Shown here: in pieces, positions 1-64,000 of the stretch
How the letters are laid out: each line of letters opens with the position of its first letter
How positions within the stretch are numbered: the stretch's first letter is position 1
From: Klebsormidium nitens
Lineage: Eukaryota; Plantae; Klebsormidiophyceae
Reading direction: 5' to 3'
Assembly (NCBI GenBank): GCA_000708835.1
Contig: DF236985.1
Location: 247,926 to 311,925 of the forward strand
Length of the DNA stretch: 64,000 bases
The notes under the pieces: generated by a model
Database searches by the model: none
Told to the model about the DNA's origin: nothing
What the model saw: only the letters and a program-made list of their open reading frames with translations
Program-made: the position numbers and the translations under genes

Positions 1-1
1 C

Positions 2-3000
2 CCACGAGAGGGTCCGAACCCAAAACCCCCGCTGCCGACGAGGGCCTTTGCGACTTCGCTTCGTGACGCTGCCATCGCGGAAATGCGAACCCTTCAGGCA
101 GAGAAAGAGGCGCTCGAACGGTACGTGTCGCAGTGGCAGGCGTCCAAGGATTCTGTGGTGTCAAATCCCGAGAGCTCCCAGGGGAGGGAAAAGGAGGGCG
201 AAACGGCAGAAGCGGAGAAAGCGGGCGGTCACACACCCAAGGAGGCTGCGGGTAAAGAGGGTGTATATGCGCTCAACCGGGCCCGGAGCTTCGAGGCGCT
301 GCTGCAGGCTGCTGGGGAGGCGTCGAAGGGCCGGGAAGCCGTCGGAGAGGAAAAGGACGGGAATGAAGGGGGCGGTGAAGCAGAAAAAGCTGCTCCGGAG
401 AGTGAGATGAAAGCGGATCTAGGTACGGGAGGGGTAGTCGAAGCGGGCCAAACAGATGGGGAAGGAACGAGAATCGAGCCGCAGGTTTCGAAGGAACCAC
501 AGGCTGGCGAGGCGAAGGGTTTGCGAGAAGCACCGAGCCTTCCAAACCCGGGCAAGGACGAGCCGGTAGACCTTGACGCAAAAACCAAAGCCGCAGAGGG
601 GGCGGTCGCGGCCAAGCGGGCCGCGCTCAAGGAGTCCTTTGCCAAGGCACTCGTCGATCCTTCGGGAGCAACCGTCTCGTTTGCGAACTTCCCGTACTAT
701 CTCAGCGAGACGACGAAGCAGCTTCTGATCGGCTCCGCGTTTGTGCACCTCAAGAAGAACGAGTATGTGAAGTACACGAAAGAGCTCGCGGCGCTGAGCC
801 CGCGGATGCTGCTCGCGGGCGGCAGCGGGACGGACATCTACCAGGAGACGCTGGTGCGTGCGCTTGCGGCGCACTTTGGCGCGAAGCTGATGGTCATGGA
901 TGCTGCGGGGACGGACGAGGTGGGCCAGATGTTCGTTTGTTTGTTAACCGGAAAATTGTTGCGCACTTTCATTGATTCACTCAATAGTTGCCACGTCAGA
1001 GGTGTCTGGTCTTCGGGCTACCTGTTCTGGAGCAGCAAACATTGGTTGTTATTCAAGGCCTTCGATCTATCTTTCAATTTGTTGTCCTGATGCACCTTTC
1101 TGTGCAACAAGAAAGCGTAGGCGATGCGCTTTTAGTCCTCTTCTGGTCGCGGCGAAGCTGTTGTTCCCGTCTTTTGATTTGACTGTAAACCTGAGTCTGT
1201 GATAGGAGCCTTCACCGACGGAAGAAGCGGAGGAGGTGGTCGAGCCTGCAGTTGAGGCTGTTCCCGAGGAGGAAAGAAAGGTGGACGCAATGTCGACCGA
1301 GGAACCAACGGTTCCCGAAACGGGGAATCATGCGGATGCTGGCGATCCCCCAAAGAAAGCACCGGCGGCAACTGACGAGGTAAAAAGTGACCTAACCACT
1401 TCAAAGAGGACGAACTTAAAGAATGGAAGTCAGTGAACTCATCATTTTCTCGTAAAGAGTTTGAAGGCCTTGTTCTGAGTGAGACGGTTTGGAAACTCCT
1501 CCAGAGTTTCGTGTTGAGCACGTTGTAGCGAAGCAACCATATCCTTTCAAGAGTAATTCTATCCTGATTGCTTGAAACCTTGTGAAATTGCCCAGAGATA
1601 TTCCTCGATGAGAGTACTGTTCCCAAGTTAGCAAAGGCAGCCCACAGACATCAGCGTCAGGAAGATTGCAAGCCCTTCACGAGTGATCAGACGCTGGATA
1701 GATCACTCAGGTGCTTCGTTTAACGCGCTTCTTCCGGATTGAGTCGGTTTGCAAAACCACTCATGAAATTTGAGACGACGGCTTTTTTCTTGCGTCCTGA
1801 TTCTTCATCTTTGCGCAGGGTGGAGATATGGTGGTAGACGAAGAGAAACCAACCGAGGCAACCCCATCAGAGCCCCCTGCTCCCGTGGTCTTGGAAAGAG
1901 AAGGCACCCCGACCGAAACAAGACCAATAGAACAGCGCGTTTCAGAAGCTGCTAAGGCCAAAGCCCTTGCTGAAACGGACATTACTCAGGAGACGGACAA
2001 CCCGACCCGACCGGCAGAAACCCCCGAAGCAAACTCACTGGAGCCAATGGAGACAGAGGCGCAGCCTAGCTCGTCAGAAAACGGGACCGACAATGCGGCA
2101 GAAGTGCCCGACCTAAACCTTGCGCCGACGTCGGGGAAAGCTGCACTAGAGCGAAAAGAGGGCGAGTTAGAGCCAGGCGAAACCAAGGTAGAGCCCGGGG
2201 GAAAGGAAATACTGCTCGAGGACTCGGTAGCAGTTACCCGAGAGCCAGGTGAGAGGGATCCCCCGGGCAGTGGCGAGAAGGACGATGATTCGGTGCACGC
2301 GCTCCTGGAGGGAGACAATGAAGACGAGAAGGAAGAGGACTTTTGGGGCCGGTCTGATGCGAAGATGGATAGAATTGAGCGGTCGCTGTCGGTGCTTCTG
2401 GCGACGAGCAGGCCGGAGGGGGGGCGGGGGGAACAGGGGGCGCGCGGGAAGGAGGGCAAGAAGGGGCAGTTCTTCAAAAGGGGTGAGGGGTCAGGCGGCT
2501 GGGGTAGGAGCTGGTGTGTTCGATTAATGTTTGCCAGGTCGAAGAGCATTGTTTGTTACTGGAGCTACGAACTTACAAACGCTGCTCTGCTTGTGGCCTC
2601 TAAAGTTTCTTGTCGCAGTGATAGCCTTTCGGTCCACGATTGCCGGAATGATGTTTTTGCATGTTGCTGCGGCCATGTGCTGGTATGTCGTGGCTGCAAA
2701 CTTGCCAGTCGAGCCGGTGGATTGTCTTCGGAAGTGAGGCCGATCATCGTAATCTGCAAGAGGTGCAAGTGACCGTTTTGGTGGTCGCTTTGCTGGATCG
2801 CTTGATTTGACCTGTGCCACGTGTCTTGTCGTGTCACGTGCAGGCGATCGGGTGAGGTTCCGGGGAGGGCCAGGGACTGCGAACGTGTCGAGTAGCTTGC
2901 ACACCTACCTGTGCGGGTGAGTTAATGAAGTCGGGCAAGCTAAGGCAATGTGAAAAGGTCTGGGCTTCTTTGTTGGACCACGAAGGCTTGAACGGTCCAG

Positions 3001-6000
3001 TTCTTGCTTCTCTTCATCCGTCAATTCCGGTTTCGGCTTGAATTGCAGCTGTTGGGCTGCAAAGGGGCGGATGCGATAAGAAAGAGCCAGGAGTTCTTAA
3101 CGACGACATTTTGTTGCTTCTGACAGACTGGCGGCCGAGAAGCAGCTCAAAACTGATCCACCGATAAGGTGAGAGGGACCCGCTGTCTGAGTCTCTCAAT
3201 GAGCCGGCCGTTGTTGATTCTCTGTTCTGTATGCTGCTTAGTTTCTGGTCTAAGGCGACGCACTCGTTTGTCGTTTGGAATAAGGAAAAGGACAGATGGC
3301 AGAGAGTTACGCTAGAGAAACAGAAGAGGACATGTCTGGTCTGGTGTCCGGATCAGCAGGCCGTACTGCGAGAGCCCGTATCCTTGATTAAAGAATGTAT
3401 AGCAGACTGTTTTGTACGCTTCCAAACTAAGTAAGACTGTGAAAGTTTCGAGGGCTGAGCCTGTTCACACTCGTGCGCAGGGGCCCGTGCGTGGGGTGTC
3501 GCGGCACGGTGAAGCTGGTGTACAGCCCAAGCCACAAGCTGGGCATCAGCTTCGACAAGGCGGTTCCAGGCGGGAGCAACCTTGGCAACCAGTGCGACGA
3601 CGGCCACGGCTTCTGGTGCAACGGTAAGCGGTTAACACGTGCCCGCTTTGTAATTTGTGCTGCTGATTGAAGGGTTTTGGAAGGTGGTGGGCAGCGTGTG
3701 GGGCACAAGGCACGTAAGGGGAACGTAAGGAAAACGTACTGGCTTGCTGCCTGAGGTAGTTTCTGTGCCTCTTGATTGTTTGTTTTGGAGCAGGAGTAGA
3801 CGTCTTCGTTTTCCAGCAAACGGAGGATTTACTTTGCAGAACTAACTTTTCAGTGTCTGATGAACGGGAAATTGGTGCGAGGCGTTCCGTGAAACGACGT
3901 CCGTTGTTAGCTGATTGTACTTAATGCTTCGATGCAGTATTTGATGGTCAACACAAAGAATAGTGGTTATCCAAAATTGATTCGGATTGTAAGAGCCTCC
4001 CGTTCCAAGCCCTGAGTCCACATTACTTGCCCCTTCGTCTTTTGTGAACGTTCTGTACGCCAGTTTAACAGGGGAAGAACCCAATGTGGGGATACTCAAT
4101 TCCGATCTTGGCCTCAAGTGGGCCGTGGCGGGTTTGAAACTCACGTCCAAGGCTTGCTGGGGTTGTCCTGACTCGTGTGTGCCCCCTTCTTTTCAGCGGC
4201 GAACCTAGAGCTGCTCGAGACAGTCGAAGGCGTCGATACCGAGGGGATGCGCATGGACGCCCTTTTTGAGGTGAGCGCAGCCAAAACCATAGCCCCTTGA
4301 GTCTGTTTTGGAGGAACAATGATAAGCGTGTGCATGCTAGCAACAGGTCGCCCACTTATCTAGACAATTTGTATACTTGTAAGATTGTTATGGCCACTCC
4401 CTGTAAGAAAAAAGACGTTCAAAATTCTGCTAATATAGATTTTAATCTGGAGGAATTTCTCCTTGATACCCCTGTTGTTCTCATGCATCATGGAGCCCTC
4501 GTGACCGAGGAAAGAGTGCGATAGTTTGCCGCTTGTCGCTGCAACTATCTCCGTTAAAAGGAAAGAAGTTGTGCGCGGCACCAGCGCTGATGTCCCGTTC
4601 TGTCCGAGCAGGTTCTGTCCGAGGCGAGCGCGGCGGGCCCCGTCATTTTGTACATCCCGGACGCGGAGCGGTCGATCATGGGCAACCTGGACAAGTACCT
4701 GGCACTGCGCAAGAAGCTGGAGGGCCTGCAGGGGCCCATCGTGGCCATCGCGTCCTACATCATACCAGACGCAGGAAAAGAAAAGGTGCGCGCGGCTGGG
4801 TCGATTTTTTGAAAGGAAGAAAGGATCTCGTTGGGTGCTTTGGGCAGTCTGCAGCAGTTTCGTCATCTTTATGGGCACTAAATCTGAGGGCTTAAAGGTT
4901 TTGGTGTTGTCTCAGCTCTAATTTTAGCGGGCTAGGGCCAGGCGAGATCCAGGCCTCAAGGCGTTTGTTTCTTGTGGGCTGTCTCTTCCTCCTCCTTCCT
5001 AGAGCCAGTTTTACCCTGTGCAGACAATCGTGTCTGCTCTCGAGGAAGTACTTCTGGCTTCTGGCGGATTCGCTGCTGTCCATTTCGTTATTATTCTCGC
5101 CTTCCTGTGGAACCCTTCTGTTCTTGATCCTCAAGTATATTGCGCTCCTTGGGGTAGCGCTTGGGGTTTGGCCATCCTTCCTTAAGGGGAGTGATTTGAG
5201 TCTTCAGAGAACCGAACAATGTTTTGCAGTGCTTAGATTCGAGCCTCAAGTCCCGCCTTTTGCGCTCGTGCAGTTCCATGTCGGCGGGTCCACGCTGCAC
5301 AAGTTTGGCGGGCAGCAGACGTCGCTGCTCGAGCTGAGCTTCATCAACACGCTGAGCCGCCTGGAGGAGCGCGGCAAAGAGCAGCCCAAGATCGCCAAGG
5401 TCCTCGAGAAACTGTTTCCCTCCAAGATCAAGATTCAGCCGCCGCAGGTGAGCAAACAGTGAAACGTCACCAGAAAAAGCTCTTCGAGTGTACAGAGCAC
5501 TGATGCCGAAGATTGCCATACAGACACAAAGCTCAGGCCCCTTGAAGCGGTCATCTAAAATGGAATTTTCGGACCTTCTTAAAAGACCTTTGTTGATAGC
5601 AAGGCTGTTGATAGCAAGGCAGCAAGACCCGCGCAAGTGCTTGGTCGATCGAAGGAGTATATGGACTCGGTTGCAGCAACCTTGCAATAAAGGCAATAAA
5701 GGCGAAAAGCGTCAGGGTGGTGCACTCACTTGTGTTGAGTATGCCGCCTAATCCGGCTCCATCTTCGATCATTGAAACCCTCCCTGCTGCTCTCTATCTT
5801 TTTGGATGCTTCCCCTTCAGGAATGCCGCAGTTCTGTTGCGTCGGCCTTACTCTCGTCCTAGACCTTCCCAATTTCCCTCTGCTGAGCTGTGACCCGCAA
5901 CTGTGACTTAGCCCAACTTCTATGTTTCCCGCTCTGCAGAAGGACAGCGAGCTGCACGAGTGGAAGAAGCAGATTGAGAAGGACGTGGCGACGCTCAAGG

Positions 6001-9000
6001 CCGAGTCCAACCGGGGCGTCATCCAAAAGGTGCTCCGCGAGTCGAACGTGGGCTGTGAACAGCTGGCGGCGCTGGAAGTTAAGGACCAAATTTTGTCGCC
6101 GGATCAGGCCCAAAAAGTGGTGGCCTGGGCCGCTAGTCATTACTTGATGGCGGCAGAGGAGCCCGCCGTGAAGAAGGGCAGGCTGCAGCTGACAGTGGAC
6201 AGGTGCGTATCCTGGGGCCTTTTGGAGGTTTGGCTTTGGGTTCGAGGCTGCTGAGGGTTGGGCTTGTTGTCACACTTTGTACGAAAAGCCGAGGAAGCCG
6301 CTTCTGCTCATGGTCAGGAGTGCGAAGTCTGAGCCTTTGTCCATCCCTTCTGGTGACCTGGAGGCAGAAGCGTCGTTTAGGAGACTCGGCAAAGCCGCCG
6401 AGCATTGGCAGTTTCGAAAGCTGCGAGCTTTCTGAGCAAGGTTTGAAGCTCTTGTGTTCTGCCACGAACCAACAAAGAGCTGCAAGTTGCCAGTATTTCC
6501 CGTTGCCGTCGCCTTTCGCCGCCCTCTGTGAGCTTTGTTCCGGTCGCAACACTGACACCCCAAATTTCTCCGCAGCCTGCGCTCGGGCGTGGAGCTGCTG
6601 CGATCGTTGCGCGAGGACGGCTCCCCGCTCAAAAAGTCGCTCAAGGACATCGTCCTCGAGGACGACTTTGAGAAGCGGCTCCTCTCCGAAGTCATCCCCG
6701 CGGAAGAGATCGGCGTCGGATTTGACGACATTGGCGCGCTCGAGAGCGTGAAAGAGACGCTACGGGAGCTGGTGATGCTGCCGCTGCAGCGCCCGGAGCT
6801 CTTCTCCCGGGGCCAGCTTACTAAGCCCACAAAGGGGATCCTGCTCTTCGGGCCCCCGGGGACGGGCAAGACCATGCTCGCCAAGGCGGTGGCCACCGAG
6901 GCGGGCGCCAACTTCATCAACATCTCGGTCGCGACGATCGCGTCCAAGGTGAGCAGCGTTTTGAGATGCGTGGTTCTTCTGTCGGGGGCGTCGGGGGTTT
7001 CCAATTACAAGGTTGCAGTTTCTTAGGAGGGTTGAAAGTAAGGAGATTTGGAGTTGAGTTGGACGTTTACATACTGGGTCGCCGAACTTTGTTCAAGCTG
7101 AGATGCGTAGCGCCAAGAAAGGCGAAGCACCTGCCGACGGTCCTTGCTTTTCCCCGGGGGGCCGAGGGACTCGCTGCCGTCAACTGCTTTATAGCGTCAA
7201 CTCCAACAGCTTTGCTTACCCGCTTCCTCCACCTGCTCTGGACGACCTACGGGTTTGCAATTAGGCCAACAAGAACAACCCGCTCTGCAAGATCAAGATT
7301 ATGTGATAAATGTTTACTGCGAGCGTGTCAAGCGTAAACACTCGGTATCATCACCTGCCCGTTGTGACACCGTCTCCAAGTGATCGTACCGGAGGTGAGC
7401 TCTGCTTTCGGTCCGTAGCTCCTGAAACCCTTGACACCATGCCCTACACGGTCCTTTTCGAAATTCTCAGCACCCCTCACGATACATTTTTATGGTTCAA
7501 CTACAAGACCCCGCTTTTTCCTCTTAGGCCCCTGAAGTCGGAATACAAAAGATTGCCGGTACCAGAACCACCTGAGACGGCACTCTGACGTTCTTTCCAA
7601 ATCCCTCTCCCGCAGTGGTTCGGCGAGGGCGAGAAGTACGTCAAGGCCGTGTTCACGCTCGCGAGCAAGCTGGCGCCGAGCATCGTGTTCATCGACGAGG
7701 TGGACAGCATGCTGGGCCGGCGCGAGAAGCCGGGCGAGCACGAGGCGATGCGTAAGATCAAGAACGAGTTCATGGCCAACTGGGACGGCCTCCGCACCAA
7801 GGACCGCGAGCGGGTGCTTGTGCTGGCCGCCACCAACCGGCCCTTCGACCTCGACGAGGCCGTCGTGCGCAGGATGCCGCGCAGGTAAGAGTTTTGAGGT
7901 TTTGGGGCTTAGCTGACATCTGGCCTCTTTACCATTTTTTGCGGCTCAAAAGAAGTTTGTAATGAAGCAGAGTGGATCAGGAAATGCAGGAGCGTCCTTT
8001 GTGGAATGCTGCGCAGGAGAGGCTGTGGGGGACTCCTGACGGCGGGAACCCGGGATTTCGGATCTTTTGAGGGAGTGAACAGCTGTACGTGGGTGTCTAG
8101 TCGGCTTACTCAACAGGCGCGATTGGGTGCCTCGGAATGTGGCAATGGATTGTTGCCAGCGCTGATGCTGTGCTCTTCTGTGCCAGGATTCCGGCGCCCC
8201 GCCACCCGGATAATCACGATGTTGCCTTGCACTGTAACTGCAAACTCCAGCCGTTCACTGATGAGTTGAGAAGCTGGATGCAGTGTAGAGGACGTTTACC
8301 TGCACAGTGTGGCACAGGCGGTGCTTCCTTTTCTGCCCGGTCTGATCCGTCCTTTGCTCGCAGGCTGATGGTGCCCTTGCCCGACGCGGAAAATCGGCGC
8401 AAGATTCTGCACGTGATCCTGGGTAAAGAGGAGCTCAGCGCAGCCTTCGACTTTGAAGAGCTGAGCCAAATGACGGACGGGTACTCGGGGAGCGACCTCA
8501 AGGTGTGATGTTCCGCCTTGCACGGGGTTGAGCTGCGTTGTGTGGTCAAACAAGGGGGTTTAGGGCTTTGGGGTTTCCATCAATTCGGGTTTTAGGCAAC
8601 TAGGGAACGCAAAAGGGTGGCTCTTGCAGGCTGCTGTCAACCACGAGGGAGTAATTTTTCTGTGATCAACGAAAAGGCTCAGCTCTAGTATTGGGGTCAA
8701 GTCGGCCGCCGCTTCAGGCATCGCAAATCTGTTGCTTTGGCAAACTTCCTCTCAGGCGTCCGTCACAGCTTGTATGCTCCATGTTCGTTTTTTCCATCTG
8801 CTGCTCTGCGGCGCCTCTGATTCACTTGCTTGCCCTTCGCAGAACCTGTGCGTCACAGCTGCGTACCAACCGATCCGGGAGATCCTGGAGAACGAGAAGA
8901 AGGTACGGCTGCCGCGGCGCACACTGATGCAGATCATCTTAGATTAGGACAGGAGGCTTCAGAGTCTCCGCTGGCAAGCTGAGAGCAGCTTACGTGAACT

Positions 9001-9724
9001 TGCTGACCTCAAAACCAGCAAAGATTGCAGCCGTGATTTGTAAGACTAAGTATGCAGTTTCTGGAGCCTAGTTTCAATACTCCGTCAGTCCCATGGCAGT
9101 CCTCTCTCTGAGCTTCTTCCAAGGTTCTCTCAAGCGCACTTTGTTACTTATGTCTGACGTGCGTGTTTCTGGCTTGTCACCTCCAGGAGCGTGCGAAGGC
9201 GAAGACGGAAGGCCGCCCCTGGGTGGCCCCCAGCAGCGATGCGCCTCCCCCAATCCGACCGCTCAACATGAACGACATGCGGCTAGCCAAGGAGCAGGTA
9301 AGTGCGCTTGAAAGGATCAATCTGTTATTGCTAGTGAAGGCTTTGATATCAACCGGTCGTAGTCCCGCCGTTGGGCCACCTTTTTGAAGCTGAGTGGAAG
9401 TCACATGAGGACCTTTTTCTTCGAGTTGACAACAAATTTTGCTGTACAAATTGCGGACGAATTCAGTGCTTGCGTTCATTGACGCTCTTGGTGCATGCTG
9501 CCAATCTTTCCGTCCAAAAGCATCCAGGAAACCCCCTCAGTCTCCACGTTTTACATGTTCAGTCGAGCGTTTCGTTGGTTCATCCCATGATTGCTTTTCG
9601 TTTTTGGCAGGTGTCTGCCAGCGTTTCCCCGGACGCTGCTAGTTCAACCGAGCTGGAGCAGTGGAACGATCAATACGGGGAAGGGGGTTCTAGGCAGAAG
9701 ACGCAGTTGACCTACTTCATGTAG
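2..9724 (+). CDS. Plant-type AAA+ ATPase (MSP1/ATAD1/spastin-related, At4g02480/At1g02890-like), 5' end outside window
   Basis: The frame is open from base 2. Exons with GT-AG ends and consistent phases: <2-919, 1206-1379, 1819-2482, 2844-2916, 3127-3168, 3481-3623, 4197-4270, 4612-4785, 5274-5447, 5940-6202, 6576-6948, 7616-7884, 8364-8502, 8843-8902, 9187-9297, 9611-9724(TAG). Motifs: Walker A GPPGTGKT, Walker [28 protein letters not shown]. Plant-family segments: [18 protein letters not shown]...[13 protein letters not shown], and C-terminal [11 protein letters not shown]. Confidence 0.93.
5591..5620. repeat. Perfect 15-nt tandem duplication (TGTTGATAGCAAGGC x2) in an AAA intron
   Basis: Read directly: 5591-5605 equals 5606-5620. 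Confidence 0.9.
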
Positions 9725-11006
9725 AAACCGAATCGAGGGAACGAGGCTGCAGCTCGAATTGTAGTTCCATACTGGAGGCCGCACATGGCCGTTAGACGGT
9801 TCATTTGAGTTCTGTACAGCAATAGAAGTGATAATCAGCGAGGCTTGTACATTTCTGCAGAGGCGGTTGAGGAGTGGTACTCGAGCAGCGCCAAGAGCGG
9901 GCAGTCCAGCAAGGATATGGTCCGGTCGACTGTTTCAAAGCGATTGTGTACGGAAATCTTGAGATTGAAGACAACCAGGGCATCAGTCGGGATCCGCTTT
10001 ATAGAGCAAGCCTTCGCTGTTGCATTCCATGCAGCAAGAAAGCATCATCCGAGTGTATTTGTCGTGGCGACGATGGGGGCAACTCAAATGGGATTGGCCT
10101 TTTAAGGGAGCAAGAGGATTTGACAGTGGGTGCTTATACCCATCACCTTAAGCTATGTACCGTCGTAAGAAGCATCCATTTGAACTGCTTTGAAGATGGG
10201 GTTGCGTATTACGGTTGACGGTCTCGACTGCATGTGAGATTGGACTCAGTGCAGAGGTACCGTATGTTCCGTTCATTCAATTTGTGCAGTCCGGTCTGTG
10301 TGCATATACACATATTGGTATGGCCTTACAAAGAACATAATTCGCTACATATGAGCTACCCGGACAAACAAGCTACGAAAACCCTTTAACCGAAAGAAAC
10401 ACCCGCTACGCACCCTGACCACCAAACCATTGAACCCTACCCGTCTCCCTGGCGCCTACTCCGAGTGAAATGGCCCTGAAGTGAAACGGGAGTTACCAGA
10501 ATTGAATCAGCCCCTGTCGCGCCCCGCTTGCATGCAGTCATGGCACCGGATCGACGACTTGCTATTACTCTCGCGCCGTGCCAAAATTTGTTATAAGATG
10601 GCTGCATCCGATTCTCATGCAGCTAGCCTCAGGGCTATTTGAAGCCAGTCTATGGGGAAGTGCATTTCTGGCTCAATCTGTAGTAGTCATTCTCCAAAGT
10701 TAGACCCGTTCCGGCCGCGCGTGGGCCGGACGTACCTCCGAGGCTCTGCTATATGCAATTAGGCGACGTACAGAGCCATGGACCGTCCAGTTGATAAAGT
10801 TAAGACAGTGGATCTGAATCGACCTTAACAAGACCTAGACGGTGATTATAGCAGACCGCTTGTTCCAGGCATTAAGACCGCGTTTCAGTTCGAACTCAGA
10901 TTCGCAGTCCGCCTGACAGCATGCCATGTGGCATACCACCACCTATGGTAGTTGTTACGAATTGCGCATGCCGCTCGCAATGCAGAAGAGGGCGTCACGT
11001 GGCGAT

Positions 11007-11048
11007 CGGGGCAATGGTAATTTGTAGCGGGGCAATGGTAATCCGTAG
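11007..11048. repeat. Near-perfect 21-nt tandem duplication in intergenic DNA
   Basis: CGGGGCAATGGTAATTTGTAG followed by CGGGGCAATGGTAATCCGTAG. Confidence 0.85.
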
Positions 11049-11377
11049 CTAGCGGTATTATTGATGGCGTATTAGTACAGTCTGGTTGAACGCTACAATA
11101 CTCTTTGGGCCGCCGACCGGCTGTCAGGTGTGACGACCCTCGGTACAGGGCACCGCCGTTGGGCTTAGATTTCTAAACCTACGTCTGCGCCGTTTGCCAG
11201 CCAGCGCGCTTCGATCGTAATGGTCCTTGCTAGCAGTACTATCTAGGTGGGTTCGCGAGCTGGCAGTGGGATACAGTCAATTTAGGTAATGCATTAGATT
11301 AGGCCATAGATGGATGGTTAGGTGCGCAGCCCCTAATACGATATAGCATGGGCAGGGCTCGGAAGATCTCTCAATTG

Positions 11378-14300
11378 CTATGGATGCCCCCGGCGGTTCT
11401 TCGTCTTCTTCACCGTGCTTTTCTTCTCGCTCACCAGCTTTCTGTTAAGGGGCGAGTCGGTCTTTCTGCCAGCACCTCTAACCATGCGCTTCAACTCGTC
11501 TTCCACAAGCGCCCTCTGCCGCGGGAGCGTCTCTAGCGGTCTAGCCTTGGGGGCCTGTGTCACCTGTTTCTGAACCGCGGGCTTCTCGGTCTGAATCTTC
11601 TTGAGTAGTAGCTCTTTGTGGTACATCTGGCAGGAAAAAAGCAAGCTTCAGATATCTTTATCGTACAAAATGATTGAACGGCCAGTTTTTGGTTCTGAAA
11701 GAGACAGGAAACCTTATTCCGCATATCCATGCCTTAGAAGCGTGCCTGACAAGTAGGCAAGGAAAAAGTTCTCAAAGTGTGCCGAAACTACTTTCTCTCA
11801 AATCAACATCACCGACACTTGCGCGACGCTCCTTCCACCGTCTCCGAATTGGATTCCGTCCAATGACCTTCTTGACCGCCGAGAAGTTCGTCACAGATTT
11901 TAGCAAGCCAAATTTTGTCCTAGCTTCAACCATAGGTGCTAGAATAGCGAGACTGTGAATACGTCTAGATTGGGTGGAACTGGGTTGAGTTGGAAATTCG
12001 CACCTGCTCGACGCAGTCCCTGCGCTCGCAGTCCTTGAACATGTTCATCACGAGCGGCGTCGACATCTTGTCGCGCGTGTACCCGAAGCTGATCTGGTCC
12101 CGCGACGTGAAGCGGTCCACCTCGTTGAACCACAGGCACGAAAACAAGTTCACCAGGGGCGTGTGCTCGCGCAGGATGAAGCAGCCCTCCGGCACGTCTG
12201 AGGGGGGAGAGGGCCGGCGGGTTAGGCTTCGCGCTTTCGGAAGTCAGAAGTTGCTGAAAATTCGCAGATGCAGATTTCATGGTGCGGTACGAGTTTTCTC
12301 AGACCGAGACGCGCGCAAATGGACAAATAACTCAAAGGGCAAGGCCGCTTCTGAGAAAATATTCTATGCAGGTCTGCTGAGATGCTCATATGACATCATA
12401 CGCCGCCAAACCTCTTGTTTCCTGCAGAGTTCGTAGAAAGGTGTGCCTAGAAAGAAAAGCTTGCGCTCTTTAATCAAAGGCTGGGGCTGATGGCAGTTAT
12501 CTATGAGAAGCGACGACCTAAAACTTCAAGAAACCGGTTGTTAGCACAATGACGAACTGTCACGGAAGTCAAGACCGGCCGTACCACTCTCGATGGGCGC
12601 CTTGTCCGGTCCGAAGGGCAGCATTCCGTCCTCCCGGTAATGATCCACCTGAGCGTCGATTGTCGCGTTGTCGTACTTGCCCTGGGCCTTGTTCGCCTCC
12701 GCTTCGATGAACGCGTCGAAGCGCTTGTAGTGCTTGCTGATGGCGAACGTGTGGCCCGAGCGCCACAGGAAACGCTCCAGGATCTGCAGAGAGAAACGGT
12801 TTTCAGTGCATGGGGCCCTAGCTCGCGCACAGCAAAATTGGGGCTCGACAAAACGCAGCCTTTTGACTGGAAAGCGTCTAGGGAGATAAAAGGCATGCCA
12901 AGTTGGGTTGTTTGCTGTCACCCTATTGGTTGGGCTTTGAGTCAGGGTCCGAGCAGGAATGTCAGAAACGGCAGATGTACGGACCGGTGTGGACTAGGCA
13001 ACATTCAGCAACGACGCACACACGTTGAAACAGGGCCAGGGCGTTGACAGCCCTGGAGCATCCAGGGGATGGAAACGATGCGAAGGTTTTCGAGTCTTCG
13101 AGACAGCTTCTAACAGATTTCGTTTTGAGAGGACACATTCAGTTCAGCGCGCTCAAACTTCGCCGCCGCTCAGAAACCGCACCTGCAGCGGGTCCCTCAT
13201 GAGGCGCAGCTTGGCGTCCACCCAGAGCGAGTAGCGCGCGCGCGGGAAGAGGCGGTGCAGCAGCAGCTTGGGGACCTTGCCGTTCCGGCGCGGGTCCGCG
13301 AAGGGCATGTTCTTGACCACCACGACGCGCCAGAGGCCGACGCTTCGCGCCTCGGGGCTGGGGATGGAGCCGTCGCGCAGCAGGTCCTCCAACGTCGGCT
13401 CGTCCACGAACATGAAAAAGCACACGTGCGCTGCGGAAAGAGGGCGTGATTCTCAAAGAAGGTCGAGCGAGGGTGCTGCACAATTCGGGAGGCTTGTGAC
13501 GACACGAATATCAATGAATAGTAAGTGCGCAAGTGGAGGATCTAAGTCGTACGGACAACTGGAATAGAAGGGGGTTTGACTACCCTAAAAGTTATGGCGT
13601 GATAAGAAAAAGATGAATCAATCTAATGAGGACTTGCTGCGGCAACTTCTCGTACGATCTGCCGGGCAGACCAATGTGTTGCGGCAGCTTCTGCGCTTAT
13701 AACTTAGCTGAAAATCGTGTTTGGCTTCTGGAGTTTGTCCAATGGACAGAATTTCATGCATCTAGGATCGGTGGTCTTACCTTCCGACTCCTTGCTGACG
13801 TTCTTCGGCTGCTGCAAGACGTCATACGCGCCAAAGATTGCGCTCGCCACAACGACCTCCCTGCAGGCCGCCATGGCCGCGCGGTCCTCTTCCGACACGT
13901 CATACCCCGTGCCCTGGCCCGGATCCCCGCCCCATACGAAGCCACAGTGCACGTCCATCTCTTCGCGGACCTGGAAACTCTCTTCCCGGTCACTCCACGT
14001 CGGATGTCCGCCAAACGTGGGGGGATAGCCCGCCTCTGACGGGTGGCTCTCGTCGATGAAGCGCAGCTCGCTGATGGAATCTTCAGGGCTTGGAGATTGG
14101 GGCATCGCAGCAAGGGCCTCCGCCGGGGGAAGATAGCAGACCCCACAGGCTGGAAGTCAAAAAGGAACACGCCATTGCACGACGTCGATAATGGCTGCAA
14201 AGTTTGCAAGTGAATCGCTGCTACCTTTCAATATGTCTGATTCAAAGCGAAGACGCTTCCGCGAAGAAGGCGAAGCGAGACACACCCTCAAGGTTCGTTG

Positions 14301-15726
14301 CACGGTTCTTCTTAGAAACCATTCCGAGTGCAGGTGGAGATCTCCAGCAAACACTGGAGTCTGATAAGTGAAGATGTGGCGACTTACGGCGGAAGCCGGT
14401 CCGCTTCTTGTCGCTGGCCGATTGCTCCCAGGTGTAGTTTGCACACTTGTGGCTCGTCGACACCTGCTTGGACGCATTCCGCATAGCCTGTGCCGTTCTG
14501 TACGAGTCTGCTCCGGGAGTCACCACGGCAGGCCAGTTTCTCCATTTTTGGCTGTCGTATTCCTCCTGTTTCCGTTGCAACAACTGTCCATCTTTTTGCG
14601 TTCCAGTTGCCTTTGACGAGAGCCGCCTGTCACTGACCAGCTGATCTTCATCTGCTTCCTTCTCTGCATCCTCCTTGGCAGCAAGCCCTGACGGATCTAC
14701 ATGCTGCGCTTGCATTCCTTGCACCGCAATCTCCTCTTCCGATTCCCCATTTGAGCTTCCAGCATGCCACCGGCTCAGCAGGTTCCAAAACACATCTGCA
14801 ACAAATATGATTTTTAGTAAGGACCTTGCAGAATGGACTCTGTCACAGCTGCCATGCAAGATGGGATCTGCAACTTTGGACTGCAAAGCTGCAATCATGG
14901 AGTTTTCTCCTTCACCCTGCTGCCTCAACACTAATAAATTGGTGATCAGTCAACACGTTTGAAAAGAATGTACTTTCATGTGTTGATCAGATTCCAGGAG
15001 GTTTCACTGATCCAATACTTTACCCACGGAGCAAATATACTGACTGTTTTGCGCTTTAGCACTTGTGTTTTGTCGGCGACCTTTTGGGTGCCTGTTGATG
15101 CCTTGGAGAATGAGAGCCTGACTTACCATCTTCTGCAATGGATCCCCAGTGCCAGAAGCTTGCTGCAAAAGTACCACCAAGGGTTTATAGTCAGCCAAGG
15201 TGTCTAAATAGTACCATCGCTTGCAAACTGTTGGAAAGCTGAGACACTTGCTTGTATTTAGAAGGAGTTCCTCTGAGGTGAGGGTTTCTAAGCGTCCTCA
15301 GAGCTCACGCACACCTTCCTGGATCATGCACTAATTGAATCCTGACTGAGAAGCGACTGTGGTTCTCGCTTCCACCAGACGATTATTTCGAGACCAGAAT
15401 CCCTACCACCACATCTCACCTGCTTGGACCTTCTGACTGGCTGCGGGCCTTGCAAAGGAGACGTCGCTGTAGAGTGTCCCCAGAAACACAACACTGAGCA
15501 GAGTGATGGCCCCAAGCCAAAATCTCTGCGATGCAAGCAGCTTTAGGAACTTCGAGCCAGGGGAGTCACTGGCTTTTGTTCCCCGAGGGGACTCGCTATA
15601 AGGTTTTGGCGATGGTCTCTCGCTTCCCCTTGCGCCGGCTCTTATCCGCGCCACCCCCCATGTAGGGGAAGGTGGAGGGATCTCCAACCCCGCCAGACTT
15701 TGCCCTTTCCATAGAGCTTGTTGCAT
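11378..15726 (-). CDS. DUF616 (TOD1/MUCI70-like) glycosyltransferase-family type II membrane protein
   Basis: Minus-strand exons: 15726-15420, 15203-15127, ~14930-14388 (acceptor uncertain), 14149-13781, 13430-13183, 12783-12585, 12197-12004, 11626-11378. N-terminal TM helix FWLGAITLLSVVFLGTLY. Family segments: RPCGVCYLP, PTFGGHPTW..R..SF, VHCGFV, VVVASAIFGAYD, RRNGKVPKLLLHRLFPRARYSLWVDAKL, DVPEGCFILREH, WFNEVDRFTSRDQISF. Confidence 0.9.
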
Positions 15727-18633
15727 CGTCTTGCCGTGATTGTAACGGCACTCTCAGCAGACAACCAGTTCTTGTAGCTCCATCGGTCAGATGTCACCAG
15801 AGTCCGTCTGCAGAGGCAGAAACTTCCTTCCTAAGAACGATGAAGTGAGGATAGCAAGACAGCATCGTGCAAAATCGCTCGTGGGAGATCGATAAAAGCC
15901 AGCTTATCTTTTATGCATTTGTGCAGAGCAATCCATGCACAACGTTTGCAAAGGAGCTATTGCACCATGAATCCATCAACGAGCTCAGGAACTGATTGAG
16001 AAATCTAGAATCACAGCTTGTTCAACCTATTAAAATGATAAAGTGCACGATAATTCGTGAGAATGGAACTCACATCACCTGGAAGAGCTCCCAGCCTGTG
16101 ACACCAAGCTCTTTAAGAGGGATCTTGCAGCTTGATTACAAAAGGAGCCCGGCAAGAACACCTCATGAGGTCTTGGTCTACCTTGCTGCTGTAAAGTCGT
16201 GTTGCGTACAAGTGCAGCAACAAATAGCGCCCTTGAGCTAGTACGAGCCTACCTATGTAATTAGAACTGTCCCTTGTCGTCGAAGGCGGTTGTGAGGCCC
16301 CAACACGGGGTATGCTGAGCTCGACCTCCCATTTGAGCTGCTCCCAAACGAGTGTCCAGCTCATCTATTTATAGAAATAGACGCACCATCGTTTACCTAG
16401 TCTTGAACCTCGAATTTTTCATGTCGGATTCTCCAACGTTGGAAGTCAGGCTTGGAAGAAGGCTGATCATTAAGACTTGACCATCCGAGTCAATTCCGTC
16501 TCGAGGCCTTAGAAGGCCTTAACCGACGACGGTAACAAGTAAGACGGCCGCCATTGCGGCTGGTTACGGTCGAAGACACCTTCATCACTTCACCAGCCTG
16601 GCAACAGATTCAGCTCAGTGTAAACTCTCGTAGGTAGATTGATCCTTAGGCTGCTGGCTGGCATGAATTTACCAATCAAACTTTCACACCAAAGTTAGCA
16701 AGGAGCTGAGTCGGTCAGCGCAACAGCCGTGCATCATCGCGATCACGTCAGCGCAGCTTGCTGAGGTGAGCCACTCACACTGACAGAGTTCGAAGCCACA
16801 TTGGACTTCGGCCCACCGTCCCCAGGCCATGTTGACTCGGACTCTGCCAGGCATCCCGAGACAGCCTGCAGTTGCGGACTGACTACCTCTGACCTCAGAT
16901 ACGGTCAAAAAAACCTCTGGCAGTGGTGGGAGTCAGGAAGGCTCAGCGCACACTTGGAAACTTTGAAATCTCACTGCCTTAATACATAGTACCGTAGCTG
17001 GACTCATACCACCGGTACCCTTTTCAGTGAACTGCGGCCTGGCCGTACGCGGGTACTATTTACCTGCATCCGATTCCCGTGCATGAGTACACCGTGCAAC
17101 CGTGACGGCACTGTCAGTGCTGCACTCTGGCGGTAGCGGCCTACTTAGCCCTAACCGTTCCTTTATTCAACTTTGCAAAATAGCGACCATGACTGTCGGC
17201 GTACGACGCGAAGGCTCGTATTGCCCGAGTGCCTTCGAAGGTCTGGACGGGTGATTGGAAGGGGACCGATGCCAGCGAATCAGCGATGGAACTGAAGATC
17301 CCGGGGTCAAGAGTAGAACCTTGTTTCGAGGGTCACTTGGCCGTTGATTTGAGCAGATGAGTCTCTCGGATGCCAAATCAGTGTTTGAACTTTGGCCGTT
17401 ATGCCGTATGCCACGGCCCCAAAATCCTTGTAGACCGGTCACCGTATGCTACCGGTAATACCTATGCATGGTCCGGGGCCCATGAGACTGCAGCTTCACA
17501 GGTTTCACAGCTTAGTAGCTTACCTATTGATAAGCGTTGGACTGCCATGATTGCAACTTGCCTCACAGAGGGAGCATGATTCCATGATTGCTCCGGAGAG
17601 CTATTTCTGAAGCACGGCAAGAGCCAATGTCCCAGCGTATTGTTAGCTTGTTAGCTTGTGGAACGCACCCAATCTCATTGTTTTCCCATTGTTCTGGAGC
17701 AAGGTTCTGGAACCATCCGAGTGTTGGCCAAATGATACAAATTGCGTGCTCTGGAGTCGGATTGTTGTGGACATGTCCCATAAGAAGCAATATGCGCATT
17801 CTCTCTGACAACGTACTCTTGTATCGTTTGGCAGTGTTTTAGTTTTTTGATTTTAGATGGTTGTACAGCATCTGCGCATGTTCTTCGTCACATGTTGCGG
17901 TGCCATTGTCCATCCTCCCACTGAGCTTGAGTGGTTAAGCTTCTTTTTCTCAAACCTCAGTCGTTTGGAATTTGTGCGCTGCGAAGTCTCATACCATAAA
18001 CAGTGATGATGGTGCCGGTCGGCCCCAGTCTCTTCCGACATCGTTGAAGGGGGAACAAGAACGTACCGTACATGGTTTGTATATGTAGTGTGATATTGAC
18101 AGGCATGTATAGACCATATACTGGCCTGCGATATATGCGTTGCAACATACATAACGTTATATGACCGGAAGAAGATCACGAAAACTACGGTATACAGATA
18201 AGTCTTGGCGTCTCTGCAGTATGGCTGCATCTTGACATCGCAATACAATTTGTCCAATTTTGATCGTTCAAGCGATTCTGACCAGATGCAAACTGCAGGC
18301 CTCCGTGGCCAGATCCGCTCTCATGTAGTGAATCATTTGCAAAGGACTGGCATGTGAAGTGATCCGACACCGTTCAGCGATGATACACGTAATGATCGGG
18401 TGCCGAGATCAATGCCTGCGGGATGAGTGTGCCAAGCATCCAAAGACAGGCCAGAGCTTTGGCTTCATTCATTTATTAAGACCACCACCGAGGGCAACCA
18501 ACCCGGAACACCGTCTCTCAACTGTAATTGGTCAGGTAATTGCATGCTACTTGCGGTTGCACACCGTTCAGGTCCTCAATTCAAATTGATCGTCATTGAT
18601 GATCATAACCTTCTTACATACTTTCCGAGGTCT

Positions 18634-19919
18634 CTAGTCTTGGTAGCCATGTGGAAGGAGTTTCTCTCTTAGTTCTCTACCCGCAGAAGTGACAAAATTT
18701 GCCCCATCGACATAATAGAATCTACCATTTACAGCAAAGGTAGCGAGAGGTCTTTGGGTGTTTGCAGGCCGTACGTCCTTGAGCCGGATCACTTGCTTGC
18801 TTGTGGTTGCTAACCAGGTTAAAGTATGTACCTCCATCTCCTCGGAGCCTTGCCTCCAAATCACCTTGTGGACATACGGGTTGGAAAACCAGTGGAGCAG
18901 CGCAGTAGTACCAGCACCAAAGAGGACCATGGACATTGAAACTACAGTCTTCACAGCTATTGGGAGTGTTGGGGCTGTCCAAAAAGTAATGACTGGTGCT
19001 CCGAGGCAGGACAGAACACAGCTGGAGATGGACAATAGTTTGACTTTCTTCAAAGTTCCTGACATCGAACCGATGTAGACCACGGGCTCCTTGCTCAAGA
19101 TCAGTGGTTGAACACCACTCGACATGTGCCGTTGAAACCGTAAATCTGGCCCCTCCAACTGTCCCCCTTTCTCATGTGAAACTCCCGATCGCTGTCTGGT
19201 GGAAAATGGTAACTGATGGTCTGGTGCCTTGTGGAGAGCCTCAGCTGCGAAACCGACAAGAGGCTGTACGGTGCCACCTTTTGTAAGCTTGCAAGCCTGG
19301 CTGCTCCAGAATGGTCTTGGAAACCCCTCATTGCCTACCAGTTTGATGCCCGTTTGACTGTAGTCTCTGCTCTGGAGAAAAGCTGCGCCGATTATCCCAT
19401 TCCGACGTGAGCCTGCTCCAGAAAACGGATCAAGGGTCAAGTGAGCTGCTTGTGATCATCTTAACTGCAGGTCGTGATATTGCAATAAGCGCACGCTTCA
19501 ATGTTTCTGAAATCAAGACAACCTCATTCATCAAACGCTACAACAAGTGGGCGCGAGATCAACCTCGCATTCAGTAATCGGGTCCATCAAGAATCATGTC
19601 AAAATCCTGCAGTTACACTGCCAAGATATTCAGACAATCCCTCAAATGCAGCTTCGTTCAAATTCTCTTTAACTTGGCATAAGCCAAACATCGTGTAGCA
19701 GAGCAATGCAGCTGCTTGTCAAATCTTACCAGTCAACAGGTCATTGGACGCACGTGTGTGGACCGAGGAACAAGCAGCAATCTCCTGAACGAGCCCCAGC
19801 AGACCTTCACCACAGAGTGGAAGGCTCTCAAAAAGGACAGATCTTTGACTATTCCCATGTCTCACGACTGGGCGCAATAGAAACGGCAGATTCATCTTTG
19901 CTTCTACAGCATTTAACAA
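18634..19919 (-). CDS. TMEM70: TMEM70-family mitochondrial membrane protein (ATP synthase assembly factor-like)
   Basis: Large exon 19445-18634 encodes VKLLSISSCVLSCLGAPVI...GAGTTALLHWFSNPYV...TLTWLA...RPLATF.VNGRFYYVD, with two TM helices typical of the family. Probable first exon 19919-19730 (MLNAVEAKMNLPFLLRPV..., GTAAGA donor, phase 1) joins it in frame, giving 333 aa. The first exon is less certain than the family call. Confidence 0.8.
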
Positions 19920-20827
19920 TCGGAGACTAGCGGCTGAGCTAAACAGGAGAGATTGTATTGTTTGGATTTTAGAGGAACAGTCTCGGCCGGCGCTACTTGG
20001 AAGCCACCTTCATTACTGCAAAACCCTGTACAGCCAAAACCACCAGCGACAATTGTGCGTCTCGACTCTCGACACGTACAGCAACAGATGGCTTAATCTA
20101 TAGGATCGGCATTACTTTGCAGCTTTCCAGGTCCTTCCCACCACAAATTGAGGGCGTGGTTCTCAGCGTCACTGCAGACATGATCAGCATTTCTGACTTC
20201 TGGCTCTTTCTGGTATCCAGCAGCAGAATGGCTAGAGCTGGCCTATAGGCAGCAAGTGAGGTAGAGCAAGATGAGAAGCTCGGTTAACCCCGACGCAGAT
20301 TCTGTGTCAACTCGGATGCCTTTTAGAATCGTCACACCGGTCCGGTGAAAGCTGATCTAAGGAGCCGCTTTCTTGACAAGTACATAAATTACAGTTGAGA
20401 TGAGGTATGGTTTAATAGAGCAGATTAACCCTCAACCAGGGTTCTTTGACAACGGTCAAAAACTGGGGGCATGGCTGCCAATTTCTAGTTTGCATGCGCT
20501 GCATGCGGCAGCCCCTACCAAACGTCGAGAGCTAGCAACGGGGGGGGGCATCAGAACTCCGTCCAACATTGCATTGGGCTTCCTCCTCTCCTCTGAATTT
20601 CGTTGTTCAAACAGCTCCTTTTTGCTGAGATTGATTCTTCGTCCAATGTTGAAAGTGCAATATTGTGCATTTCTTTGATATTCGTGATTATAACCCTTCT
20701 GGAGAGTCCCATGAGACTTGCAGAAGCCCTCCATTGTGTCACAGATCTTCCCTTTGCCATTGTTCAAGCACCAACAAGAGAAGTCCTTTTTGGCAAGTGA
20801 TCAGGAACAGGAAAGCGGTGGTTCAAC

Positions 20828-23800
20828 ATGGACACCTTGGGAAAGAAAGCATGGGAGGTTCCCCCTTCTTCTCCACTCCCAGATGTGCGGGGCGCCAACA
20901 TGCAGTCAAAGAAAAGGGGCCGCAGCAGCTCGCTGAAGGGGCAAGCAATGCTGAAAGAGACGGTGGCGGAAGGAGAGAAGCGCGAGTCCCCTCAGGCTCC
21001 TGTGTCAAAAAAAAGCAGAGGAGCATATGAAGAAGCGGCGCCACCAGAAAGCCCTAGTTTGAAGATGATGGTTGTAGATTTGGTTGTTGAAGATGGGGTA
21101 GCTGCAACGGGGGGAAGGGGGGAAGGAGGGAGACCACCTCGTGCATTGCTGTATGGTCTGACGGCAGAAGGCGAGAGCGTTTGCTGTCATGTATCAGGTG
21201 GGGATGTACGACGGGCATGTAAAAGGAAAGCCCGAGCAAGAGAAGAAATTGTAGACTTTTAGCTTCTTGGCAGTTCCCATCCACCCTTGGTATCTGATGA
21301 GAGTGTGATTGCCTGATAACATACAAAGACAACGAAGTTGATGGGCTACCATCTTCACAGAGGGACATGCATAGGTTTGACTTGATTACTTGTGTTGCCT
21401 AACCCCCGTTTGTTGATCTTTTCTTCTGTTACTCAGCATTCTATGAATGGGGCCCCTCACACTCCCAACTAAAGTAAACACACTTGCACTTGGTATCCAG
21501 AAAGCTGCCAGTCTCCGCGTTAGTAGACACTGAAGGGCTAATCAGTTCAGCATCTCAATGCCCATTTTCAACTTACGTTGACGAAGCTTTCTGTGTGATT
21601 GCAGACTTTACCCCGTACTTCTGGTTTCCTGCTCCAATCAGTCTCCCCAGCCAAGAAGGCGGCGAGGATTGCCCACTAAGCGAAACAGAGCTTGACATCG
21701 TGTTAGAGCGCCTGAATCAGAAGGTTGCCAGCAGTAAGCAGCGCACTGGGTCGAGAGGCGACAAGCCAATCGTGCGACTCACGCAGGAGGACAGAATGCC
21801 TATCATGTACTATCGCCCGAAAGGCTTGTACCCCTTTTTGAAGGTGAGAGAATGAACGTTCTGGTGATAGACCTCCAGTCCAACTGGGAGCTACAAAACA
21901 GTATCCACCCTTCAGCGAAGGTTCGTGTTAGCCTCTTCATCAATCAAAAGCCAGAGTCTGAAGCCCGTCAAAGCCCTACCTTCTGCGCGATGCTTGCTTT
22001 GTGAGTCCTCAAGCGATCAAGTTTTACGTACTTACTTTTATTCAGGTGGAATACTGGCGGAATAAGGACGCTGGTGTCATTGCAAAGGAGCTGTCCCGCC
22101 TGGCATCTGAGAACGCCCTCAAGGAAAGAGGCATTGCATGGAGGATAGGCAGCCCCTGCGCCTATGAAGAGGACATCAAGGTGCGGCGCATACTGCAGCA
22201 TCTCTGCTCCTCTCATTCAAGGCCTTGGCGTCGCTTCTCGGAGCACCACGTACACCTGCTAAACCATCAAGTCGGGCATAGTGGTGGCTGTTGTACGCTA
22301 ATCAGACACTGTATCGTCACTTCCGACTTCAGCTGCTTAGAGAGACGTGCTTTTGCGCATCGGGCAGGTTTCAAACGTGAACCAGTTCCATCTGGGTCTC
22401 GATAGACGTCTTCTCACATTTGTCAGCAACGTCGCCTGTCAATCCTCTTATTGCCTTCTCGACAGGAATACTTAGACACCTGATAATGCCCCAGTAGGTC
22501 GGATCTTATGCAATATGGTTTTCTTAGCAGTGGCGTGATTTGAGTATGAGCTTTGAGAACTTTCTTCATCTGCAGTTTGGCATGCGTTTCATGTGCGAGA
22601 CCAAGATTGCCGGCGGCGCCTGGCTCACAGTCCCGCGCGACAAGCTGGACCCCATTCCCCTCGCCGAGAGGAGGGCCCCCCGGTGCAGCCTCGAGATGAA
22701 CGTGCTGAGCTGGCATGACATCACTGGCCTTACGCCTGACGCAACCAGCGGGATGACATTCGAACACGCACTGCCGGGAAGCGGGACAGCGGGCGCAGAG
22801 TCAGATTCGGCCGCTGCTGCTGACATTGCCGCGGCAGTCCGAGAGCATGACGACAGGGCCTCACTGCTCAGCCCGGAGGACGAGTCGCTTCTGGAGGAGG
22901 GCGAGGGGGCCTTGTCAGAAACAGGAGCGGCACCTCTGAAAGACGCAACTGCATCGGATACTGGAAACCAAACGGGGAGGAAGGGATCAAGTGCGGACAA
23001 GCAAGGGCTGGAAGAGAGTGCGTCAGTCTCCGAGGGCCTAGCGGTTGCGCCGCTCAAGATATTGGCGGTTAACGTACAGACGGCCGGGCGCGGATCTGTG
23101 GATTCCCATGGCAAAGTCGGGCTCGAGCATTCGGCCCCTTCTTCCCAGAGCTCGAAACGGGGTTCGAAGGCAAAAGGCAAGGCCGCCGTGAGCAGCCCCG
23201 AGAGCTCGAAGTCAGCCGCACCTGCAATGACGTCATCCACTGCGACGGAGCTGGAGGTGCTGGAGGGAGTGCCGGGGAGCGACGTGGCAGGAGGGGGGGT
23301 GGCACTGCCTAACAGGGACCCGGTTCTGATGATTTCAAACAGAATCCGACGGTCGGCAGAGCCGGATGCAAAGCAAAAGTTAGTGGTGTTCACGTTCCGG
23401 GAAGGATTCGTGGCTCCGCCAGGGGTGGACGGGCGAGTGTTCAAGACCGAGAGCGAGATGCTACGGGCATGGAAGCGGTTCGCGACCGAAGAGGCGGACC
23501 CTGACGTCATCTGCCTCTTCCAGCTGAAGGAGAGCCTGAGGTGAGAGCAAGCGCAAGCGCTGCGTTCGTGGTGTTCGTTTGGTGCAGTACCAAAAGAGCA
23601 GGCATTTGAAAGTTTTGAAACATTCCTGACGGGACTGGAAGGGCTGCCCCTTTTTATATGTCAAGGATTTGTGCAAAATGTTTGACTCTCGAAGCTCTGG
23701 TTCCGGACACGTTGAGACGTTACGTGTGAAAGCGTTTGCATCCTTGCCCCTTGTCTCGACGCAGCTTCTGTCTCGTCGGCCTCGCCACACGACAAGCATG

Positions 23801-26800
23801 CTTGGCGTCCTCGGGCTTGTCGACATCCACCCCAATTACTTGGTCGAACTTGCAGTCCTCGTACAGCGGTAATATCTCCTGACATTTTCGCGGAAAGGGA
23901 CGCCCGAAAGCCCAGGCGGTTCTACGTTCTGGCGCAACGTCGCCCAAAATGTTCTCAAAGCACACCCCTCGGCACGGCATTTGACTATTTGTCCTTACGT
24001 GCCATACCCATCCTCAAATTTAAGGTACCTGAACGAGCGGTTCAAGCATCTGAAGCTGGGGTCGCTCGACCTGGGCCGGCGTCCCAACAAGGCGCTCGAG
24101 GTCAAGTCGGTGGTTTCGTACGGCAAGAATTGGGTTAAGAACCAGCAGCGGATGACGGCCACGTCCAACCTGGAGACGTACCGGGCGACCGTCGAGGGGC
24201 GGGTCGTGGTCGATATGCTGCGCTCGATCACGATCGCGCACAATCTGTCCACCTTCACGCTGGCCGAGTGCTCACAGGTACGGAACTCTCCCCGGCATGA
24301 GAAAGTCAATTGGAAATGGCGATGACGTAGCAGATGAAGGTTGCCGGCTTCGTTTCGGACAAAGTGGCCTGGTTGGAAGAGCACATCTTTTTCTGGGGCG
24401 AACGTATAATACGGTCGTTCCGCGAATATGAAACATAAATTTTACCCTATGCAAGTCCATATCATCATTCTTTCGAACTTGATTCTGATCCAGCCGGTTC
24501 TCTTAATGTACTCTATTCTGCCCCCTCTTGAGCTCAAGCAACTTCCAAACCTTCTCTTTCCAGATGTAGGATTCAGCTGCTGTTTTTTTCCATCTCTGTC
24601 AAGCGGACTTGACACACTCCGCTTCTCGTTTCCTGGCGCAGGTGTTTCTGGGAGAGACGAAGGAGGTGCTGTCGGCAGCGGCCATCACGGCACTATGGGC
24701 GGGCCGGCACGGGGGCCCCTCTCGGCTGGCCGTCTACTCTTTGCGAGAGGCGGAGCTGGCTTTGCGGCTGCTGGATAAGCTGCAAATCATCACGGAAACG
24801 CTCGAGATGGCTAGGGTAAGGGACCGTTTCTCCACCGATTTGTGCTCGCCTCCTTTCGGATTCAAAGGAGAAGGCAAGATATTCACAGGCGACGATGTGC
24901 GCTTTTTGTAACCCATAACCTCTAACTAAAACACCGCGTATTTGATCTTTTGAACGAAGCAAGGTGGCCTTCGAAGCCGCAAGCATAATGGTTCCTCCTT
25001 TTGCTATTTCCGTATCGTCGTGAAGGCCACGCCCCCAATCTTACCTGTCTTGTGTCTGAAAACGCGGTGCTATCGAAGGAAAAGCCTTTCGATTATAGTT
25101 TGAAGTATGGAAACTGATGTCACGGGGACGCTCGTCCGGCCTGCAGGTGACCGGGCTCACTCTTTCGGACGTCCTGTACAAAGCCCAAATGATCCGCGTC
25201 CAGAGCCTGCTGCTGCGGAGTGCAGGGAAAGAAGGGGGCCTTCTAGGCGGCCCGCCCCTGGGGGGACAACTCTCAGAGAGCCCGTTTCTGTTGCACCCCA
25301 AGGAGAGGCAGACTGCCGGCTTGTATCAAGACCCCGTTGTAAGTGACGGCTTGGGAGAGAACCCACAACGTGCTGGCAACTCAAATTCCCTTGGGAGCTC
25401 TGCTGTGAAAAGTTACTATCATTTTCGGCAGCCCGTTACGTGGATGCGCAAGAGTTACTTTCCTCGATGACTGTGGTTGACTGTCCGTTCGCTGAAGCCT
25501 ACTTCCAAACATAGTTCCAGTAATTTTCGTTATTGTTATCAAGCAGAGCTTAAAAGCAGTAAGCGCAAACTGGATAAAAGGCGTCTGGTTTATTGCACTT
25601 CTGATTCGAACGACCCATTCAATATATTTGCATCCGAAGGGTTACTTCTATGGGTTTTTCTTTTTTCTTCGCAGGCGATCCTGGACTTTGCCAGCCTGTA
25701 CCCGTCCCTGTTCATCGGCCACAATCTCTGCTACTCTACACTCCTTCACCCCGATGACGTGGCAGCGCTGGACCCCACGGACGTCTACACGACGCCCACG
25801 GGCGCGCACTTTGTCCGAACCGCAGTCCGCCACGGTATCTTGCCGCGCATCTGCAGCGCGCTCATCGCCACCCGCAAGCAGGTGCGTGCGTGCTTTTGTG
25901 CTCCGGTCGTTGTACCGATCGTGCAAATGTTGAGGCACTTCTTCGACTCGAGAGGCCTTGCTTTGCATCTGGTGCACAGAAGGACGTGGTGGCTATTGAT
26001 ACTGGAAACCGCGATCTATTGGGGCGTTTATTGGGGCGCCTAGTCTCGAGGTCAGCCCTGCCCTTTGGGGTCCGTGGGGAAAGTGATAATGCTGGATTAT
26101 TCACATATGTCAAATAGACTATTGGCGTCCTCAAGTAGCCTAGGCTTAGCAAGAGACAGCTTCGTAAGAGGGCCCGTCCTTTTTGTACCGTCGCTTTTCT
26201 GGATCGGACCCGCTTAGTCCTCCCCAATATAAACAAGCACGGTTAAAAGAACAGTCTTTTCCCTTCTTATGCAGGCCCGTGACAGGATGGCCGAGCGTGA
26301 CATCACCCCCACCGAGCGCGCGGTCCTGGATGGTCGGCAGAAGGCGCTGAAGCTGTGCTCGAATGCGCTGTACGGCTTCACCGGGGCGCAGGCGTCGCCC
26401 ATGCAGGCCTTGCCGCTGGCCGACAGCTGTCTCGCCATGGGGGCGGCTGCCTGCAAAAAGGCCGTCGAGCTCGTGAACGGGGCCTTCGACAATGGCAAGG
26501 TCAGTAGCAAAGTTTGGCATCGTGGGTCGCTGAACTTCCCGCATCCTTCAGAGGGCTTTGCGTTGTTTGTCTGACGTTCGGGCTCGGAAGCTATGCTTCC
26601 CGATGTTCCTCTTCATTCAGCGGTAGACAACAAACATTGTTTCTTTTGCGTAGGCGTGGCAGTTCGCTTTGGGTTTTCCCTGCCTCATGCCGTTTATATC
26701 AGGATCCCAGGTTTTGCATTTCGGTCAAGAACAAGCTACCCAAGATAGATTCGCAGGCACGTCTGTTTTTGAAGGCTTTCTTGGGTGACCTTCTTTCTTA

Positions 26801-29800
26801 TCTTCCGCTCTCTAAGACCTACAACCATGTTGGAAGGTTGTCGTGGAGCCTTGAAACAGGCGTTACCGTGGAGAATGCGGTAAGAGAGGGCTCTGTTTGT
26901 GCGGAATCATGGCGGCAGCCATGGCGGAACCTTAGAAGTGCACACCTGAAAACGTCCGATGAAAAGGTATCATCAAAATTGACGGTTCTTGAGCGCTGTT
27001 CAAAAGGCGACATGCAAAAGATGGGCCCCTGATATGAACTGCATGAATCTGCCTCTCCCTCTTGGTGCAGGTCATCTACGCCCAAACCGACAGCGTCTTC
27101 GTCCGCTTCAAGGGTGCATCCATCGCCGAAGCAATCGAGCTGGGGCATCAAGCGTCCGCTGTTGCCTCTGCGGCGTTCCCTCCCCCGATCTCGCTTAAGT
27201 TCGAGCGTGTGCTCAGCCCTTTCCTGCTACTGCAAGTGAACCGGTATGCGGGGCGGCAGTTTACCAGCGCGGGGGAAGGGAAGGGACAAGGGACGCTGTT
27301 TGTGAAAGGAGTAGAGGTGGATCGAAGGTGGGTCACAGCGACCTTTTTAAGTGGAGCAGGGCGGTACAGCTCTTTGCGTCAAACCGGCCATCGGGTTTCA
27401 AGTGCTCGAGCATGGTTCCTATCCTGCGCCGTTCGATCGCTAAGGATGGCAACAAACGGCTCAAGATCAGGAACCCTGCTTGGAGGAGTTAGAACCCGAT
27501 GACAAGTTTGACGCAACCAGCTGTAACATCTTGACTCAGATCCGTGTACTCCGGGGCTTGGCAAGAAACTTGGTTGCGGTCATTTGGAGGTTCCATCAGT
27601 CTTGAGCATTTTCGCTGTCCAGAGATTTTTTGATTGGACAGCTATCAATCACACCGAAGAATGTCAGACGCTTCAGGAATCCAGGGCGCTTGGGCTTGAA
27701 GCTTGAACTTGTAAGCTACATCCCGGGGGCTTCGATACCTATTGCGCTCAAAATTGCGCGAACGAATGGCCATGTGGACAGCAAACTGACAAAACTTCTT
27801 CTTGCCACAGGGACGTACCCGGCTTTGTCCGCATAGTCTGCAAGCGCGTGCTGCAGAAGATCCTGGTGGACCGCGACGTGGACGGCGCGGTGGAGGCGAG
27901 CACGGCCATGATCCGGCGCCTCGTGGGCGGCAAGTGCTCCATGAGCGACCTCGTCATGACGGGGGGGCTCTGGCGGGTGAACGATGAGGACATCACGCGC
28001 GTCGCAGGTGAGGCTCCGGAGATACATTCTTTGATGCTGTCATGACGTTTGATGACGTCACGATGTTGGCGTCTGCGTTCTGGACGGTGCTGAACTGGCT
28101 GCAGAACCGGTGACTCTTGCCTAGCCACGAAACTGGGACGGTTGATCAGGTTCTGTTTGGCCGGTTCTAGGCTTAGCGACGGAAGGCCTTTGGAGTGTGA
28201 CAGCCTCACACCTTCACGTCAACAGTCCCCTCCTCGAAGAAAAGTTTGGTGGCGCTATTTTGATCCTCCTTTTCTTGAGTACTCCCTTCTTCCGATCCCT
28301 TGAGGAAGCAGAAAGTGGAGTTTCTTTGAGTCGAATCCCGCCATCTGTGCAGCTGGCACGCCGAGTAAGGGCCCCAGCGGTCAGCGGGAGGGCCCCGCCA
28401 CTGCGGAGGAGGGCCGCGGGCCGCACGTGTCGCTAGCAGTGCGCCTGAAGAGGCGCGACGGCGACCGGCAGTTCCACATCGGGGAGCGGATACCGTACGT
28501 CCTGGTGTCTGGGCGAGGGAAGCTTCAGGTAGGGGCAGATACGTGAACGCGCGAGTACCTAGTAAAGGCTCGTGCTGTTTGCACAGAATGAACGATCAGG
28601 CACGGGTAATTTGGACAGAATGCGTTTGAACGAACTGACTGTTGCTGCCTCGGATTCGCTGCACTTGCAAATCCTTTGACCTCATCTCATCAAGCTTGTT
28701 CGAGCGTAAGCAGGATCCTTGAAACGGCCCTAGCCGGCTGTTGAAAGCCGAGATTCTGTTCCGCTTGGCTGGCAGAAGGTTGTCAAAAGGGCTATGTTGT
28801 CCAGGTACGAACGGGTCGAAACGTTGCAGGTGTCACAGCGCTTTGACTGGAAAAAAGCATCAAAACTGGAGACCGAATCTGGTGGGGGAAAACGATTTTC
28901 TAGGAAGGAAAAGCGAAAAGCTGCTGGAAGTTGCGCACCGGCCAGGGGATGGGCCATCTTTGGTCTGGATCTGGTGTTATGAAGGCCTGCCGCGCCACAG
29001 AAGAGCTACCAGCCCCGGCCTCTTACCACGGAGTTCCAAAATTCTCCATTGCGTGGATTCCTCGTCGTGAAGTTTAGCGGTTTTGGGATCTCCCGATTTA
29101 ATGCCCCGTGTGTATACGCACAGGACGACATGGCGGAAGACCCCGTGGAAGCGGCGCGCAGGGGGCTGGCGCCAAACATCGGGGTGTACCTGGAAAACAA
29201 GCTGCGCAAGCCGCTCGAGTCCATCTTTGAGTATGTCGTGGTAAGCGCGGCAGCAGGGGTTCTTTACTGCAGTTTTTGAAAAGGAAAGGATGGCGAGATT
29301 GCACTTTTCGGCCTACGAAGCTTCTCCTAGTCTCAAAGAAACGTCAGGGATAGAGCGAGATTGGCCGTCGGATTCCCTTTAGAATACCCCACTTCAAGCT
29401 ACCCCCTTTCTTGTCAAACCGAGGCTACGGTGTCAGCCTTTTGGATCGAAGACGCTTCTGTTGCGCGCACACTTCTACTTTCTGTCTGTCTTCAGCCGGC
29501 AGAACGAGCAAAGCAGCCAAGGGACCGTTCATCAAAAAGCGCCATGTCCTTCGGGCCTTGTCAAGCGGTCAGCCAACGCGCGGGTTTCTTTGTGTGCAGA
29601 GCGACAAGGTGCTGCGGGAGCTGTTTACGGGGCCCCACACGATCCCCCCGCCCTCCATGGCGGCCGCAGCGGCGGCCTCGGGGGGCGGCAAGCAGTCCCT
29701 CATGAGCACCTTCTTCAAGCCCAAGCCGGCGTGCCTCGGATGCCGGTGAGACCGTCACACCGTTTTCCGAGACTCGGGAAGGTTCGTACTTTCCTGGGAC

Positions 29801-31004
29801 GGGGCGATACAGTGTCCTGCGTGGAAGTCGATTATTGAAATTTTCTTTGATGGTTTTTTCTGGATATAAGCCGTTCCGTTGTCCGCTCTTTGCCGGCCTT
29901 GCGGGCTAGGCACTCGGCCCCGATCTGTCAAGGTGCCGAGCATTCTGAGCTGTTGAGCAGGTTGGCAAAATAACTTTTTTGTCGGTACTTGTAAAGCAAT
30001 CCTTCTTCTATCGCACCTTCGCTCTCTTTGAGGCAAAGTGCAAATTTTCGAAAGTTTTGGGCCGTGTCCAATGGAGACTGCTGCCGCATCATGACACTCG
30101 ATTTGCAGCGGCAGTGACTCGAAATCGCTATGCACGGACATGCTTGAGCCTTACCACTCATTACGTAGCTCGTTCCAAGGGCACGGGCACACAGAGCAAG
30201 AATTTTGTCTGTGCTTATTGAAGTACAATTATCGCATACCCGCCCTTAAGAGGGGTATTTGGAGTACTTTGATCACCGGAAGACGGCTCAGTTTAGCAGC
30301 GTGACTTGCCAGCCATACTGATCGGAGATCAGCAGCGTGAGTTTCGAGCCGGCATACTGCTTAGCGACAGAAAGTATGCAATTGCCGATAAACAGTCGCC
30401 GCACCATGACGTACGCATGATGTGCGGATGATGTGGAACCACCCGGATAAGCTTACCCAAAGAGTTCCCTCAGACGGCCAATGGAGGCGGAACGCGGGCC
30501 GCTGTGCGCATCGTGCGGGGCTAGCGGTGCGGGGCAGCGCGTGGTCGCCGAGCTGGCGGCGGAGCAGCGCGAGCAGGAGGCGCTCTTCGCGGCCGCGGCG
30601 TCCGAGGTGCGCTTGGGGACGCCTTGCGTTCTTTCCTCGTCTCGGACCACACGCTTCCTTCCTTCACGACGCTTTGTATTCTGCTTTTGATGTTTCCTTG
30701 CTGCTTCTTCACGAGAATCTTTCCCATCTTCACCTGAATAAGATTAGCAATCATTCTGAAGCTCTGTCCTGCGAGCCAGCGTTGTGGCGCTGTTCCGTTT
30801 CCTTATCACCGTCATAGTGTGAGGCCCAAGTATGCTCAAGCACTATCCTCTTCGCCTTTGCAGAGTGTGCGCTGTCACTCCGGTACTCCTTTCGACCCTG
30901 TACTCGATACAAACGCGGACTCACCGGCCTTCTTCATCCGATATGAAGCACCTAGAGCCTTGCAGCAAATCGAGCAATCAATCTCCCGGTTTGAAGAAAG
31001 CTGA
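20828..31004 (+). CDS. Divergent DNA polymerase delta catalytic-subunit-like protein (family B), ~1308 aa, with degenerate exonuclease and CysB motifs
   Basis: 16 GT-AG exons totalling 3927 nt with no internal stop: 20828-21197, 21605-21843, 22046-22180, 22576-23540, 24025-24277, 24642-24815, 25147-25338, 25675-25881, 26275-26499, 27071-27327, 27811-28007, 28353-28528, 29124-29240, 29600-29745, 30474-30606, 30864-31004. POLD1-like segments: ILDFASLYPS..HNLCYSTL, TPTGAHFV, VLDGRQKALKLCSNALYGFTG, YAQTDSVFV, HVSLAVRLKRRD..GERIPYV, EDP..YLENKLRKPLESIF, CLGC/CASC. Confidence 0.9.
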
Positions 31005-32239
31005 ACATGGCCGATACGCCTGCTAACCTGCTCTATTGTGTTATGGAACTTGTAACATACCGTACTATTGACGGGCTAATCTCGACTTAGTGAGCCACTC
31101 TGTCTGCTTGCCTGCTGCTGTTGCAGGACCGCATGCAAGGTCGCATGGTTCCCATGAATTTTGTGAGCATGGTCGGCGGACTTCGACGTGCACAACCGCG
31201 TCAGTCCTGAATTTTTGTCTTAATATATACAGGTTACACGTACCTTTTGTGATTCCCTGGGTACGACCGCGATTGTGTGCTGCCCTGCACGATCAACGTT
31301 CTGCATGCTGCCTAGCGCTTGCATGGCGTGTGCCTTGCAACGTGAAGGTTAACATGAATTTCTGGCCGTACGTAGATATTGGATTGACAGCTCTCAGTCG
31401 CGAGACCTGTGCATATGCAATTGCAAATGCAATCATGTTGGATCGAGATCTGCCGCGCGCTCAGTGCTGGCATGCACGGCTCAGTGCTGCATTGTATTCA
31501 ATGCGCTGCAAATCTATATTTGTCGTCCGACAGGTACATGGCATGTGCATGTGTCCGCCCAAATTAGGCGCGGCGGCGATGGCAGTTCAAGCTATAGATT
31601 CGATTACGTGGAACTAAGGCTTATATAAGAGCACGATGATGCAGCTAGAGAATGCATAACATGATTTACCCAATCACATGGGAGTCATTATTTCATGCAG
31701 TTATTATAAATCATGATTTGTGACGATGATCGAAAGAATGTACGCTGCCTATTCCCATGCCTACAGTCCAATTTCATCTTACATCTGACGGGCGATCCAC
31801 CCGGATTCGAAGCCCGCCAAGTAAATTCACTGTTTATAGCAACTTACCGTATTCCCAAGCGTGTTGCTAGAACCATGGGTAGAACGTGTCTGTGAATTAG
31901 TGGCGAGATTCGAACTCTTTCACTAGAACTAATTTCTCTTGGTGAGCTGTAGAGGCATAGCAGCTGGTCAGAAAAACACTTGGATGACTAACGATCTGGA
32001 TTCAATAAAAGATGATACTGGACCTTACAAGAAGGTTTGCACAGTCTGCTGGAACTTAAGCTGTTCCAATCGAGTTTTCAAGGTGCAAATACGCTCAAGC
32101 AGTCGATGCACGTGCACCTTGATTACGGCCTGAAAGGTCTGGATATATCTACAAAGACACATATTTTCTTTAATCACCATCGACGACTAACGAGCTTTGC
32201 CGATCAATATCTCAACGCATTGTTTATGCTGCGCGCTTG

Positions 32240-38252
<6,013 letters not shown>

Positions 38253-38255
38253 AGC

Positions 38256-38294
38256 CTAGCACAAAGAAACGCTCGCGAGGCCGGCCAAGTCCAT
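38256..38294 (-). promoter_or_regulatory. Putative 12-aa uORF (MDLAGLASVSLC*) in the CDPK 5' leader
   Basis: ATG at 38294-38292 lies downstream of a likely 5'UTR-intron acceptor (TGCGCAG, exon start 38306; candidate donor GTACGG near 38568). Its TAG ends 3 nt before the CDPK ATG, in the same frame. Confidence 0.4.
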
Positions 38295-38805
38295 CCCAAT
38301 GCAAAGCTGCGCACAATTCGCACGCAATGCAAGAATTTCTATTGAAAGCCCTGTCAGTGTCAGCCTCAAGGGTTTTGGGACGCACCCAACCTTCTTCGAT
38401 CCTCCTTTCCAATGGAAAGTTTCCTTCGTCCTGCCAGGGCTCTGCCACTGGCGTTTCTGACGCGTCAAAACGTCTTCTCAAGTGATGGTGTCGGGCGTCA
38501 GTTCGGTTGACCAATCGGGGATTGCACCTGCATTTTCGAGGCCAGGAAGTCAACAGGGCTCATCCGTACCTTCCGACTCCCGAGTACCCAGGTAGCACGT
38601 AATTTACCTGATATTATTCTCTCTCTGGTGAGTTTGGTGTGCCTAAATTGCAGCGTGCCTTAAAAACAGGCGCCCGGAGGATGGTCAAAGTTAGCCTAGT
38701 GGTTAGTGTAGGTTCTGGTGCGGAGTGCGGAAACATTTGGGTTTAATGGGTGTTTCGTTTTGGACCTTGGTTGCTCGGGGTCTATGGGCTTTTAGGCACT
38801 AGGAC

Positions 38806-39352
38806 CAGTGTTTCCACTGGGGGCCCGCCACCAGCCATTATCGCCCCCAATGGCCGATATCGTCCCCCAATAGGAGGGCCTTGGGCCCGATGGGTTCCCA
38901 ATGGGCCCCCCGATGGGCCCCCCGATGCTCGAAGCGAGGGGGCCCGACGGGCCCCCAAAGAGCATTGGTTGGAGGCCCTTCTGCCCCCATACATCGGTGT
39001 GAGGGGGCCCAAGCTGAGGAAATATTTCAAGCTTATACAGACATTTTTGAGCTTCTACACAATATTCCTTGTTAAAATCGAGCAGAAATGTGTTCAACAT
39101 CTCCAATTTCATCTACTGGGGGGTTACCGCAAGCAGAATGGGCATTCAGCCCCCCATTTCGCATAGTATTGCGTCAGGACGTCCTATGCAATCTAACAGG
39201 GGGCGATTTCAAACCAATTTTGGGCCCCCGATCAGAGTGTCGAGGGGGCCCATGGGCCCCCAATGTGGATAGTGAGGGGGCCCACCGGGCCCCCGAAGAC
39301 CGGGCCCAGGGGGCCCGAGGGCCACCAATTGAAAAAGTTAGCGGAAACACTG
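38806..39352. mobile_element. Non-autonomous hAT-type DNA transposon (MITE), 547 bp
   Basis: Terminal inverted repeats CAGTGTTTCC (38806-38815) and GGAAACACTG (39343-39352). Perfect 8-bp TSD ACTAGGAC at 38798-38805 and 39353-39360. Subterminal GGGGCCC/GGGCCCC arrays at both ends, and no transposase ORF. An 8-bp TSD with short CAG-starting TIRs is characteristic of hAT. Confidence 0.9.
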
Positions 39353-40320
39353 ACTAGGACACACAGCTGATTATAATAGGGCACACAAGGGTTACAACCT
39401 ACCAGTATATTGAGAATATAATACCGTACTGGTAACTTTTGTTCCGAATTTGCTGGTACATAATGTTCCAAAACTTCAGAGGACCGGTCATATCTATTGA
39501 GCGACCCTCTAGCCAAGGCGCCGCTGTGGCGGTCGCCTAAACGAGCACGTTCTCAAATATATGCAGCGACAACCTATCTCATCTTCACAGGCTGTGTGTC
39601 GCCGGAGAGCCAAGTGGACGGGAAATTGAAAACGCCCGTGTCTTCTCCTGGTTTCGGCGACGACAATGTCAAGGGCGGGGCATCCAACCGGGAACGCCGT
39701 CTTGGGGTTTCATTTGGATTGCGCTAGTCAAAGAAGTGCACGGTGTCCAAGATACTAGCCGGGCCGGTCGATTCCCGACTACCTAAAACTTTTTGGGGTT
39801 GCTGATTCCTGAACCCCATTAGATGAATATTAATAGGTAATACCATAGGTGCTTGGTGAATTATGTACATAGGTAGCCCGGGCTAGCACCCTAAACTTGA
39901 AACTTCCCTAGGCATACCTATCGCTTATAGGTAGGTAGACCTACCGGTACGCATACCGTACCTGTGCCTATCATTGGCCAAGAATCACTATCGATCGAAT
40001 GATTAAATAGCACGGGGACAAGATCGACGGCTAACAACCGAAACCGGTCAACCGTGAGATGCTTGCCGTTACCACCAATCATGAATCAGCTGCTCAATTT
40101 AACTAGATCGAGAACTTGGAATTATCGTGCTTTACAAATTGGAAATTCAAATGGCTGGGCGGCCGCGCCCGCCCGGCCCGAATAAATGACTGCTCTAGGC
40201 TGCTGTGGCACTCTAGGCTACAGCATGAGCTGCATGACACTGCTTGCAGTTGCAATTTGCAAGCACTGTTCAGCAGATCATCATTAGGTAGCCTTTAGGA
40301 TAGAGCGACGACGGTTCCAA

Positions 40321-41125
40321 ATGGGTGGCGCGCAGAGCCGGCCCTCAGCTCCAATGCAGGCGGAGGCGGTTGGAGCGGGACAGAGCGAGCCACCTGTGCC
40401 GACTCTTTCGACCGAAAGCAAAGCTGCAGACAGCGCGGCTGACGGCATTGAGCGGAAAGTGCCGCGGAGGCGAAAGAACAACCCCGATCTTCGCCCCCAC
40501 CGCTGCAATGACAGGCTGGAGGATTGTATCCAGGCAAGCGCAACCGATCAATTGCTCGCTTGCTGCAGTAAGAACTTCATGATAGTTGCAGAACAGCGGT
40601 GAACAAGTTCCCCAAAATTAAGGCTCGCTCAGTTTCAATTGCACTGATTGCTTCCAGTCTGATTAGTTTGACTATTTGGGAGTGTTTGATTGAGGTGGGA
40701 TTGCGTTGCTGCAGGCGCTTTTTGAAGGGAATCCGCTTGAGACGATGAAGAAGCCTGTGCAGCTCTTTTGGCAGTGCATGAGGGCGAAGCCAGGGTGAGT
40801 GCGTTGCGCTTCTTCTGATGGCGTTGGAAGCGGTGGTGTGACTTGCTGTGCCCTGGGGTTTGTGCTTATCTCAATCGGTGTTCACAAGTCCTAATAGCAA
40901 CTCCTTAGAAAGGAGAATTGAGCATCAGCATTTGTCTTTCCAGCTCCCTCTTGCAACCCGGCTTGCCTGATGTTAGTCGAGGTCTTGTAAGTACCACTCT
41001 ATCAGACGGTCATGGCACGTTTTGATGTCGAGAAGGTTTCTGGCGGCTGATCACTCTGATTTGGTCGCGTCGGTTGCAGTGAAGAACCAACGGAGCCCTT
41101 CATCTACTACAAGCCCGATAAATAA
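40321..41125 (+). CDS. Small unknown protein, 112 aa, 3 exons, putative N-myristoylation
   Basis: Exons 40321-40533 (GC donor CAG|GCAAGC), 40715-40794 (GG|GTGAGT) and 41080-41125 (TAA) join in frame: MGGAQSRPSAP...RRRKNNPDLRPHRCNDRLEDCIQALFEGNPLETMKKPVQLFWQCMRAKPGEEPTEPFIYYKPDK. I do not recognise the family. Confidence 0.65.
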
Positions 41126-41183
41126 GGCCGCTGTGGGTGGGGCATAGTGGTAGTCTTTCGCAACCTGGGCCGGGCTCCTTAGC

Positions 41184-44100
41184 ATGAATCTTGCGTCCTC
41201 GCTTTTGAAGCGGATCCTGCCCCACCATGTCTCTTTGAAATTCAGTGCCTTGCCCCTTCCCAGCAGTAACACCGTCTGGCGACTCCATTATTCCACCAAC
41301 ACAAGCATAGTTTCCCTAGGCTCACGGTTCATCTCTAGAACAGTCTCTCAGCCCCCAAATAGACGCTTCTGCGCAAAGGGCCATCTTTCGCCAGCTTACC
41401 GGCCACGGACTGGCGACCCTCTGACTGCAAATGGAAGGTCCACAATTCTGCGCCCACTCTCTTGGCGCCACATGGCTGCGTCTGATCGCCTCACTATGAG
41501 GGGGTCTCTTCTTACACCATCCGCGCCAGCTCAGCACTCTGCCGCGCCCTCCTCTTGGCACCCTTCTTTGAGGTCTCCGGTGCTTTTGGCGCTCGGTTGC
41601 CCGCCAAGTCACAGGCTCATCCATGTTGCCGCCAAATGCTACGGCGATTTACGGAGTCTAGCCCCTCCTTGGCAGAGAGCAGCATCAGGATGGGGGACGT
41701 GCGGACCGCCAGCTTGGCCGCACTCTATTCGGACACTGCGTTCATCTGCGGGGACCGTGTTTGCCAAGGGCGGTGTCAAGAGGGCGCAGTCGACTTTGGC
41801 GCCATTGCGGAGGCCATCTCAGTTTGGCGCTCCCGGAACGTCAGGGTTGGCCTTCTGGCCCGCCCAGGAAGCCCTTACGGAGACATTTCCACGGGCTTCG
41901 GGGCGCCTACGGGCGACTCAGGGGTCCCCCGTGCTAGGCCCCCCGCTCGCAAACGAACCGCTCATCTCAATCGGCAGTGCTGAGGAGCCCCTGGGTATGC
42001 TGTCCACCGACGAGCCGTTTCTTGGGGACGTGCTAGACAGGGGAACGTCGCAGGAGACGCTTCTTTCGTCCCCAACTTGGAACCCTCCAGAGGACCGACC
42101 CCCCGAAGAGAAGATCATCCCTCACGAGTTCCCCCGGTTGGACGACCTGCGGCGCGCGCTGGCGGTTGAGGTGCAGGCGGGGTTTTGCAACTTACAGGGG
42201 ACGAAAATGAAGTTCAGCGTGTTTCTCGACTTCCAGCTGATGGACTGGGCGCGGATTACGATGAGCCAGAAGCACGCGCACGAGCTGCACGAGCTGCAGC
42301 GCAAGTACGTGCGCTGCAAGGCGGCGGGGCGGGAGAAGATCCTCGACCGGGTAAGCTTTTGGGTCTCGAGTCTCGGTGGGCCGAGTGCTTGCCTGAACTT
42401 CCGTCTGAAAGCTTGCACCTGCCCTTGCTGTTAGAAAAGTAAGGGTATAGCTGTCATTCTTGTCAATTACGGAAAAAACGGGTATAAAGGGGGCAGCCTC
42501 TCGTGGACAGCAGAGAGAGTTATGCAACCCGTCGCTTGATCAAGACCATATTTCTGCAACTTCGAAGGCTGCGGACTTCTCTTGTAAGGTGAAACGGGAA
42601 ACGTCTCTGTAGGCTGAACTCCAACAACTGGGAACGGCCAACCGTATTTCGTCAACTGACGAGAATGTTTGGCAATCATTCGAGGAACCGTATCAGTTGA
42701 AGTCAATTGGATGGTTTCGACCATTTGTCTCCCCTTCAACAGACCTATCTCAGGAAGTGGACGCTTGTCGCTGGTGGAGAAGAGGAAGAAGGATAGAAGA
42801 CCGAAAAAGCAAAAAGGGACCCCTGAGAATCAGACCGATCACTGCAAACTGGGTGCACGGTTTTCGAACTGACTAGGGAACTCCGGAGGACATATCTTGA
42901 GGATGCTTGGCACCGAGCTTGAAACAGACGACCCGCACTCTGTGTCCCTTGGCAGGTGGCAGAGTTTTTGGGCGAGCCGAACGTGCGCGTGCTGGCCGCC
43001 AAGGAGACGGGCAGCTACGACGCGTTGCAGCGCGCTCTCGCATACGAGTGGGCACACGGCTTCACCAACAGCCAGGGCAAGCAGTCCGACTTCGCCACAT
43101 TCCTGGCGGCGCGGCTAGAGGGGCATTCTTTGCACTTGCGGGCGTGTGAATATCCGCAGACAGGGGTGGAGGAGAGACAGGAGCTGTTGGAAGCGGTGAG
43201 GCGCTCTTTGCTTCATGTAGAAAGTGATCATCATGAGTGATTGCAGAACAACGAGTGTTTCCCTCCGGCCCTGATGAGATGGTTCTGAGGTTGTCGGGAA
43301 GGGGAGGTGGCCAGGCACACCAAACCCGGTCAGACTCCCCGCTCAAGAGACGTGCCTCTCGGGTGCGTTGCTAGACAGCCCGTCTTCCTGGCCAATCTTG
43401 TCAGAATCGGATTGGAAGGGTTTGCTCTGGTTCTTCGACGAGTGGTGACGGCACAGTTGCACGCTTGCTAGCGTCTGCACCTTGTCAATTTCCAAAGGGT
43501 CCTAACGGCATCTTTGTATCTGCAGGTAGCGCGCTCCCTCGGCGCGCCCAGCCTGCGCGTCCTGGTGGAACACGAGCTGGCTGCCATTGACGCCTCACCC
43601 GACCTCCCGACCCCGCTCGATGCGGCATCTCCTGGGAACCTTTTACAACCGGCTGCGGCAGAGGGGGCTCCGGCCGCCAAGGAAGCTTCAGAGGGGGCTC
43701 CGGCCGCCAAGGAAGCTTCTCCCTTGCACGACTCTGCCGCGTGCTTGGAAGAGCATTCGCAAATGGACGTAGGAGAAGGCCTTGCGGCCGACGATCGGAC
43801 AGCGGCGGTTCTCGGAACAGAGGCAGGAGTTGCGGAGCTCGAGTTGAGGGAGGAAATGCAGCAGGGATCTAGCAGCGAGAGTGTACATACGGGAAAGGGA
43901 GGTGGCCGAGTCGAAGCGGAAGAGTTCGGTGGGGTTGCGGCGCAAGAAGCGACGACGGAATTAGTGAAGGTACCGGGACCGCTTGCAGGTTTCCTGGAAG
44001 AGAGCGGGGCTGCTGTGAGAGGGCAAGTCGGAGAGAGCCCAAAGGGGGAAGCAAAGCCTGACGGGGACGGGAAAGGCGACGTCCGGAAAGACTACAGAGA

Positions 44101-47100
44101 GCGACTCCGGCGTTTGCAAGGTCGTTTGGCCGCCATGAAAGGAGCGTCGGAAGGACACGTGGCAGCCGCTGCGGAAGCCACGGTGCCGCCTGAAGAAGGG
44201 ACGGAGGTGCAGGGGGTGGAGGGGTATTTGGGAAGCGATCAGGAGATGAGCGCAGCGAGTGTTGGTTATCTTGAGAAAGAGCAGGGGGTGGAGTCTTTCG
44301 GCAAAAGTGTACCAGCCGGTGTAGGTTCGCAAGAATTGGGGGATCCGTTGAGGGCCCTTGAGGCGGAGCATGATCCGGGCGTAGAGAGCGGAGTCGCCGA
44401 GTCGAGGGGCGCAGTCGAACCCGAGGAAGCTACTCCAAGCACTGCGGAGGAGCCTGGGAGCGTTTCCTTTGAAAAGCTCCTCGAGACTCGGTCTCTGCCG
44501 AGCTCTGCGTCGGCCCTTGACCAGTTGTTGGACCAACGTGGAGTTGCGGAAGAAAGCGGGGGGATCGGGCGGGTTCTCGAGGGCGTGAAAGAGGCGCCCG
44601 AGATGTCGCCTCTGGAGCGGGCTTTGAGCCGACGGGAAGAGGCGGTTCCGGTCCCGGAATTCCACTTTGAAGAGGAGAACTCGGGCGGCGACAAGGCGGA
44701 GAGTTGGTTGGAAGACCGCAGCGAATGGGCGATCAGCCCCGTGAGAAAAGCGGAGCGGAATGCAGAGCTCTTTGAAGAATCGGAAATCAATGAAAGCACG
44801 GGAGACGGGCTGTCTAAAACTCTCAAGGGGGAACCGTACGCAGAGGCGGCGCCGCTGTCCGAAAGCGTCGTGGCGGGGGCCCCGAAAAAGCCGCCGCCTA
44901 TGAAGTTGTTCCCACGAAGGTCGATTCTCGGGGCGCAGAGTTTGGCGGAGCTCCCCTCGAACGACACGTGGGAGGACCGTCAGGTCGGTACAAGGGAGCC
45001 GTGGTACAACCGGCCGTTGAGCGCGTTCACACGGTACGCCGAGAAGGTGCCGCTGGGGTACGACCCGGCCGGTGTGAATTGGGCCGAGGTGCTGCCGAAG
45101 TTGGCCGCGGTTGTCGCGGAGGATACTAACGAGGCCGGGACCTCAGAAGAGATTCCGGCCGACGAGCTCGAAGCGGACTTTGAGCCAGAAGAGGTTCCGA
45201 GCGGCTCTGGGGGGATGATCCTGAGTGGAGGAGACGGGGGGGAAGATGGGAACGAGGGGTGGGGGGGAAGTTGGGCGGAAGAACGGAACCGGCCAGGGGA
45301 GACGAGCGGTCGGACGGAGGCGGACGAGGGTCGGGGCGCCCGTGTGAATGGGCCCCTTATTTCGGAAGAAGACTGGAAAGTGCTCGAGGCGGAGCCGGGA
45401 ATCGTAAAGCGGAGCGACACCCTGCTGGCGAGCATACGGCAGTTACGGGACAAGGAGAAGGGGAAGAAGAAAGAGGGCAGGCCCGCTGGGGCGGAAAGCG
45501 AATCCTTAGACTCAGTTCTAGAGTCGGGCGGAGAGAAAGAAGGGGAAAAAGCGAAGAAGGGCGCAAAGCGCGCTCTGGATCCGGCGTGGAAGCTAGACAC
45601 GCCGATGGAGATGGTGAAGTGCCTCACTCCGGGCCAGCGGAAGAAGCTGATCGAGGCGGAGTTTCTGACGGCGCGGCAGCTGTTGCAGCACTACCCGAAG
45701 GCGATGATCGACAGTGCGCAACTAGAGGAGGGCCTCCCGAGGGAGGGCTCGCACTTCACCGGCATCGGCACAGTGCTCTCCTCCAGGCAAGGCCGGCTTG
45801 CATTCTACTTAGGCATGCTTCTTTTGGCGATGGTCGTTCATATCTTTTTCTCCGTGTCATTTCTCTCTTTCTTATTCTCTCCCTTTGGTGGGATTGTTTC
45901 TTCAAAGATGAGCTAACGTACACCTATTTAAGCGTGCTCGCTTTCCAGGCTAAGATTTCACTTGGTGATGGGTTGCCTGCAGGAGTCCTTGCAATGATCA
46001 TGCGCGCGCAAACCGCTTCAAGGAAGACTTTCCAGCCTCGATTTGAACGCGCTAAAAAGTTGGCGTTTCTTCTCCGTACTTACATCGTCTCCGGAAGAGC
46101 AAGAAGTTCCATGTAAACGAGAGCGTTGCCAGTAGACACTAACACATCCAGGCTTGGCTTCTTTGTGCAGGGGGGTGAAAACTGCTGGTAGCCGGGGGTT
46201 CATCGAAGTGATGATCCAGCACGAGCAGCCGGCCGGGGGGGGACCTCCGCTGATCATGAAGAGCCTGAGATGGCTGGCGTTCGCACCCTACAGAACGCTC
46301 GCCTTCATCGCCAATAAGACGCCCAAAGGCACGGAGGTCATTGTCAAAGGAACGGTAAGCCACGGCCTTCCGAGATACGGGGAGGGCTTTTGGAGCGAAT
46401 CCGCAGGAATGTGGATTGCTGCAGAAGGTTGGACAATTGAAGTGGATGCCAGCCCTCGGTCGCTCATCTTAATGCAAGCATATGATTTTGTGCCGCATCA
46501 AAGCTGGCGTCTCGTTACAGCGCATGATGTACGTCCCTTGGGCCTAGGGCACCATCAAATGACTCCCATATTTTCTAAGGATTATTGTTACTTCCCTTTG
46601 CGAATCACGAATTGGTCCCAAGAGCTTATTCCCACACATACTCCCGTCTGGTCGGTTGCAGGTGAAGCACACGTCAAATCCGACTGTGATTGAGATCCTG
46701 AAGCCAGAAATCCAGCTCAAGAGCGAAGCGGCAGGCTTGATTGGCGGCGTTGGCGGGAGCGGCATGGCGGCGGGCACCGGCGAGGAGCTGGACGCACCCC
46801 TGCCGGTGTATGCACAAAAAGGGGGCCTGCTGCCGCGAACCATACAAGAGTGCATCTACAAGTGAGCGGATCGCACTGATTATATATTGCGGAGTTGGTT
46901 GAGGACGAAAAAATGGGACCGAAGCTTGCGGCCAGACGTTGAGGAATGTTGCAGGAGTGCTGCGAACACAGTGTGCAGTGGAGAAACACCAGAGAATCGT
47001 GTCCTTCTTAATTGCGCGTTTGTCCGTGCTGGTATCTAGAACTTTCAGGGGCAGACTTGTCCCCCACTAGAGAAGTCGGGTTATTCGGGTTTCGAAGCGG

Positions 47101-50100
47101 GCTCTTGAGGGGCCGTCAAACGAGGCGCGATCAATCACTTCAATCAAGGCAATGACTAATGATGAGACAGTACAAAAACGAGTCTGACTAGCCAGGGCGC
47201 GTTAGCGTGGGTGCGGAGCGCCTAAGCCTTTCGTCTGCATTCTCGGTCAGGCCGAGGGCTTGTTGTTTCCTGACCAGAAAACCTACTGACAACGAGCTCC
47301 CTTGTCGTGCGCAGGGTCCTGGCGGCGCTTCCGGACGACCTGGACCCGCTGCCGGCGGACGTCCGGCGGCAGTGGGGCCTGCTGGAGCTGCGGCAGGCGC
47401 TGCGCGCGCTGCACGCGCCCAAGACGGGGGAGGAGGCGGAGGAGGCCAGGAGGCGCCTGGTCTTCGACGAGTTCTTCTACCACCAGGTGACCGGGGCGGG
47501 GGGACCAGTTTCGCTGTTGTTGTGCAAGGTCCTTTCTTTCGTAGAGTTAACACAGTGGGTCAGTGAATTGGTAATAATGCTAGAGGTGGCCTAGTGAAAG
47601 ACTGGAGGTGCGTCTAAGCTCGGAGTGTCCGTCGGTTCTCAGGCATAGGGGCGTGGTTTGGTGGTACTGCACACTCACAAGCGGACAACAAGCTGACCAA
47701 TCAAGCTTCCCTCAAAGCAGTATTCTAGCAACGGCAATCGACCAGATAGACCTTGCTAGACTGCGTTTTTCCTTCAAACCACGAGTTCGCAGTCAGCAAG
47801 TCTATCGGGAGCCTGATTTTTCTTCCTCGTCGTCCTTGCAGCTGGGCATGTTGCAGCAACGGCAAGACCTGGAGGATGGGCGGGAGCGGGCCGCCCCCGT
47901 TCCGCCGGAAAAGTGGTCGCCGCTGGTCCAAGAAATGCTGGCGGCTCTGCCGTACAAATTGACGGGGTCGCAGGAGGGCGCGTGCGCCGAGATTGTTGGG
48001 GACCTGCGCCGCAAAGTGCCCATGAGCAGGCTGCTCCAGGTAACGCCGGGCGTTTTGAGCGGGGATTCTTGTGTTGATGCATTTTGGGCGGCACCTGATG
48101 GTGACGTCAGCTTGAGCTGCCTTTCCAACGTATCAACGGCTTGCTTGTTCACAGGGTTTGATTCCCAAATGACCTGAAGGTTCGGATGCTAGGGCTAGTA
48201 CGGCCGTCTGCTGCAGATCTATTGAAGCCCGTATCGACAATAGATTGAAAACCTGTGGGTCGCAAACGACACTGAGCGGCTCTTCACCCCTTGATTGCAG
48301 TCAACAATTGCAAAACAAATGCTCTCTGCAATTGTGAAGTACCGACTCGGCGTGTGTAACCAAGCCTCGTTGGCGAGTCGTCAATCGTAAAACCACTCTT
48401 GCACACAATTGGCCAAGATTCGCATGCCGCTTCCTTCAAGACGTAATGCCTTTCGCATTGGACCAATCTCTGTTCGCTTTGTGTAACCAAGCCTTGTTGG
48501 CCGGACGTCAACATAAAGCCACTTTTGCACAATTGGACCAAGCTTACAAGACGGAATGGCCTTTCGCAGTGATATCAATCTCTGTTCGCTTTTCAGGGCG
48601 ACGTTGGGTGCGGCAAGACGGTGGTCGCCCTTCTGGCGCTGCTGGAAGTGGTCGCTGCTGGCTACCAGGGCGCCATCATGGCGCCAACCGTGTTCCTCGC
48701 CGACCAGCACTTCCGTAAGTTTTCCGCGTGGCTCGACGCGCTGGGCCCCGCTCACCGGCCCACGCTCACGCTACTCAAGGGCTCCATCACCCGGAAGGAG
48801 CAACGCGACCGGCGACAGGGCCTCCTGGACGGGACCACCCAGCTGGCGGTCGGGACGCACGCGCTTCTCTCGGAAGGCGTCGAGTTTGCGAAACTAGGGC
48901 TCGCGGTGATTGACGAGCAGCACCGGTTCGGCGTCGATCAGCGCGCGAAGCTGCACCAGAAGGGGCTGCGGAAGGTCGGGCCGGGGGGGGAGGAGGACGG
49001 GGAGGAGGACCCCCCCGCTGCGGAGCGGGAGCTGCCGTCGCCGCATGTGATGGCCATGACCGCGACGCCGATCCCGCGCACGCTCGCGCTCGCGCTTCAT
49101 GGCGAGATGGATATCACAGTGGTACGGCCGCCGTTTATTGGTCTATAAGAGTTTTAGTAAGCTCACGTTATATGAAGCTAACCTGCCTGGGACGGGTGGG
49201 CTTAGTGAGGTAATTTAGGGTGGGCAGGGGTGCGGAGCGGGTGGATCTTTGGCTTAGGTTTGGGTTTTCGGTGTTAGTTTACTTTAAATTGAGCTACCAT
49301 GAGTACTGTTGGAGAATTATTCTCCGTCTCTGCACGAGACTTTTGCTAGGTTCCTGGGACTGCTAAGAGTGATACTCTTTTTTCAGGGTCGCTTGGTTTA
49401 GGCGTGCTCTTTTCGAGGCATGCTGTGTGGAGACTGTCCAACGGCCGCTGGATCACGTGCCTTTACCTGGTCTTGAAGTCGCTCTCGAATCTACGCACTG
49501 TTTGCCGAGTGCTGGTTAACAAAATGGTCGCCGCCAAGTGAAGCAGCTACCTTTTCAAAGTGCGACCAATGATAAGCTTTGCAGACTGTGGAAGAAGTGA
49601 AACAGATTAAATGAAGCTCAACTTCGTGCTTGTTCAGCTTTCGAGTCATCCCCACTCTCTCGTTTACTGTATTGCAGATCGACGAGTTGCCCCCGGGCCG
49701 GCCCGAGATCACGACCCACGTGGTTTTCGACACGGAGGCAGGGCGGCGGAAGGCGTACGAGAGCGTGCGGGAGGAGCTGGCAGGGGGCGGCCGAGCCTTC
49801 ATCGTGTTCCCGCTCATCGACGAGTCGGTGGCTAGGGTACGGCAGCTTGAAAGTTCGCTTCAAATCTTTCAATACATCAAATTTAAATCCCTGCTTACGG
49901 GATAGGAGGAACTCCCATATTGCGGTTGCGAAAGCTTGACTGCCGGGATTTGAGGAGCTTTTGAAAGACACTCTTTTGGCAGGCCAAGTCAAAGCTTTCT
50001 CCGTTGATTATCCTTGACTTGTAGCACACAAGACCCTGATCAGATCCTACGTCAGTGGCGTGGTCTGGATGCATTCTCGCAATATGGTGTACCGTCTGCT

Positions 50101-51792
50101 ATTCGCCTTCCATCACCGACGTTTACACAGCTACGTCTTTCCTCGTCCTCGCTCCGTCTTAGGCTAACTGAGTAAAGCCGGGACCACGCGTTCATGGGCA
50201 TTTGTCATGTTGCAGTCAAACTTCTGTAGATCTTGCTTCGCTTGTTCTGTACAGGAGTGGCGCTCCGCCGTGGCCGAGTACGAGGCCCTCCAGTCGGGTT
50301 TCCTCGCCGGCTTCCCGTGCGGCCTGGTCCACGGGCGCATGAACCCCGTCGAAAAGGAGGAGGCCATGGCGCGCTTCAAGGCGGGGGAGACACGTGTCCT
50401 CGTCTCCACGACCGTGGTCGAGGTCGGGATCGACATCCCGGAGGCAACGGTAATGGTGGTGGAGCACGCGGAGCGGCACGGCACCGCGCAGCTGCACCAG
50501 CTGCGGGGGCGAGTTGGGCGCGGAACGCGCGCGGCCACGTGCATACTGCTGACCAGCAGGTGCGCGGGGATTGTGGATGTTTGCGGAGGGGCCTTTTTCC
50601 AAAGATTGCGTGTTTTGTTTGTGGGTTTGAAGTTTTAGAGGTGGGCTCCTGACGGTTTCCGTCTTCACTTTTCGACGAAGTGCTGTCTCCGCCTTTCCTC
50701 CTTCGTGCCTTTCTTCTCGCCTCCTCCCACTTTTTTTCCTGGCCCCTCATATCTTCACTCTTTCTCGTTTCGGAAAATGGTTTGAATGGTCAAGCAACCC
50801 TTTTCCTTTGTTCTTTGTTCTGGCAGAGCAAATCGGAATGTGGACCTTGAACGTTTTGCTCGTAGTCTCTGCTTCTGTGAACCCATCGCCGATTGGTCAT
50901 AATCTCTCCGTGCCGTGCAGCCGCGGGGCATTGCCCCGGTTGCGGGCCCTGGAGCGGAGCCGCGACGGATTCCGGTTGGCGGAGCTGGACCTGCAGCTGC
51001 GCGGGCCGGGGCACCTGCTCGGGAAGAAGCAGTCGGGGCACCTCCCCGAGTTTGCCATTGCGCGCCTCGACACAGACGAAGGGATCCTCAATGACGCCAG
51101 GACCGCGGCAGAGGTGAGCACGTGCCTGAGAACAAGTCCACATGTCCTTTTCTTATAGTGCTGCTTCGAGACTGCTTTGAGGTGCTGCGATAGCAGAGTT
51201 CGTGAAAGGCCGTAGTTGTCGTCCCTCTTGCTTGCTGCAGTCGGGCCTGTGATTTGGTGAAGCTGGTTGGCTTTTTCCGTGTTTTACGAGCGATTCCATT
51301 TGTCGACAGACTGTATCTTGTCGTGCTGTACGTTCGACGGACGTTACAGCGCGAGCAGCTGAGTACTGACAATAGTGCACCGGACACTACTGGTCCTTTT
51401 TGCGCTAATCACGAAATGGGTATCCCTTCAGTCGAAAGTTTCACGGAGACTTCCGTCCGGGCAGTGCGGCCCTGCTTCTAACATCCTTTCGCTATTGTGG
51501 CAGTACCCTTGCGGATGCTTACCTCTGAAAATAAAGTGCTGGCTGATTGAATTGTGACTTACATTATGGCTAGAGAGGGAAGCGTCCCCTGCTGCAAACC
51601 CAGCGAGCCAATCCAGCTTTGGTGCATCGCTGATTGTCAATACCTGCCGCTTCCTATTGAACTTGGCATTGGTAATCAATACCTTCTTTTATTGTCCAGG
51701 AACTGTTGCGGGACCACCCAAGGCTGCACGACTTGCCAGCAATTCGGATGGAGTTGAGCGTGAAACAGCCAGCGGTCAGCTTAGGACAGTGA
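41184..51792 (+). CDS. RECG: Organellar ATP-dependent DNA helicase RecG (cyanobacterial/plant type), ~1898 aa
   Basis: 12 exons totalling 5697 nt: 41184-42350, 42956-43195, 43526-45786 (GC donor), 46171-46354, 46662-46861, 47315-47486, 47842-48039, 48597-49121, 49678-49836, 50255-50559, 50921-51113, 51700-51792. Motifs: [84 protein letters not shown]. The N-terminus is S/R/L-rich like a transit peptide, and the plant-like C-terminus reads MELSVKQP. Confidence 0.93.
43659..43718 (+). repeat. Perfect in-frame 30-nt tandem duplication in RecG exon 3 ([10 protein letters not shown] x2)
   Basis: CAGAGGGGGCTCCGGCCGCCAAGGAAGCTT at 43659-43688 and 43689-43718. Confidence 0.92.
48353..48591. repeat. 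Diverged ~120-nt tandem duplication at the 3' end of a RecG intron
   Basis: Both units (48353-48479, 48480-48591) begin TGTGTAACCAAGCCTyGTTGGC, share CCACTyTTGCAC, AATTGG.CCAAG, CAAGACG.AATG and CCTTTCGCA, and end CAATCTCTGTTCGCTT. Confidence 0.85.
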
Positions 51793-52938
51793 CATTCAAG
51801 GCCACTTCGAAACTGATTTGACCGATGCTCGCAACAACGAAACTTGTACATGAACGTTGTACTGCGCACGTTCAAGCGTGTTCGCTGAAGACCTGCCAAT
51901 CAAGATATTATTGACTGATCCAGGTGAAACACGTTTGCAAGCTCCCTCCAATATGAAGCACACAAGCTTCTTGACAGACTCCCCATCATGGTATCGACGT
52001 TGCATCAGGAGCGCGACCGGCTTTGCTTTAACAATTTATTGCAGGACCAATCTCTCCTTCATACAATAGCACATGGCATGATTTTATTATTGTGAGCATC
52101 TTATCATATGAGCCATGCTTACATATATTCGCAGGACAACGCTCAGCTGCACTCTTTTGACATGATTCAGAAGAATCATTTGGGAGCGGACTGCAAGCTT
52201 CTATAAGAAACTCGAGATTCATGGGATTCAGCGCATGCCACCCTTTTGAAACGGAATGTGTTTGATGGTGTACATGTCGCAGCTTGCAAATCATCCTCAA
52301 CTAGGCGCTGCAAAATGCAACATTGATCCACATGTATGCGGCGGCCACGAAAGCCTACATGGTCATATATGACACTGGCCTTATATGAATTAGAGATTAA
52401 TATCATGTGAACAGCATGAGGGTATAGGCAGTGGACTGTGGATTTTGCCGAGTAGTCTGCCGAGTTTTAGCAAGGCCCATGTGGTCACGTGGTCATGTAA
52501 CTGTCCACATTCAATTCCCTTTTCGACCGTCCAAGTTTACTGAAAGTGATATCGGACGGTTCTGAAGGTAGGCACGTACGGCTGTCGTCGACAACATGCA
52601 TTGGCCACTCCCCGATTCGGCAGCCAGCCTGTAAAGTGCAATTGCAGAAAAGGTGCAGACTTGCCCATGTGGTCACCGTCACAGCAGGCGCCAGGGCAAT
52701 TGCGTTGAGCACCTTCCTCCCAAGTTCCAGCCCAGGGAAACTTTGCCTAGGACGTAGCTTGACTGATAGCGCACCTGCTCTGGTTTCAAAGTTGCCTGAC
52801 TTGGGGAGCAGCTTTCTGTTGTGGTAAGAAGCAGTTTAGGTGACAGGCACTGTTGATTGTAAGTTCGGTGTTGAGGTGAATTGTTGCCACACTTTGCCAG
52901 TTGGTTGTGCTGTTGGCTTTCGCAGCGCCGCTGCAAGA

Positions 52939-55900
52939 ATGGGTAACACATTTTGCTGCGTTTGCATTCCCCAGTCGAAGCTGGGAGTCATTGAGAAGTG
53001 GTAAGTTCTGCAAACTGCCCTGATGTGTAGTGGTGGGTTGCCTGCACATGCTGTCTGGAGAATGCTGCTTAGTTGACTCGCGAGCAGCCAACACTGATAA
53101 CTTCTGTCGGAGAGAAAACTTTTTGGTAGATTCCTGGATTCAACTTATTTTGTTGCACAACTTTGTCTTTCTTGTCCAGGGGGAAGTATACACACATTGC
53201 TGACCCAGGGTGCCACGTTGTGAATTGGGTTCTTGGCAGCACGTAAGTCACCCCCTAGCCCTCCCTTGATTGCCAGACTCTCATGCCTCATTTGATTCCA
53301 CCTTTTCCTGCATACTCAGAATCGTTGGGGTCATTACGCCCAGTTGCCACCATCCATGATTCTGCATTTATTATCTGTTGCAAATCTGGTGTCTGGTTTT
53401 GTTCAAAGAATTGGGTGTTGTCTGCTTTTGTTCAAGGATTTGAGTGGAAACACATCCACATGTGGCGGGTAATAGAGCCACTGATGTGATGGCCAAGGAA
53501 CATACCAACTTGATGGTCTGGTGACAAGCTGTGTCATGCATCGCCACTGATGAAGATGTTCATTCGGTTGATGCAGTGTCGCAGGATACGTCAATCTGCG
53601 GGTAAGTTACTCTCTTCCATTCTCAAAGTATATGGTTCGTCATTCCCAGAGTATGTGATCATCATTACAGAAGCTGGGCGTGTCACATCTCTCTGCTTAG
53701 CTGATCAATTTGGACGTTTCTATACCAGACAAGTCTGTTTGGGTGAATGTCTCTGAGCAAGTTGGCTCATCAGTACTCCCTCAATATCAGATCACCATGG
53801 AATCTTAGGGGGAACGTTGATACCAGGGGATTCCATATACTTTAACCCATGTTTTATTGTCACCTCTATTTCGTTTGAAACTATACCTGCTGACTTCTGA
53901 GAAGCTTGTTTCTAACATCATCTTTCTACGGTGCCTGGCCATATCTTCCCTCTTGAGGAGTAGATGCTCTCCATATCTCTACGCTTCAGAGTTTACTATG
54001 TTGTTTTGTTGTGACATAGAAGAAAGTCTGGGAAACTTCTGGTCTGGGGTTGCAGGTGCAACAATTGGATGTACGTTGCGAAACTAAGACAAAGGACAAC
54101 GTGTTTGTTCACGTGGTATGCAGTGTACAGGTCAGTGCTCTCAAACCTTGTGCATTGATAAGGTTGTCCCCTCAGTCTGTCCTGGCTGTTCGATGGAAGG
54201 AGAAGTGTGATGAAGACCTACGGCTTGATTGCCAACCTCCGACTGCCCTCTGCCTGACACGGGTTATTAGACAACGGCCCTTCGTCCAGAAAAAGTGTCT
54301 TCAAAAGAAGGACTTCCCCTTCGGGGGTAGTTCTCTGTGTAGTTTCAGGACTCTCCTGCATTTTTGTTGACACTGAGAGCCGTTGCAACACACGTCACCA
54401 GTTGCTCTCCATATCCAGTTGGATTGGCAAGCTTCAAAAATTGAAGAAGTTTCCAGGTCATCTAAAGCAGGATCAAATCACATTTCATCAGTCTGCCGCT
54501 CGCGGACAATAGCTGCTTTTTGATAGGCATCGAGTTTTGCACTCAACTCACTTTGACTTCAAATGATTTATTGAGAGCTATCATAAAAGTCTGCTTTTTC
54601 TCCGGCAGCAAATACCAGCTCGCTCACAAGTTATACATCAAAATGCGTGGCTCAACTGAACTGGCTAAAGATTTCGTTTTTTGTCGCTGCAGTACCATGC
54701 GATTGAGGACCATGCCTATGAGGCCTTCTACAAGCTGACGGATCCTCAGGCGCAGATCAAATCATATGTTTTCGACGTTGTAAGGGCGAGCGTGCCCAAG
54801 GTAGGACTGCGTTTTCTGTCTGCTTTACCCGCTCTCCAGTACTCTCTAGTGCATGTTCTGATGTCGTGTGTCAAAAGGCCGAGAATTTATTTTGGATTTA
54901 TGACTTTCTTTGACTTTCCTCAAGCTCTTCGTTTCCCCAAAAGCATGTTCTTTCCCCTTTGGCAAGCTCGTCGTTAAAAGCATGGTTTGAATAGAACACA
55001 TATGGATTGTGCTGAGGAAGGCTTTTTGTCAGTCTTTCCTGCTGGATGCAGGAGTGCTTTGCAAGAGGATTGTAGGTGGCGAGAACATTGTCGAAGACGT
55101 TGTATTGAAGCTGCGCTATCTTGCTTGCAGCTCATTCTCGACGATGTGTTCGACCAAAAGGTAAGATTCTCGGGCAAACGTTGTGCTAGCCGAGATTGAC
55201 ACGTTGAGGTTTAGCTTTGCTTTGACTAGTCTCCTGGTTTCTTGGTGTCATCCGGCCGTCCAACTTCAACTCTAAAGTGCGCCAGAGTGGCAAACAGGCT
55301 CAACTCAGAGAGTCTACGTCAAAAGCGAAGGTCTCATATTCCTCTGAGCGCAGTTCCTCCTTGAATCTGTCTGTTAACGAGTCATAAAGACACATCTGCT
55401 CTTGCGTACGCCGCTCCAAGCTGCCCGACAGTCTCATCTTCGGTCAAAGGGAACCGTAAAAAAAGACTTTTTGCAATTCTGTTTGGCAGGACCACATCGC
55501 CGACAACGTCAAGGTGGAGCTGTCCAAGGTGATGGGCACCTTCGGGTACCAGATCGAGCGGGCGCTCGTCATCGACATCGACCCCGACCCGTCCGTCAAG
55601 CACTCCATGAACGAAATCAACGGTGAGAACATGCCGTATGCCCGAGCTTCTATAGCCGCTTGCAGGTGGGGCTCAACCTAGTCATGGGTCGATTAACTGC
55701 GCGAAGCTCACTTACAAGCGGATTGTATGCGCGTTATCAAGTCGACTTGGGTCGACAACTGTGGCAGACTGCGAAGCTGACTTACGAGCAGTTTCCTATG
55801 CCGTTATCTAAAAATCAACCCGGCTCAGAAGGTTATGTTTACAGATGCGCCCTTTTCGTTGGTTCGTGCGTGCGAGTCGTCGTCAACTTCCTTTACTGAC

Positions 55901-57520
55901 GTGTATTTGGGTTTGCGTCATGCAGCTGCCAGTCGGCTGCGTGTGGCCGCCCAGGAGAAGGGCGAGGCCGAGAAGATCCTGGCGGTGAGCGCTCAATCCC
56001 CGACATAGTCACACAAGCTTGTTCCTGATGTGTGTCATTGCTAGTCGTGGCATTGCTCGCTGCCGCTCATCCTAAAACGAGTCATCAATCTCTTGTCGTC
56101 GAAGCTTCTTGTGCCTCAAGCTCTCGGGCCCTTCGTGACGATCGTGGTCGAGTTCTTCGACCACGATTTAAACTTCGAATTTTTAACAAATTTGACACTA
56201 TATGAAGCCGAGAGGTGTTCTCGTTCGACATCGAAGACGATTCGACTCAAGCTCCCTATTCGGTTTGCTGGTTGAGTTCCAATCCCGCCCGCTGAACACG
56301 ATATACGAAACACAAGGGCCTAGAAGTGTTTACAGTTTCAAAGCCGATCTGACACCTCTTGCCGGGCGAGCTCAACGGTCCGCTCGTTGGTGAAAGTCTA
56401 ATTCTGCCTGCTGATTTATGTCTTGTTTGGTTCACAGGTGAAGCGCGCCGAGGGCGACGCCGAGAGCAAGTACCTGGCCGGGAAGGGTGTTGCGCGGCAG
56501 CGCCAGGCCATCACCGACGGCCTCCGCGAGAGCGTGCAGGCCTTTGCGGGCCAGATCGAGGTACGGCTTCTCCTTGTCCACAAGCGGAGCTAGGGGCACA
56601 AAGATTGGCAGGCATTCTGATCAGGGACGGGAAGGCATGGGCTTCTTCAAAATTGGGAATACTCTTTGTTGTGCATTACTGCATTGGGGCGGTCAGTCCG
56701 TTTGTTAACGCTGACGACGTGTGTAATGAGCTCCTGTGCTACTCGATCCTACGAGTCTCTGCCCTGGATAACGCCCTGCGGTTCCAGCCGCTTTCACGGT
56801 TCATTGCGCAGAGATCAAGTGCATACCCGCGCCCAGCTTCTCGCTTTTATAGTAAGCGGACCTTCCTGTAACCGTTCTTGTTAAACATTGCTTTCGCTGG
56901 TGTGCAGGGTACGAGTGCCAAAGAGGTCATGGACATGGTGCTGATCACGCAGTACTTCGACACAATGAAGGTAAGGAGACGCAGGCTTGAACTGAAGTGA
57001 AATCGCTGTTTCTATCTCGTCTCCGTTCTGACGATCCACGTGTTCTTCACTTGCTCTTGGTGCTTCGGTGTAGGACTCATCTGCTTTAAATTTACAAGCT
57101 GTGTACTCTTGGTTCTACATAGGTTTTCGGAACTCATCAGACTTGAGAATTGGGCCACAGTCGTAACGAGGTTGGGTTTCGTTTGGCCGGAACGAAAGAA
57201 ACACGTCTTTTTGACATAGAAAGATTTATATTCCACTCCCTTCAGACATCGTCTGCAAGCACGTGGACAGTTTGGACTCGGGAGTAATCAGGGCTTCCGC
57301 ATAACCTTGTGCTTGCTTACGTCAGGCCTGGTAGCTGGTCGAAGAGATTGCGGTGCTAGATCTGCTTTGTGATTACCTTCATGTCATGGTGCAGGAAATC
57401 GGCGCTAGCAGCAAGAACACGACGGTGTTTATGCCGCATAACCCGAGCATGGTGAGTGACGTGGCGTCCCAGATCAGGACTGGCTTCCTGGAGGGCGCTA
57501 GCGGGATGAAGCGGGAGTAG
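52939..57520 (+). CDS. HIR: Hypersensitive-induced response (HIR)-like SPFH/Band 7 protein, 288 aa
   Basis: 11 exons totalling 867 nt: 52939-53000, 53180-53242, 53577-53601, 54056-54130, 54693-54800, 55131-55160, 55490-55622, 55926-55984, 56438-56560, 56908-56970, 57395-57520. Sequence [105 protein letters not shown] matches plant HIR. Confidence 0.95.
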
Positions 57521-59877
57521 CTAAACGGTGTAAATATGCGACAGCAGATATGTTGGTAGCAAGAAGTCCATGGCGCTCTGTACAGAGTCAAGGGTGTATA
57601 AGTGCATATGCCTCAGTGGCGAGTCAAATGCCGGCAACGTGTAATGACTGATTTTGAGCGAAGGAGTCGGTAGAGCGCAAGAGGCAATAGATTCGAACGT
57701 TCTGGCAAAGACCTCTTTGAATGACGGTAGCAGAAGAGCCGCGGTGGTAAAAAGTGTTAGTAGAGCTCCACCAAGTTTGCTGCAATCGATAAGAGCAGAA
57801 TCGAAGGGAAAGTTGGCAACTGCTTGCTTCCCAAACCAATGGTGGACATATTGCACTGCAAGCGATTTATCGATTCATCTTCCGGCAACTTCGATCCGAT
57901 TGCAATCCGAATCGAAGTAAGCAACTTCCTCTAAATTTACCGGATTCGTTGCATCAAGCTGGTATGATCACGGAAATGAAGCCCAAGAAAAAACGCCATG
58001 CGCATGCTACCGTACGGAAATCAGCTGTCTTTCAAAGGGAGGGCCCGGCCCGGGTCGGAGGCTTCAAATGCCGGTCCGCCGGCCGCGCGCCGCCCTGAGA
58101 AGTAGGAAACTCTCAGACGGTGTCCGATCGGCCGTACTATCGACGTGGACCGATCGTCCGTACATGATGACACCGACGGCTGGCGCAGCTCTGCCGATCG
58201 GCTCGAGCAGCTACTTGCGGGCCGTCCCAGCCGTCTATCGCATGAATCAAAACGCGCGAGCAGATTGACAGTGCCCTTCGAGGCTCTTGAATCTGAGCCT
58301 GAGATTCGTACTAGTAGTACCTACTACGGTCCCAGCTAACAAGCTCGTCAAGACTCAAGAAACTCAAAGTGGGTATCTCATCTCTTTTATGAAGCATGGG
58401 CTTGCCTGTCACACCTCTAAGCATCACAAGGTACATTCTCCGGTACATGAGTAACTACCTACCTAGGTATTTGGTAGGTTCTGTCAGAAAGTCAGATCCT
58501 AAATTAATTGGATCTGCTCAAGCGTCAGAACGAGCCAAGCCCGGAACGCCATGTGATCGTCCCTCGTGCTGCACAGGCTGACGAACCCGGCGTGCGAATT
58601 CCGGATCGCGAATCGCAGATCGAGATAATTGCTTCGTTGTGGGTACTCGCAGGGAATCCTGAACTGATCACCTCTCAAAGCCCGCGCCTAGAAGTTATTC
58701 AAAGCAAACGTCGATACCTAGTATTTGAGGCATTGAGGTGTCCTGGTGCCAGTGGCCCGGTCGGAACAAGCGTTGAATGATGGTTAGTGGCTCAGTCAAT
58801 CAAAGCGCAATTCGGAGCTCTGTCTTTTCAGTTATAGCTGCCCCTGCGACTCGTCCTTTGGGTAAACAACAACGCAAATAGCAAGTCAACAGACTCTCAA
58901 GGCGCAGCTAGTCAGTGTTGGGGAGTCCCCGCTCACGCTCTTGCTTAGATTGCCTCAAGAGCAGGGGGGCTGATCCATGGACGTCAGGCCAGCTAGCTTA
59001 TCACAAGCCAGTAGTTTTCGAAGTGAACGTCTTCGTTGCGCTGATTCTCTGCAACGTAAGGGGGCGAGCAGAGGCGATATTGCGGCAGTCAGTGGGGCCT
59101 AGAGCACGGATTGGGCCTGGATGGAGTATTATGCACACAGAACAAGCATCACCTGCAGAAGGTCAAAAATTTCTTGAGGTTTAGGAAGTTCATAAACGAT
59201 TATTGTGACCAGCCCAATCGCCTCGCTGCGCGACTGCGCTGCTCTCATTGACGTGCCTGCCTGCCAATTGCCTGCAAGGATGGCAAGCAGAATATGAGCA
59301 CCTTGCGAGTTTTATGGTGGTCTGGCTGCGACACTGAGTGGCACAGGTTATGAGGAGAAGGAGGCCTCTGACGCGCTGCGGGAACACGTTCCTGCGGCGT
59401 TTCCTTAAGGTGCTGGCCGGCCATTTGATTGGGGAAACAGGTTAAAGTAGCTCTAGCTCAGCAAGAGGGAGAAGTTGCCCAGCTTTCAAGGGAGCACTCG
59501 GGAGACGTGGAACGTGTCCCCTTTGGCAACTTAGTACGGGAGCCTACTCCTAGGAGATAGTCATGTGGGTCAACTGCAGCAACCCGAAGTTGGAGGGTCG
59601 CTGCGAAAAGTGCGGGGCAGTTGCCTTCTTCAAACGAGCGCCATAATACTTGATGGAGTCAGGCCCTGAGCTCAGAAGGGGTTGTTTCAGAATTCAAGGA
59701 AAGGTTTGATGGACGTACCGCCTAAAAGGCCAGGGGGAATGCACTAGGATGCCTTTGAACATCAGTTCCACCTTTCGGGCCTCCGGCAGACCAGCATCTG
59801 CAAGAATGCGCCATGGTCGGGATTTCCCCCCCTGTCTCCAGAATCGAGACATTGCGGCAAGGCTCCCTGCGGAGGCA

Positions 59878-62800
59878 ATGGCGGCCAGCTGGAGCTTTGC
59901 AGCTCTGGTGCTGGTACTCCTGCTGATGACCCCGACGGCAAAAGCGCAAGGTGAGCTTGTCATGCCAACTCAACTGGAGCAAAAGTCTGTGATGGGGTGA
60001 ATTTATTCTTTGGGGTCTTTAGCTCGCTTGTTGATCGACCGCTGAATCTTGCTTGGGGCCACAAGCTGACCAAATTGGCAAACGGCACCAAACCACCACC
60101 CGATATCCATATCATTCATTTTGTGGGCATCAAGTTGTTTTGGTGGAGGAGTACCTTTAAAAAAACCTGCAGCCACCTTCTTGAGCAAAGTGGGCGACAG
60201 CGCACCGAAAGCCACTGTGTCACAAAACACAATTTCTGATCATCTCAACATGACAACCCTTTACACCTGCCATACTCTTGCCCCTGCAGTCGTCCAAGTC
60301 GGGTCAAGGTACTGGACCTTGATGTCGAATACAGACTTCTCGGGGTTCGACATATTGATCGGCACTGGTCAGTGTGGCGGTGGGCGTGGATACATGTCGT
60401 ACACTCCGTCGCAGTGCGCGACCGTGTGCCTCTCGTACACAAATTGCGTGGGCTTCGAAGTGACCACGGACTTCCAAAAGTGCTGCTACGCCAAGAACCA
60501 GATGAGCGGCGCGGGCACCTCCGCAACCGCCGACGCGTACATTCTCATTCGGAGTGAGCGGACACACAACCCTAGTAATCTCGTCGACGTGAATCAACAA
60601 CGGATCTAAGACGCCTTGATGCCAGTGCGGTGGGGAGAGTTCGTCTAAATGGGGGGCCAGAATGGATAGGACGAAGCGTTGTTGGTCACTGGTCCGACTT
60701 GCAGGAGGGCAAGCAGTGTGGAATGCTGGAGCCTGTTCTGTGACATGTGATTCTGTCAAAAGGGGTTCTGATCTACGACAATCCTGGAGTCATGTCGTTT
60801 CTGAGGACCGTGTCACATCTTGAGATTCAAGAAGCCAGGAAGTTGACGCCTTTTGACTTGGAAGTAACAAGGCGTCCTCATCACAACCTCCCGGTGTGGA
60901 GCAGCCAGCGAGTGAAGGACTTTATCAGGTACATGCACAAGCAACGCTCCAACTTCAGGTGATGGCGGTTTGTACTTTTGCCCAAAGTCCCAGCACTTGC
61001 CCCAGTCGAGGTTCAGAAAGCGTAAGTGATTTCTCTTACTTTTTCCTGCAGATCCTCCCCCAAATCCTCCTCCGAACCCACCGCCACCGAATCCACCGCC
61101 GCCCAACCCACCACCCCCCAACCCTCCGCCAAACCCGCCGCCTCCGAACCCTCCTCCTAAACCGCCACCGCCCAACCCTCCTCCAAATCCGCCACCGCCC
61201 AACCCTCCTCCAAATCCGCCACCACCAAACCTTCCTCCTAACCCGCCACCGCCCAATCCTCCTCCAAACCNNNNNNNNNNNNNNNNNNNNNNNNNNNNNN
61301 NNNNNNNNNNNNNNNNNNNNNNNNNNNNNNNNNNNNNNNNNNNNNNNNNNNNNNNNNNNNNNNNNNNNNNNNNNNNNNNNNNNNNNNNNNNNNNNNNNNN
61401 NNNNNNNNNNNNNNNNNNNNNNNNNNNNNNNNNNNNNNNNNNNNNNNNNNNNNNNNNNNNNNNNNNNNNNNNNNNNNNNNNNNNNNNNNNNNNNNNNNNN
61501 NNNNNNNNNNNNNNNNNNNNNNNNNNNNNNNNNNNNNNNNNNNNNNNNNNNNNNNNNNNNNNNNNNNNNNNNNNNNNNNNNNNNNNNNNNNNNNNNNNNN
61601 NNNNNNNNNNNNNNNNNNNNNNNNNNNNNNNNNNNNNNNNNNNNNNNNNNNNNNNNNNNNNNNNNNNNNNNNNNNNNNNNNNNNNNNNNNNNNNNNNNNN
61701 NNNNNNNNNNNNNNNNNNNNNNNNNNNNNNNNNNNNNNNNNNNNNNNNNNNNNNNNNNNNNNNNNNNNNNNNNNNNNNNNNNNNNNNNNNNNNNNNNNNN
61801 NNNNNNNNNNNNNNNNNNNNNNNNNNNNNNNNNNNNNNNNNNNNNNNNNNNNNNNNNNNNNNNNNNNNNNNNNNNNNNNNNNNNNNNNNNNNNNNNNNNN
61901 NNNNNNNNNNNNNNNNNNNNNNNNNNNNNNNNNNNNNNNNNNNNNNNNNNNNNNNNNNNNNNNNNNNNNNNNNNNNNNNNNNNNNNNNNNNNNNNNNNNN
62001 NNNNNNNNNNNNNNNNNNNNNNNNNNNNNNNNNNNNNNNNNNNNNNNNNNNNNNNNNNNNNNNNNNNNNNNNNNNNNNNNNNNNNNNNNNNNNNNNNNNN
62101 NNNNNNNNNNNNNNTGCACCACCGCCCGAACCTCTTCCTAACCCGCCGCCCATATACCCACCACCAGACCCACCACCTCCAAACCCCCCCCCAAACCCAC
62201 CGCCTCCAAACCCACCACCAGACCCACCACCGCCTAATCCTCCTCCCAATCCACCACCAAACCTGCCCCCGCCAGACCCACCGCCGAATCCACCGCCTCT
62301 CAAACCTCCTCCTAGTCCACCCCCCCCAAATCCTCCTCAACCGAACCCGCCCCCTCCAAACCCGCCCCCCCACAACCACCCCCTAACTCGCCTCCTCCAA
62401 ACCCGCCTCCTCCTAACCAACCTCCTCCGAGCCCTCCCCGTCCAAACCCGCCACCTAACCCGCCCCTCGGCAATCGCCGCCCCCCCCTTGAGCCCGCCCC
62501 CACAGCCGTCACCCCCGGTCCCTCCACCAGATGCGACGCTTTTGAACTTTGAGACGAGTGCTATTCTTTTCCCGAACTTCAGCCCCTCTGGTGAGTAGCA
62601 TATAATTTGAATTGGGCATCTGATTGGCACTCAAGAAGTTCCGAACGGGAGCGGCAGCAGGTCGAGTGAATGAGTACCGCTGCCATGTAATCCTAGTCGT
62701 CCACTCGAGCCGAACTCCGCAAAGCGCTTGCGAGGAAGGTTTATCACAGGACTGTTGATTGTAGAATTTGGACGCTAGGGCATTTAATGAACGATCACTG

Positions 62801-64000
62801 CCAGACTACAGCATCAAATTCTGTCCGATAGTCGTGCAATTTACCCTTGTAATTGCATCTCACCGGCTTCGACAACTCTTGCACTTTGTAGGATGAGGGC
62901 CCCAGCTTTACATCTGGTCACTAACCAGTTGCTACTTATCGAGAGTTTGTCGTGTTGGACGATTAACGCGCCGGTCACAGAAACGACTGAGTTCCTAGAA
63001 ACTCCTTTCAATCAAGCTTCTTCGTTTGTAATCCCAGGGATGCAACGCAGGCTGACCATATTAGAATCGCTCCCTCCAGGAACCCTGTACTCCATATTCG
63101 TTGCAAAGGACGTACAAGCGATTAGTGTCACGGCAGTTTCCGCCGACCCCGGAGCCAACATTTCCGCCGCCTTGCCTTCCGGCGGAACCCTGGCTTTGAC
63201 CAGTGGGGTGCCGTCCGACAGGTTCGCTGCAAGTTCCGGCGGAATCGTGGCCCTCACAGTCACGGTACGTTGTGCTGCTTCGCAGCCTCTTAGGATAGTC
63301 TGATGGGTTCATTGCTGGTCCGCAGGCGTTCCTGCTTCCTTCAACATGCGTTTGAAGATGCAGTTGTATCCTTCAGAAGTTTCTTCTTGGCAACGCGTAG
63401 GGGTCGTACTTGCAAAGCGAGACGCCTACACTCCGCTCCACCTGGTTGAGCCTTTTGGCACTTATTTAGTTCCTCAGAAAACTCATCAACGTCGAAAGAC
63501 CACCACACATGAAGCTGACCTGCGTGCCTTCTGAGAGAATATTGCGCAAAAATTCAAATGGTAGCAGGTTCATTTCTTAGCTGGGCACCTTCATCGGTTC
63601 GTGAACCACGCGCGTTGACCTTGTACCACATATCGTCTTACAGGCCTCCAACGGCGCTGCTACCAAGGTCTACTTTTTCCGGACGGCCATCCTCCAAGGA
63701 ACAGACGCTTCGCTCCAGATCCTTTTCCTCACGCCTGGCCTCATCTCCCCCCCATTCACACCAACCACATCCAACTACTCGGCGACTTTCGCTTCTGGGG
63801 GAGGAGTAGCGACACTGTTCGCAGCCACGAACGACACGGCTGCGCTAATGTCAGTGGGCGTCGGAAAGGCTGCCGTTGGGAAGATCAGCCAGACTGTTCC
63901 GGTTCCGTTCGGCCGCTCCGTTCTGCAGATCACGGTGACGTCAGAGAGCCTGTCCTACACCACGGTGTATTACGTCATCATGCAAGCGCCGCTTGCATCC
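59878..64000 (+). CDS. Secreted chimeric cell-surface protein: signal peptide + PAN/Apple-like domain + long (Asn-Pro3-4)n region + cadherin-like beta-sandwich repeats; 3' end outside window
   Basis: Exons 59878-59950 (signal peptide MAASWSFAALVLVLLLMTPTAKAQ), 60290-60553 (D.SGFDI..C....QCATVC....CVGF....CCYAK), 61052-62590 (NPPP repeats, interrupted by the gap), 63080-63264 and 63644->64000. Two repeats DATLLNF..ILFPNFSPSGTLYSIFV..ISVTAVSADPGANI..LTVTASNG..TKVY and DASLQILFLTPGLISPPFTPTTSNYSATF..ITVTSE..TTVYYV fit the Cadherin-like (PF12733-type) pattern. Confidence 0.75.
61052..62530 (+). repeat. C-rich coding minisatellite encoding NPPP/NPPPP (also DPPP, SPPP)
   Basis: Repeated AAy-CCn-CCn-CCn(-CCn) codons on both sides of the N gap. 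Confidence 0.9.
61271..62114. other. Assembly gap (844 N) inside the proline-rich exon
   Basis: Run of n characters; the true repeat length is unknown. Confidence 0.99.

What the first reader, a model, noticed from the sequence alone, without database searches (positions are those of the whole stretch)
20828..31004. Intact but systematically rewired Pol delta paralog: candidate specialised, proofreading-less or pseudo-polymerase
The gene is POLD1-like along its whole length and has 16 clean exons with no stop or frameshift, so it does not look like a decaying pseudogene. The residues lost are exactly those for proofreading, the Fe-S/B-subunit interface and part of the palm. The two essential polymerase carboxylates (motif A Asp 25684, last motif C Asp 27089), the steric-gate Tyr, motif B K/N/YG and CysA are kept. 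A replicative Pol delta should not tolerate this combination, so a canonical POLD1 should exist elsewhere in the genome and this would be a neofunctionalised copy: an error-prone or gap-filling polymerase, or a DNA/PCNA-binding scaffold. I know of no described eukaryotic B-family class with this profile.
Basis: partly seen in the sequence, partly recalled or inferred. Interest (0 to 1): 0.88.

Follow-up and report, generated by a model that had tools for sequence, protein, structure and literature searches.

The report
Proofreading-less Pol delta paralog, conserved in green lineage
This Klebsormidium nitens gene is an expressed, selectively maintained member of an old, apparently undescribed family of DNA polymerase delta-like genes, found from green algae to ferns, that lost proofreading and rebuilt part of the active site, so the green lineage may have an extra nuclear repair-type polymerase.

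Summary
Window 20828-31004 (+) holds an intact 16-exon GT-AG gene identical to the public K. nitens protein P0021 (1308 aa).

- **Expression:** ten junctions appear in spliced RNA contigs from four studies, with no sequence differences.
- **Lost:** all three Exo motifs, the first Asp of motif C (YGDTDS to YAQTDS), KKRY (now VNRY), and three of four CysB cysteines.
- **Kept:** motifs A and B, the second motif C Asp, and CysA.

This is not a K. nitens oddity. The same changes define a monophyletic family in Chlorokybus, moss, a lycophyte, ferns and many chlorophytes. No seed plant appeared among the hits. Four land plant species hold both the paralog and a canonical POLD1.

- An intact ortholog in a related Klebsormidium gives dN/dS of 0.05-0.10.
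- The family has a consensus PIP box where canonical POLD1 has a degenerate one.
- Its moss member (Pp3c17_18800) is reported as 5.5-fold bleomycin-induced.
- CysB loss is specific to the Klebsormidium lineage.

Most likely this is a PCNA-tethered, proofreading-less repair or extender polymerase. A non-catalytic scaffold is not excluded. A canonical POLD1 in K. nitens was not shown directly. The scan had separately noted the Exo and CysB losses on this same window.

The parts
20828..31004 (+). Whole coding region of the Pol delta-like paralog (P0021, 1308 aa, 16 exons)
   Evidence: Exact spliced mapping of P0021 to the window, all introns GT-AG. Expressed and spliced.
20828..21197 (+). Exon 1 (aa 1-123), N-terminal region
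   Evidence: The orthologous exon in the Klebsormidium relative is 30 nt shorter, in frame.
21605..21843 (+). Exon 2
22046..22180 (+). Exon 3
22576..23540 (+). Exon 4 (aa 249-569): N-terminal domain end and degenerate exonuclease domain with two low-complexity inserts
   Evidence: dN/dS 0.06-0.13 against the relative.
23071..23079 (+). ExoI position: N414-V415-Q416 in place of D-I-E
   Evidence: Alignment with 28 canonical POLD1, all of which have DIE. Coordinates.
23497..23540 (+). ExoII region DPDVICLFQLKES (continues into exon 5): canonical N..FD lost, one-residue deletion
24025..24277 (+). Exon 5
24642..24815 (+). Exon 6, holds the ExoIII remnant (24726-24761, Y686 kept, Asp replaced by E690)
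   Evidence: Its 3' end is joined to exon 7 in RNA contigs.
25147..25338 (+). Exon 7
25675..25881 (+). Exon 8 with motif A (25678-25746): D780 at 25684-25686, steric-gate Y785 at 25699-25701
   Evidence: (invariant in the family). Junctions in RNA.
26275..26499 (+). Exon 9 with motif B (26332-26388): R866, K871, N875, Y878, G879
27071..27327 (+). Exon 10 with motif C VIYAQTDS (27071-27103; Q925 at 27083-27085 replaces the first Asp, D927 at 27089-27091 kept) and LLLQVNRYAG (27224-27253; V976, N977 replace K, K)
   Evidence: No base differences in RNA contigs.
27811..28007 (+). Exon 11 (thumb)
28353..28528 (+). Exon 12 (thumb)
29124..29240 (+). Exon 13
29600..29745 (+). Exon 14 with a consensus PIP box Q-S-L-M-S-T-F-F (29693-29716) and the first CysA pair C1214, C1217 (29732-29743)
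30474..30606 (+). Exon 15 with the second CysA pair C1229, C1232
30864..31004 (+). Exon 16 with the CysB remnant (30864-30935): S1263, C1266, D1277, S1282 at the four Cys positions; stop codon at 31002-31004
   Evidence: Junction 30606|30864 and the sequence are confirmed in RNA contigs. Pfam zf-C4pol is not detected in P0021 but is in the fern ortholog.

Best explanation
The gene encodes the K. nitens member of an ancient Viridiplantae family derived from, or sister to, the Pol delta catalytic subunit.

Shown:
- The family keeps the whole Pol delta architecture: N-terminal domain, exonuclease fold, palm, fingers, thumb and a Cys-rich C-terminal domain.
- It has lost all three exonuclease catalytic motifs.
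- It has fixed a particular set of active-site replacements. The first Asp of motif C became Gln or His, KK of KKRY became VN, and the first Glu of the LEFEK element became Lys.
- Motif A, motif B and the metal-binding second Asp of motif C stay invariant.
- The K. nitens gene is transcribed, correctly spliced and under strong purifying selection.

Inferred:
- The protein is a catalytically active, proofreading-less DNA polymerase.
- It is recruited to PCNA through its consensus PIP box.
- It acts in repair or damage-tolerance synthesis, for example extension from poor primer ends, rather than bulk replication.
- In most lineages it probably shares the Pol delta B subunit through an intact CysB, as Pol zeta does.
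- In the Klebsormidium lineage the CysB metal ligands have eroded. There the C-terminal domain, which is still constrained, must work without a four-Cys cluster.

My confidence is about 0.9 that it is a functional member of this conserved family. It is about 0.55 that it is an active repair or extender polymerase.
For: Gene and expression:
- Exact 16-exon model.
- Spliced RNA contigs from 4 studies, 10 junctions, no differences.

Family:
- Full-length relatives carry the same changes in Chlorokybus, Physcomitrium, Diphasiastrum, Adiantum, Ceratopteris, Coccomyxa, Trebouxia, Symbiochloris, Chlorella and Monoraphidium.
- The clade has 100% SH-aLRT support and its inner topology follows the species tree.
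- Six intron positions are shared between the K. nitens and moss members and are not found in canonical POLD1.

Selection:
- An intact 1288-aa ortholog in a related Klebsormidium from a metagenome has identical exon boundaries.
- dN/dS is 0.05-0.10 overall and below 0.14 in every region.

Catalysis probably kept:
- D780, Y785, R866, K871, N875, Y878, G879, T926, D927 and S928 are invariant in 16 family members.
- 48% of canonical-invariant palm and finger positions are kept and a further 23 are switched and fixed. In the exonuclease domain only 26% are kept.

PCNA:
- Q-x-x-[LMIV]-x-x-F-[FY] sits just before CysA in 14 of 16 family members and in the Klebsormidium relative. Canonical POLD1 has a degenerate form without the Gln or the second aromatic.

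Repair role:
- The moss member lies on CM009332.2 and canonical POLD1 on CM009321.2. The offset of 11 equals chromosome 17 minus chromosome 6, so the moss member is Pp3c17_18800.
- Pp3c17_18800 is listed as 'POLD subunit 1b' (PMC8711748).
- It is reported as 5.5-fold induced by bleomycin, next to Pol zeta and POLD4 (PMC4990234).

Precedent:
- Archaeal PolB2/Dpo2 lacks proofreading and has the first Asp of YGDTDS replaced. It was predicted dead, yet it is an active translesion extender (PMC7390963, PMC8764526).
Against: - No biochemical data exist for any member.
- The first motif C Asp, both Lys of KKRY and one Glu of LEFEK are gone, which could cripple catalysis.
- Conservation of the remaining motifs could reflect DNA or nucleotide binding without catalysis.
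- The damage-induction evidence comes from moss only. It rests on my mapping of a gene identifier through chromosome accession numbers, not on a sequence match.
- PCNA and B-subunit binding are inferred from motifs only.
- K. nitens has lost three of four CysB cysteines and its relative two, so the shared-B-subunit model may not hold in this organism.
- A canonical POLD1 in K. nitens was not demonstrated here.
Confidence: 0.6

Rival explanations
1. Catalytically inactive pseudo-polymerase. The family would be a DNA- and PCNA-binding scaffold or regulator that kept the Pol delta fold but no longer synthesises DNA. Comparable cases are the inactive C-terminal half of Pol epsilon and other inactivated PolB modules.
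For: The first Asp of motif C, KK of KKRY and one Glu of LEFEK are replaced family-wide. The exonuclease site is dead. Pfam DNA_pol_B scores are half those of canonical POLD1 (266 against 529 bits). Inactivated PolB modules are known in eukaryotes (PMC2669801, listed).
Against: The two metal-binding Asp residues, the steric-gate Tyr and all motif B nucleotide-binding residues are invariant across roughly the whole green lineage. A pure scaffold would not need this. Dpo2, which has the same first-Asp replacement, is active (PMC8764526).
Confidence: 0.27
2. Decaying or recently relaxed duplicate: a pseudogene in the making, specific to K. nitens.
For: Other fast-evolving, silent polymerase-subunit paralogs were noted elsewhere in this genome by earlier agents (unchecked). 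The CysB ligands are eroding in the Klebsormidium lineage.
Against: The open frame is intact in two Klebsormidium lineages with dS near or above 1 and dN/dS of 0.05-0.10. Spliced transcripts occur in four studies. Orthologs are conserved from chlorophytes to ferns.
Confidence: 0.02
3. It is the Pol zeta (REV3) catalytic subunit of green algae, misnamed as Pol delta.
For: Like REV3 it is a Pol delta relative with a dead exonuclease domain, inserts in that region and a Cys-rich C-terminal domain.
Against: P0021 scores 431 bits against human Pol delta but 162 bits against yeast Pol zeta. Its length is 1100-1300 aa. Moss has a separate Pol zeta gene, Pp3c2_33440, beside Pp3c17_18800 (PMC8711748). 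From my own knowledge, REV3 keeps YGDTDS and KKRY. REV3 sequences could not be fetched for the tree.
Confidence: 0.02
4. It is the only, and therefore replicative, Pol delta of K. nitens, so the odd profile would be tolerated in a replicase.
For: I could not retrieve a canonical K. nitens POLD1 with the searches available.
Against: Ceratopteris, Diphasiastrum, Adiantum nelumboides and Physcomitrium each hold both the paralog and a canonical POLD1. Two first-stage notes describe a POLD1 with at least 17 exons on another piece of this genome (unchecked).
Confidence: 0.04

Closest known systems
DNA polymerase delta catalytic subunit (POLD1 / Pol3)
   Same: It is the best sequence match over the whole length (human p125, 431 bits, residues 327-1099). 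The domain order is the same. Motifs A and B are nearly identical. CysA is present, and CysB is present in most family members.
   Different: All three Exo motifs are dead. Motif C has Gln or His in place of the first Asp. KKRY became VNRY. It has a consensus instead of a degenerate PIP box. It forms a separate long-stemmed clade outside canonical eukaryotic POLD1. Its intron positions are mostly different. It co-exists with canonical POLD1 in the same species.
DNA polymerase zeta catalytic subunit (REV3)
   Same: It is a Pol delta-related B-family enzyme with an inactive exonuclease domain. In most family members the C-terminal CysA/CysB domain is of the kind that lets REV3 share the Pol delta accessory subunits (PMC3526297). 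The moss member is damage-induced together with Pol zeta (PMC4990234).
   Different: Sequence similarity is much lower (162 bits). The protein is much shorter. The active site is remodelled, whereas REV3 keeps the canonical motifs (my own knowledge). Moss has a separate REV3 gene.
Archaeal PolB2 / Sulfolobus Dpo2
   Same: The signature is the same: no proofreading, plus replacement of the first Asp of YGDTDS. Dpo2 was long predicted inactive, yet it is an active, damage-induced mismatch and lesion extender (PMC7390963, PMC8764526).
   Different: This is an analogy only. Dpo2 is a 555-aa archaeal enzyme without an exonuclease domain or Cys-rich tail. The algal and plant family is a full-length eukaryotic Pol delta derivative.

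Membership tests
Canonical Pol delta catalytic subunit (POLD1) | B-family architecture with Pol delta as the closest homolog along the whole length | tested here: met
   Pfam DNA_pol_B 266 bits and DNA_pol_B_exo1 52 bits. Human Pol delta is the best solved match, 431 bits.
Canonical Pol delta catalytic subunit (POLD1) | Active 3'-5' exonuclease site (ExoI DIE, ExoII N..FD, ExoIII Y...D) | tested here: not met
   The motifs read NVQ, QLKES with a deletion, and Y...E. All 28 canonical sequences in the alignment keep them.
Canonical Pol delta catalytic subunit (POLD1) | Motif C YGDTDS and KKRY intact | tested here: not met
   They read YAQTDS and VNRY.
Canonical Pol delta catalytic subunit (POLD1) | CysA and CysB four-Cys motifs in the C-terminal domain | tested here: not met
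   CysA is complete. CysB keeps 1 of 4 Cys in K. nitens. Pfam zf-C4pol is not detected in P0021.
Canonical Pol delta catalytic subunit (POLD1) | Groups with POLD1 orthologs in a tree | tested here: not met
   It lies in a separate clade (100% SH-aLRT). Canonical POLD1 of animals, fungi and green plants group apart from it (98% and 76% in two runs).
Exo-dead Pol delta-like family of Viridiplantae (defined here) | Shared derived states: Exo motifs lost, Y-[AGC]-[QH]-TDS, VNRYAG, and a consensus PIP box before CysA | tested here: met
Exo-dead Pol delta-like family of Viridiplantae (defined here) | Monophyly and shared family-specific intron positions | tested here: met
   Clade support 100%. Six intron sites are shared by the K. 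nitens and moss members only.
Exo-dead Pol delta-like family of Viridiplantae (defined here) | Intact CysB (C..CHSGG....LC.N..CP) | tested here: not met
   Most members keep it. It has eroded in K. nitens (1 of 4 Cys) and in its relative (2 of 4). Diphasiastrum lacks one Cys.
Pol zeta catalytic subunit (REV3) | Closest similarity to REV3, a large REV7-binding insert region, length of 1500 aa or more | tested here: not met
   162 bits against yeast Rev3 versus 431 against Pol delta. Length is 1308 aa. REV7-binding motifs were not examined.
Active DNA polymerase (function, not family) | Primer extension activity | not testable with these tools
   There is only indirect support: invariance of the metal-binding Asp pair and of the dNTP-binding residues.

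The most novel reading that the evidence does not exclude
Green algae and non-seed land plants would possess a fifth nuclear B-family DNA polymerase catalytic subunit, beside alpha, delta, epsilon and zeta. It would be a PCNA-bound, proofreading-less Pol delta-like enzyme with a re-engineered metal site. It would be damage-inducible, would date at least to the common ancestor of Viridiplantae, and was later lost in seed plants. Klebsormidium would additionally have freed it from the Fe-S cluster that normally couples such enzymes to the B subunit.
Probability: 0.45. Interest if true: 0.85.

Novelty: new variant of a known kind. Interest (0 to 1): 0.72.

Why it matters
Eukaryotic nuclear B-family polymerases are taught as a closed set of four: alpha, delta, epsilon and zeta. 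A fifth lineage would change the inventory of replication and repair enzymes for a large part of plant diversity, and its loss in seed plants would need explaining. That lineage would be conserved for several hundred million years, expressed and damage-responsive.

The family is also a natural experiment on two open questions. The first is what the first motif C aspartate and the KKRY lysines contribute to B-family catalysis and fidelity. The second is whether the CysB Fe-S cluster is dispensable, since Klebsormidium has lost it while the rest of the protein stays constrained. The moss ortholog lies in an organism with easy gene targeting, so the function can be tested directly.

Tried and rejected
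- **Profile search:** a search with the family alignment returned only the query itself. The search words come from the first 500 residues, which include low-complexity inserts.
- **Search for a canonical K. nitens POLD1:** the Riccia POLD1 query listed only its best 120 hits, all land plants. The findings search by sequence was blank. The metagenome scan returned mostly intron-less picoalgal-type POLD1 genes and no contig from the sample that holds the Klebsormidium relative.
- **Exact-protein look-ups:** these failed for P0022, P0019 and P0089. P0041 was found only on transcript contigs.
- **Outgroups:** REV3, POLA1 and POLE sequences could not be fetched. The tree is rooted only on three unnamed Pol delta-like sequences without the Cys-rich tail, which may be giant-virus type, and in one run on an archaeal PolB.
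- **ESM Atlas look-up:** it gave only generic DNA polymerase clusters.
- **Structure prediction:** not run. The tool returns no coordinates, so it could not test active-site geometry.
- **Pseudogene, REV3 and sole-replicase readings:** considered and rejected or ranked low for the reasons given under the rival explanations.
- **Viral origin:** judged unlikely. The family has the cellular Pol delta N-terminal and Cys-rich C-terminal domains, a species-tree-like topology, introns and host-like composition.
Full report
**The gene**

The + strand between 20828 and 31004 holds a spliced gene. Its stop-free pieces match B-family polymerase exonuclease and polymerase domains and, among solved structures, human and yeast Pol delta best. 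A search of 1.84 billion representative proteins with the large exonuclease-domain exon, followed by a search with the fern hit, returned the public protein P0021, 'DNA polymerase catalytic subunit [Klebsormidium nitens]', 1308 aa.

P0021 maps to the window without a single mismatch as 16 exons with GT-AG introns, from 20828 to the stop at 31004.

**Expression**

Logan contig sets of 30-45 million letters hold 37-63% of the sampled words of window 25100-31100. That total is transcriptome-sized for a genome of about 100 Mb (the genome size is from my own knowledge).

I laid four runs from four studies on 25100-31099. Every run contains contigs that skip exactly the annotated introns between exons 7 and 16. 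That is nine GT..AG joints, on contigs up to 4013 nt, at word depths of 38-227. Intron-containing contigs have depths of 1-27. No base differences or indels were reported. A 255-nt loose end before 25146 matches the end of exon 6, which adds a tenth junction.

The gene is therefore transcribed and spliced as modelled, and the unusual residues are not assembly errors. Contigs cannot give expression level or strand.

**The residues**

I aligned the protein with 28 canonical POLD1 sequences from plants, green algae, fungi, a bird and others (coordinates).

| Site | Canonical | K. nitens |
|---|---|---|
| ExoI | DIE | N414-V415-Q416 |
| ExoII | N..FD | QLKES, one residue deleted |
| ExoIII | Y...D | Y686...E690 |
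| Motif A | DFxSLYPS | DFASLYPS (D780, Y785), kept |
| Motif B | K, N, YG | R866, K871, N875, Y878, G879, kept |
| Motif C | YGDTDS | YAQTDS (Q925, D927) |
| KKRY element | KKRYAG | VNRYAG |
| CysA | four Cys | four Cys, kept |
| CysB | C..C...C....C | S1263, C1266, D1277, S1282 |

Pfam finds no zf-C4pol domain in P0021, although it does in the fern ortholog.

**It is a family, not a local oddity**

Full-length proteins with the same set of changes occur in the following lineages:
- *Streptophyte alga:* Chlorokybus.
- *Moss:* Physcomitrium patens.
- *Lycophyte:* Diphasiastrum.
- *Ferns:* Adiantum and Ceratopteris.
- *Chlorophytes:* Coccomyxa, Trebouxia, Symbiochloris, Chlorella vulgaris and Monoraphidium.
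- *Unnamed assemblies:* several further sequences.

No seed plant appeared among the hits to the fern member, although many seed-plant canonical POLD1 did.

In a maximum-likelihood tree the family is one clade with 100% SH-aLRT support on a long stem. Inside it, streptophytes and chlorophytes separate. The order Chlorokybus, Klebsormidium, land plants follows the species tree.

Ceratopteris, Diphasiastrum, Adiantum nelumboides and Physcomitrium each also hold a canonical POLD1.

The K. nitens and moss members share six intron positions that canonical POLD1 lacks. The 29 introns of canonical POLD1 are identical between moss and the liverwort Riccia. Only one to three of the 15 K. nitens intron sites coincide with them.

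The family sits outside the canonical eukaryotic POLD1 clade. However, the stem is long and the outgroup weak. An AU test does not reject a tree that joins it to green-lineage POLD1 (p = 0.084). The duplication is at least as old as Viridiplantae; whether it is older is open.

**Selection**

A 36-kb contig from JGI metagenome 3300060285 carries the ortholog of a related Klebsormidium. Using the K. nitens exons as guide, all 16 exons are present with the same GT-AG boundaries. Two exons differ by in-frame 30-nt indels. The frame is open for 1288 codons, with 84% amino-acid identity.

dN/dS is 0.10 by NG86, 0.05 by YN00 and 0.07 by ML, with dS of about 1.0-1.7. It stays below 0.14 in each of five regions, including the dead exonuclease domain and the C-terminal domain. 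With dS this high the ratio is approximate, but it is far from neutrality.

**What the conservation pattern says**

In 16 family members the motif A Asp, the steric-gate Tyr, the motif B Arg, Lys, Asn, Tyr and Gly, and T-D-S of motif C are invariant.

I took the positions that are nearly invariant in canonical POLD1 and asked how many the family keeps.

| Domain | Kept |
|---|---|
| Exonuclease | 26% |
| Palm and fingers | 48% |
| Thumb | 39% |
| C-terminal domain | 53% |

A further 23 palm and finger positions are replaced by a different residue that is then fixed in the family. Among them are D to Q in motif C, KK to VN, and E to K in the LEFEK element.

This looks like a rebuilt active site that is still constrained, not a decayed one.

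Just before CysA, 14 of 16 members and the Klebsormidium relative have Q-x-x-[LMIV]-x-x-F-[FY], the consensus PIP box. In K. nitens it reads QSLMSTFF, at 29693-29716. Canonical POLD1 has a form without the Gln and the second aromatic.

Most members keep CysB as C..CHSGG....LC.N..CP. K. nitens keeps one Cys, its relative keeps two different ones, and both have Ser at the fourth position. So the cluster ligands began to erode in their common ancestor.

**Functional clues from the literature**

I found no paper that describes this family, in searches of about 8.4 million open papers and preprints.

In Physcomitrium, PMC8711748 lists three 'POLD subunit 1' genes: 1a Pp3c6_19160, 1b Pp3c17_18800 and 1c Pp3c27_3350. 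The paralog lies at 12.66 Mb of CM009332.2 and a canonical copy lies on CM009321.2. The accession offset of 11 equals 17 minus 6. The third cluster sits on a 5.3-Mb record that fits the smallest chromosome. So the paralog is 1b. This is an inference from accession numbering, not from a sequence match.

PMC4990234 reports Pp3c17_18800 as 5.5-fold induced by bleomycin (1438 against 301 reads). It is listed with POLD4, Pol zeta, Rad51 and other repair genes. The canonical copies are not in that list.

Archaeal PolB2/Dpo2 offers a precedent. It has no proofreading and the first Asp of YGDTDS is replaced. It was long predicted inactive, yet it is an active, damage-induced extender of mismatched and lesion-opposed primer ends (PMC7390963, PMC8764526).

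**Reading**

The best-supported explanation is a PCNA-tethered, proofreading-less Pol delta-like polymerase that works in repair or damage tolerance. It is conserved across the green lineage outside seed plants. The Klebsormidium lineage has additionally dispensed with the four-Cys CysB site.

The main rival is a non-catalytic scaffold. It cannot be excluded without enzymology.

The pseudogene, REV3 and sole-replicase readings are contradicted by the selection, expression, similarity and co-occurrence data. The last of these still needs a direct search of the K. nitens genome for the canonical gene. I could not do that. It is indicated only by two unchecked first-stage notes of a POLD1 with at least 17 exons on another piece of the genome.

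**Limits**

- The tree lacks REV3, alpha and epsilon sequences.
- Absence from seed plants and liverworts rests on one word-indexed search.
- Expression evidence comes from contigs only.
- The moss gene identity is inferred.
- No activity has been measured.

Noticed in passing
window 15458-15735 and 18655-19101; L001 655-932 and 6062-6508: Two upstream stretches of the window also align at 74-80% with the contig of the Klebsormidium relative, in the same order as the polymerase gene. The neighbourhood is therefore syntenic between the two lineages. The relative's called genes there include a chlorophyll a/b-binding protein and a TMEM70-like protein.
   Followed up: no
window 61271-62114: There is an assembly gap of 844 N. 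It explains the apparent low-GC bin at 60-62 kb in the composition profile.
   Followed up: yes
window 25310-25704, 26474-27029, 28500-29150, 29716-30502: Low-depth contigs (word depth 3-27, against 38-227 for spliced contigs) run through several introns in all four runs. They probably represent unspliced precursor or retained introns. The 787-nt contig across the intron between exons 14 and 15 recurs in three runs.
   Followed up: no
window 22576-23540 (exon 4): Two acidic or Ser/Ala-rich low-complexity inserts flank the dead ExoI motif, followed by a Lys/Gly-rich stretch. Streptophyte family members carry inserts at the same places, and moss-like fragments have Arg-Gly repeats there. The inserts are still under purifying selection between the two Klebsormidium lineages.
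   Followed up: partly
L084 (Riccia fluitans) and L086 (Physcomitrium patens), canonical POLD1 loci: All 29 intron positions and phases of canonical POLD1 are identical between a liverwort and a moss. The paralog has 22 introns in moss and 15 in K. nitens, with only 6 in common. Intron turnover has been much faster in the paralog.
   Followed up: partly
proteins P0064 (Chloropicon) and P0078, alignment at motif C: Two Pol delta-type sequences in the comparison set carry a long insertion exactly inside YGD|TDS. The Chloropicon protein has a Pfam intein domain (PF14890), so this is an intein in the polymerase active-site motif.
   Followed up: no

Follow-up and report, generated by a model that had tools for sequence, protein, structure and literature searches.

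The window, a 64,000-nucleotide stretch of Klebsormidium nitens DNA, carries a multi-exon family-B DNA polymerase gene on its forward strand at positions 20828–31004, as delimited by tblastn and by spliced contigs; all features described below lie on the same strand. The full gene product was represented by the public protein P0020 (K. nitens, 1308 aa), and the exons of the window were searched one by one. P0020 matched the window exon by exon at ~100% identity from 20828 to 31001, and the reading frame was unbroken over at least 16 exon segments. An apicomplexan origin, which composition and low-complexity inserts had suggested, was rejected on the strength of this match. P0020 scored 266 bits for PF00136 and 51.9 bits for PF03104 against curated cut-offs of 23, which identifies it as a family-B DNA polymerase, and single exons of the gene also gave Pfam matches; POL3_N was not detected in P0020 in the Pfam search. 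The exon at 22576–23540, defined by its splice joints and a PF03104 match, encodes the final portion of the N-terminal domain and the opening portion of Exo II, together with the Exo I strand and two disordered inserts. A GT..AG intron at 23541–24024 interrupts Exo II, and the exon at 24025–24277 (tblastn, spliced contigs) encodes the remainder of this motif ((R)YLNERFKHLKL...) and the core of the exonuclease domain. The upstream exon ends with ...CTG AG at 23540 and the next one starts with G TAC CTG at 24025, which gives ...KESLRYLNERF after splicing. Four public runs, each from a different study, contained the 23540/24025 joint, and this splice and seven other joints were seen in intron-less RNA-derived contigs of 2.7–4.4 kb with zero letter differences. 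These data show that the gene is expressed and correctly spliced.

The original prediction had described all three exonuclease motifs as degenerate, and we examined each of them by sequence and alignment. Exo I (23050–23082) reads PLKILAVNVQT in frame, with Asn (AAC, 23071–23073) in place of the metal-ligand Asp and Gln (CAG, 23077–23079) in place of the Glu, exactly as had been proposed. The motif aligned column for column with the FDIEC of 28 canonical Pol delta sequences, which puts the Asn at D316 and the Gln at E318. The first part of Exo II (23497–23540) reads DPDVICLFQLKESL(R), of which DPDVICLFQLKESL is encoded by 23497–23538, and has Ser (23533–23535) where Pol delta carries its catalytic Asp. 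Exo III (24723–24749) reads RLAVYSLRE where RLAVYCLKD was expected, and the predicted state was again found in frame, with the Tyr retained (24735) and Glu (24747–24749) replacing the Asp. A HMMER alignment with human Pol delta (6s1m) placed the Ser of P0020 at the Exo II Asp and the Glu at the Exo III Asp, which we take to be D402 and D515, consistent with the printed alignment ranges, and showed a one-residue deletion immediately before the Exo II Ser. Exo II is therefore degenerate when read through the RNA-confirmed splice, and the residue at the Asp position is non-acidic in both registers; as a small correction to the original prediction, the match of this motif is not gap-free, since Pol delta has one residue more from DPDVI to YL. 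The four DEDD carboxylates were present in 28/28 canonical Pol delta sequences, whereas the window has N, Q, S and E, a pattern outside that of Pol delta. The exonuclease site thus lacks three of its four carboxylates and keeps a conservative Asp-to-Glu change in Exo III. Judged by these residues, the exonuclease should be catalytically off, in line with the original prediction: the Asn and Gln of Exo I and the Ser of Exo II replace three of the four carboxylates, so the two catalytic metals would not be bound.

The exonuclease domain nevertheless appears to be kept as a folded structural module, as had also been suggested. Compared with a Klebsormidium-like ortholog, dN/dS was 0.087 overall, 0.067 for the exonuclease domain (residues 489–770) and 0.055 for the palm and fingers, the lowest value among the large domains compared. 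These values show purifying selection. The AlphaFold (AF2) model of P0020 had pLDDT values above 90 across most of the N-terminal and exonuclease core, with two short dips, and the Exo I strand reached ~97 between its two flanking disordered inserts. The top Foldseek matches were human and yeast Pol delta structures, the best being 9ekb (E 5e-32). In a phmmer search of the PDB, the Exo II/core exon alone gave no match; the full-length protein aligned well.

The polymerase site combines retained and altered motifs, again read by sequence and alignment. Motif A (25684–25707, DFASLYPS) still has its catalytic Asp and its steric-gate Tyr, and motif B (26350–26376, KLCSNALYG) still has its Lys, Asn and Tyr. 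Motif C (27077–27094) reads YAQTDS, with Gln (27083) in place of the first Asp and the second Asp intact (27089), and the primer-terminus contact motif KKRYAG reads VNRYAG (27236–27253). The YGDTDS and KKRYAG typical of Pol delta are therefore both absent from the window. The original prediction overlooked the altered polymerase site (YAQTDS, VNRYAG) and the family-wide spread of the pattern described below. At the C-terminus, the CysB (Fe-S) site survives as a remnant at 30864–30923, SVRCHSGTPFDPVLDTNADS, derived by hand from a tblastn match at 30861–31001; three of its four Cys are gone, CysA is retained and PF14260 was undetected in P0020 in the Pfam search. The CysB site is degenerate in both K. 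nitens and its relative, and both Cys sites are retained in most other family members. From these residues, the P0020 protein may have lost B-subunit binding and may be drifting in function in the Klebsormidium lineage.

Proteins with the same derived motifs form a family whose orthologs span chlorophytes to ferns, and it was found in green algae, one moss, one lycophyte and ferns, with no member among the seed-plant hits. We compared 40 aligned family members with the 28 canonical Pol delta sequences. The Exo II Asp was retained in 0/40 members (T in 20, S in 14, N in 4), the Exo III Asp in 0/40 (R in 31, E in 6) and the Exo I Glu in 1/40. Since every family member lacks the Exo II and Exo III Asp and every canonical sequence has all four carboxylates, the pattern is not chance variation. 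All 40 members keep the Asp and Tyr of motif A and the Lys, Asn and Tyr of motif B, and all 39 that are aligned at motif C keep its Thr and second Asp. The first motif C Asp was replaced by Gln in 31 members and by His in 8, and KKRY became [V/I/H]NRY, with the Arg and Tyr retained. An otherwise conserved palm Arg (P0020 position 902) was Ala in at least three-quarters of the family. In all 18 members measured, extra residues lie at the junction of the N-terminal domain and Exo I, in the same place as the large insert of Pol zeta; the median anchor-to-Exo I spacing was 109 residues in the family, 52 in Pol delta and 902 in Pol zeta, and K. nitens has 151 residues, compared with 52 in Pol delta and ~900 in plant Pol zeta.

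Maximum-likelihood support values were then used to place the family relative to Pol delta and Pol zeta. The Pol zeta sequences were gathered with a long family member as query, and a length filter removed ordinary Pol delta. The trees resolved three clades, Pol delta, Pol zeta and the family, which formed one clade (SH-aLRT 97–100) and left P0020 outside canonical Pol delta (SH-aLRT 97–100). Branching inside the family broadly tracks the species tree and separates a streptophyte half from one that is presumably chlorophyte; several of the rows are metagenome or Logan proteins. The family was sister to Pol zeta with SH-aLRT 99 under LG+G4 and 94 under C20-PMSF, the mixture-model tree being run on 28 rows. 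Nesting of the family with green Pol delta was rejected (AU p = 0.005), and a clade of Pol delta plus the family was only marginally rejected (AU p = 0.040). The Pol zeta clade, which comprised animals, angiosperms and the streptophyte alga Spirogloea, received SH-aLRT 100 without P0020, which is sister to it only. Polarised signature columns were indecisive, with 5 joining Pol zeta and the family and 3 joining Pol delta and the family. The sister pairing of the family and Pol zeta unites two long branches. A first tree had suggested an ancient offshoot outside Pol delta; this placement was incomplete, as Pol zeta was missing from that tree. The "delta backbone" of the original prediction holds by raw similarity, since the best match of P0020 was Pol delta (human 6s1m, 431 bits, against 162 for Pol zeta), but the trees place the protein in a separate clade sister to Pol zeta.

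The likening of the exonuclease domain to that of Pol zeta proved apt. Pol zeta has Ser at the Exo II Asp in 9/9 sequences, Arg at the Exo III Asp in 6/9 and Gln, Leu or His at the Exo I Glu in 9/9, replacements that are the same as or similar to those of the family. Together with the sister position, these shared replacements indicate that the inactivation was probably inherited and not independent. The dead state of the exonuclease would then be old, and its loss looks inherited from a common exonuclease-dead ancestor with Pol zeta rather than being a fresh inactivation of Pol delta.

Among known systems, Pol delta (POLD1/Pol3) resembles P0020 in size and in domain order (N-terminal domain, exonuclease, polymerase, Cys-rich C-terminal domain), has near-identical motifs A and B, and is its best match in sequence and structure. 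P0020 differs from it in the loss of three exonuclease carboxylates, in YAQTDS versus YGDTDS and VNRYAG versus KKRYAG, and in insertions around Exo I. Pol zeta (REV3/REV3L) shares with P0020 the inactive exonuclease, with Ser in Exo II and Gln or Leu in Exo I, as well as a TDSxF that follows motif C and extra sequence, far shorter in P0020, where the N-terminal domain meets Exo I (PMC6895278); its Exo III Arg is that of most of the family, whereas P0020 has Glu. Pol zeta differs in having YGDTDS and KKRY[VA]G, in being far larger (1500–3100 aa) and in forming a separate, fully supported clade. The archaeal PolB2 polymerases (Sulfolobus Dpo2), which lack a Cys-rich C-terminal domain, are a mechanistic analogy and not close kin; their exonuclease domain is absent or much more diverged, with no recognisable fold retained. 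They have no proofreading and a substituted first motif C Asp, and were long predicted to be inactive before being shown to be robust polymerases and translesion extenders (PMC8764526, PMC7390963). The inactivated exonuclease or polymerase modules of Pol alpha and of the C-terminal half of Pol epsilon exemplify family-B folds that outlasted their catalytic residues (PMC2669801). The C-terminal half of Pol epsilon has lost the polymerase motifs too, whereas the family strictly keeps motifs A and B and the second motif C Asp.

We consider the best explanation, at a probability of roughly 0.55, to be that the P0020 gene belongs to a conserved third lineage of the Pol delta/zeta type, a proofreading-less and probably active specialised polymerase. 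The polymerase is most likely still active yet remodelled: all aligned members keep the motif A Asp, the residues of motif B that bind dNTPs and the second Asp of motif C, but have Gln or His fixed in place of the first motif C Asp and Val/Ile/His and Asn in place of the KKRY lysines. It would serve, for example, to extend from lesions or mismatches or in repair synthesis, rather than as a replicase. Our searches found no report of an Asp-to-Gln/His change in motif C of an active eukaryotic polymerase; this change could abolish catalysis, and without either KKRY lysine the primer might be bound less tightly. It is conceivable, though unlikely, that both the exonuclease and the polymerase are off and that the protein persists in a structural or regulatory capacity, perhaps as a scaffold, in the manner of the Pol epsilon C-terminal half, or in competition for Pol delta accessory subunits or PCNA. 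Such a capacity would fit the substitution of the first motif C Asp throughout the aligned members, the absence of the two KKRY lysines and the Arg 902 to Ala change, and family-B modules that have lost their activity are a well-established theme (PMC2669801, PMC2527604). On the other side, the two metal-ligand Asp, the steric-gate Tyr and the motif B Lys, Asn and Tyr are kept throughout the aligned chlorophytes and streptophytes, the palm and fingers are the most constrained large domain, a scaffold would not need kept catalytic residues, and archaeal PolB2 performs robust synthesis with the same motif C change.

Somewhat less probable still is that the family represents a compact REV3 ortholog of algae and non-seed plants, mis-annotated as Pol delta, and no extra polymerase at all. 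The sister position, the shared exonuclease-site replacements, the insertion at the same junction and the failure of our searches to bring up a canonical REV3 in any family-carrying genome are consistent with this. A metagenome scan with a zeta profile found 76 zeta loci, none of them in the sample with the Klebsormidium-like ortholog. The analysis also brought up neither a canonical REV3 nor a canonical POLD1 from K. nitens itself, a point against the main reading. The "Pol zeta" deletion mutant of Chlamydomonas can be assigned to neither lineage, because the paper gives no gene identifier. Bona fide Pol zeta, however, excludes the family from its clade, and its YGDTDS and KKRY never occur in the family. 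The family also includes streptophytes, among them Closterium, which shares its algal class with Spirogloea; with Spirogloea in the zeta clade, this implies that both lineages coexisted in the streptophyte ancestor. It is very improbable that the exonuclease remains active through alternative acidic ligands. In K. nitens a Glu (23530) adjoins the Exo II Ser and another occupies the Exo III position, and Asp or Glu precedes the Ser/Thr in many family members, but the residue there varies and includes His, Lys and Asn, both Exo I ligands of P0020 are amides and Exo III has Arg in 31/40 members. Moreover, established mutagenesis of DEDD exonucleases shows that single carboxylate substitutions abolish proofreading. 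The many altered catalytic motifs and the degenerate CysB of the Klebsormidium lineage could also suggest a decaying POLD1 duplicate, a pseudogene, which is effectively refuted by the intact frame over at least 16 exon segments, the correct splicing and expression, the dN/dS of 0.087 and the orthologs from chlorophytes to ferns with derived motifs in common.

The textbook nuclear family-B polymerases of eukaryotes are four: alpha, delta, epsilon and zeta. Extending the third-lineage reading, we propose tentatively, at a little under even odds, that green algae and non-seed land plants have a fifth, a compact sister of Pol zeta that was proofreading-dead by the Viridiplantae ancestor or earlier, has a conserved Gln/His-Thr-Asp active site and an Asn-for-Lys primer contact, carries out specialised synthesis and disappeared from seed plants. 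POLD1 alone is listed in a review of plant polymerases (PMC6801657), and a survey of family-B diversity makes no mention of such a group (PMC7544198). Our literature searches found no paper describing the family, which is ancient in the green lineage and apparently undescribed. Public databases automatically label its proteins "DNA polymerase delta catalytic subunit", which can mislead gene counts and orthology tables. The moss Physcomitrium patens, in which gene targeting is routine, is among the carriers, so the function of the family is directly testable there. The family bears on the timing of the loss of proofreading in Pol zeta and, if the proposal is true, is a natural experiment on the roles of the first motif C aspartate and the KKRY lysines. 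An additional conserved, expressed and selected lineage in Viridiplantae would mean a new player in plant and algal genome maintenance.

A single intron-rich eukaryotic gene occupied 20.8–31.0 kb of the window on the + strand, and its exon-sized ORFs matched the Pfam models for the exonuclease and polymerase domains of family B. A tblastn search of the window with P0020, the public 1308-aa protein named 'DNA polymerase catalytic subunit [Klebsormidium nitens]', recovered the exons at ~100% identity between 20828 and 31001, which identifies the window as nuclear DNA of K. nitens; P0020 was used as a stand-in for the full-length product, while the window exons were searched singly and not joined. 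The original prediction held that all three 3'-5' exonuclease motifs of this Pol delta-like protein are degenerate, and all three readings proved exact in the window sequence. Exo I reads PLKILAVNVQT (23050–23082), with Asn at 23071 and Gln at 23077. Exo II reads DPDVICLFQLKESL (23497–23540) followed by (R)YLNERF from 24025 onward, with Ser at 23533, and Exo III reads RLAVYSLRE (24723–24749), with Tyr at 24735 and Glu at 24747. A 68-sequence alignment placed the Asn at D316 and the Gln at E318, and HMMER alignments with solved human Pol delta set the Ser, preceded by a one-residue deletion, opposite D402 and the Glu opposite D515; these human residue numbers are consistent with the printed alignment ranges.

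The Exo II reading depends on the splice 23540/24025 (donor ...CTG AG/GT at 23540/23541, acceptor AG/G TAC at 24024/24025). Intron-less contigs of 2.7–4.4 kb from 4 public runs in 4 studies, with zero differing letters, confirmed the joint along with seven further GT..AG introns. In all, 18 runs from seven studies contained half or more of the words sampled from the stretch, a share close to its exon fraction. The spliced contigs indicate that the polymerase gene is transcribed and spliced as read. Just downstream of it, the - strand carries an ORF (32970–33443) whose EF-hand calcium-binding repeats are of the kind found in calmodulin or the CDPK C terminus. Elsewhere in the window, G+C falls sharply to 0.34 at 60001–62000, compared with 0.47–0.61 in all other 2-kb bins.

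The K. nitens gene does not stand alone but belongs to a family. When the Exo I exon served as query in an exhaustive HMMER scan, full-length relatives turned up in Chlorokybus and in the fern Adiantum. Two word-indexed searches added the streptophytes Ceratopteris, Diphasiastrum, Physcomitrium patens and Closterium, and the chlorophytes Coccomyxa, Trebouxia, Chlorella, Micractinium, Auxenochlorella, Monoraphidium, Tetradesmus, Scenedesmus, Volvox, Dunaliella, Haematococcus, Bryopsis, Ostreobium and Cymbomonas. Word-indexed searching returned no family member from seed plants, though seed-plant canonical Pol delta and Pol zeta were retrieved. P. patens carries both a family member and canonical POLD1, on different contigs, and canonical POLD1 was also found in Micractinium sp. 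CCAP 211/92, Auxenochlorella and Volvox reticuliferus. Full-text literature searches found no description of the family: a plant polymerase review names POLD1 alone (PMC6801657), a survey of family-B diversity does not mention the family (PMC7544198), and the automatic database names of its members are Pol delta catalytic subunit or 'hypothetical protein'.

Several gene models in or near the family have unusual features. P0183, a 1163-aa protein on a 5.4 Mb contig of the stramenopile Pelagomonas calceolata, reads HVNRYAG without the Exo II Asp and joins the family at the end of a very long branch. Its gene model lacks the motif C region, and the protein could represent a family member from beyond Viridiplantae, such as one encoded by a gene that came from green algae. 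Two Cymbomonas tetramitiformis models, P0106 and P0126, carry a PF03372 endonuclease/exonuclease/phosphatase domain at residues 21–189, ~800 residues upstream of the dead exonuclease domain, and may represent either a true fusion giving a nuclease in cis or a merged gene model. P0182 from Closterium sp. NIES-65 (3028 aa) combines a family-type polymerase domain with helicase C (PF00271) and HA2 (PF07717) domains in one gene model, which reflects either a fusion or the merging of annotations.

We compared motif states in 40 family members with those in 28 canonical Pol delta sequences, which were invariant at all tabulated sites. The Exo I Asp is kept in 28/40 members (H, N, S or E in the remainder), the Exo I Glu in just one (L in 17, Q in 9, V in 7), and the Exo II Asp in none (T in 20, S in 14, N in 4), with the one-residue deletion present throughout the family. 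The Exo III Asp is likewise kept in 0/40 (R in 31, E in 6), while 37 of the 40 keep the Exo III Tyr. All 40 retain the motif A Asp and steric-gate Tyr and the motif B Lys, Asn and Tyr, and all 39 aligned at motif C retain its Thr and second Asp. The first motif C Asp is replaced by Gln in 31 and His in 8, KKRY reads (V/I/H)-N-R-Y, and R902A, a fourth change near the primer terminus, occurs in at least three-quarters of members. The family has thus lost the proofreading ligands and kept both metal ligands of the polymerase site as well as the residues that bind dNTP, and a new state is fixed at three positions around the primer terminus. As a separate observation, K. nitens has a degenerate CysB [4Fe-4S] site (30864–30923; S-x2-C ... 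D ... S, 1/4 Cys left), and the site has decayed differently in a Klebsormidium-like relative (L078, 8024–8314; C-x2-Y ... C ... S, 2/4 Cys left). The four Cys are intact in nearly all other members and the residues flanking the degenerate sites are still conserved, so that the Fe-S cluster seems to have been lost specifically in this lineage.

The exonuclease domain is constrained. Relative to L001, a Klebsormidium-like ortholog on a JGI metagenome contig whose Exo I, II and III peptides match those of K. nitens except for D->E in DPDV and L->M in RLAVY, dN/dS was 0.087 overall, 0.067 in the exonuclease core (residues 489–770), 0.033 in the 20 codons around Exo I and 0.055 in palm and fingers, all approximate values as dS is ~1. 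An AlphaFold2 model of P0020 residues 76–780, built from a 37-sequence alignment, gave pLDDT > 90 over most of the N-terminal and exonuclease core, including the Exo I strand, which is flanked by two disordered inserts. Foldseek ranked human and yeast Pol delta top (E 5e-32 to 1e-27), followed by herpesvirus polymerases and then Pol zeta. The low dN/dS and the predicted fold support the proposal that the domain is kept structurally but is catalytically off.

In DEDD exonucleases the two metals are held by four carboxylates, and proofreading is abolished when either of the Exo I residues is substituted. With three of the four carboxylates replaced by Asn, Gln and Ser, the protein should lack proofreading, as predicted from sequence. 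Residual exonuclease activity using other ligands is very improbable: alternative acidic ligands, raised with the original prediction as the contrary alignment result, are unlikely because the residue before the Exo II Ser, Glu in K. nitens, varies across the family (His, Lys and Asn are also seen) and most members carry Arg at the Exo III position. Even slighter is the chance of a pseudogene, a reading excluded by expression, selection and deep conservation. A full pseudo-enzyme is a more serious alternative, albeit an unlikely one. At the polymerase site, the complete conservation of metal- and dNTP-binding residues and the low dN/dS of palm and fingers both argue that synthesis has been retained.

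The prediction had further placed these changes on a delta backbone, and here scores and trees diverge. By score the best solved relative is Pol delta (431 bits vs 162 for Pol zeta and ~89 for Pol alpha). In trees, where several rows are metagenome or Logan proteins, the family forms a single clade (SH-aLRT 97–100) outside all canonical Pol delta, with internal branching that broadly tracks the species tree and divides streptophytes from presumed chlorophytes; grouping with green Pol delta was rejected (AU p = 0.005). With Pol zeta from angiosperms, Spirogloea and flatworms added later, three clades emerged and the family was sister to zeta (SH-aLRT 99 under LG+G4 with 53 rows; 94 under LG+C20+F+G4-PMSF with 28 rows). 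These SH-aLRT values come from quick searches with viral polymerases as outgroups, the zeta and family stems are both long, and a delta+family clade was rejected only marginally (AU p = 0.040). The replacements offer a line of evidence independent of trees: in nine Pol zeta sequences the Exo I Glu is always Gln, Leu or His and the Exo II Asp always Ser, and the Exo III Asp is Arg in 6/9, as in most of the family (Glu in the K. nitens gene); a Phe after TDSx is common to both. All 18 members measured have an insertion exactly at the site of zeta's large insert, the position of which has been described (PMC6895278), and median anchor-to-Exo I spacing is 109 residues in the family, 52 in delta and 902 in zeta. 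Strict polarised signature columns were indecisive (5 vs 3). Kinship with Pol zeta is probable but not proven. That the family is simply the compact REV3 ortholog of these lineages is unlikely, somewhat more so than a full pseudo-enzyme. Zeta's own clade speaks against it, since that clade includes the streptophyte Spirogloea while Closterium sits in the family; a family gene and REV3 were not found together in one genome. Separately, the P0187 cluster from ENA metagenomes (12 members, 8 of ~3432 aa) joins a Pol zeta-type catalytic subunit to Y-family polymerase domains (PF00817, PF11798 and PF11799) within one predicted protein, seemingly a natural fusion between REV3 and a polymerase of the Rev1/Y family.

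If the family is kin to Pol zeta, its exonuclease inactivation would be inherited from a common exo-dead ancestor and would not be new on Pol delta. The closest functional precedent is archaeal PolB2/Dpo2, which, like the family, lacks proofreading and has a substituted first motif C Asp; long called inactive, it synthesises DNA robustly and can extend both mismatched and lesion-paired ends (PMC7390963, PMC8764526). The PolB_SITDG group has a hydrophobic residue at the same Asp position (PMC7544198). The absence of both lysines of KKRY points to a less stringent sensing of primer-terminal base pairs, from which we infer that these polymerases may have an extender-like or repair role.

What the first reader, a model, noticed from the sequence alone, without database searches (positions are those of the whole stretch)
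40321..41190. Small spliced gene abuts RecG; an alternative acceptor would fuse them in frame
The 112-aa gene stops at 41125, only 58 nt before the RecG ATG (41184) on the same strand, leaving little room for a terminator plus promoter. Its exon 2 ends in phase 2 (GG|GTGAGT, 40794). The acceptor TGCAG at 41079 gives the short protein. A second AG right before the RecG start (GGCTCCTTAG|C ATG, 41181-41182) would give GG|C-ATG, an in-frame fusion of the myristoylation-motif protein to RecG that buries the transit peptide. This suggests a bicistronic or uORF-type transcript, or a splice switch controlling RecG amount and location.
Basis: partly seen in the sequence, partly recalled or inferred. 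Interest (0 to 1): 0.7.

Follow-up and report, generated by a model that had tools for sequence, protein, structure and literature searches.

The report
Small protein and RecG share one mRNA
In this alga a conserved 112-residue protein and the organelle DNA-repair helicase RecG are encoded 58 bases apart, apparently on one spliced messenger RNA, and three liverworts keep the same gene pair, so this looks like a new, old example of a two-protein mRNA in the plant lineage rather than a splice-made fusion.

Summary

In four RNA data sets from four studies, one spliced contig per run reaches from about 40235 to 43688. It crosses the stop, the spacer and the second ATG. Only the 40794>41080 junction appears; the proposed 41183 acceptor does not.

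ORF1 is a real gene. It belongs to a family of small eukaryotic proteins with no Pfam entry (185 clusters; motif PHRCNDRxED...FEG...C...PGxEPxxP). In 56 conserved codons pN/pS is about 0.07. ORF2 reads in frame into the RecG core.

The ORF1-then-RecG order recurs in a metagenomic relative (45-nt spacer) and in Marchantia, Riccia and Calypogeia. It was not found in two mosses, three vascular plants or a prasinophyte-like alga.

Best reading: a conserved bicistronic unit of a kind already known in green algae and plants (such as CDC26-TTM3), with a pairing I found in no paper. How RecG is translated past five upstream AUGs is unknown. Contigs cannot exclude overlapping separate transcripts. The in-frame fusion is unsupported.

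The scan earlier reported another bicistron (microprotein-CFAP20) in this genome, which those notes call Klebsormidium nitens.

The parts
40235..40320 (+). 5' leader of the transcript. RNA contigs begin at 40235-40278, and nothing is laid on 40000-40234.
   Evidence: tables 2 and 8. Contigs cannot fix a true TSS.
40321..40533 (+). ORF1 exon 1 (71 codons). It has an MGGAQS start, and the conserved motif begins at PHRCNDRLEDCIQ.
40534..40714 (+). Intron 1, 181 nt, GC-AG (CAG|GCAAGC ... CTGCAG|G). The GC donor is conserved in the relative L001.
40715..40794 (+). ORF1 exon 2 (ALFEGNPL...CMRAKP plus GG), ending in phase 2.
40795..41079 (+). Intron 2, 285 nt, GT-AG. Its position after KPG (phase 2) is shared with liverworts.
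41080..41125 (+). ORF1 exon 3 coding part (G-EEPTEPFIYYKPDK) with the stop TAA at 41123-41125.
41126..41183 (+). Inter-ORF spacer, 58 nt, without any ATG. The same RNA contig covers it.
41177..41189 (+). 13-nt block CCTTAGCATGAAT around the RecG start. It is identical in L001 although synonymous sites are saturated.
41184..42350 (+). ORF2 (RecG) exon 1, 389 codons. The first 77 residues have no acidic residue, as in a transit peptide. From residue 148 on it aligns with the relative at 37% identity.
42351..42955 (+). Intron 3, 605 nt, GT-AG.
42956..43195 (+). ORF2 exon 2, 80 codons, in frame.
43196..43525 (+). Intron 4, 330 nt, GT-AG.
43526..45787 (+). ORF2 exon 3, 754 codons. Its last 60 or so residues are the start of the RecG core (LTPGQRKKL...LLQHYP...).
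45788..46171 (+). Intron 5. The loose end of the contigs at 45787 continues at 46172, in frame.
47608..51158 (+). Exons of the RecG core (region before the helicase, DEAD and Helicase_C lobes, C-terminal part). These are ORF pieces, and the exon borders were not mapped.

Best explanation
The locus is a conserved two-gene transcription unit, that is, a bicistronic mRNA.

Shown:
- A transcript starting near 40235 carries a 112-codon ORF in three exons. This ORF encodes a real, widely conserved small protein, modelled in a liverwort homologue as a helical hairpin, with two invariant cysteines across the family. The algal version starts with MGGAQS.
- After a 58-nt spacer without AUG, the same RNA contig carries the ORF of a very long organelle-type RecG helicase. 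That ORF has about 1160 residues of N-terminal extension before the RecG core.
- The gene order is kept in relatives.

Inferred:
- ORF1 is translated by ordinary cap-dependent scanning.
- RecG is translated at a low level by ribosomes that either scan past the upstream AUGs or resume scanning after ORF1 terminates. The conserved sequence around the RecG AUG would help start there.
- Because ORF1 stops upstream of many exon junctions, the mRNA may also be subject to nonsense-mediated decay, as reported for CDC26-TTM3.
For: 1. RNA continuity. In each of four runs from four studies, one contig with four introns precisely removed runs from 40235-40278 to 43688. It is unbroken from 41079 to 42349, so it crosses the ORF1 stop, the spacer and ATG 41184. 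In run X1, low-depth contigs that lie in introns 2 and 3 have similar depth (3.5 and 3.2, against 96 for the main contig). That fits one pre-mRNA.

2. Space. 58 nt leaves no room for a poly(A) site plus a promoter.

3. ORF1 is a real gene.
- A profile search finds 185 clusters of small eukaryotic proteins with invariant H, R, C, R, D, C, G, E and P.
- Between the window and L001, pN is 0.07 and pS about 1.0 over 56 codons.
- Homologues stand alone in Physcomitrium, Sphagnum, Theobroma and a prasinophyte-like alga.

4. The pairing is conserved.
- L001 has the same three exons, the same GC donor, a 45-nt spacer and an identical CCTTAGCATGAAT at the start, followed by RecG exons.
- In Riccia, Marchantia and Calypogeia the small gene is followed on the same strand by RecG, 334, 352 and 375 nt after its stop.
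- Each liverwort spacer holds a candidate GT-AG intron.

5. Precedent. Hundreds of bicistronic loci are known in chlorophytes, with median inter-ORF distances of 212-260 nt (PMC7896298). CDC26-TTM3 is conserved from land plants to green algae (PMC11892635).
Against: - Only assembled short-read contigs were available. They cannot show a single molecule, a 5' end, a 3' end or relative levels, and the tool itself warns that a contig across two genes shows no single transcript.
- Five AUGs precede the RecG AUG in the mRNA: 40321, 40354, 40508, 40745 and 40778.
- The ORF1 start context is only moderately weak here (C at -3, G at +4). In L001, Marchantia and Riccia it is good (purine at -3, G at +4).
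- The weak first start and the scarcity of upstream AUGs reported for chlorophyte bicistrons (PMC11892635) are therefore not clearly present.
- Reinitiation after a 112-codon ORF is generally held to be inefficient.
- No translation data were available for either ORF.
Confidence: 0.6

Rival explanations
1. There are two separate but overlapping transcription units. ORF1 mRNAs would be polyadenylated a little beyond 41125. RecG mRNAs would start from their own promoter inside exon 3 or intron 2 of the small gene. The assembler would then merge them because they overlap by at least one 31-base word, the word length this tool counts as bridging.
For: - Contigs cannot separate this case from a single molecule.
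- An A-rich AATAA-like stretch overlaps the ORF1 stop (ATAAATAAG).
- Five upstream AUGs make the bicistronic RNA a poor template for RecG.
Against: - It needs a promoter, a TSS and a poly(A) site packed and overlapping within about 100 nt.
- No contig end or loose end falls between 41080 and 41300 in any of the four runs (tables 7 and 8).
- The tight same-strand pairing is kept in two Klebsormidium-type algae and three liverworts. That is unexpected for unrelated neighbours.
- Candidate introns inside the liverwort spacers suggest transcription through the spacer.
Confidence: 0.2
2. ORF1 acts here mainly as a long regulatory upstream ORF. Its translation, and perhaps its peptide, would gate how many ribosomes reach RecG. 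The protein product would be secondary.
For: - Position in the RecG leader, the short AUG-free spacer, and the conserved sequence around the RecG start.
- Any translated upstream ORF lowers downstream initiation (PMC11892635).
Against: - The family exists as stand-alone genes in mosses, seed plants and other algae, with the same invariant residues. The protein itself is therefore under selection, unlike conserved-peptide uORFs, which are tied to one main ORF.
- 112 codons in three exons is far beyond typical uORFs.
- This reading can hold alongside the best explanation rather than replace it.
Confidence: 0.1
3. Exon 2 (donor at 40794) would sometimes join an acceptor at 41182 and so make an N-myristoylated ORF1-RecG fusion that buries the transit peptide.
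For: - The frame works (GG|C ATG) in the window and also in L001.
- The block CCTTAGC before the ATG is identical in both, despite saturated neutral divergence.
- Contigs drop rare isoforms, so a minor form is not excluded.
Against: - No joint to 41183 appears in four runs.
- TTAG|C has a poor pyrimidine tract and differs from the GCAG| acceptors of the four introns checked in this transcript.
- The fusion removes the invariant G-EP..P end of the domain.
- In Marchantia and Riccia no AG precedes the RecG ATG, and exon 2 joined to the spacer acceptor reads out of frame into a stop (my own reading).
Confidence: 0.05

Closest known systems
Bicistronic/polycistronic nuclear mRNAs of green algae (Gallaher et al. 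2021, PMC7896298; Dupuis et al. 2025, PMC11892635), e.g. REX1S-REX1B and TOM22-SDHAF3
   Same: - Two unrelated conserved ORFs lie on one strand a few tens of nucleotides apart.
- The upstream ORF is small.
- The collinear pair is kept across distant species.
- One of the described pairs (REX1) also concerns DNA repair.
   Different: - Those loci were defined with full-length Iso-Seq reads in chlorophytes; here only short-read contigs exist.
- According to earlier scan notes the alga is a streptophyte (Klebsormidium).
- The downstream ORF is huge (about 1160 residues before the RecG core alone, against a median of about 290 residues).
- The upstream region is not depleted of AUGs, and the ORF1 start context is not consistently weak.
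- 'RecG' does not occur in the main text of PMC7896298.
CDC26-TTM3 bicistron of land plants and green algae (Lorenzo-Orts et al. 2019, as cited in PMC11892635)
   Same: - A small conserved protein sits upstream of a larger enzyme on one transcript.
- The arrangement is conserved over very long evolutionary distances in the green lineage.
- The first stop lies upstream of exon junctions, so interplay with nonsense-mediated decay is plausible.
   Different: - The proteins are different.
- The pairing here was found only in two Klebsormidium-type algae and three liverworts, and not in the mosses and vascular plants sampled.
- No experimental evidence of co-translation exists.
Conserved-peptide upstream ORFs (CPuORFs) of plants (e.g. 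PMC2075485)
   Same: A conserved coding sequence lies in the leader of a main ORF and is likely to reduce its translation.
   Different: ORF1 is 112 codons long with two introns. Its family also occurs as free-standing genes unlinked to RecG in many eukaryotes.
Plant organellar RECG/RECG1 (Odahara et al. 2015, PMC4358946)
   Same: The downstream ORF has all the RecG core pieces and an N-terminus free of acidic residues, as in a transit peptide.
   Different: - It has about 1160 extra N-terminal residues, partly conserved in L001.
- Liverwort RecG proteins are 1160-1205 residues in all.
- In Physcomitrium, where RECG was studied, the small gene is not next to it.
CHCH / twin-Cx9C small mitochondrial proteins (Ndufs5, Cmc1, COX19, NDUFB7)
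   Same: - Similar size and a helical-hairpin model.
- They are the nearest named clusters in the language-model search, after two unnamed Streptophyta clusters (scores 0.83-0.86).
- CHCH-type chains are among the weak structural matches (Z about 4).
   Different: - Only two invariant cysteines, 29 residues apart, and no twin Cx9C.
- No Pfam hit.
- All structural matches are in the range expected for any helical hairpin.

Membership tests
Green-lineage bicistronic mRNA locus | Two non-overlapping protein-coding ORFs on the same strand with a short inter-ORF distance | tested here: met
   Stop at 41125, ATG at 41184, 58 nt between them.
Green-lineage bicistronic mRNA locus | Single full-length transcripts carrying both ORFs, with few or no monocistronic forms | tested here: inconclusive
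   One spliced contig per run spans both ORFs in four studies. Contigs are not molecules, and no long reads or end mapping were available.
Green-lineage bicistronic mRNA locus | Both ORFs encode conserved proteins | tested here: met
   The ORF1 family has 185 clusters, and pN/pS is about 0.07. ORF2 is RecG.
Green-lineage bicistronic mRNA locus | Collinear pair conserved in other species | tested here: met
   L001, Riccia, Marchantia and Calypogeia keep it. It was not found in Physcomitrium, Sphagnum, Theobroma, Amborella or Diphasiastrum within the 10-kb flanks fetched.
Green-lineage bicistronic mRNA locus | Weak start context of ORF1 and few AUGs upstream of ORF2 (leaky-scanning signature) | tested here: not met
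   Four further AUGs lie between the two starts. The ORF1 context has C at -3 and G at +4 here, but purine at -3 and G at +4 in L001, Marchantia and Riccia. No species-specific Kozak model was built.
Green-lineage bicistronic mRNA locus | Both ORFs translated from the shared mRNA | not testable with these tools
   No ribosome profiling or proteomics was at hand.
Conserved-peptide uORF (CPuORF) | Peptide conserved only as an upstream ORF of orthologous main ORFs | tested here: not met
   Homologues are free-standing genes in mosses, seed plants and a prasinophyte-like alga.
RecG helicase (TIGR00643 / PRK10917) | Match to the RecG model over the N-terminal region, both helicase lobes and the C-terminal domain | tested here: met
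   Five ORF pieces between 47608 and 51158 match consecutive parts of the recG models (positions 194-629 of TIGR00643), each better than mfd. The solved RecG 1gm5 matches at E 1e-29. The whole-protein cut-off could not be tested because the joined protein was not searched.
Twin-Cx9C (CHCH) proteins | Two Cx9C motifs in a helix-turn-helix | tested here: not met
   Only two invariant Cys (C50 and C80 in Marchantia numbering). No CHCH, Cmc1 or Ndufs5 Pfam hit.
N-myristoylated proteins | N-terminal Met-Gly with Ser or Thr at position 6 | tested here: met
   MGGAQS in the window and in L001. The same pattern occurs in 6 of 149 family representatives. The modification itself is not testable here.

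The most novel reading that the evidence does not exclude
The small HRCNDR-motif protein and RecG form an ancient functional pair. On this reading they were kept on one mRNA since before Klebsormidium-type algae and land plants split, because the small protein works with or controls RecG in mitochondria or plastids. It might be a disulfide-stapled or membrane-anchored partner that sets where or when the helicase acts on organelle DNA. The pair would then be a true eukaryotic 'operon' for organelle genome maintenance, and it would give a first function to a family of small proteins found across eukaryotes and still uncharacterised.
Probability: 0.15. Interest if true: 0.8.

Novelty: new member of a known kind. 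Interest (0 to 1): 0.55.

Why it matters
Two-protein mRNAs are well documented in chlorophyte algae. In the streptophyte line leading to land plants, I know of only CDC26-TTM3 as a described case.

A second deeply conserved pair would show that this way of expressing genes is old and maintained in that lineage. The pair here is present in Klebsormidium-type algae and in both liverwort classes sampled.

It also ties RecG, a helicase that keeps plastid and mitochondrial genomes stable (PMC4358946), to an uncharacterised family of small proteins without a Pfam entry. The link is testable in Marchantia, which is genetically tractable.

On the practical side, gene finders miss or mis-join such upstream ORFs. 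Many database models of this family go wrong right after the conserved KPG intron site.

Tried and rejected
**Family and fold searches on ORF1**
- Pfam on ORF1 exons 1 and 2, on the intronless homologue and on ten family members gave no family. My first attempt on L008 was in the wrong frame and is void.
- The word-based protein search with exon 1 found only one relative. The profile search was needed to see the family.
- Foldseek against the PDB gave nothing below E 4.7. The wide VIA-align search gave only Z of 4.3 or less, generic helical hairpins. The CHCH reading is therefore rejected as membership and kept only as a weak lead.

**Database names**
- Three plant members carry the UniRef name 'Hexokinase'. 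In Theobroma the neighbours listed around the small gene carry no hexokinase-type family, so I treat the name as spurious.

**Literature**
- Searches for RecG/RECG1 with bicistronic or uORF, and for Klebsormidium with bicistronic, gave nothing relevant.
- A scan-notes search for 'RecG' found nothing.

**Steps not done**
- The joined (spliced) ORF1 and RecG proteins were not sent to any search or folding tool. Exons were searched one by one by reference. The fold was predicted for the Marchantia homologue P0189 with a 60-sequence alignment instead.
- Exons were joined only in memory inside local scripts, to count AUGs, check frames and count substitutions.
Full report
**Observation.**
- An ATG at 40321 opens a 112-codon ORF in three exons: 40321-40533, 40715-40794 and 41080-41125.
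- Exon 2 ends in phase 2 at GG|GTGAGT, and exon 3 follows TTGCAG.
- The stop TAA ends at 41125, and the next ATG on the strand is at 41184, 58 nt later.
- An AG at 41181-82, followed by a single C, would keep the frame if it were used as an acceptor.

**RNA evidence.** The run search returned about twenty data sets of one organism that hold 68-79% of the sampled words of 40200-42500. That is close to the share left once the two introns, about a fifth of the stretch, are removed. I laid the contigs of four runs from four studies on 40000-45999.
- In each run one contig starts at 40235-40278 and ends at 43688, with four precise joints.
- The first joint skips 181 nt, and its placement freedom includes GC..AG at 40534-40714. 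The others skip 285 nt (40795-41079), 605 nt (42351-42955) and 330 nt (43196-43525), all GT..AG.
- The contig is unbroken from 41079 to 42349, so it crosses the ORF1 stop, the spacer and ATG 41184. No joint to 41183 appears.
- Nothing is laid on 40000-40234.
- In run X1, low-depth contigs lie in intron 2 (depth 3.5) and intron 3 (depth 3.2), against 96 for the main contig. That fits one pre-mRNA.
- Limits: these are assembled contigs. They show neither single molecules nor ends nor levels, and they drop rare isoforms.

**The downstream ORF is RecG.**
- From 41184 the frame stays open for at least 1223 codons through the spliced exons up to 45787.
- The loose end of the contigs at 45787 continues at 46172, in frame.
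- The last 60 or so residues of the exon ending at 45787 already align, at high identity, with the start of the RecG core in a relative.
- ORF pieces between 47608 and 51158 match consecutive parts of the NCBIfam recG models, each better than mfd. They also match the solved RecG 1gm5 (E 1e-29).
- This RecG therefore carries about 1160 residues before the core.
- Its first 77 residues have no acidic residue, as transit peptides do. Plant RECG acts in plastids and mitochondria (PMC4358946).

**ORF1 is a real gene of an uncharacterised family.**
- Exon-by-exon Pfam scans were blank.
- A word search with exon 1 found one metagenomic relative. A pattern scan with exon 2 found intronless homologues in GC-rich, prasinophyte-like contigs.
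- A profile of the roughly 74-residue core, built only from referenced pieces, found 185 clusters of small proteins with E of 1e-3 or better.
- They come from angiosperms, a conifer, a lycophyte, ferns, mosses, liverworts, green algae and other eukaryotes.
- Invariant residues are H, R, C, R, D ... C ... G, E, P. None of the members scanned has a Pfam family.
- Between the window and the relative L001, 56 conserved codons show pN 0.07 with pS about 1.0. That is strong selection on the protein against saturated neutral change.
- An AlphaFold model of the Marchantia homologue is confident (pLDDT above 90) over residues 50-100, with helices at 50-62, 66-69 and 71-82 forming a hairpin.
- Structure searches gave only generic hairpin matches. 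The language-model search placed it nearest to two unnamed plant clusters and then to Ndufs5/Cmc1/COX19-type proteins. The twin-Cx9C signature is absent, so its function stays open.
- The MGGAQS start fits the N-myristoylation pattern, is identical in L001, and recurs in a minority of family members (6 of 149 representatives).

**Conservation of the pairing.**
- L001, a metagenomic alga (49% identity to exon 1 of ORF1), has the same three exons, the same GC donor and the same phase-2 intron after KPG.
- Its stop is followed by a 45-nt spacer and then an ATG inside an identical 13-nt block, CCTTAGCATGAAT. A long ORF and RecG exons follow.
- In the liverworts Riccia sorocarpa, Marchantia polymorpha (Mp_3g22380) and Calypogeia fissa, the small gene is followed on the same strand by the annotated RecG gene. 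The gaps after the stop are 334, 352 and 375 nt.
- Each of these spacers holds a candidate GT-AG intron followed at once by a tiny ORF of 2-7 codons. I could not check these with RNA.
- No RecG follows the small gene within the 10-kb flanks fetched in Physcomitrium, Sphagnum, Theobroma, Amborella, Diphasiastrum or the prasinophyte-like alga.
- By rough reasoning, the chance that one given gene has RecG as its same-strand downstream neighbour is about one in tens of thousands. Finding it in two lineages this far apart points to inheritance and selection.

**Interpretation.** The best reading is a bicistronic unit of the kind described in chlorophytes (PMC7896298) and for CDC26-TTM3 in plants and algae (PMC11892635). 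The spacer is too short for a terminator plus a promoter, the RNA is continuous, both ORFs are conserved proteins, and the order is conserved.

The open point is how RecG gets translated.
- Five AUGs precede its start.
- The ORF1 start context is only moderately weak here and good in the relatives.
- The leaky-scanning signature reported for chlorophyte bicistrons is therefore not evident. Reinitiation, or a low yield that is tolerated for a repair enzyme, are alternatives.
- For this reason, and because contigs cannot exclude overlapping separate transcripts, I put the bicistronic reading at 0.6 and overlapping units at 0.2.
- A mainly regulatory uORF role gets 0.1 and can hold alongside the main reading.

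- It is not seen in any run.
- Its acceptor, TTAG|C, is unlike the GCAG| acceptors of the four introns checked in this transcript.
- It would cut off the invariant end of the ORF1 domain.
- It has no counterpart in Marchantia or Riccia: no AG precedes the RecG ATG there, and the spacer acceptor is out of frame.
- The identical CCTTAGC before the ATG in L001 is the one observation that keeps the idea alive. Selection on the start context explains it equally well.

**Novelty and context.** I found no paper linking RecG/RECG1 to a bicistron or uORF. 'RecG' does not occur in the main text of the chlorophyte survey.

Earlier notes of this scan name the genome as Klebsormidium nitens and report another bicistron there (microprotein-CFAP20), also shared with bryophytes. 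I did not verify the species name or that case. They make it more plausible that such units are a regular feature of this lineage.

I class the finding as a new member of a known kind.

The joined spliced proteins were never sent to a search or folding tool. Exons were searched separately by reference. Joins were made only in memory in local scripts for counting.

Noticed in passing
L008:9113-10186 (also L002-L009): In the prasinophyte-like metagenome contigs the intronless homologue of ORF1 (ATG at 9728) lies in the same open frame as the C-terminal half of a glycine-cleavage H-like protein. No stop separates them over 358 codons. This could be a fusion, an unrecognised intron, or another tight gene pair.
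   Followed up: no
L017:10861-11127, L011:10744-10972, L020:11312-11623: In all three liverworts the spacer between the small gene and RecG holds a candidate GT-AG intron. Right after its acceptor sits a tiny ORF (MALG*, MM*, MVKGLSL*), 15-25 nt before the RecG ATG. This may matter for reinitiation. No RNA check was possible.
   Followed up: partly
window:41184-45590: This RecG has about 1160 residues before the RecG core, whereas liverwort RecG proteins are 1160-1205 residues in all. The extension is partly conserved in L001: 37% identity from residue 148 of exon 1, and 47% over the last 440 residues of exon 3. It has no Pfam hit.
   Followed up: partly
window:40534-40535; L001:10214-10215: Intron 1 of the small gene uses a GC donor (CAG|GCAAGC). 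It is confirmed by spliced contigs and conserved in the relative. The liverwort orthologues use GT at the same site.
   Followed up: yes
proteins P0037, P0040, P0041, P0045, P0046, P0048, P0049, P0051, P0052, P0054, P0185, P0187: Many database models of this family in flowering plants diverge right after the conserved KPG, which is the phase-2 intron site shared with this alga. This suggests retained introns or alternative acceptors. Amborella has several 'isoforms' that differ only there. A maize entry is named as isoform X3 of a DNAJ-domain gene. Three entries carry the UniRef name 'Hexokinase'.
   Followed up: partly
L015:3-2369: On a spliced or intronless Logan contig of an unknown organism, a family member (1995-2261) lies 397 nt downstream of a 531-residue ORF on the same strand. 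That ORF's C-terminal half looked NAD(P)-binding to me by eye; I did not test it. Another ATG follows 72 nt after the family member's stop, at the contig end. This may be another multi-ORF transcript with different partners.
   Followed up: no
window:43660-43718: In three of the four runs the transcript contig breaks at 43688/43690, with a separate 59-nt contig bridging the place. This suggests a local repeat or variant inside RecG exon 3.
   Followed up: no
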